Assembly: GCF_032062105.1 (NCBI RefSeq)
Contig: NW_026933134.1
Span: 372,001 to 436,000, forward strand
Length of the DNA: 64,000 nucleotides
Source: Saccostrea cucullata
Taxonomy: Eukaryota
Direction of reading: 5' to 3'
Shown: piece by piece, positions 1-64,000 of the stretch
Position numbering within the stretch: the first letter of the stretch is position 1
How the letters are laid out: each line of letters starts with the position of its first letter
Made by a program: the position numbers and the translations under genes
Notes under the pieces: generated by a model
Databases searched by the model: none
Told to the model about the DNA's origin: nothing
What the model saw: only the letters and a program-made list of their open reading frames with translations

Positions 1-13988: not shown

Positions 13989-14075
13989 CCTAAACTGGTG
14001 TCGTGGCTCTACGATGACAGTGAACCAGCCAAGATCATTACGGAAGACCGTATGGGTCGTTTTCCTTCGCAATGC

Positions 14076-14108
14076 CAGGGACCTATATACTAAGTATATA
14101 GGTCCCTG
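14076..14108. mobile_element. 33-bp perfect palindrome flanked by a direct repeat; minimal TIR-only transposon relic upstream of SHMT
   Basis: GCAATGC|CAGGGACCTATATACT-A-AGTATATAGGTCCCTG|GCAATGC. Confidence 0.7.
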
Positions 14109-14192
14109 GCAATGCCAATTTAGATAAGAAACCATATTAATTCTGATATCCCCTTTATTTAACAATTGATAATGATTGACAAAAACCTGGTA

Positions 14193-15525
14193 TTTTTATA
14201 CCCCCTGTAATCGAAGATCCGGGGGTATATACAACTGTAGAACTTTTTTTGACCTGTCCGTTCGTCTGTCTGTTTGTTTATAAAATTTGTCCACAAGTAC
14301 ATAACTTTTGATTGGTTCCAGAGCACTCATATTTTAAATGTGTATTCATTGTGATAAGACCTTTTTTGGGGTACCAAAATATTGACCTCTTGACCTTGAC
14401 GTTTAACCCAATTTTGCAAGAATGAACCGAACTTAATTTTTTTCCATAACTTAGAACAGTTGGTGCAAGGACTATCCTATTTTACAGGCATATTGATTGT
14501 GACAATACCTTTCCATGGATATGAATGTTTTTTAACTTTTGACCTTGACCTTTGAGCTTGACCCACTTTCAAAAAACATAAACAAGCTGTATGTATATTT
14601 AAATAATTAATAGGGCCTTCATATTTCACAGTTTTTTCACATGTGACAAGGCCTTTCTTGGATACCAACAATTTTGACCTTTATATTGGAGTTTGAATTT
14701 CTTTTTTTAGGGCTTTAATATTTCATATGTGTATTTCTCATGACAAAGCCTTTTTCATTGCTACTATTTGACCCTTTGATCTTGACCCTAGAGTTTCACC
14801 CACATTCAAACATTCAAAAAACGTTAATAACAACTTTAAATGGTGAGTGCTTGGGCTAGTATGTTCAATGGTACAATTCCTTTTGGGGGTAACAAGATTT
14901 CTCTTCACCTCGGAGTATGACTTGCATTTGAGATTTCAACCTTCGCAAAAAGTTGTCTCACGGTGGCATCAAGTTTAAAGTTTATTAAAAGTAAATCAAA
15001 CTCCAAAGTCAAGGTCAAAATTGTTGGTATCCAAAGGAAAGCCTTCCCACACGGAGTACAACTTCGAAAGCCCTAATACTAAAAGTTCAAAGGTTATTTC
15101 CCCGATTATATATATTTTTTTAAAAATTTAAAGGTCAAGGTTCCAAGGTCTTAATCACAATGAATACACATGTGAAGCATGAAAAAACCTTCCACCAACT
15201 GTTTAAAAATTATGAAATTCTTGCAAAAGTGGGTCAAACTCGGCCAAGAGATCAAGTATGTTGGTACCCAAAGAAAGGCCTTGTCACAAGGAAAACGCAG
15301 GTCATGTGAAATGTAAATACCAAAGATGGGTCAAACTCCAAGGCTAAGAGATCAAATATTTTGGTATTTTATCTTGCTGTCACAAGGAAAACACACATGT
15401 GAAATCGGAATGCCATAGCTACAACAAAACAAAAGTTATAGCTAGGCAGACAGACAGACAGACACACAGGCAAACGGACAGAACACAAACTACATACCCT
15501 AATCTTTGATTATGTGGTCGATAAA
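14193..15525. mobile_element. Two degenerate HINE-type elements in opposite orientation
   Basis: The + copy starts TTTTTATACCCCC...GGGGGTATA, then a GTCT-like microsatellite and recurrent TGACCTTGACCTT units. The - copy has recurrent AAGGTCAAGG units and ends in GACAGACA...GGACAGA near 15447-15482. Confidence 0.6.
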
Positions 15526-15678
15526 AAAGATTTTAAAAATGTCTTTATTTTTTTAGCTAAAACATAATAATCACTACATGTAACACTAAAATAATTAAAA
15601 CTTGTATCATAAGTATGGTGTAAAGTGTTTTCATTCTGATTTGCGATAAAGTGATGAAAAAAACAACATAGAACGATT

Positions 15679-17418
15679 TTACAAAACATCCAGAAGCACA
15701 AGATATATGTTCCCGTTTAAGGTCCCGATCCACAAACGATTTTTTTCATCCACTGCCAAAGCCCATGGTGAATAGAAGCGTTCGAAATTATTTTCCACAA
15801 ATCTCAAGAAATTCCCTTCTTGACTTATGACGTGAATGACGGAATTTCTTGCATCAGATATATAAACATTACTGTGCTTGTCATACGCAATACCTTGAGC
15901 AGCCAATAACCTGGGATACTTTGGACAAATTTTTCCAGAGTAAGAGAAAATTTCATTGCCCTCACGATTTACGCAGACAACACGATCTGTTGACTCCATT
16001 AAATCAATGACCAAGAGATCTCCATTTATTTGATTTTCTATTACTTTGTATGGCCATGTAAAAATCCTGTTGCCTTTGTAGAACTCGATTTTTTTGAGAA
16101 CGCGACCGGAATAGGATAAAGTGTATACTGCGCGTGCGCTCTTTTCAGTGACTTTTCTGTCGTCACTTTCCACGACTGTGACCAGGATTTCCCCGCTTGG
16201 AGATTTACACAGACCAATAGGAAACAAGGGACCCAAATTTGCAAACGTGGTAGTTTTCCCGTCAGAATAAACCATTTGAATATACGTTTCTCCCTCAAAA
16301 GTGACGAGTGTTACCTTGTGGTTAAATGAGCATAGATCAGTCACAAGGTGTGGCAAATTGATAGGTTCAGTGACGTCATGACTCCGGCCATCTTTAATTT
16401 TCAGGCGTTGGATTCCCTTACCGGTTCCAGGCTCCCGAACCATCGCCATATTGTCATTCAAAAGTGAAATGGCACTTATTCCTGTTTGACAAAGCTTGAA
16501 TTTACTAAAAGTTCCCCATCCGCCTTCCTGCATATTTGTCATTTCCAGAACTTCCGCCTCATAGGTCTTTGAACTCATACCAACCATTCTCTGCAATGCG
16601 TTAGAATCTACTTCGCCTTTGAAGAAGGTGATGTGTACAACATGCGGCAGAATGGGAGTTTTCAGCAAAGCCCAAACATTTTCCAGTCTCTCATTAGATT
16701 CGTAGATGTACTTGAAAGATCCCTTTGGACTATCCTCGCACTTTTTCACACCATTCATTACAGCTTTGGCGACTGAATCGAAAGAACTCTTTGAATTCAT
16801 AATGTTAGTTTCATTTTGACTGTGAACAGATTTTAATTCACCTTCTATTTCCTCTTTTATCCTACTGACTTCTTTTTCAATTTTGCTTGAAATATCGTTC
16901 AAAGTAATTAGAGCATCTGTCAGCTCTCTTTCAGATTCCTCGTGCTTCTGCGTGCAGATACCCGAATTCTCCTTCAACAACGGTACAGTTTCTTCTTTTA
17001 GATAGAGAATATCATTGAGTATTTTTTCTTTCCCACTTTCTATGAAATCATCCAATTTAATAAAGTCATGAAGTTTATGCGCACCAACCACACATCTTGC
17101 ACAGATAGGTTTGTAGCACGTGTTGCAGTGAAACTGATAAGCCTCTTCTTCATGTTGATCACATGACCCATCACGTCTTTTCTTTCCCGCCCTTATTTTC
17201 ACCCCGCGTTCTTGCGCATCTATGAAGTCTTTGGTTGTCAAAATTTTGTGCGTTTTCGTTGCTTTCCCCCTTTGATGAACTGCTTTACACGCATCGCACA
17301 ACGTCTCTTCACAGTCTAAACATGTCCAGCTTAAATTCATATTGTGAAATTTTAAGCACAAGTCACATTTACAGACTAGGGATGCAGCGTTTAAGGACTT
17401 TGGTATTTTCCCTGCCAT
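15679..17418 (-). CDS. RING-less TRIM-NHL-like protein (B-box1, B-box2, coiled coil, NHL beta-propeller), intronless, 579 aa
   Basis: B-box1 CDLC...CLDCEETLCDACKAVH...H, B-box2 CDQH...HCNTCYKPICARC...HKLH, a heptad-rich region, and NHL-type repeats (AAQGIAYDKHSNVYISD, SPWALAVDEKNRLWIG). Confidence 0.92.
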   Translation of the reverse strand: MAGKIPKSLNAASLVCKCDLCLKFHNMNLSWTCLDCEETLCDACKAVHQRGKATKTHKILTTKDFIDAQERGVKIRAGKKRRDGSCDQHEEEAYQFHCNTCYKPICARCVVGAHKLHDFIKLDDFIESGKEKILNDILYLKEETVPLLKENSGICTQKHEESERELTDALITLNDISSKIEKEVSRIKEEIEGELKSVHSQNETNIMNSKSSFDSVAKAVMNGVKKCEDSPKGSFKYIYESNERLENVWALLKTPILPHVVHITFFKGEVDSNALQRMVGMSSKTYEAEVLEMTNMQEGGWGTFSKFKLCQTGISAISLLNDNMAMVREPGTGKGIQRLKIKDGRSHDVTEPINLPHLVTDLCSFNHKVTLVTFEGETYIQMVYSDGKTTTFANLGPLFPIGLCKSPSGEILVTVVESDDRKVTEKSARAVYTLSYSGRVLKKIEFYKGNRIFTWPYKVIENQINGDLLVIDLMESTDRVVCVNREGNEIFSYSGKICPKYPRLLAAQGIAYDKHSNVYISDARNSVIHVISQEGNFLRFVENNFERFYSPWALAVDEKNRLWIGTLNGNIYLVLLDVL

Positions 17419-17704
17419 TTTCTGTATCTTACAGTTAATGCCAGTATGTTGAAATTAATTTTAAAAAGGCCGAATAAGTTTTGCTTTCTTTTCTGATAGC
17501 ATAACCACTGATTTGGAGAGTGCTTTAAAACAAAGTCTTCATGAAGGTCTCTTTATTAAAACAAAAGCGTTAGGAAACCAAATACCAGTATCTAGCTAGT
17601 GATGCATGTAAACACGAGGAAACTTTTACGAGATAATTAAATATTATAAAAAAGCGAACAGTAACTCTTTTGTCAGAAGAAAAATACTCGAAATTTTTAT
17701 CAAT
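17419..17704. promoter_or_regulatory. Putative bidirectional promoter of the B-box/NHL pair
   Basis: Only 286 bp separate the two divergent ATGs. Inferred from geometry alone; no TSS data. Confidence 0.5.
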
Positions 17705-19534
17705 ATGGATGCACAAGATGGACCGATAGCAGAAAAGGGATCTTTGGACGAAACAAAGACACCTCGACATTGTGAGAACTGTCATCGCAAAACGAACATG
17801 AGGTGGAATTGTACGAACTGCAAAAAGATATTGTGTTACAACTGTAAGTTTGTGCATTCAAAGAACAAATCAACAAAAGCTCACACTGTCGTGGAAGTAA
17901 AAAGCTTCAGTAAAAGTACTAGTGACTTGACACCGAAGCGTTCAACCGCGAAAAAGTTATCTCCTGGACCCTCCAACCGCTCTCCTAGCGTTGGAAGTTC
18001 GTTATCAGTATCAAGAATTCGAGAAACGTGCAGGGAACACGAGGAGTTTCTGATTTTTCACTGCAACACATGCTCAAAGCCAATTTGCAGTGACTGCATT
18101 CTGGGTACTCATAAAACGCACGAGTTGATTAAATTGGAACAGTACATAAAATCTGAAAAACAAAGGTTAGTACAAGAGGTTTTGGAAGTTAAGAAAACTC
18201 ATATTCTGGAGCTGAAGGCATTGCTCCAAATCTGTTCTTCTAAGAGAAAGTCTTCAGAGATGGGACTGAATAATGCATACGATGAATTGAATGAGCACGT
18301 TGAAAAGCTTATTGCAGATGTTAAAAGCGAAGCAGACTGTATTGCAGATGATTTTAAAAGTATTAATACTAAGAACGAATCTGAAATAAGAAAAACTGAA
18401 AAGCATATCAATGAAGCATTGAACATTGTAAATGAAGCCATCTCACTGTGTGAAAACAACTTAGACGAATCTGTTTATCATTTGTATCAAGCTAAAGAGA
18501 AAATGACACATTTAAAAGAAGGAATGGTGTTACCAAATGAGCCAAACATTCACCCGATTGAATTTGAAAAGGGTCAAATTAACAGATCCCTTCTTAGCAA
18601 AATGATATGTACAAGCATCGTTAAAGATGAAACCGTAGACGAGAAAGACGAAACAATTGAGGAACCTGTCAGGCCAAAAAGTAATCAAACAAAGATTCCA
18701 AACGACGAAATGGATAGGTACAATCTATGCAAAGTCGGAATAAGTTGCCTATCTATAGGTGCTGACCAATCAATTACCGTTAGAGATCCACGCACAGCGA
18801 AAGGGATTCAAAAGATCTTCATCAAACATGGAAGAAAACTAGACGTAAAGGAACCTGTTGAGTTTGACAAATACGTCACCGATATTTGTTGTTACGATAA
18901 CAAGAGCACGCTGGTTACATTTGTGAACACAGGTGCCATCAAAATCGTCAATCATCACGGCAAAATGGCGACGTTTACAGATTTATCCCCGTTGTATCCT
19001 GTCAGTGTATGGAAGACGTCGAATGGATCGATTCTTGTATCCGTCGTCGAGGGTGACGAGTTAGAAGCAACAGAAGAGAGCACACGCGCTGTTTACATCT
19101 TATCCTTCACTGGACGAGTACTGAAGAAAGTTGAATACTTCCAAGGAAAACGGACTTTGAACAGACCATATAGAGCACTGGAGAATAACAAGGGAGACAT
19201 CGTCGTTATTGATTTTATTGACCTCGATGACAGAGTGGTTTGGATGAAGAAAGACGGCGAAGAGATTTGTTCCTATAGAGGACATGTGTCTCCAAAGTAT
19301 CCAAGACTTATGGCAGCGCAGGGTCTAGCTTGCGATAAAGATAGCAATGTTTACATTTCGGATGCAAGGAACAACGTCATTCACGTTGTGGATGCAGGTG
19401 GAAAATTCATTCGTTTCATCGAGAACGATATGGAGAGATTTTTCTCTCCTTGGTCACTATGTGTTGATGATAACAAACTATGGATTGGAACGTCCAATGG
19501 ACGCTTATACCGAACATTTATTAGAACAAAATAA
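17705..19534 (+). CDS. RING-less TRIM-NHL-like protein, paralog of 15679-17418, intronless, 609 aa
   Basis: B-box1 CENC...CTNCKKILCYNCKFVH...H, B-box2 CREH...HCNTCSKPICSDC...HKTH, coiled coil, NHL repeats (AAQGLACDKDSNVYISD, SPWSLCVDDNKLWIG). AATAAA near 19705. Confidence 0.92.
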   Translation: MDAQDGPIAEKGSLDETKTPRHCENCHRKTNMRWNCTNCKKILCYNCKFVHSKNKSTKAHTVVEVKSFSKSTSDLTPKRSTAKKLSPGPSNRSPSVGSSLSVSRIRETCREHEEFLIFHCNTCSKPICSDCILGTHKTHELIKLEQYIKSEKQRLVQEVLEVKKTHILELKALLQICSSKRKSSEMGLNNAYDELNEHVEKLIADVKSEADCIADDFKSINTKNESEIRKTEKHINEALNIVNEAISLCENNLDESVYHLYQAKEKMTHLKEGMVLPNEPNIHPIEFEKGQINRSLLSKMICTSIVKDETVDEKDETIEEPVRPKSNQTKIPNDEMDRYNLCKVGISCLSIGADQSITVRDPRTAKGIQKIFIKHGRKLDVKEPVEFDKYVTDICCYDNKSTLVTFVNTGAIKIVNHHGKMATFTDLSPLYPVSVWKTSNGSILVSVVEGDELEATEESTRAVYILSFTGRVLKKVEYFQGKRTLNRPYRALENNKGDIVVIDFIDLDDRVVWMKKDGEEICSYRGHVSPKYPRLMAAQGLACDKDSNVYISDARNNVIHVVDAGGKFIRFIENDMERFFSPWSLCVDDNKLWIGTSNGRLYRTFIRTK

Positions 19535-19925
19535 AAGTTTCCGCCATTATACTAGTACTTTTGGAATTAGATATACATTCGGTAGTACTTAAAACGTTTG
19601 ATCATACTATAAACTAACTATAAATATTTAGTTGTCATTCCAATTGTATAAGTACATGGCAAAATATTTTTCATGTTCTATCTCTTATAACATCGTTGTG
19701 CACAATAAAGGCATATTGAGAAATTGTACTGAAATTTATTGACCGAATCTACAGTAGCGAGAATAAAAAGTCTGCGTGTATGAAAAAAAAATGTTTATTT
19801 ATTTTCAGTTTGAGGGAAGAAAAGAATCATTTATTGATCTGACATTTGGTATTCTTGGTTAATATATATATATATTTTTTCTTGTATACGATTGAAAACA
19901 TAAAAGAAGTAAATGATTAATGATT

Positions 19926-23792
<3,867 letters not shown>

Positions 23793-24587
23793 GTTGTCGG
23801 TCTAGACCAGCCTTAAATCTGTTTGACTTATACACAAGACAAACGATATCTTAGAAACCTAACAATGTCTTCCAACTTTTTATTGCAGACGTCTACAATC
23901 TTACGACCGGTTTCAAATTCACAAATGGCCTATTTGCTATCTTGTGTGTTTAATCTTTACGTTATCACATATAAAGTGTTTGTCTATCGTAACAGTTAAT
24001 GCGTCAAACCTCAAAATCTAAGATAAATTGTAGTAAATATGTGAGATATTTCTACAATTCCCCCTTACTTATGCACAAATTCCTTCAGTAAGTAACCGAT
24101 ACTGATAAGAGCGGTGATTGTCATTGAAAAGATATTCCCCCTCCAACCCCCTTAAAAATATTCATCGATATCAAGCTTACATAGTCAAAGTCGGGTGTCA
24201 AATCCAGACTGTGTAATTCATACACACTATAAACTTGGAGATGGAAACGTTCGTTTATCTGTCATAATCTTGTAAAATAGAATTTAATTCTTTGAAAATA
24301 AAAATGCAAATGAACATGTCAACTACCCACAGCTTTGAATGTGTAAATTCAATAAAAATTGCATATCTTTAAAGATGTATACGTAGTTAATAAGGAGTGC
24401 AACTGCGATTGCAGACATAAGGACAGAAAATTCATTGTTTTATGTTGTTTACAGCATGTGGGATATTCACAAATTAATAACACAAAATTAATTAAATTTA
24501 AGAGAGTATATTAGTACATATTTTCTTTTAAGCTGATATACGTAATTCGTAGGTATACACAAAATCAATGGTTTGTTTCTTTTCAGA

Positions 24588-26206
24588 ATGGACAATGGGC
24601 AGAACTATCTATTGAGTAAATTTCATAAATCGTGCTCGATGACGTCACAATCAGTTTGCTTATTATGACGTTGTTAATTGTTACGTCACACTCAACAACG
24701 AAATCATTTCGCTGTGTTTGCGGTAAAAACAAATACCTCTACAAAATTTTAGCTTTTGGTGTTTTAAGGGTGAGTTTATTTAACATTTTACTATTGTTTC
24801 TTTAATAGTTTAATTATATAAGTATATTGATTGTGTTTGCCTTTAAGTGTAATTTGTATTTCTTCGCCGATCTGCAAGAAAGTTCCAAGGCACTCAATTT
24901 CTTGAAGTTTGTTCCTTTTCGTTGAAAGTCTGTTTTTAATATTTTAAATGTACTGAGTATTCCCATTTCACAGATTGAGAGGAGAAGATGATTAAAATTG
25001 GCTCCGATGAGTTTCCATTTCGACTTGAAACGTTCATTAAAAACAATGGAGAGATAGATGTTCATGCACTTATGACTGCAGATCTTGGGGAGTTTTCGTA
25101 AGTTACCTGTAGTATTATATAAGATATACAATTTATTTAAAAATTAAAGAAAAATCTTTGTATAAATTTGATAACAGCGACTTCCATAAAATCATAATGT
25201 GTATTCATCAAATAAAATGTGTACACATGAACGTCATGTTTTCATTATACAAATATACAAGGAAAAAAAATCTGTGCGTATTTTTGAAATGCATCTTTCA
25301 GCAGAGATTAATTTATTGTTTTCAGTCCAGAAGATCTTTTGTATGAATTCTACACCAGGACAACATTAGAAATCGCAGAGATGCGAAGAGACGTTAGACG
25401 GATTCGAGCTGACAACCCCAAAACGACAACAGAAATTGTGGTATATACTCTCTCATTTTATCGTTCAGTTTCAATGCATACTTTAAAATCAATTGTTCTT
25501 GCGCGTATTGCATATTTATTCTTTTTCTTACCACATTTTTATTAAAATCATATTTTAAAGAATTGAATTTTTTAAAATAGATGTTGCGTGAAGAGTGTGC
25601 AGTTACTAGATCCAAGATTTCCAAAATGGAAGAGGAACTAATTGATCTGCGTGAACGTAATAGGCTTGTGAAAGAGATCAGACATCTTAAAAAGTCAATA
25701 AAATCGGCAGAGAACACTCAGCAGCCATCAGAACTAGGCGTTACCCTCCCTAGTATTTACAACGGAAGTACTCAAGTTTTGCAAGTTAACAATCCAAACA
25801 CTTCCCAGAACAAGAGGCGCATCTCTGATTCCCAAAGTTCTCCGAACCTACCTCCAATCGGAATGCATCAGCAGTATTCATCAACACGTCGTGCACAAGG
25901 AAATAATGCGCACTGTGGAAATGCTGTTAATGGAACCATGTTTTCAAGAAACGGAAGTAAGTGTTTATATTGATACATGTATCTGCAAGTTTTCAACACA
26001 CAGATTTAATCAAATGAAATTGTCTTAGATTTTATTTTTGAAAAATTGGGATATACATTTACTATGTACGTTTAATTATTTTTTTAGATAAGCGAGTTAG
26101 AAGCTTCACCAACGCTTCGGCCAGAGAATCCGAGTACCCTCAAATGAGGACAGATGCTACACTTTCGAATCTGAAGAGGCGGCATGTACCACGAGGATTG
26201 TTCTGA
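24588..26206 (+). CDS. Small orphan gene: N-terminal coiled coil plus low-complexity tail
   Basis: Candidate exons 24588-24615, 25331-25440, 25581-25956 and 26088-26206 join in frame with GT-AG borders (LREECAVTRSKISKMEEELIDLRERNRLVKEIRHLKKSIK heptads). AATAAA near 26290. The first exon is uncertain. Confidence 0.62.
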
Positions 26207-27890
26207 TGTGGAAATTTTATATTGGATTTCTTTTGAATGTTTTTCTTCTACTATTGTGATTTTTTTTTACCGAGTGTCATTTGAACCCAAATAAAAGTTA
26301 TCTTTATCTATGCACGTTTGACGTCCTTCCTTTCGTACACCAAGGTGAATAGCTCAGGTGTACTAGGTATATAGTCTACCAAAATAGACAGGTAAAGCAA
26401 TAAAACAGAGGGGGTGCTCAGAAAACTAGAACTACAATGTAGTTCACAACTCCCCGATATTTTGAATGACAAATTAAACGACACACAAAGTTGTCATGAG
26501 GGCAAACTTCTTGCTCTCTGTGACAAACAACTAATGAAGCATAAACAACATCATTCTAAAGCTAGAGAGCAGCAAAATGCATGAACAGCAGAGTGTTGTA
26601 CACAATTCATTTTGCCATTTTCAAGTTAATCATTTTCATCGTCACAATATTTTCCTACATTTGCAAAGTTATGTTAAGAAAATCGTACCTGACATCGTAT
26701 TGTTGGGACTTCTCGCTTGGGTAGCTATTCTCTGGGGTGGGTTTGTAGGCCAGAGGTTCTAAGTTATATGACTTGCTCATCCTAGCATCAGAAACAAAAT
26801 TAATGCATATTGTGTCAATATTTCATAAGACAGTTTTGTTTCTTAGATAAATAGTAAGTATTCCGTGACAGTGATTGAACACGGTAGTCTGACAGTAGAA
26901 GGAGAAGTGATCTACTGTAGCTAATTTCTTTCGTGCCACACCTGTAAAGTGTGTCTGACTACACCTGAATAAATTGTACTAAAAAAAGAAAAATTTGGTA
27001 TCTACTACCTGAAATAAAATATCAGAGCAAATGTTAAAAACAGTAAATACTGATTTTGTGAAACACAAAGAAGGGTAAACATAACCTACCTGTCGGGAGT
27101 AGATAAAATGTCGCATACAGGTAAAAATTTATATACAGTAGGTGCAGGGTTATGCAAAGTATTTGAAGTTTATTTACCTGTTCACTTGAAAGAGAAGATA
27201 ACTGTGGTTAGTAGACTTGGAAATTTCTGTGGCGGATCGACTAGTCTACACGTATTTGTACGCGTTTATTCTCACGATTTAAATTCTAAATAAAATAAAC
27301 TAAATAAAATAAATGGAAGCATGTAAAACAAATTTGGTTTTACCTAATGCATTATATATTCCACTCACTGGCAGGTTGTTGTTGTTTGGAAAGGAGGGGG
27401 GGGGGGGGTGTAGCCAACGTTTCGTTATGTGTTGATATAATAAGACCTTTGTTCTTGTCATATCATGATTTTTATTTGCTCGTTTTTAGATCCACCCCTC
27501 CCTTTTTTTTTTAAATTATTTTTTTTTTAGTTTTAAAAATATATCTATATTTCTGATAAAATACACGTATTTGTTACAACACTTTGGTGAGTATCGTTGG
27601 TTTTATAATAGTGTTTCATAGCTTTAGGCTTTCTGAGACTTTTTCAATGCACATGGAGTGGAAATAATGTGTGGTGTTGTAAATTTTGTATTTAAGAACA
27701 TCTCAAATCTATTTATTATATAACCCATGCAATTTGAATTTTAGACCGATATAATAATTATTTTTTAGGAAATGTTTACATTTTTTTCTCCTAAACATAA
27801 AAATCAGAAACAGGTGCCCATACAATAAAGAATGCCTTTATAATGATCAGTTATTTAAATTACAATCTTTCATTTCATATAATATTAACT

Positions 27891-27895
<5 letters not shown>

Positions 27896-27922
<27 letters not shown>
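27896..27922. repeat. (CT)n microsatellite
   Basis: Direct inspection. Confidence 0.9.
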
Positions 27923-29396
27923 GGCTTGCTAATGATTGTGAACTATAATTTAACATGCATTAATTTTAAACACCAACATATAGTAAATATTTGAAGAATT
28001 GACGAACTGAAAGCCGCAACAGCATGAATCCTGAATATAGAACTTTAACTAAAGGATTTTTATTTTAAAAATATATAGCTGGGGGTGAAAATTACAATGA
28101 CCCCATAGCAAGATGTCAATACGACCTAGGTAACTGCTTTATCTGCATTAAGCCAGCGAAATATATGTTGTTTGTCTTTTCAAATAGGAAAAAAAAGAAG
28201 AATTAAAAAAAAAATATTTGAAAAAAGGTCATTGTTACTTTGATTATTTATTGCACCTTTTTTGTCCGTCGATTATTAAATATCATTATATTGTCAAGGG
28301 ATATAAAGATGTACATGTAAATATGTACAAGTACAGGCGCGGATCCAGAAATTTTTTCCAGGGGGGTCCACCTCAGTCAAAAAAAATCCAATCCCAGAAA
28401 TTTCTTGACAAGCAAAAAAAAAAAAAAAAAAAAAACTAAACTAAATATGTCAAAAACATTTTGTGTGCCATATGACATACACCAGGGGGGTCTGCGTTTT
28501 GATGTGTGTCATTTAAACAAGAAGATATGTACATTTTGTGTGCCATATGAATACATGATGTGTGTCATTTAAACTTTAAAAGTCTATAAATATTGTTCTT
28601 TAAAGTTCCAAGTTTGAAATTAGAACCACTGCAGTGTGCCATGGCAGATAATTAGAAGTAGAGTAGTTTAGAAAACTTATAAAGAAAATGATAATAATCT
28701 TACAAACCACTCTGTTCATTTTAACCGAAAATAGGTCTCAATCTGGCCTTTAAACTTCAACGACATAAATACATGTATAATTTAATCCGACCAATTCGGA
28801 CAGATTGTGTATGCACTGTTCCAAATTCTTCCGACAATGGGTTGTATCAGCGTCGGATTTTCAATTTATACATGTAATATCAAAAATCAAATCGACATAC
28901 TCATCGTGTATAACGCCTTAACGAAAGCAATTTGATGTAATTAATTAAAATATATAAACTTTACTTGAAAAGGCTCATTTCAAAAGAGAGCCCTCCCCCT
29001 TCGGCAAAAGATGTAATATGCATCATATATTTATATGATTCTTTTTTTTATTGGTACTGTGAAGAGTTACGAAGGCTTTCATCAAAGAAAATATGTTAAT
29101 GCATGCGAAACGGTAGAGGAAAAAAATTCAATATTATCGCACGCGCTGCATTTTCCCCTTGTTTCGCCCCATTAGTTAATACCTCTTCAGTAACTATATG
29201 TTACAAACCTATCAGTCAGCGAGGTCCACTTTTCGACCCACTGGGTTCTAGAAAGGGTAGAATGAATGAAGGCTACGTGATATCACTCATAGGAATGTTT
29301 TGTTTCACAATTTGAGAGGAGAGGGATTTTTGGGAAGTTGGATTAGAGAAAACGCAATATACACGCTGGGTCGCCGGCTGGTGAAGAATTTTAAAG

Positions 29397-32300
29397 ATGG
29401 GGCTAATCAGAGAAAAGTACCAGGATTCGCTCTCTAAGTTTGCATTTATGCTCATTGTTTTCTTTTTGGCAACAGCTACCAGAGGTGTGTATAAACAATA
29501 CATTTTTGTAGTATTATGAAAGTTTTGATTATTAATATCTACAACTTATGTGCTATTTTCTTTAATGAGGTCTTCATACATAATGCACGTACATGTTTTT
29601 GAATATTGAATATAAATGCCTCATAATTTACACATGTATGTATAAAGTGTAAATACCTAAGTTTTTAGTATTCAGGCATTATACAAATTTAGTAAAAATA
29701 CGTTGGAAAATATTTATGTTGTAAAAAAGGCAGACAACGAGAATATGCCGATCGAAAGAGCTTTGGACAATTTATTTAATATTGATTTCACACGAGGCAA
29801 TTCTTGATAAAGAAAAAAACTATTGAGTTTTCTTCGATACTTCTGCTTACTTAAGATAAAGTTTAAGAGTATTAATTTGTTTCATAATTTTTTGCAGGGT
29901 GTTTCAAATTTGTTTTCCTTTATCAAAGTCAGAAACAGATAAAAGAAGAGTAAAAATAAATAAATAAATATAAAATAAAATAATTAAAAAAGGAAAGAAA
30001 GAAAAAGTAAGCAACTTTTTGAACAGCAAGTCTTTATTTATCAGTATTACCAGCAGTGAATGAGAAATCTCTATGTGCATTGATTTCTTTTTTTAAAAAT
30101 TGAAAATTCTTTTTTTTTTAAACTGAAAGCGAAATTCTATTCCTTATAATATTTTAAACAAGTTTTAACACAATGCTACCTTAGGCACGGGAAATTGAAG
30201 TACAATATCCAAAGTATACAACACTCATTTCAATAACGATATTTATAGAATCAAAATTTCTTTTAATATAGACACAACAGACGAGTGTATACATAGAGAT
30301 ATTTAAATTGAGTCTGGTATTTATTTTTTTCTTTAGACAACCAATTCGAAACACAAACATTTTAATCCCAAAACATATCAGTATTTAAAGTATTTCAAAG
30401 CATATTTTCTGCCGAGATTGGAAAATCCCGAAGACATTCACTCCAATACATGTCCTTTGCTACAATAAAGCATAGATATACACAAGTAAATAAAAAACTA
30501 ATTACAAATGACGAAATATGCGCACTTTTATGAATAAAACTTCTAAAACTTAGAATCTGAAAATAAATTTTCAAAACATATATTCTTTTATTTCCAAATA
30601 TTGATGATAAAAAAATTTGATATTAAAAAAAAAGTAGAAGTGAACTTTGCTGCATATTACATAGTTATGTATGCACACAAATGAACTGGAAGATATTAAT
30701 ATCTCTAAAACAAGGCCGGTTTTTATTTTTAGGAGAATGGCTGTTAGTTATCGTGTACATGTTCAGGGACCAGCTGCAAGGCATGATGGGAAGGCAAGGT
30801 GTTCAGATGCCCCCCAGCGGTGACTACAATATCACAGATCCCCCGGGACCTCTGCTGGAGACCCTGAAGCTTCAGAATGTCCACTGGTTCGTGTTGATGG
30901 CAATATCCACGTCTTTTGTTATGTACTACGGATTGGCATATGGATGGCACTATTACTATTACGTCAATCGAAGACATTTGGTACGAGTCAACGATTTAAA
31001 AAAAAAACATTTTGTATGATAGAATACAAAAATATTTGAACTTGATAGAAAACAAAGAAACAAACAAACAATTTGCTATATAAGGATCTATTTCAATTTT
31101 TCCTTGTGTAGTTTTTAACATACAAGGCGTATAAAATATTCAAGAAAATGCAAACAAGTTGATAAATAAGTTTATAAAAAGTTCTAAGTTTTTAATTTAT
31201 CAATTCGCATCATCTCGACCCTTTCCTTCAGACGTCGGAATTCCGCTTGTCGGAAAGTCCCAAAAAGTTGTTTTTCCGCTTGTCGGAAAGGCCGAGAAGT
31301 TGTGATTGTGTTGAGTAGATTTTGAATCGGAAACCCTTGGTTAGCGAAGATGACTGAACTTGTGAAATAACCCCCCCCATCCCTCAAAACTTACCGAGGA
31401 AAACTTTCTCAAAATGAGCATGAGAGTACAAACAGACTTATTCCCCATGTTAAGAAAGTTGATGATTTGTTTTTAAGGCCAAGGAGTGGAAGTGCCAGCC
31501 AGACAAATTTCTGACGCCGGAGAACGAGAGACACGAGATTCTGCTGGGATCCATGAACATGTTGATAGGTTCCGTGTGCTCAGGAATCATCGCCTGTTTC
31601 ATAATCAATGGAGGTATGATAAGATTGATTGTTTGATTGCATGTTGTTTAACGTCCCTCTCTTCAGATTTTTCATATCCATGGAGACGCCACCACTTGCC
31701 GGTGGAGAGCTACAAATTTTGTCCTATTCTCGGCACTTAGGGCCATTGAGCAGCGAGGGATCTTTTTCGTGCCAGCACCTACTGCGACACGGGACCTCGG
31801 TTTACACGGTCTCATCCGAAGAACCGGTCTCCACGTCCCACAGTTGGATTCGAACCCGCGATGTAAGGATCGACTCCTTATAATTAGCGACTCGAGAGCA
31901 GACGCTCTAAAAACTGCGCAACGCGGGCGACTAAGAAGCTCTTGTCCTATGCATAATTTTTCAAGGGTCTCTGAGAGACATTTTATTCAAATATTTGTGG
32001 TCTTCCTTGAATGTTGAAAACTGCAGTTTAGCATTTACTAAGTCTGACTCAGACGTCCATAAAAATGTTTTTATCCCAAACAATTAAATTCACATTTTCT
32101 TTCAATTTACAGGATACTGTAAGATGTACTACGATATATCAGAACGAGGCTGGGCGTACTTCATTTCCTCACTGGTGGGATTCTTTATGTACAACGAAAC
32201 AATGGCGTACTACCTCCACCGTCTCTTTCACAGACCCTGGCTCTATAAAAAGATCCACAAGATGCACCACCGGTACCACCAGCCCACTGCGTGGAGTGCG

Positions 32301-33658
32301 GTCGCCATGCACCCCGCCGAGTTCCTAATGTATCAGGGCTACCTGGCTGCAACCCCATTTTTAATTCCCATCCATGTCTGTGAGTACCTACGTTGTTGAC
32401 ACTTCAGTTATTCTAAATTTTAGAATCTACGATCACCAACACACATTGTGCATATTTTGGAAAATTAAACTGTTAAAGAAGTCTCTGAAATTCAGAGACA
32501 TCTATAACTTGACCCTCATGACTAGAACTTTTTAAAAGCAAGCGTAAAATGAATTTTAAGCAGAATTCTACAAGGATTAAATTAACTCCATGCTAATAAA
32601 TCCATTAAGCGTCTAATGGAATCACAAGAATAAAAAAGTTGGTAACAAGGCCACTTGTCGAATCATTTCATTTGTGTAGTTTTCAGTTCCGTTCTTGTCT
32701 GTGTTGCTTCTTTACTGTTCCGTTCTTGTTGCTGTACCCCTGCATGCTGTACAGTTCTGATGTACCCTTATTATTCTTTTACAGTGCCGTTCTTGTTTTT
32801 GTTGCTGTACCCCCATTATTCTTTAACAGATTCGTTCATGTTTATGTTGATGTATGTATACCTGATATTACTGTACAGTTTCATTCATGTTTGTGTTATT
32901 GTACTGCTACTATTACTTTACAGTTCCGTTCTTGTTGATGTACCCCTGTTATTCTTTCATGTTTGTGTTGCTCTATCCCTATTGTTCTTTTACAGTTCCG
33001 TTCATGTTTTTGTTGCTCTATCCCTATTATTCTTTTACAGTTCCGTTCTTGTTTGTGTTGCTCTATCCCTATTATTCTTTTACAGTTCCGTTCTTGTTTG
33101 TGTTGCTCTATCCCTATTGTTCTTTTACAGTTCCGTTCTTGTTTTTTGTTGCTCTATCCCTATTGTTCTTTTACAGTTCCGTTCATGTTTTTGGTTGCTC
33201 TATCCCTATCATTCTTTTACAGTTCCATTCTTGTTTGTGTTGCTATATTCCTACTATTACGGACTCTGCGACCATTCCGGAATTAAGATGGGAGCCATTT
33301 GGCCGTGGCAGCCACACTCATATTTTCACGACAACCACCACAAGTAAGATTACAATTCCATCGCTAGTTTTGACTTGATAGTGGATGTTTACATGTTCAT
33401 CCTGACATCCTTACTTTACATCAAACTCTCAAACAGTGTCAGATGTCTTCTGGCATACAGTGGTCTACAGTTGCATACATCACAATTAGAGTAGGCCTAT
33501 TTTTATGCATTCCTATATTTTCCAGGCATTTTCACGTCAACTTCGGCTTCAACACGTACTTTTTTGACTGGTTCCATGACACTCTGAGAAAAGAGGATCG
33601 TGTGTACGGGGAGGATAATTTTGGAGGACATGGAAGACAGTCCCTAAAGTCTGAATAG
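29397..33658 (+). CDS. Fatty-acid hydroxylase/sterol desaturase superfamily enzyme (lathosterol oxidase/C5-desaturase-like), 6 exons, about 330 aa
   Basis: Exons 29397-29484, 30733-30980, 31478-31613, 32113-32379, 33223-33343, 33526-33658 (993 nt). Complete His boxes HRLFH, HKMHH, DHSG, HDNHH, then NFG...FDWFHDTL. Confidence 0.9.
31622..31931 (-). mobile_element. tRNA-derived SINE with a Deu/Nin-like central domain
   Basis: On the - strand: box A-like TTGCGCAGTTTTTAGAGCG, box B GGTTCGAATCC, central CTTCGGATGAGACCGTGTAAACCGAGGTCCCGTGT...AAAGATCCC, and tail GGGACGTTAAACAA...(CAAT)n. Confidence 0.82.
32681..33260 (+). repeat. 45-bp minisatellite derived from the desaturase intron 4/exon 5 junction
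   Basis: Unit TTCTTTTACAG|TTCCGTTCTTGTTTGTGTTGCTCTATCCCTATTA, roughly a dozen copies. The last copy is the start of exon 5 (PFLFVLLYSYYYG). Confidence 0.92.
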
Positions 33659-34204
33659 ATTTCTATTCCTAGGGAGGCTCTCTTCTCTGGTCATCATACC
33701 CCCCCCCCCCCACTTAAAAAAAAATGGCAAGATTGCATGAATGAAAAACAGACTATAGTCAAAAGATAGGCCAAAACAAACTCTTTATCTCATTCATATC
33801 AAAGAGAGTGCAATTGTATTTACCTTCATTCATTTCATCAATATTGATTACTGAGAAGATTGTTTATTACAAAGTATGCCGTACGAACTTATCCTGATAA
33901 GAAATCTAGGCTAAACAAACATTGGGTATCAGAAATTCATGTCATCAAAGGACACTAACCGATCATCCGATGATAAAATTTTAATCATGCTGTCAGAGAC
34001 GGAACCGGAAACTTCATTGGGAAGGGGGGTAGCTTATATAAAAATCAGATTTAAATGGGCTTTGCTATTTGTCCTAATATTTATAGTTAAAAGTAAATTG
34101 GTGACATTACATGATTCATAATTTCATTGTTTTAAAATTTACTTGAATATTTCTGTACATGAAAAAAGTTGCCAAACTTTGTTCAGAAATCTATGTTTAT
34201 TGTT

Positions 34205-34640
34205 TTAATTGTTGTCTTCGAAGATCTATAAATTGTCCACGTATAAATGACAGCTAAATCAATGTCAGAATTGTTTTGCTTGATATGAGTGACATTTTGA
34301 GATCTTGTTTAAGTTATACATTAAATTCATTTACATTTTGTATTTTACTGTTGTTCCAAAAATCTATGAACTGTCCACTTATGAATGACAGCTGTAACAA
34401 TGTCCTAATTGTTTTGCTTGATGTCAGTGGCAGTTGAGATCTTGTTCAATTTATACACTTAATTCATTTTTTTTTTTTTACATGTAATGTTGTATTTTAC
34501 TGTTGTCCCAAAGATCTATGAATTGTCTACGTATAAATGACAGCTACAACAATATCTGAATTGTTTTGCTTGATGTAGGTGGCATTTTGAGATCATGTTC
34601 AATTTATACATTTATTTACATTTTGTTTTTCACTGTATAA
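34205..34640. repeat. About 3 diverged tandem copies of a 140-150-bp unit downstream of the first desaturase
   Basis: ATCTAT.AA.TGTC.AC.TAT.AATGACAGCT...ATTGTTTTGCTTGAT...TTGAGATC recurs near 34223, 34362 and 34514. Confidence 0.8.
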
Positions 34641-35966
34641 GCAATTGTGTTTCTTCTAAATAAAAAATGTATGACGGTGTTGGAATTCTCGTTCCCAGCA
34701 CCCGATATAAGAAGAAATACATGTATATTGTTTAATACTGTTGTCATCTTAAAACGGTTTATTTACAACAGCGAGGTTGATATTATGTGAATTTTTTTTG
34801 TTGTTGTTTGTAATTACAAAATCATTTAATGTTGTTATTATTGTTTACATGATCTTTACTTAATTTTTAAATAATTTGTTTTTATTGCATATTTTCATGT
34901 ATGCAGAGACTTATATACTTACTGTTAGTATTATTAGGTCCCTGATGTATGGTACTTTTTTTGTTCACAAATGACGGTCTTAGAAATCCCATTCTAGTAC
35001 TTGATGTGAGAATAAAGTACATACTTGAATTAATTAATGTATGAAACTTACTTTACACAAATGACAGTCTTGGGTATCCCAACCCAATACTTGATGTGAA
35101 AGTCAAGAAATACTTATTTGATAACATCAGCATCTTTACCGACATGACGGTATATAAACTAACAAAATGTTTAGTTATTGTACTCGATTTGGTGTGAATG
35201 CAAATGTTCAATTTTTTGTTGAGGACTGAATTATTTATATGTTTTACAATTATACAGAAATTATTATGTTTATAAATGACACGACCTAGTCATATTACTA
35301 TCATTTTATGTCTTTTTGTTGTATGTTGTTCTTTTGTCAACAAGAAAAAAGTTATTGAAATTAAAAAAATGTGGCTTTTTAGTTAAAGTGTTGTATTTTA
35401 AAATTTTATTTGGAGAAGTTATGACATTGGCTCAGCGGGCTTAATTATTTAACACCAATGAATATTAAGGTTAATTAACTTTGGATTAGGTCACAATAGA
35501 CTCTGACAATTAAAAATAAAATATTTTCCACCTCAAAATGCAGTTTTACCTTCATAGCCTTTAATCTTAGTGCTTTGTTATACTTTCTTCATTTTTTATT
35601 AATACATAGTATCTAGCATGCAAGTCATTTCATTTACAAAAAACTTCTTTAACCCCCCCCCTCCCTTCCCAAATTAACCTTTCCTCTTAACCTAATAAAC
35701 TAGTCCCTAAGTTCAAAAGAAAATTATTTAATTAAAAATGTATTCAAGGCCGTGACACTTTATTTACTACAGACTGCTGAAGTCAAGCAGACATTTTTAA
35801 AGGACAGAAGTCTTAAAAGATTTGAATGGTTGCTTTCAATGACTCGTTAAAAATATGTCAATAAATCTTTTGTTCGCTGTTTGGATATCGAACGCACTCA
35901 TCCATTCAATATCAATTAGAGTGACCTCCCTTTGCAGTTGTTTACATTAGCAGCACAGTAGCCGAC

Positions 35967-38900
35967 ATGATTTTTCTGCGTCCACCAGAAAGAAAAGCTA
36001 CTAAAGTTCGACGGAAAAGAAAGAAACCGCCGTCGGAAAATGACGAAGGACTCTTCATGGGCTTCTTACAAACACTGCTTAATCTGGGATTTATCATCCT
36101 TGTTTTCACCATTGCATCCTCAAGAGGTAGGATCATATTTATTATCCATACCAGCTGAATGTACGTACATGTATTTTATTGGCCACGGCGCTTTCCTTGA
36201 ATTATTAATGGGACGTACAGAAGCTAGTTAATTTTTACCCTTTACAAGGAAATCGATGTATGGCACATGCAATGCTGTTTTTAAAAAAAAGTTGGGAGAG
36301 GAACAGCTGAATCGCAACAGTCAGTCTGAAGTTTTCCATGTAAGCTGAATACATCAAATGCTTCTGAGTAGTGTTGTACTCAAAACAAATATAACTCGGT
36401 AGCTTTCATACATATAAGACTACAGAAAAGAACTACTAACTTGGGTAAAGTATCTGTCTTTCATTTATTTCCAAGGAACTTGTCCATGCAGTAACTGTAT
36501 ACATATTTAGGTCCTCCTTGGTCCAAACTTCGGTGTAGGACAATAATAAAATAAGCATACATGTACGTTTTAAAAACTCGTCAACATCATTAATAATCTT
36601 TTAAAACTTTATTCATGTAACAAGTGTAGTTTGATTTTTATTATTCGTTACAATTCAATAACACAAAGAATATTAGATACAATGTATACATGTATGCTGC
36701 AATAGAAGGTTTTTGTGGTAATCATTTCCTAAAACCATTACTATCAAAATTCATCCAATCAGATTCAAAATACCAAATTAAATAAGATATTTGGTCACAA
36801 TTCCTTTTATATCCATTTTCCTTGAAAGAAAAGAACCCACAGGATCATCTGTCACATTTGGATGTTTTAATGACTACTAGATCTGTAGACAATAAGGACC
36901 AAATAACAACTAAATTTTATCACAAACGAGCTGACAGCTTTTTCATTGTTAACTTTCCTGATTTATGTAGTAAGATGCTAACACATGCTTAATATGTTAG
37001 CACCTCCCAACTTATTCAACATTACTCAAGAGCACGCTTTAAGTACGAACAATTTTTAGACTGGGACAGGTTTCTGACAAATAAGTTGATCTTTCAGGAT
37101 TTCAACAACCTTGTTTAAAGCAATCATTTCGTAGGTTTTTTTGGTTGATAAATGACCCTGTATACAGAATACATGTAATATTTATCCTATCACATATTTT
37201 GGATTATTTCTTGTCGCCTATCAGTTGATGTTAAACCTTTGTATTTTCAGATAAAGAACAAAAATATTTAAGCTAAGACCCCATTTTGGTTCCTGATTTG
37301 GGGTGTTTTATAGAATGATCCAACATTTTATCAATAAAATCCTCTTGTTACCTCTGCACAGAATGAGTATTGGTTCTACTGTATGGGATATACAAAGATC
37401 ACAGGAAAGTCAAAAAATATGTGAATTTCCAAATTTTCACAATTTTATACAATTTTCATCGCTTTTAAGGCACAATTTGTTTTAGAAAACATGGAGCACA
37501 AACTTGCCTATCAACCATATTTATATATTCCATATACACTGTACTAGTATGAGATGTGGCTTGTTTAAAAAAAAAATCAGATAGGCAAGTCTGTGCTCTA
37601 TCCTTTCCGAAGTGAAAAGTTTCTCGAATATGACGAAAGCCCACCAGATATGAGGAAATTCGGAAAAATCTATTTCTGCATCCTTATATGACCTCCGTGA
37701 AAGCTTTCAATCAAAATTAGTACTGGCTTGAAAACGAGCATTACAAACTATCACAATTTCATATCAAATAAGGGACCAAATTTGGCCCTAACCATAGCTT
37801 GTCCTTTGACTATACGTAATGTTCCGTATGCCCGTTCAATACACATAGGCCTTACGACTGTTGTGACCAGTCAAAAGGTGTCCTATAGGCACAGTAAGGC
37901 ACATAGTCTAACCTCTGGAATTTCAGGGGCTCTGTGTTCTATGATCTGTTCACAGATTTGTATTTTTTGGTAGATTTTTTTGTGATCGATCAGTTGTCGT
38001 TTTCTTTTTTTTCAACAGGAGAATGGATCTTAGACGTTATTCAATATTTCCAAAGCAAAGATAACACAACGTTTTCTATCGACGAATACGTGTATATTCC
38101 TAACATCCAGTGGTCCGAGCTCAAACCAAGTCAGAGTTTACCTAAGTTTCTCCTCTACTCGGCGTTTCTCTCAGTTGTCGTGTACAATGTGTTGACTGGT
38201 CTATGGTATTGGCTTTTCTATAGTGGTAAACAACAAAAGGTAACTTTATGCCAAAGGAAAATCTAAGTCCATGGCCAATTTTTTTTTCATAACTATGTCG
38301 CTCATAAAAATATTTGCAGTCCTTTACATGTACAGATGTATAGAACCCATTATTAAAACTTCAACTAGTAATAAGTGTCATCTATTTTTTGAGAACTTAT
38401 TTGAGAAAAACTGGTTCGGTCATATAAAAGGAATGGATTCTTATTTATTATTAAGATTTTTTTTCTACGAGAGATTTTAATTTTTTTATCTTTTCACAGG
38501 GTTTTGCGGACATTGAAGAAGATTCTACAATATTTAATGACGTTATTCTCAGTTCCTTCAATATTTCACTGGGATCTGTAGTTTGTGCTCTAATATCGTG
38601 GTACATTCCGATTAAAAGTATGTACAATGAAGCTAGTATAATACAATATTGTATCGTTCTTCAATCTTTTAAATTAAAGCAGTCATTTCTAGTTTGATGA
38701 AACTCCTTCTCTTTAAATCAATACGAGTTGTGCTTGAGTTATGCCCCATATTTGAATCTTGACGCATTTTAAATCTTAATTTCTTTCACATTGATAGGGT
38801 CAACTATAGACTTTTTAACTATTTTTTTTTTTACAGCGTATGCCTTCTTGTATTATGATATTTCAAACCGAGGCTGGTTATACTTTTCTGTGTCAGTTCC

Positions 38901-40137
38901 TGCGCTATTTCTTTACCATGAAATTATGACTTACTATCGACATAGGACTTTCCATTCTTCTGTAATGTATAAAACTATTCATTATTGGCGCCACTGGCCT
39001 AAGCAGACGACATGGAGCTTCTGTGTAATCCATCCTGTGGAATTAATTATTTTGGTGATGCAAATCATTCTACCCATTTACCTGTTCCCTGTTCATATTG
39101 GTAAGTACAGGTATATCATGGTCTACAACAATAAAATTCATTCTTTAACGAAGTTGAAAGACTTCTTGATTTGCAGCGCCTCATCAAAAGAGTGGTGCCT
39201 GTTTTTAAAAAATAAATAAGTAAGCTAACAGTTTGGCTAGAAGACTCGGAATATTGAAAAGTGGAACAAATTAGATATATTTTAACGCGCAAATATCTCC
39301 AAATGTCTAAATTGTAGAAGATTAAACAGATATGCATCATTCTAGTTATGAAATTACAAATCGTTTTTTAATTGGTATCAACTGAAGACAATTCTTCGGA
39401 TTTTCGTCATGATGTTTGGGATCTAACGAGTTTAAGTTATATTTTGTATAAGTTCATATATATTATCATTATTTATATATCATAATTGCATTGTATATTT
39501 CCAGCTCTTTATATACTGGTTACAACATATGCCATATACACGGATTTAATGTTTCACTCCAACAAAAATGTCTTTCAACAGATTCATCGAAAGTAAGTAA
39601 TTTTACCTTCTCTCCTTTCACAAAGCAGGTATCCCAGATGCATTGTTGCAAACTTTCCATATTAAAAAAGTGGATGTCATAAGCATTTATTATAGTTTGC
39701 AGCTAACTGTAAAGTTTCACGTTACGTCACGATCTAGTTGACAGCTGCGCTCAAGTTAAATTGTACACGCCTCCTAACCGTAAGCTTTACGACTGGAACT
39801 TTCTTCTTATCCCTGATTGGTTGCTCGTACAACAGACTATTTCCGTGTCAATGTTGATAATTTGAGTTGTACAATCACGTGAATTGTTTACGCAGGATGC
39901 ATCTGACGAAAAGGATCGTGACGTAACGTGAAACTTTACAGTGAGCTCCAAACTATAATATCATTTTATCATATTAAAATGGTTTTTATACTTTGTAGAC
40001 ATAAAAACGTTAATTTTGGAGCGAGCACCATGTTGATGGACTGGGCTTGTGGAACACTGAGACGTGACGTATATGACCAGTCAGTGTTTACTGATCCGGG
40101 TACTGTCACCGGGGGAACTAGTAACAAGGAGGACTAG
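35967..40137 (+). CDS. Divergent tandem paralog of the desaturase, 6 exons, about 329 aa, degenerate His boxes
   Basis: Exons 35967-36126, 38019-38239, 38500-38617, 38837-39100, 39505-39592, 39999-40137 (990 nt). Same intron positions and phases as the first copy (RG|EW, YYDISxRGW, P(I/V)H|, K|HxxVNFG). Confidence 0.85.
36940..37150 (+). mobile_element. Decayed retroelement fragment (Penelope-like RT C-terminal region); related pieces near 41385-41660, 42370-42480 and 60280-60470
   Basis: Degenerate IVNFP.LCS...SQLIQ..RA...YEQFL...LTNKL..Q coding remnant. The 60299 ORF reads YARACSKY...LLTNKL. The family assignment is from memory of bivalve repeats. Confidence 0.55.
39688..39960. mobile_element. 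MITE with ~47-bp near-perfect TIRs in intron 5 of the second desaturase
   Basis: TATTATAGTTTGCAGCTAACTGTAAAGTTTCACGTTACGTCACGATC ... GATCGTGACGTAACGTGAAACTTTACAGTGAGCTCCAAACTATAATA (2 mismatches). Confidence 0.88.
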
Positions 40138-42485
40138 CTAAGTGGCTCCTATTGACTCAATGTGACTTAGTACATATTCAAATGTACTTATATAGATCCT
40201 CAGTATTGCTATTATTTGTTGGTTATTTTGTAAAACTATTGATATCGCACTTTTTACTTGACATGTACATTTATTTGGTAAAATTGATGTGTAAACAGTG
40301 TAATGTACAAGCATGATGTTGTAAAAGTATGCAGTGGTTGTTGAAAACGAAGAGTTGTATGAATTGAGCATTAAAACTTTATTTATGTGTGTATTTTTAT
40401 TGATAAATGAAAATCATACAAGCATAATGTGATCCAGAACTGTTACAGTAATTATCATATAGGGCCTCATGTGTCATGTATTTGTAACGTATTGCTGAGA
40501 AAGCTATGTTGACTAACATTCGTTTTAGAATGATTTTTTGTTTGTGCATTTTAATTGTGTCTTAGAGATCTCTATGCATTAAATTGAATCTCGTTATCCT
40601 AACTTATCTTGTCAAATTGATTTTTTGTCACCGAGTTGCAAAGCTTCATGCAAGCATTCAGATGGATTTAAATCAAGCTGAAAAAGTTTCAAGAGAGATG
40701 CGAAAATAATACGTTCATTTTTATTTATTGTGTCCTTGTCACATGTTTTCATTGAACACAAAAATCAAATTTTACCATATATAAAAGATAAACAATCATT
40801 AAAAATAAATTAAATTCTGGAGATTCAAATTAAATTTGATGCATCGTTCAAAAAAAATTTACATGAAAATGAAGAGGACTGGAAATATAAAACAAAAATG
40901 TTATCAGAATGATGATATATGCTCCAGTTTTGCTGAAAAGAATGACATGAAATGTACATGTATGTAATTTTAACATGAAAAAAATGATTTACTTTTATTA
41001 GTAAAACTTTGATATTTGATCTCTTCTTTTACTCCTAACCAATGCAAGGTAACAAAAATTAAAAGCAAAGAAGGGGAACTTTAAAAAAATTTTATTACGA
41101 TTATTCCGAGATCAAAACCATTAACATTATTCTCCAATAAATCATAAACTTTGTCATGAAAAATTTATGAATCAGAAACACGTATTCAAACCTGAATAAT
41201 TTTGAAATATTACATTTGACTTGCCAAAAAATTGTTAAATATATATATAGACCACATCGATGTGTCGTCTGTTAATATTTAAACACTGTATATTCTGTAA
41301 ATTGCACTGAAATGCAGTTCAACAAAATGTTAGTAATCAAACAACTTTTTAAAAGCCAACACTTTATGATTAATGTGATGACTAACCTTTCAATCGTCAC
41401 CTTCCCTTACTTATGTTAAATTCAGCAATATACCCTTATCACCTGTATATGGGGATTATATTTTTTCCCATTTGATTTGATAGGAAAAGCGAGTTCTACT
41501 TAGGAACAATTTCTACAGCAAGGCAAAGCAAAAAACGAGTTGATGAACCATAAATATAAACATTATTATATAAAGTCACCATTTCGTAAGCTCTATGGTC
41601 GATACAATGACGCCAGCAAATTCAATTTGTCATTAAGCCAGATTCTGATGGACGTTTTTTTATACTACACCTGTTATTGTGAGGCGATTATTTAAACACT
41701 GAATTGTCACCTAATTTCCCCGTTATTTCTCGATTGTGACAAAGAGCATTCTGTCAGTCGGAAGGAAAACGCGGACTTTATTTCTTAAACAACGTACTTG
41801 AAGTATTCAAGAAGTGGTGTAAATCAAATTTGAATAGTTAGAAGCGCGAAAGAACTTTTTAGAATTTTTTTTAAATAATGATTTTTTCCAAAATCATAAA
41901 CATTAAAAGGGCTTACATTTCAACACTTTACACTCGTTTTAGAAATTGTTCATAAGTAGAGTATGCTCTTGCGTATCGAATCGACAGAGATATATAAACG
42001 CCGTATGCAGGTGGTGAAGGTTTATTGCTGCATACGTAAGGGAAGTTGACGATAGAAAAGTTATAAAAGTCATCACGTTTATCATAGAACTTGGTTGATA
42101 GATTACCATTAACGTCTTTTTCAAGTTAAATATCCAAGTATTAAACAGATGTGTCAGACTCTGTGGTATCTTTTATCTCAAACACACCAGGATATATCGT
42201 ATCGACTTAGGAATGGAAATTACAATTGTTCATTGACAGTACGTCGTCGATATATGTAAATATTGAGCTGAAGGCCACAGCAACTGTTTTCTTCTTTTTC
42301 ATGAACAATTTCTAAAACGAGATAAGTTATAAACAAACAAGTTAATATAACATGAATATAAACAGTTTCATATAAAGTCACCATTTCTTAAGCTCTTTGG
42401 TTGATATATTGACGTCAGCAAATACAATCTGTCATTAAACCAGATGCTGATGTGCGTTTTTCATACTAATTGTTAGACAATTATT

Positions 42486-43330
42486 TACAAGGGTGTTCAA
42501 TAAAAAATGTCCTTGATGCTCGGATAGAAACAAAAACGATTTTAATGATGTAGTCTTAATGATTTCACTTAAATATTCTCTTTTAATTAAAACATATTGC
42601 CCGACACATTTTTATCTAATTTCTGATTGTTTTTAGAAAAAAATTCTGAGTATGGCCCTTCATTTACTGGAATATAGCAGATCCTATGATTTCCTGAACT
42701 TGTTTCTTTTTTCTGAAAGGTGTTTTTTTTCAAGTTTGGCAAATGAAACAAGTCAAAGGATGAAAGATTTGGCGAATATTGATATGACAAAATATTAGCG
42801 TTCTGTTTACCCCCAAACCCCTTTACTCTTCCTAGCGTGTGGGTTTAGACGCTGTTATGAAGAAATGTAATGTAGAGGATTCCTTATTCTGGTTCCATCG
42901 TCTTATAAACCTGTCAATTTTTTGGCAAAAATTTTGCTTTTTACACTCCTCCAGAAATTGAATTGCCTCCCTAAATAATAATTTGAACAACAAGACCACT
43001 AATATTTGTGAAAATAGCATATAAAACTGTCTTTGCGCTCTTGCAATCCTTAGCTCTTTTCCAGACCTTTGCTGTTTTTGTCAAGTGCATCTTATTGTTA
43101 ATTTGTTTTGAGGGTATAAGGCAATGGATTCAAGTTTCCTTATCTGTTTGAATTTCAGACAAATGTCGAAAACTACAATTTCTGATTTTTTAAAATAATT
43201 GTTTGGATATTCTTACACGCTGTCATTTTCACTCATTATTTAAAACAAAGGGTGAACATTGAGTACCAAGCTTTTATACTGTCAAATGTTTCTTTAAAAC
43301 AATGTGAACTACTCTCAAAAAGATGCCTAT
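42486..43330 (-). mobile_element. Fossil mariner (Tc1/mariner) transposon
   Basis: The - strand reads YSPNLSSFDLFHLPNLKK, a degenerate YSPDLAPxDFxLFPxLK motif. A mariner-like end TA|CAAGGGTGTTCAATAAA sits at 42486. Many stops and frameshifts; the other end was not identified. Confidence 0.7.
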
Positions 43331-43890
43331 CAAATTTGCTATGTCCATGTGTTGTAAAGTCAATCAAACATCATCAGCTTTAAATTGTTGAATTTTGGCA
43401 AACAGTACATTGGTTGTTGCAAGTCCTTGTCGCCAAGGAGGGTACCCATTTTTGATGCCCATTATATCATTTTTGTTCATTGAAATCCATCTGCTTATGT
43501 GTCTATGAAAAAGACACTGGTTGCTGTGAATTTCACATACTTTTATGAATATGTCTATAAGATTCTTAACAAGTTTTACAGCAACTTTAAGGAAGCATGA
43601 ATTTCACTCTGGTTCACTGATTCTCTACCATTCATTTTAATGCAGTGTCTCGAATAGCCCTTGTTTTCCAGCTTCTCACAATGAAACTATGTGATGAAAA
43701 GTGGTCATATAAACTGTTATCAATTCATTAAAGATTCAAGCATAAAAGAAAGTCAAGTTTAATGTCATATGATTTCTATTTTGTATGTCATATAGTCCAG
43801 GACATTATTTATTAAACAGCCCTCGTACACGCTGAATTTTCGACGAATTTTCCCGTTATTTTCCGATCATGACAAGGAGCACAATGCAGT

Positions 43891-44046
43891 TGTGACCGGT
43901 CGGCAGGGGATGCTCTCTTCTCCATGGCACCTGATCCCACTCTGATGTTTTAGAGGTCCGTATTTGCTCTGCTCCTAAATTGCAACATTAAAGTTGGGAT
44001 CAGGTGTCAGGGAGGAATAAGCCCCCCCCCGATAAACAGTCACACC
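43891..44046. repeat. Two inverted copies of a dispersed repeat end (TGTGACCGGTC...GGCACCTGATCCCAC); further copies near 47870-47950 and 48595-48690
   Basis: Forward copy at 43891-43947 and reverse copy GGGATCAGGTGTCAGGGAGGA...GTCACACC at 43993-44046. Confidence 0.6.
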
Positions 44047-44381
44047 CACCGCATGCTCCTTGTCAGGACTGGATAAACGAAAAAAAATCACTAGTCAATT
44101 CAGTACGAAAATACACGCATGCTTGCCCAATAATTTGTATGAAAGATACGCCAGTCGACACTCGACCTATTGACAGATTGCATTCTCAAACAAGGACGTA
44201 TTATCCTCCATAGAATATGCAAAATAATGACTTCAAAAGAAATTTCTACACTATCTTGCAGATGCAAAAAGTGTTAATTGTACCCCAACACACGTTAAAG
44301 CACTCCGAAGTGCTTAGTGTAAAAGAAAGTCGTATACTAGTATTTGGAGGAAGTGGAACATATTTTGCAATGAACATATTA

Positions 44382-44548
44382 CTGTGGAATCATTTTTTAA
44401 TCGTGGGTGTCAATGTTCGTGGGTAAGCAAAATTTTACTTGTTTGTTGTGACGTAATTTTGTGGGTTACTCATTTGTACGGTAAATTCAATGAATTTATA
44501 TGCTAGTATTTAATGCACGAACGTTCAAGAACATTAATGACTCCACAG
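44382..44548. mobile_element. Degenerate MITE (CTGTGG...CCACAG ends), similar in style to the 8216 element
   Basis: TA|CTGTGGAATCATTT ... TAATGACTCCACAG, with internal TCGTGGG repeats. Confidence 0.65.
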
Positions 44549-45630
44549 TCTTAAGTTTATCTATTTCAATAAGGAGCTGAATATACACTGTACATTTTTT
44601 AAAAAAGAGTTTTTGTGTCTAAACTTTGGTACACTTGACATTAAGACAGCAACATTTGAAAAAAAAGAAACAACCTTTAACTCATCTGAAAAGACCAAGA
44701 ACAGCACTTACCGTCTATTGATTTAACTTAAACAATTGCATGTGAGCACAAGTCAAAGTTGTTGCTTCTACAGTGCTTAGAATACATTTCAATTTGCAAT
44801 TTGCAAGCTTTTAGAAGGATATATTACTTTTGACTTTTACAAAGCTTTTCAAGGTACATGTATTTCATAATTTGAAATTTGCAAGCTTTTAGAAAATATA
44901 TTAGTTTTAACTTTTACAAAGCCTTTCAAGATACATTGTATTTCTTTTTCTTTAGTTTTTTTAAATACACAGACACTATGAGGGTTGAAAAGATAATGAA
45001 AAAACGCGCACACTTTTCTTGGAAAAAATAACCTTTCAGACTTACCAATATGTTGTTGCCTTTAACCTGTACAGGTAAGGTACATAAGAAAATAGTCATC
45101 GAGAAAAGTCTTATGTTTAATGCAATCAAAATATAAAATAGTTACGTTGTTGCATTGGACAAATACTTTACCAGTTGAACACCATGCTATATTCCCCTTT
45201 GAGAATAAAACATGGTATGTCTGGTAAAGCATTTGCTATGCAACAGCGAATATCATTGCACCAAACATGCACAAGATGGGGTTCGGAATAATTTACTTTA
45301 CTTATTTTTAAATTAAAGGGTATTTAAATCCAAAGTATCCTTGTTAATTTCATAATTCCTTTGACTTAACAACTACTGAAGCATATAAAACTTCCCTGTT
45401 TCAGTGTATTCTGGTGAAGAGAGTGCCAAATTAAAGGTCTGCCCAACCTTGCGTCTTTTGCCTAGTCTTTTTGTACCTGACAACTACGAAGTAATTTACA
45501 GGATAGGTTGTGTCGTAATATATTACTTGGAAGATCTATTTAGATGGCATGAATGTTCAAAAATTCATCTCTTGCTGGCCATTTGGCTTTTTCCAGTTTT
45601 TACATGGAAAGAGATCTCGTTTTCGGTAAG

Positions 45631-45662
<32 letters not shown>

Positions 45663-46867
45663 AACTCATACTTTTGCAAAAAATATTCATATTCTGCAAA
45701 TAATTACCCTTAATTAACAAGTTAAAGGTGTTTAACACTTTACATTTATAAAAAACAGGGACACAATCTAAAATTTCAAGTAAATGTTAGAAGGCATTAG
45801 AAAAATTCCAGTGTACTATATGGATACATGTACAGCTGAGAGTGTTTATCAAGAATAAAGGAATATCTTTATGTAAAGACTACCTGGTATTTCTACTGCG
45901 CATCATTCTTTATATTTCATTGCCCCTGAAATAATTTTTTCCATCTTTAATACAAAGCCTTTTTTTATATTAACAGAAAAACTTTTAAACATAAAGTACA
46001 TGTCTGCATGTTTTTATTTTCGATGCACCTGGTATATCTTCATTAAAAAGAAATGCCCTGTAAGAAAACTTTCATATGTCTCGGGAAAAGTTATGTGCTA
46101 TAGCGTATTTGAAATCTTGCTGGAAATCATATTTTAAAATTAGATATGAAATATTATTTCTATGTAACCTTTTGATAATCAATTGCTTTTTAAACATAAA
46201 TATTACTTCTTTGAATAATGATCTAACAAGATAATAAATAGTATTTAGTCTTTTGGAATTTAAAAGCTTTATAAAATCATATCTAAGATTTTTCTCTGCA
46301 GTACAACATTCAAAGGATACCTTTTAAAGAATATAATTGGGCAGTACGCTCTTTCATTAAAAACCTGATTGATTATCATGCATTTACTGGTGTCTACAAT
46401 GCATTTGGTGCTGAATAACTAAAGTCTTTTAAATTGAATTCTTCGAGGTTGAATTCTGAATAATGGAACACATGACATGTTTGTGAATAGGAAATCTGAG
46501 TTTCATGTAAATGTTCATGGTTACGACAATCATATAATTTATTTGCTCTTTAATTTTTTTTTTTGTGAGTTGGAAATTTATTATGTTTATTTTGTGAATT
46601 TTTGTTTAAATTCAAGAGAAATCAGAATAATTCTTTTTGCCTGAAGTATACGTTTATTTTTATGTTATATCATGCTCCAAAAATAGATATTATGAATTAA
46701 AGTAAAGATTGTATATCTTCAAGAAGACATACCATTTTTGGTTAAAAATGGTCATAATGTATGTACATGTATTATAAAACAGATTTATCCACAAAAATAT
46801 TTGAAATTAAAAGTCCAGTTTTAAGATAAAATATGTTTTTTTCTATTCCACTTTTTTTTTTTTTTGT

Positions 46868-46960
46868 TTGTGCTGTATGTTGTTTAACGACTCTCTCGAG
46901 AATTTTTCACTCATATGCAGACGCCACCATTTGGCCGGTGGAGAGCTCCAAATTTTGTAC
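46868..46960 (-). mobile_element. 3' fragment of the same SINE as 31622-31931
   Basis: ATGTTGTTTAACG.C.CTCTC...ATTTTTCA...AGACGCCACCA.TTG.CCGGTGGAGAGCT.CAAATTTTGT is shared with 31641-31721. Confidence 0.8.
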
Positions 46961-49429
46961 TTTACGATTGTTGTATTGTTGCTAGATTTGTTGAACCATT
47001 GTGTTTGGGTAAGATTACAGCATCAGTGCTGTTTCCAAATAGGGTTCATACATTTATTTTATCCTTTAGAATATTATCCCTGTGGGTTTTATTACAAAAC
47101 TCTCCTTTATTCAGGAATAATTAGCATAAAACATGTATAGGTATTTTATGAATCAGGTTGAAATATGATATGAAGGTTAGTTTTTCTTGAACGTTTTTTT
47201 TTTCTTGGTAATTTTATTCCGAGAAGCGCTTTTTAGAATATGAGTTAACATCTTGATTACAAGTATAAATGAATAGATAACGATAATGATAATGGTCTTT
47301 AAACCAGTTATGGAACGACTATAGTAAGATATATAATAAAATATCAATTACCGTGCACTGACAGATTTTTTTGTTCTATTTAAATCTATGTATTGTTTTA
47401 ATTGTCGGTCATTTCTGCCTCATTAAAATTCTTGCTATCATGTTGTAAAGTTCTAATTGACAGGGTGGTGATCAATGCAAATTTAATGACAATTTAGCAT
47501 GTTGTAAACTTTGCATTTACCACCACCATCTAGTAAATGACCATTTTATTTTACATATAATTACATCTCATTACAATATTACTATGAAATAAGATGAATC
47601 ATGAAGTTGAAATTTATTGCGTCTTCAAAATTTATCCAACAATAATAGGGGTAACTTGAATCCACCAGCGATAATAGCTGAAACTGGATTTGTCTTGTTT
47701 TCTAAATTAATGTCATGAACAGAAGCCGAAATTTCTTTTTCTTATTTAAGTAATTTTGATATTTTCTCCATTTATATTTTGTGCAAGTTATAATTAATCA
47801 TTTTTTTTTTCAAATATCTATTAATTTGAACTCTTCCAGTTGCCTGATCAATACATAAGACTGTATTTCGGGTGTGACCGGTTCGATAAGGACCGCTTTC
47901 TTCTTGTAGACACCTTATCCCACCACTGGAATTCCCAAAACTTTGCCCTGTTTTAAGTTTTACATTGTTTTAAAATTGTTGCTTTTTTTAGATTAATGAA
48001 TGTTTAACACCGTCTTTAAATTATACATAAAAAGTCTTTTACAATGACAAAATTACAATCATCAATTTTAAAATTAATATAATAAATTTTTTTGGAAATT
48101 TCAAAGATCTGTGTAACCTATTAAGGATGTTGACAACAATGTGTTGTCTTGTAAACGTAATTCCGCAAGGACGCAACTTACAAGGTGGTTGTAAAATACA
48201 CTTAAATATAAACTTCTTCTTACATGCATGTCCATATAAAATGTCTTTTGTTTGCATGGTTCTTTCAGTAATAACGATATAGAGCAGATCATTTAAATGT
48301 TCCTCTTTAAATATCAAGTTTCGTTTGAAAGTTGAATGTCAAAAGATTGTGGAGTGTAAGGTAGAAACTATAGGAGATAATGAAGAATGATATGAGGATA
48401 ATTTGAATTATTTTCGGAGCTCTAAAAATACAGTATGCTATTATCTTTAGTCTAATCTCTTCTTGACTCGAGAATATAAAGATTCTAAATATATTGGCAG
48501 AACATGCTATTTCTTTCCTTTTCAGAGATATATGCATTGATATGTCTATCGTGCAATAGATAATGTATGCACAAATCAAAAGGCAAGGAGCACACGGCGG
48601 AATGTGACCGGTTGACAGAAGAATGTTTACTCTTCAATGACACGTGATCCCACCTGTGATGTTTTTGGAGGTTTGTGTTTGCTCTGCTCTGCGAAAATTT
48701 AATTGTATGTGGCAAACCTATAACACATGATCTCTCTAATATAGTTAAAGTAATAATAAATATAATCCAAAAGAAATTTAAAAAAAAACATCATAATTAA
48801 AAATTCGGGAATTATATATCTTACAGGAAAAAAAGTTCTTCAACTTTAATTTAGATGAAAAGTTTAAATTTGAATGCATTGGAGCTTTGATAAGGTATGA
48901 CTAAAATAAAATTAATGCTAACAAAATGTATGATTTTTAAGAAAATCATCTACTCGCAGTTGCTGTAAAATGAAAATATGAAAACTAAAAATAATTTTAT
49001 CTGATATTCACTGTTTTCAGACTACTCCCTGCCCTTCAAAAATGTATTTTTGCATGTATCTTGGTGGGTATTTCATACAGTCTTATGAGGTAAGCCTTTG
49101 AAAATGATAAATAGTAACAGAAGAAACAGTAAGTATACAAATGTCAAATAATACAAATGTCTGCAAAATGTGGTGTCTGCTTCCTTGTCCTTGTCTTGCT
49201 CATGTAAACGTTTAATTTAAATATTTAGTTTCAGGTTCCTTCAAATGTAAGTTTTCTGTTTGTGTCGTCTGCGTTTGTCTTGTGTCTATTTCGCTTCCTT
49301 GTCTGCTTTTTCCGTCTGTATGCTGAATGAATGGAGGAGTGAAAGGTTCATTTTAAACCATTTCTTTATTTCCAGGAATTGAAAACCAATAACATTTATT
49401 TTTCATGTATGAAAATTTTAATTTTCCAG

Positions 49430-52400
49430 CAACCACCCCGAATCCCTGCGTGGAGTACCGAGTGGGCCGGAATCTCTCGGAGGGATGTGGAAACCATAGT
49501 GACTCCGGGTACTGCGTCGATGATAACAGCGCATGCCTGCCTTCACCCGAAGGAACAGACTGGAAATGTATATGCATCAATGGCTTCTTCTCCTTTAACT
49601 CCTCCTGTGTTCCAGGTGCGTGATATATCCCATTAGATTTTTCTGGTCAAAGTCAACGATCTGTTAATTGTTATATTCAGCACTCAACACTAGATAATAC
49701 ATATGAACACTGTATGTATTGTCCCATATTGACATTATTTCTTCACGTAGTTGAAGTATTTATATTGGTTCATCTGAGTAACCTTGACTTTATGAAAATT
49801 GATATTTCTTTGGTATGTTGCTTCTAGAAAAATTTTATAGTTGATGTATATGACATGAAAATTTTAATATTTCAGTACCCGAGTCTTTATTTGATGATAA
49901 GAACATTTCTCTTGGAATATTTACAACAGACAGAGTCGTGTCTATCAGTAAAAGCAGTACCAAAGATTCAGGTATTTAAAATCATTTGTATGGATAGGAG
50001 CAGTAGAAAAAAGTTTGCATTATCCACTGCCAACTTTCTTGTAAAGATATCTCATAATTTTTTGCTACTACGTTATTATCATAAAGTATAGAAAAATGAT
50101 GGATGGATGGATGAATTTCTAACAGAAAAAATTATATTTTTATCTCAGAAAAATATTTTTTTTGGAATAGGACTTGTATGTTTGCAAGTTATTCCTTAGT
50201 TAAAGACATTTGCTGGTATTAAAGATTTCTCACTTAATACTGGTAGTTGTTATTACTCATAATAATTCATACTCATTCGCAGAACACTACTTCAACTTTG
50301 GAGATGATGTACAAGCACTTGATACAAATAACGGCGATTGCACTCTTAAAACCCTGGAATCTGGATTCGGTTGCTTTTTGAATAATACAGGAATAATTGT
50401 GAAGATTGAAAAATTTCTAGAAGATAAATTGTATCACGTGATTGCCCACGTGACTGTTTTTATCGGACCAGAAAAAGCTAAAGTTGAGGATACCTTAGGG
50501 ATATCATTTGATATTCAAACAATTAGAGAAAACCAGACAATAATTTTAGCTGATGGAATAATGAAAGACACTCTTGTTACCAAGGTAGATTTGGTGTCGT
50601 ACGAAACGAGTCCATTTTTGTTTGGTGATGTAAGTTACTTTCATATGGATTCAAATGGAATTGTGAAAACGAATTGGACAATATCATTGGACGACCACGA
50701 TCCAAAACTCATTTCTAAACTATTTATTACATATGCTTACACAGATCTTTTTATAGGAATCGTTGTGTACAAAAAGGAGTATAAAATGGACATAAACGAG
50801 AATACTAATGAAACTGTGATTTGCATAACTGCACCGAATGTTGACAGTACAATTCTACAGCCGCATGACTTTGTTGCTTTACAATCTAATGGTTCAGTGG
50901 TGGTTCAGAAACCTTTTGATTATGAAACGATCAAAGAATACAAATTTTCTGTGTTTAGCCAATACAATGGTCAAAATTTTACAACCGATGTAACATTAAA
51001 CATCGTTGATCAGAATGACGTAATGCCTTCATTCACGTCAACTACATATAATTTTAAAGCAATACAGTCGGATTTCAGTACCGTGGTGGGTGTAGTTTCA
51101 GCCTCAGACCCAGACACAGTGGGAAGCCTCGAATACAACATAACAGGAGATTCGAGATTTTCCATCAGCCCTTCTGGTGTGATATCCTTGACAAACGCAC
51201 AGAGGAATGGTAACGCTACAATTACCGTGTCAGACGGAAAGCTACATAATCAAGCATCTGTTAACGTTGAAGTCATTCCTGTTGTTACCAACGACACACA
51301 CTCACAGTTCAATTTTACTTGTGAGGTCTTAGAAAACCAATCCACAGGAACCTTTGTTTGTAATATAAGTATCAGTGGGTACACTGATTACATATTCGAC
51401 TTGCCAGATGCACAGAATTTCTTCAACCTCAATGCAGAAAACGTAAGAATATCTGACAAATGTAATTTTACAAGTAAATTTGCAGATGGTTTTTTGCAAA
51501 TAATTTCTAGCAATCAAAATTTTTTCAAAGGGTTAAAAAGGAGAAGCTATTAATATCATCCATTGCACTTGCAGGGCCAAATTTCAACAAACGCTAAAAT
51601 CGACAGAGAAACAAAGCCTTCATATAACTATTCTGTCTTTGCCAAAGAAGAAAAGCGGTCATGCAAATTTGCTGTAAGTAACAGGATATGTATATAAGTA
51701 TTTCATATATGTACAATGTAATTATTCATTGTGTTAGAATTCAATAATTCAACATATTTTTATTTCAAATTTTCAGAGCATCCAGGTTCAGATTTTGGTG
51801 AAAGATGAAAATGATAACCCACCATTATTTGAAAGAGCAACGTACGTCGGAACAATAAAAGAACATTCAGCAAACGGTACAATAATACAGGTGAGCCTTA
51901 AACTTTTACATATAATGCATATTTTCTAAAGTTTACCGTGTGTAATTGATATTGTATTTCAATTATAAATTGATAACATTCTTGCACATGCATGTTTGCA
52001 TGAACAACACCTTTACATGTTTTTGACCTTTGAACTTTAGCTGGATCATCCTATCAGTGCCACGGACAGAGACGTGAATTCGGTGTTCACATACAATATA
52101 TCTGGAGATGCCTTTGATATCGATGCTAGTACTGGAGAAATTTCCTCATTGAAAGTTTTAGACAGGGAAGGAAAAGAATATTACGACCTTATCCTAGGAG
52201 TGTTTGATGGAGTACATGCTACTACTTCAAGTGTTCGAATTTCAGTAGCTGATATAAACGACAATCCACCAATACTTCCAAGTACCACGTAAAACAAAAT
52301 TGTCTATTAAGGTTTTTAAGAACATTATACTATATAAAAAATTTTCTAGGTAATTTTTTTTTTTGGAAAAAGGTTAACATTAATGACAATTGAATTTGAC

Positions 52401-55400
52401 TTAAAGTTATAAAGTATTTTGTGTTCGGCTATAAATAATCATTTACAAAATCATTAAAAAAATATTGTTGGGTCAACTTAGGGTCGGTTGGGAAAACTTT
52501 TCTGTTCGATTTATGAAATATTTTTTGTTCACAAAGATCATTTAACCAAACTGAGAGTCTTTTCTATAGGTTAAAATATATAGGTTTCTTTCATTTATCA
52601 AATTACATATATTTTTCTCTTGATAGGTTCTCCATTCCAGAGAATGCTTCGGTAGACTCAAACATAGGACAACTTCATGCAACTGATAATGATAAAAATA
52701 TAAATGCAGAACTTTTTTATAGATGTGCTTCGGAGTATTTCAAGATTAATTCAACTGGTATGCTGAAAGTGGGTCGTGAACTTGATAGAGAGACAATAAA
52801 TCACCATGTATTTAACTGTGCTGTCTGTGACAATGGAAAACCTTCGCCACTTTGTGCAACATCAGAGATCCAAGTGAATATATCAGATATCAACGAAGAA
52901 CCTAGGAAGAAAAACGATGGAAAGGTATTCAGTGTACCAGAAACGTCTAATTGTTTAAGTGTTTGGAACATGGCGTCCTTCTTCGAGGATGATGATCTAG
53001 GCAGCAATAGTGAATTAGAATTTAGGATTTTGAGGTAAAAAAAAATATATTAAATTTTAAAATAAAAAAAAAAATTATTAAAATTTTAAATTTTTCTAGG
53101 GATTTTGATAATTTTTTTAATTAATTTTTTCTGTTATATTTATTGTTTTAAAAATTCACAAATTATTCAAACTTTACAGTCTTTGGGAATTTTTGGAAAA
53201 TCGCCAAATTATTACAAAAATTGTTTCCCCTCCATTTAATTCTTTTTCATTCAAGTAAATGAAAGTAAATGTAAGCCACCAAATTGTGATATATTTTCCA
53301 TCTCGATGGTCAAACGCCAAATACCTCTAAAATTGCCATATTGTAAAAATCCAAGTTTGTGACGTATGAAACCGCAATAAGTAAAATCACATTTTCATAT
53401 CAGTAGGAGTTACAAATAATGTTAATTTTGTATTAAAATTAAAATAAAATTCATGAAATTAAAAAGCTGCGCAAAGTGATGCGCACTCGAATTAGACTCG
53501 GCCTCGTTAAGAGAAAAGCATTTCTCCTCCATCTAATTCTTTCTTTTTAAGCCACAAACAATACAATTTATGTATTGGTTGAAGATGTGAACGATAATAC
53601 ACCAATTCCAAGCGAAGATAAGGATTTCGAAATTATCTTTTACAGGTAAGACATCCTAAGGTTACTGTTGCACAGAAATTCTTTTGGTTTGTTATTGTAA
53701 TGTTAGGATTTCAAACCTCTTTTTAAAAAAAAATCATTTAATTAATGTGATTAGTAGTTAATATTTCTGTTCAGGATTTGGAACTTTTAATTTCTAAAAT
53801 ATCTATTTCAATAGTGGAGAATGTAAATCTGGCGGATGTTCCAAGCTGGTGGCGCTTATAACGGCTAGTGACGCTGACACTGGTATAAATGCTGAATTGC
53901 TTTTTCAAGAGTTTGGTGGTAGTGCAGCATCATTTCTCGAGGTGGAGAGAGATACGGGATTAGTTTCAGCAATATCTCAACCAAGTGGCAACGGAGTCTA
54001 TCAGTACACAGTTATCATCTCTGACAAAGGAACCCCGCCACTTAATGCTACGACCACTATTTCACTAAATGTGACTATTTTAAAGGATACCGGATCAGAT
54101 ATCATCCCGATTTTCCCGACTGATAAACTTGTCTTTAACTGGACGGAAAACGTTGAGTTTTCAGCGCCTTTCATATATCTGAAGAACTTTACTACTGATG
54201 AAACACCATCAAGTGTCACCTTTCATACACCAAACTATATCCATGCTGATTTTTATCTTGATGATAACAACACGGAGCTTTTTGTTAATACAACAGCTCT
54301 TCAGATCAAGCAAGGAAATTCTTCGTTTTTTGACAGAGAAAAACGAGCACTATTCCGCTTTATAGTTCAAGCCAAACTGTCACAATATAGCATGCTGGCT
54401 GAAGTAAGTAAAATCTTCCTTCTGAAATTATTTTAATTTCTTTGAATTGCTAGCCAAGTACTATTTCAAATTTTATCTTACAATTTTTTTATTATTTTGC
54501 TGCATTGTCTCAAAATGGCAAAGCCGACTTTAAAACTGCATTAATGCCAGCTTACTGTTTACTTTTCAATAATATAAAGTTATCTGTTTTCTGAATCACT
54601 TTTTTTATATATCTCTCAAAATTCATATTGCAAAAATTTTCACTAGCTCATCCATCATTAATAATTTTTTTTGTAGTTAATTATTAATATCCTTGATGTG
54701 AATGACAATCCTCCAGAATTTATCAGTAAAACACCTCGAGTGGTTCTCATCAGAGAGGACGCCATAAATGGCACCGGGCTAGATGTCAGTTTGGAGGCGA
54801 CTGATATAGATGAAGGAGAGAATGCGGTTATAGCTTACAGGATATCACAAGAAGGTGGAACTTTTTGATACCAAAAGTCGTGTATCTTCAAATGATTTTT
54901 TTTACCCAATCTTGCATTATATTACCAAAGAAGATTATTTTCAGTTAATTGTTATCTCTTTTGTTGTTTTTAACAAAAATAATAGTATTTTCGGAAAAAA
55001 ACATTGGTACCTTTTTGAAAAAAATTTAAAAAGAATAAAAAATATATTTGGTCATTGCAAGATGAAATAATACCATGAATAGTACGTAACGACATTTAAT
55101 TCTAAAAATGGTACTCTTCATTGCAGAATGTGGCGGTGTATTCCAGTTAAGGAATACTAAAGATATCTACCTCAACGGGGAACTTGATTATGAAACGATA
55201 CCAGTCTGTTCTTTGACCATTAAGGTAATATTTTACTCTAACTTATATATTTAGTATTTTAAAAAATATATTGTTTAATACTTGAGCTGATAATGCTTTC
55301 TTTTAGCTTTAATTTTTGATATGTTTTCACATTATACGACTGATCTTTATCTATATATATTTAAAGGTGTATAACCCAAACAAAGAAGAGATGAATTCTG

Positions 55401-58400
55401 TCACCAAAGTCAGCATTGAAATTGAAGATGTCAATGATAATGCACCAATTTTCAACGCGTCTATTTATCATATAGCTTTGAACGAAACTAGAACGGAAGA
55501 CCTGGTACTTTTCTAAAGTCACATTGCTGGTTTTTTTTTTTTTTACCAGGAAACAATTCTTATTTTTTATTGTTATTTCTGATAGTAATTAGGGCTTAAA
55601 ATTATATAAAGGTTATTTAAATATTTGCAATTTTATTTCTTAAACTACTTGTTTTTATGATAATTCTTCACTGTACAAATTCCTTTCTAGAACAAAAAGA
55701 AAACGATCACTGTACCTCAGTTTTCTGTCGTTGATGAAGATTCCAGACAATATGGTACTAAGGGTTTACGGTTATCAATTGAAGAACCCTCTATGTGTCC
55801 AGTTTTAGTAGAGAAAGACAGGGGTAAGATTTATTTTCCATCCATAATTATTTATCATCAGTAAATTATATTGAGATTTGTTATAGTAAGTTGTTACCAA
55901 ACAATTGACTGACTAGCATTTGTTTTAAAGCTGATGACTTTACGCTGACGGTTAACCCAGGCATGGAGCTGGATTATGAAAAGAAGAAAAATTACAACTG
56001 TACATTGATAGCAAGAGATGGAGGTACGCCAAAAAGGCTGTTGTATAGGCCGAGATCATGAATTTCAATTGATGCATTATAATATATATTTTATTGTTTA
56101 AAATTCTTAAAAACAAGTTCACTTCCTTTGAACATAACTAAAATAGCGTTAATTTTCTTTCTTCGAACTGGTGAAATAGGAGGAAAATCCTCAACTGCTC
56201 TTTTGGTGATTGAACTTCTGGATGTCAATGACAACGCACCAGAATCCGATGACGTCATTCAGATAGAAATCCTTCGTTCAATCAATATCAGCCATGTTAT
56301 TGTTGACTTCATAAACGCCACTGACAAGGATAGCGGCAATAACGCTTTAATTGAATTCGGTAGGTAAATCTATACTGTATTTTACACATCGTTTTCTGAA
56401 TGTACTAGTATTTTATGTCCAAAAATACTGAATAAATCGAGATTGCATGAAGCACTACATTTCAAATATAAATTTCTCATATCAAAACTTAAAAAAATCT
56501 TTTTAAAAATTGTAAATTCAAGCACTGATCCCATATTTCTAATATTTTCAAGCTTTTGCCGACACAAGTGGTGCTTATAGCTTCTTTGCGATCAATTCCT
56601 CAAGTGGAGAAATCTCCATTGCAAAGAACTTGTCCAAGCTTCAAGTGGATTCTGCTGAGCTATACGTCATAGTCAGTGACAAAGGGAACCCGCCATTGTC
56701 AACCAATGTCACGGTTAGTTTAAATTTTTTATTTCGAAGATTGTATAGTCTTTTGCTCAAAATAATTTCATAAAAAAATCAAATGTGTTAGATTTAAATA
56801 TCTTGTAAGCACCGATTAGTGTTCGAACATGTTTTAATTTAAACATTTACAATTACTTTTTAATATTACTATTGATCTACTTTGAAATTATCATACTTTT
56901 GATTTTTAAAGCAATCTACATTTATACCTAGATTTCCGTTTCAACCAGTATACAAAATAAACTTTTAAAACTCAATTTTAGGTAAAAATAACCATAATAG
57001 ATGAAAATAGACGCCCATTTTTCAACCAGTCCGTTTATCAGGTAGAAGTGGAAGAAAACACAATATTAACAGGGTTGCTAACAACAGTGACAGCAGAGGA
57101 TTGGGAAAAGAATGAAACGAAAATATGCAACTGTACTTACAGTTTCCAGCATGGTAGGAATTTTCTCGACTCTGCTTCATGAAATATCAGTATTTTAGAA
57201 TTATGGACTAAAGTTATGCTATCTGAAATTCTAAAATCCGTAGTAGTATTTGAATGAGAATTCAACAAGTTCTTTTATAAATTCATCTGTTGCAGATGAC
57301 GATTCATCTTTTTACACCATTAAACAAAGATCAGGTGAGATATATGTAACCTCCCAGAATCTTCGATACGACAGGGAGGTTAGACCGGTGGTCAGTCTGA
57401 CCGTGGTAGCTGAGGACGAGGGAGGGAAACAAACTAGGGCAGAGGTCCGCATTAAAGTCCTGGACCAGAATGACAACGATCCCAAATTTGTGGAAGATTA
57501 TTATCAATTTGAAATATACCAGGTAAACCTATATCTATTTACCTCTGATAGCTCATCATATGTCTGATAGGAAAGATGAAATGGCAGGATTTTATTGTTT
57601 AGGTGCCATTCAATACCGGTGTTTTAAAAGGATAAGCTTGTATTTTATTATTTTGGCAGAATAAAGCGATAGGATTTTAACAGGGGCGAAGCTCCTATTT
57701 ACACGATTGTGTACATCCTGAATTAGATCAATGAAATGTGAAAATAACAAACAGAAATCAAGCTCAAAATCAAGATTCTAGAAGCGATATTAAAAATAAA
57801 ACATTCTTAAAATATCAAATCTTGACTTGCAAGACAATACTTTACCTTATTTGTTGTTTTCTGAGAGATCCTTTATAGGCCCTGTGTGCATGAAAACTAA
57901 AATGTACTTTTGATATCACTCTGCCTTTTTTATATAAAGATTATAAACACATTACAAGATAAGTGTTAAGTATTGAATAATATGTTAAAATAGGAACGCT
58001 TTCGTTTTGATTGTAGGAAGCCTTTGAAGGAACATATATAGGCAAGGTCTTGGCTGTGGACAAAGACGAAGGGGACAACGCACTTACTATGTACAGAATC
58101 ACTAATGAATCCAGTATAGGAAGCAATTACAATGATAGCGTGATTGTTATAAACGAAACAACAGGAGAGTTGTTCAGCAATGGGTCTCTGAATATTGGAT
58201 CCGTCAAAGACTTTGAAGAAATAGTAAGTAAAAGCAAGAATTCTGAATTAATTGCTACTTTAATTTGGTAGAGAAAAAAATCCTTTAAATTTTTGCCAGA
58301 TTAAATTTTTGTATGACAAAACATTTCTCGTAAATTTATATTTTTATTTTATAACTGATGTGTGGTTTACATTGTTATGTAGCGTGCATTCTTTTTCCCT

Positions 58401-61183
58401 ATAGGTAACAGTTGAAGCCTTCGATAAGAATGACTCTCTACGCACCGACAGAGTTCGAGTCTCCGTCACCATTAAATATAACGATACTAACCAGAATCCT
58501 CCGGTTTTTAATCTCTCAGACGATGGTATGTCAGTTTCATTTTGTTGCAGTAACATTTCATGGAATCGTCTACTAGTAGATAAGTACTGGATGCTACTAA
58601 CACATTTGCATAATCGTAATGTCAGCCATCAATTTCTTATAAGTTATAACGTTTTAATAAAACGAGGAAATTTTTTTTACAACAATTACTTCAAATCCAT
58701 TGTGTATAATTTATTTCGTTTAATGATTCAGCGCGCTCCAAACCTATAAATATTCCTTTGACAACAATGACGGAGGGATCACATATCTTCCAACTGACTG
58801 CAATTGACGTAGATTCTGGAAAAGATGGTCAAGTTGTCTATAGCATATTGGACGGAAATGCCTTTGTAAGAAATTAAGTTATTTAAATTAAAGTGAAGAT
58901 CAAGGACATTTTAAATCAGTTTTTCACTTAAAACAACATTTCTTTATAAAAGTATGTGTATTCGCTTTTATTCAACACATATTTTTTGTTTGTTTTATAG
59001 AACATGTTCCATATAAACAGCACAGGGGCAATTTCACTCAGAAAAAAGGTGACGTTCGTTGGTGATCAAACAATAAACCTGACTGTTCAGGCCAAAGACC
59101 AAGGCGTCAATGCAAAATCAGGGTACTAGTATTTACTCTATGTTATTTTGTGTTAATTAAACTATAAAACTAGTAAGAGTTTATAAAGTTGATGCCTTGT
59201 AATAAATTTCTTAAATATCTTACTTGAATTTTAAATAAAAAGACTTTTTGTTACAAGAAAGTCCCTTTTTTGTAGCATTGTAAGCCTACCTTTGACACTA
59301 AGAGGCGAGCCTGAGTGTGGGCTTTCTACGACTGGTGCCAGTGCGGCAGAAAAACAGTTCCAGACCTACACATGGTCGCTACTGGGTGTCACGTGTCTTC
59401 TTATTCTAACTACTGGCATTGCTATTTGTGGGTATGTCATCATGGTTTTATGTGCAATACTCCTACAATTTCTTTTTCTTGTCTAATGGGTTGAGTACAT
59501 TGTAGATTGCAATATCAAATACGGAATTGCAAATCCAATGTTTGACAATAATGCAGGGCAATACAGATAACATAATCCTGGTTTAATTAAAGCTGTCTGT
59601 ATTTAACAATGATAGTACAGAATAAATCCGTAATGGTTCAAATACTAACGTAAATGCAAATGTAGTCACACATTACCACCAATCTTCATTTAGATGGTGT
59701 CGTTCCCGCCTAAATGCCAAGAAAGCTTCAGATATTCATGACGACAGCAGTGAACAGGCCAGAATGTTTGGTCTAAAGTTAAATCCTAGTTATGGCGCGG
59801 GGCTACCACAACTAGGTAAATTCCTGGATTCAACGAACGACGTAAGTATCGGTATAATTTATATGACAAATGTGGATTGTTTCTACGCAAAATCTTGAAA
59901 TGGAAATACTATACGCTTGGATCTCTTTTGTAAGCAAGTACAGTCCAACTTAATGAGTTGTAGCGTTCTGTACCTGTTTTAATCTGCGGGTATTTTTGCT
60001 ATATTTTCTTTATATTGTCGTGTTTTATATCTTTAGAATCAGAGACGACGGTACAACTATAGAATAGGGTACGTATTAAGGACAACCTTTAATTGTTTTT
60101 ATCGAAAAATCATGGAAAATCAAATATATATTAAAATAATAAAACTATATATCCCTGTGACCTTGAAATAAAAGATACTAGCACCATACAGTCTGATACA
60201 TCTGTTTCGTATTTCGATATTTTACCAGAAAATGCGTTAATGGTAACCTAACAACAAAGTTTTATACATGAATGTGATTTATCTACCCTCTTACCTACAT
60301 GTATGCAGCATTGTCTTCTCATCACCTGCATTCGGGGTTTCAATACGCAAGAGCATGCTCTAAGTACAGTATACGAACAATTTCTAAAACGAAAAAAAAA
60401 TTATTAACAAACAAGTTAACGAAACAAGAACATCAACAATCTTCTTTACAATCATCACTGCGTACGTTTTTGAAAGGGTTAGGTGCCATAGAGAAGTAAG
60501 CTCCCCTGTCGTGTGCCCCTTGTCATGATGGAAAAAATTTGGGAAAATCGGTACACAATTCAGTGTGAAGATCGATCAATAGCCTTATAATTTGAATGTG
60601 GAGACCGGTCCTTCGGATGGGACCATATTAACCGATTTCCCGTGTCGCTGTAGGTGTTGACTCTTAAAACCTTTACTGTTCGATGGCCCCGAATGCCGTT
60701 TTTGCATGTACTATGATGTAGGTATATATTTTGCAGCCCACCAGCAGCAAGTGGTGTCTGTGTAAGAGTGAAAATTTCTCAAGAGGGACGTTAAACAAAA
60801 AATATCATCGGCCTTTTTAAATTTTTACAAAAATCTTAGTACACCAAAAGAAATCTTTATATTATCTAAACCTTAATTTTTACAGTAGATTAATAAATCC
60901 ATATTCAATGTTAATAAGTTTTTGTGTTTACGAGGGTTTTTTTTCACCTTACATTTACTTCAAAGAGTTTAGAAGATTGAATAATACACCCATGAAACGT
61001 CAAAAACTTATATTTTACAGTAGCGTGGGTTTTGAAAGCAGCACCGATGAGCCCGAGGAGTTTGACAGAAGGAGGAGTTTTAGACCTTCCATGTTTGACC
61101 CAACACCCTCTCAGGCCCCTCCCCCACTACCCAAACCTAGAAATTCAGGGGCTCCATTCATTCCTAAGCCAGATTATGAATGA
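49430..61183 (+). CDS. Long non-classical cadherin: EGF-like module, roughly a dozen cadherin repeats, single TM, short Pro-rich tail; 5' end unresolved
   Basis: More than 25 GT-AG exons, e.g. 49430-49615, 49876-49971, 50283-51442, TM exon 59276-59431, 59694-59841, 60037-60068, 61021-61183. Repeated LDRE/DYE, DxNDNxP and AxDxD calcium-binding motifs. TM WSLLGVTCLLILTTGIAICGWC. Possible upstream exons at 45405-45625, 48827-48894 and 49021-49089 could not be phased. Confidence 0.9.
60596..60800 (+). mobile_element. 5'-truncated copy of the Deu/Nin-like SINE in the last cadherin intron
   Basis: GTGGAGACCGGTCCTTCGGATGGGACC...CCCGTGTCGCTGTAGGTG...GAGGGACGTTAAACAA. Confidence 0.78.
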
Positions 61184-62762
61184 AATTACTAATTTTATTT
61201 AGTGGACCATTTTTTTTCTCTTTTCAAAGACTTATTTTCAATTCATATTTTGTCATTGTATGAATGATTTGTTTGCAACAGTTGTTTGTTGTTGCTATAT
61301 GTGAGCATGATAGTGTATACGTTTACGGGTATCAAATTGTTATATTTTCATGACCACCAGCATTGCTAGTATGCTTATCAATAATTGTACACTGGTTAGT
61401 TTTTAAATTCAAATTAAAACACTTGAATGTCATTTTGTGTTATCATTTATTTACCTAAATATAATGTGACCTAGTCATATATAGACAAATAAATTGAACA
61501 TTATGGAAATATATGAATATAAATTTGAATGTTTTCTGTTCTTATGTGATTTGAAACAGATGTGGTACAGATGTAATCACAACTACATGTAAATAAGTAA
61601 CACATACACAAGTGTATAACAGGGAGAACTCGTTCAAAAGAATGATTTTCACAGAAAAAAAAAATAGTATATACATATATACAATTTAATGCAAAAGATG
61701 TAACTAGATTGAGGTCTTACACTGTCAAAATATATACTAAAGTAGGACATACTGTAAAAAAGGTATATATTTATGTACAAATCCTCAGTTAGCTTTTGAT
61801 GTTAGACAATAATCATATCACAAATTTAAAAAAAATGCTTTTTACAAACAATGACAAAATGAGGTAGTGAAAATATAAACATGATAACTACTCCAGATCT
61901 TAAGTTACATGAAAAACTAAAAAAAAAGATTTTTGTTCCTGGGGGGTTTTGCTGTTAAAGACAGAGTAATCTTACAAATCAGTTCCAATGAATTTGTAAG
62001 CTTTCCTAGTATTCATAGTTCATGTAACCTGACAAGACGTACATGATTTGATTTGGTGTAGTTATAGCACCATTTTTGACTTTGAAAATAAATAAATGTT
62101 TTCAAAAAAACAAGTATAATTGTGTATTGCATAATGCTGGTACCCTTGGCATGTTGAAGAAAAAATATTTATAAAATTTAAATTTCTCCATCAAAGTATA
62201 AATATATTCTTCAAACATTACAGAACATTATTATAACAAAAAATAAGGCACATTTTAAAAAATATGTAACAAAAACATAGGAAGTCTCGTTTAATTTGGC
62301 ACTGATAAAAATTTTAATATATTTATTTCTATCAAACCAAAAAATTTATGACACCCATACCTATCTCTTCATTAAAAAGAAAGTCACATTTTCAAATTTT
62401 CCTAGTTTTCTATGAAGAATTATGAACCTTGATCAAATTACTTTTTTGCAAGCAAAAAGTCACTGAAAGTGTGTGAATTTTTTGTTCAATGTTTGTTGAT
62501 GGACACGTGTATATTTACAAATCCATTTTCAGCATAAAATGATATGATTCAGTATCTTAATCACATATAAAACATGAAAATTTACATAAAGTTATGAATA
62601 ATGTTTTGATAGAAAACTATACTTGGAATTTCTACTGAATCAAAAGGCACTGTCTTGGATAACAAATAGTTGTTGGATTGCAACTCTAAATTGAATGAAA
62701 TTAAACTGAACTTAAAACTGAACAAACATTATGACTTGAAGTGTTGTGCTTTTTTTCACAAC

Positions 62763-63571
62763 TTAAATAGTGGGTTCATATTCCACATTTGGATTTATTG
62801 GTGTTCTAATGTGTCTGTAAATCAAGATAAGCAACTTTAGCAGCAACAAAAGGCTTGCAACACTCTCCATGACAACCAAAAAGATGGAGTTTGTCTCCAT
62901 GGTGTCTATGTTGTAATTTTTGGAGATAGAACCAGCCAATGCCACCACAAAGACCATGTTTGGTGTGAAAGTGTACCTTGTGTATTTATCAAATACAAAA
63001 TTATCTAGGACAAACCAGAGCAAGATAACAAATGACAGAACACCCAGAATTATGGTGCAGGCCAAGGCATTATCTACACCCCCTTTATAGATCATCACCA
63101 TGGCAACATTCAAAAGTGTTGCCACAGTGGTCCAAGTAGCATATATAGCCAGCCCATTCTGAACCAGAAATCTGATCAACCAGATGTCCTTGGTGGCAAA
63201 TTGTTTGGTAAGAAGGCCAAGGTTACGATACAGCCTTGTGAAAGAGAAATACAAGCAGACATACAATGTAAGGGGTGTCAAGGCAATGACCACTAAGGAG
63301 GCGATAATCTCTTGTCTGTCCCACACAAACAGCCAGGCAACATTACTGAGGTTGTTGAAGATGTACACTACGTAGATCACCGGAGGCATGACGGGGAGTG
63401 TGTAGATGTAGTTACCCTGCGAAGTCTTACGACAAATTGTAGATAAGGCATACACCAGCCATAGAGCTTGCCAGGTATATATAACGCCCCAGATGCTGAA
63501 TGTCCACCCAGCTGGTGTTATCTGGAGGTTGAAGACATCTGAGATATCTCCAGTGCTGTTTTTGAATATGC
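62763..63571 (-). CDS. Last coding exon of a multi-pass membrane protein (TspO/MBR-related uncharacterised family); 5' part lies outside the window
   Basis: Acceptor TTTTCCAG ending at 63572, then about 269 codons with ~7 hydrophobic segments and motifs ITPAGWTFSIWGVIY, NVAWLFVW and GLAIYATWTTVATLLN. Confidence 0.85.
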
Positions 63572-64000
63572 CTGGAAAATGGAAAAGAAAATAAAGGTTA
63601 TTTGGCACTTGCATGTTATTGCATTACTGGTACCTTGCAAAAAAGTAATTTAGGGGCTAAACTTTATATTTACTTATAAGTTATGTAAAATATACAAGTA
63701 ATTTTAAAAGAAAATTATTTTAATGAATATTATGCTGCATCTTGGATGAAAATCACTGAATACTGTAAATCATCATTTATTTAAAATGTATCACTTCATT
63801 ATTTAGTTTAAATTCCATGAGAGACTGTAAATTAAAGTGACTTAAGAAAATTTCTTCATAAATAATTAATTTTACTTTTTAAAAGCCACATTTATGCAAG
63901 TGAAACAAAGTTGCAAAGTTAATTTTCCGGATATTTCTCAGAAGGAAATTAAAGTTAATTAACAGTCTTACCTTTATATTTATTTTAGAATCTATTGGCT

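Follow-up and report, generated by a model that had tools for sequence, protein, structure and literature searches.

Tandem copies of a splice acceptor in intron 4 of an oyster fatty-acid-hydroxylase-family gene: a probable mirage minisatellite

In the oyster Saccostrea cucullata, intron 4 of a fatty-acid-hydroxylase-family gene ends in about 11 tandem copies of its own junction with exon 5. The window analysed is a 64,000-nt stretch of contig NW_026933134.1 (assembly GCF_032062105.1), and all positions refer to it. With a probability of roughly 0.8, the intron 4/exon 5 junction has been duplicated in tandem to form a mirage minisatellite that is lineage-specific and tolerated, and the array is not a control switch.

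The host gene lies on the + strand, and its six exons encode a 330-aa protein. Its transcript evidence comes from Logan contigs of other individuals or species (24 runs, word share ≤0.10), whose exons are 91–98% identical to the window. Contigs were compared from six of the 24 runs, X2 and X7 on the exon-5 side, X8 and X17 on the exon-4 side, X3 and X6 on both, and the comparison covered the array on both sides of its core at 32901–33177, in which a 46-bp unit at 33131 lies. X3 is RNA by guess, X7 is labelled 'DNA?', and contigs drop rare forms. The exon layout is as follows.

29397..29484, + strand: coding part of exon 1, from the ATG, with a GT donor; the spliced model aligns end to end with homologues
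30733..30980, + strand: exon 2, with AG/GT ends; homologue alignment
31478..31613, + strand: exon 3; homologue alignment, joined to exon 4 in X3, X8 and X17 contigs
32113..32379, + strand: exon 4, with His boxes 1 and 2 and a phase-1 GTGAGT donor after 32379; PF04116, homologue alignment and contig joints
32380..33222, + strand: intron 4, 843 nt; joint of exon 4 to 33223 in X3 and X7 contigs
33223..33343, + strand: exon 5, 121 nt, with the authentic acceptor at 33223, a predicted helix and His box 3; homology, contigs and structure model
33526..33658, + strand: coding part of exon 6 to the stop, apparently the last exon; GT..AG joint 33343–33526 in X3 and X7

Beyond exon 6, the joints listed for these relatives' contigs contain no further skip up to 34300. 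The exon-4 frame matches PF04116 with 54.7 bits (Pfam cut-off 31), and the gene resembles this family in its three His boxes, their conserved spacing and its full-length alignment. Boxes 2 and 3 are separated by 71 residues, and the His columns are invariant across 60 homologues. The protein is identical to Saccostrea echinata LOC133183016 at 305 of 330 positions (92%) and, in an end-to-end alignment, to Ostrea edulis LOC125646238 at 269 of 330. The homologues are labelled lathosterol oxidase-like, methylsterol monooxygenase-like or uncharacterised; because these names are inconsistent, the 'desaturase' of the earlier note is a family label only. Another gene of the same genome assembly, G000 (L004/L005, ~30% identical), is presumably nearer to SC5D. 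The search for relatives with solved structures gave 0 hits, and a further search returned no match at E≤0.001, Scs7p appearing only at E 5.7. In the predicted structure of the 92%-identical S. echinata protein (P0123, pLDDT 90), the intron 4/exon 5 junction corresponds to the start of helix 245–262, after a four-residue turn.

Several other elements surround the gene. A tandem paralogue at 35967–40137 (+ strand) has the identical six-exon layout, an intact frame and degenerate His boxes 2 and 3, and from its sequence it is possibly a catalytically dead family member; its intron 4 carries no array. Intron 3 of the host contains, at about 31625–31935, a very high-copy short element, SINE-like by appearance, that is matched by thousands of contigs from all four runs, RNA runs included. 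Downstream of the stop, a 152-bp two-copy repeat (34338–34637), probably in the 3' UTR, has related copies in X2, X3 and X6 contigs. Upstream, exon-like open frames of a different gene (about 25581–26762, + strand) encode a coiled-coil-like stretch and a hydrophobic C-terminus; the one frame scanned gave no significant Pfam match.

The repeat unit corresponds to positions −11 to +34 of the junction at 33223, that is, the last 11 nt of intron 4 and the first 34 nt of exon 5, in agreement with the earlier note, which had described it as the intron end, CAG and about 34 nt of exon 5. The 12 AGs named there are all present: the real one and 11 upstream CAG decoys from 32687 to 33177. They are distributed over the following parts.

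32681..32955, + strand: degraded 5' part of the array, with decoys before 32687, 32755, 32785, 32830, 32879 and 32924 and a TAG before 32680; 4–9 of 23 bases differ from the real site
32956..33222, + strand: homogeneous core, with decoys at 32996, 33041, 33086, 33131 and 33177, the same as the real site from −11 to +4
33212..33256, + strand: parent unit, with no stop triplet in any frame

Tandem Repeats Finder (TRF) delimits the 45-bp array at 32769–33258 (11.2 copies, 78% matches) and its core at 32956–33258 (6.7 copies, 92% matches); degraded copies extend back to ~32681. Consecutive acceptors are spaced by 68, 30, 45, 49, 45, 72, 45, 45, 45, 46 and 46 nt, exactly 45 in five of the 11 intervals, and in each of the last two units, both of 46 bp, the extra base lengthens a homopolymer. 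Core units are 92% alike and include a 63-bp exact repeat, whereas the 5' units and the authentic exon copy diverge. Copies occur on the intron side only, and their difference from the real site grows with distance from the exon: over −20 to +3, the five decoys from 32996 to 33177 differ from it at 1–2 of 23 bases, the remaining six at 4–9. The count of about 11 copies in the earlier note is thus accurate, but its term 'near-identical' applies to these five decoys alone. In the genome, a search that skips simple repeats matches one locus, with no second copy. The unit spans an intron/exon boundary, intronic copies keep the AG, and the inner units are homogenised while the boundary units diverge, all of which are traits of mirage minisatellites. 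Slippage or unequal crossing-over in a single oyster lineage likely gave rise to the array, whose core would have continued to be homogenised.

Independent DNA runs of two other organisms contain the array. Array units are found in X2 (organism A) and X6 (organism B), one of them similar to the diverged unit near 32860, and surplus contigs accumulate over the unit (in X6, 42–66 against ~7, a depth that gives no copy number). In a 283-base X2 contig, array units lead into exon-5 sequence that is unique, with the last decoy 45 nt and the previous one 91 nt from the real AG; these distances were counted by hand, and assembly within a repeat can yield a contig of mixed path. X2 and the window have units of different length and sequence, no contig spanning the array. 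Five Logan proteins (P0003, P0138, P0140, P0141 and P0143) read through an intron 4 of ~250 nt, 83 codons, with no repeated unit; the exon-4 tail of these proteins matches Crassostrea/Magallana proteins, from which the organism is inferred. In this more distant, array-free oyster the spliced orthologues are full length. The comparison with other oysters that the earlier note proposed therefore divides, the array being present in X2 and X6 and absent from the more distant oyster, and the array likely arose in one oyster lineage before the split of the lineages sampled. That it is common to several lineages could also be explained by selection.

The way in which the last AG is selected would make such an array harmless. 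The spliceosome would likely pick the copy nearest the exon-5 donor, with exon definition acting across a 121-nt exon from the real site, against 167–657 nt from the decoys. This positional choice is suggested by the five nearest decoys, which share the real site from −11 to +4, and by the yUnAy motif at −37/−38, which is not unique. A yUnAy motif at −37 to −41 also precedes five decoys, and another decoy has one at −25; the last X2 unit lacks its A. A sequence mark unique to the real acceptor was accordingly sought with no decisive candidate. RNA structure that would hide the decoys was rejected as well, the predicted folding being weak (about −0.14 kcal/mol per base, computed without a shuffle control). 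The ancestral upstream intron sequence now lies 540 nt from the AG in use. The 5'-most copy would keep this ancestral intron upstream, and the AG in use would draw its upstream signals from exon-derived repeat sequence.

Contigs of relatives show which acceptor is used. A 1184-base X3 contig contains exons 3–6 with no letters between exon 4 and 33223; exon 4 occupies its positions 654–921 and exon 5 its positions 922–1042. The X3 records on the exon-4 and exon-5 sides are equal in length and depth and are therefore taken as one contig. A 266-base X7 contig has the same joint of exon 4 to 33223, although exon 4 contributes just 13 letters to it, and continues across the GT..AG joint into exon 6. 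Both informative RNA-like runs (2 of 2) thus join exon 4 to 33223, and the earlier expectation of a spliceosome that skips the upstream copies is supported in these relatives. X8 and X17 cover the exon 3–4 joint only, the listed X8 piece ending inside exon 4. No joint to a decoy occurs among those listed for the relatives' contigs, an assembly type that drops rare forms. A further 164 joints and 1265 loose ends on the exon-4 side, where the high-copy element of intron 3 dominates, and three loose ends on the exon-5 side stand outside that list, and a low-level joint to a decoy may be among them. Pieces of the array in X3 have depths of ~2–6 each (summed, ~20 in one bin), and a piece of intron 5 has 2.8, against 33 for the spliced contig. 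These low depths suggest unspliced RNA or DNA as the best reading of the array pieces; an origin from decoy use is also possible.

Nonsense-mediated decay (NMD) acts on transcripts whose stop lies more than 50–55 nt before the last exon junction. Among the eight frameshifting decoys, six (within 32879–33131) lead to a stop in exon 6, 62 nt beyond the final exon junction, and two place it where decay would be expected, 583 nt (32687) and 57 nt (33177) before that junction; this count takes exon 6 as the last exon and a 50–55-nt rule that may not hold in oysters. Junction-based NMD would therefore not remove the products of six of the eight. Since most decoys would not be NMD targets, decay would not by itself account for their absence from the contigs. 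In X2 the nearest decoy, at 45 nt, is in frame, so that frame-based decay would not hide its use in organism A. Leakage to the nearest decoy is probably low. The earlier proposal that copy number could tune productive versus NMD isoforms is not supported.

The rival reading that survives best makes the array a splicing dial, in which the number of units or their 45/46-bp state sets decoy use or exon-5 skipping and lowers the dose of active enzyme, most products being frameshifted forms without His box 3 that are not NMD substrates. Five decoys that match the real site exactly between −11 and +4, different unit lengths in the window and X2, and the low-depth array pieces in X3 are compatible with it, and a published model exists in the ABCA7 VNTR, whose length affects isoform abundance and where retention of one unit occurs (PMC5954066). 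The reading is nevertheless unlikely and finds no support in the oyster locus, since X3 and X7 show the normal joint only among the joints listed, of the eight decoys that shift the frame, six lead to a stop in the last exon, and such arrays recur in unrelated genes of the same genome. In F7, moreover, pseudo-sites are silent while the first site is intact (PMC1557585).

The reading frames across the array were described correctly in the earlier note. The exon-5 frame is open at 32646–33347. Starts at 32755, 32785 and 32830 are in frame and stop-free, adding 468, 438 and 393 nt (156, 146 and 131 codons), and the other eight listed upstream acceptors shift the frame; a fourth in-frame, open AG at 32680 (TAG, 181 codons) was absent from that earlier list. 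Removal of the two additional bases from the last two 46-bp units, as also foreseen there, would place seven acceptors (32879–33177) in the open frame. The assignments therefore depend on two homopolymer bases, and the last unit of a relative (X2) is 45 bp long; the set of in-frame decoys either differs between lineages or alleles or rests on sequencing error.

This dependence gives rise to a variant of the dial that is less probable still. Single-base slippage beside exon 5 would switch the nearest decoys from an in-frame state (45 bp) to a frameshifting one (46 bp) or back, and alleles would set the shares of the normal membrane lipid enzyme, of a form whose helical hairpin is longer by 15n hydrophobic residues, or of a form cut before His box 3 that escapes junction-based NMD. 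If true, this slippage switch would be an acceptor-side counterpart of the ABCA7 VNTR and could be genotyped in farmed oysters. The locus would gain greater weight only if allele length or unit frame altered the dose or topology of the enzyme.

The openness of the array carries no signal, because the parent unit is free of stops in every frame. Over the core, the two remaining frames have no stop either, and of the five stop triplets in the array none falls in the exon-5 frame (P ~0.13). A dinucleotide shuffle gives P 0.014 for the open frame, but shuffling breaks up the unit and the null is the wrong one. Selection for the open frame was thus considered and set aside. The exonic part of the unit encodes a hydrophobic helix and is in consequence U/C-rich, AG-free and stop-free, which would make every copy resemble a good acceptor and keep the frames open. 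For annotators, such arrays are a warning, as they make long hydrophobic open frames through composition alone.

A further reading, very unlikely, takes the in-frame decoys to produce isoforms with extra hydrophobic segments (15n, or 131–181 residues) between the two helices before His box 3. The open frame fits it, as do the in-frame nearest X2 decoy and the position of the junction at the start of helix 245–262 after its turn in the P0123 model. The inserts have a mean hydropathy of 1.7–1.9 and 2–4 charged residues, so the earlier description of hydrophobic inserts is right in substance; they read mostly in a shifted register, though, and not as repeats of the 15-codon unit. The openness follows from the stop-free unit, and in the window the decoys in frame are those of the distant, degraded part (4–9 mismatches; exons of 514–589 nt), not the same set as in X2. 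All 130 homologues that have both motifs space boxes 2 and 3 by 69–73 residues, none with an insert; 149 proteins were compared, 19 of them without one His motif and mostly fragments or intron read-throughs. The repeat peptide has 0 matches among 30 candidate proteins, which is weak evidence. The variable membrane segments proposed earlier thus gain no backing from the homologues.

An equally improbable reading, built on sequence composition, keeps the array for some other role, for example as an extended U/UG-rich stretch on which RNA-binding proteins could land and aid exon-5 inclusion. The array is 72% T+C (417 of 580), persists in organisms A and B and places exon-derived repeat sequence upstream of the AG in use, yet the more distant oyster splices an array-free intron and the units turn over between lineages. 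An assembly artefact, named in the earlier note as a way for its reading to fail, is scarcely credible: wrong homopolymer lengths are common in long-read sequencing, each of the two added bases in the 46-bp units extends a homopolymer, the base at 33194 is missing from one X6 contig, the last X2 unit has 45 bp and the runs found include none from the individual of the window, but independent DNA runs (X2, X6) hold the units, these carry graded substitutions, and the doubt is confined to two single bases and does not extend to the array.

Duplicated acceptors, as the mirage reading would have it, are not restricted to the host gene. A second array, with a 75-bp unit, precedes an exon of a paralogous fatty-acid-hydroxylase-family gene, which is taken to be SC5D-like, and is present on two contigs.

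L008:7559-8232 (G000:C15857): 75-bp acceptor array, 9 units
L010:3722-4188 (G000:C20622), minus strand: 75-bp acceptor array, 6 units

The two contigs share blocks 87–96% identical and are allele-like, and the array units are homogenised within each. The decoy units are in frame but carry an in-frame stop. A 1.0 Mb sample, in which two contigs were chosen for these genes and not at random, contains 103 arrays. Among the 56 with a period up to 100, a strong donor motif occurs in 6 against 1.6 expected (P=0.0045), two of these six (L085) having related units; the acceptor motif is not enriched (3 of 56 against 2.0 expected, P=0.32). A heuristic for acceptor arrays caught three of three known arrays and flagged 6 of the 103; three of the flagged arrays are members of dispersed satellite families, and the sample yielded no confirmed case. 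The locus-specific arrays with donor motifs are the following.

L042:184-827
L085:4128-5135 and 8838-9019
L096:3895-4086 and 9452-9688
L097:5300-6503, with donor motifs on both strands
L099:4965-5347

Several of them start where an exon-like open frame ends, and they are likely donor-side mirages. The array in L099 begins at the end of a HAP1_N match (E 3.6e-12), which confirms one donor-side case; the other four of the five donor-type candidate exons have no Pfam match. Satellite arrays inside the window, at 3576–4441 (156-bp) and 5903–7164 (166-bp), recur at 8 and 19 other sampled loci and represent dispersed families.

The closest known systems are the mirage minisatellites of amphioxus. 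The globin gene BflGb6 carries an acceptor-side mirage array with normal splicing and with 6 and 3 units in two haplotypes, and somatic instability is reported for the mirage in Adh3 (PMC3087553); mirages also occur in Adh/Adh3, troponin C and PGBD5 (PMC3902484). As in amphioxus, the oyster array repeats the 3' end of an intron together with the 5' portion of the following exon in tandem, many copies keep the AG, and a homogenised middle is bordered by diverged units (PMC3087553). Splicing appears undisturbed in amphioxus, and the oyster joint is normal in the X3 and X7 contigs, which are from relatives only (PMC3087553). The 45-bp unit falls within the 10–72 bp reported for Adh3, and its ~11 units compare with 3–6 units of 150–160 bp in BflGb6 (PMC3087553). 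Unlike in amphioxus, the exonic part of the oyster unit encodes a hydrophobic helix, contains no stop and resembles a pyrimidine tract in its own right. A literature search, with subscription journals mostly outside its coverage, found no oyster case of a splice-site minisatellite; the present array brings to oysters a repeat type that has been published but is little known, and there it recurs within one genome.

In the 37-bp VNTR of F7 intron 7, functional donor copies are unused and the exon-adjacent site is chosen by position, as shown with 50 constructs, and the pseudo-sites stay silent even where some would keep the frame (PMC1557585). Early experiments with duplicated sites, cited in that report, disagreed among themselves and include use of the intron-proximal copy, so the positional rule may not always hold. 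Both systems place copies of the same splice site beside an exon, F7 repeating the donor and the oyster gene the acceptor; the rule of the exon-adjacent site was established by constructs in F7 and would apply in the oyster on the evidence of contigs (PMC1557585). The oyster array is in this sense an acceptor-side mirror of F7 and a natural test of 3' splice site choice among identical copies, and it has the further feature of an active AG separated from its ancestral upstream intron sequence. The 25-bp VNTR of ABCA7 intron 18, with 12 to ~427 units, is likewise a minisatellite anchored at a junction, its unit containing a splice site, on the donor side where the oyster array is on the acceptor side; isoform changes were measured in ABCA7, whereas the oyster array is known from the genome and from relatives' contigs (PMC5954066). 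In conclusion, the oyster array is a further case of the repeat type published for the amphioxus mirages, F7 and ABCA7.
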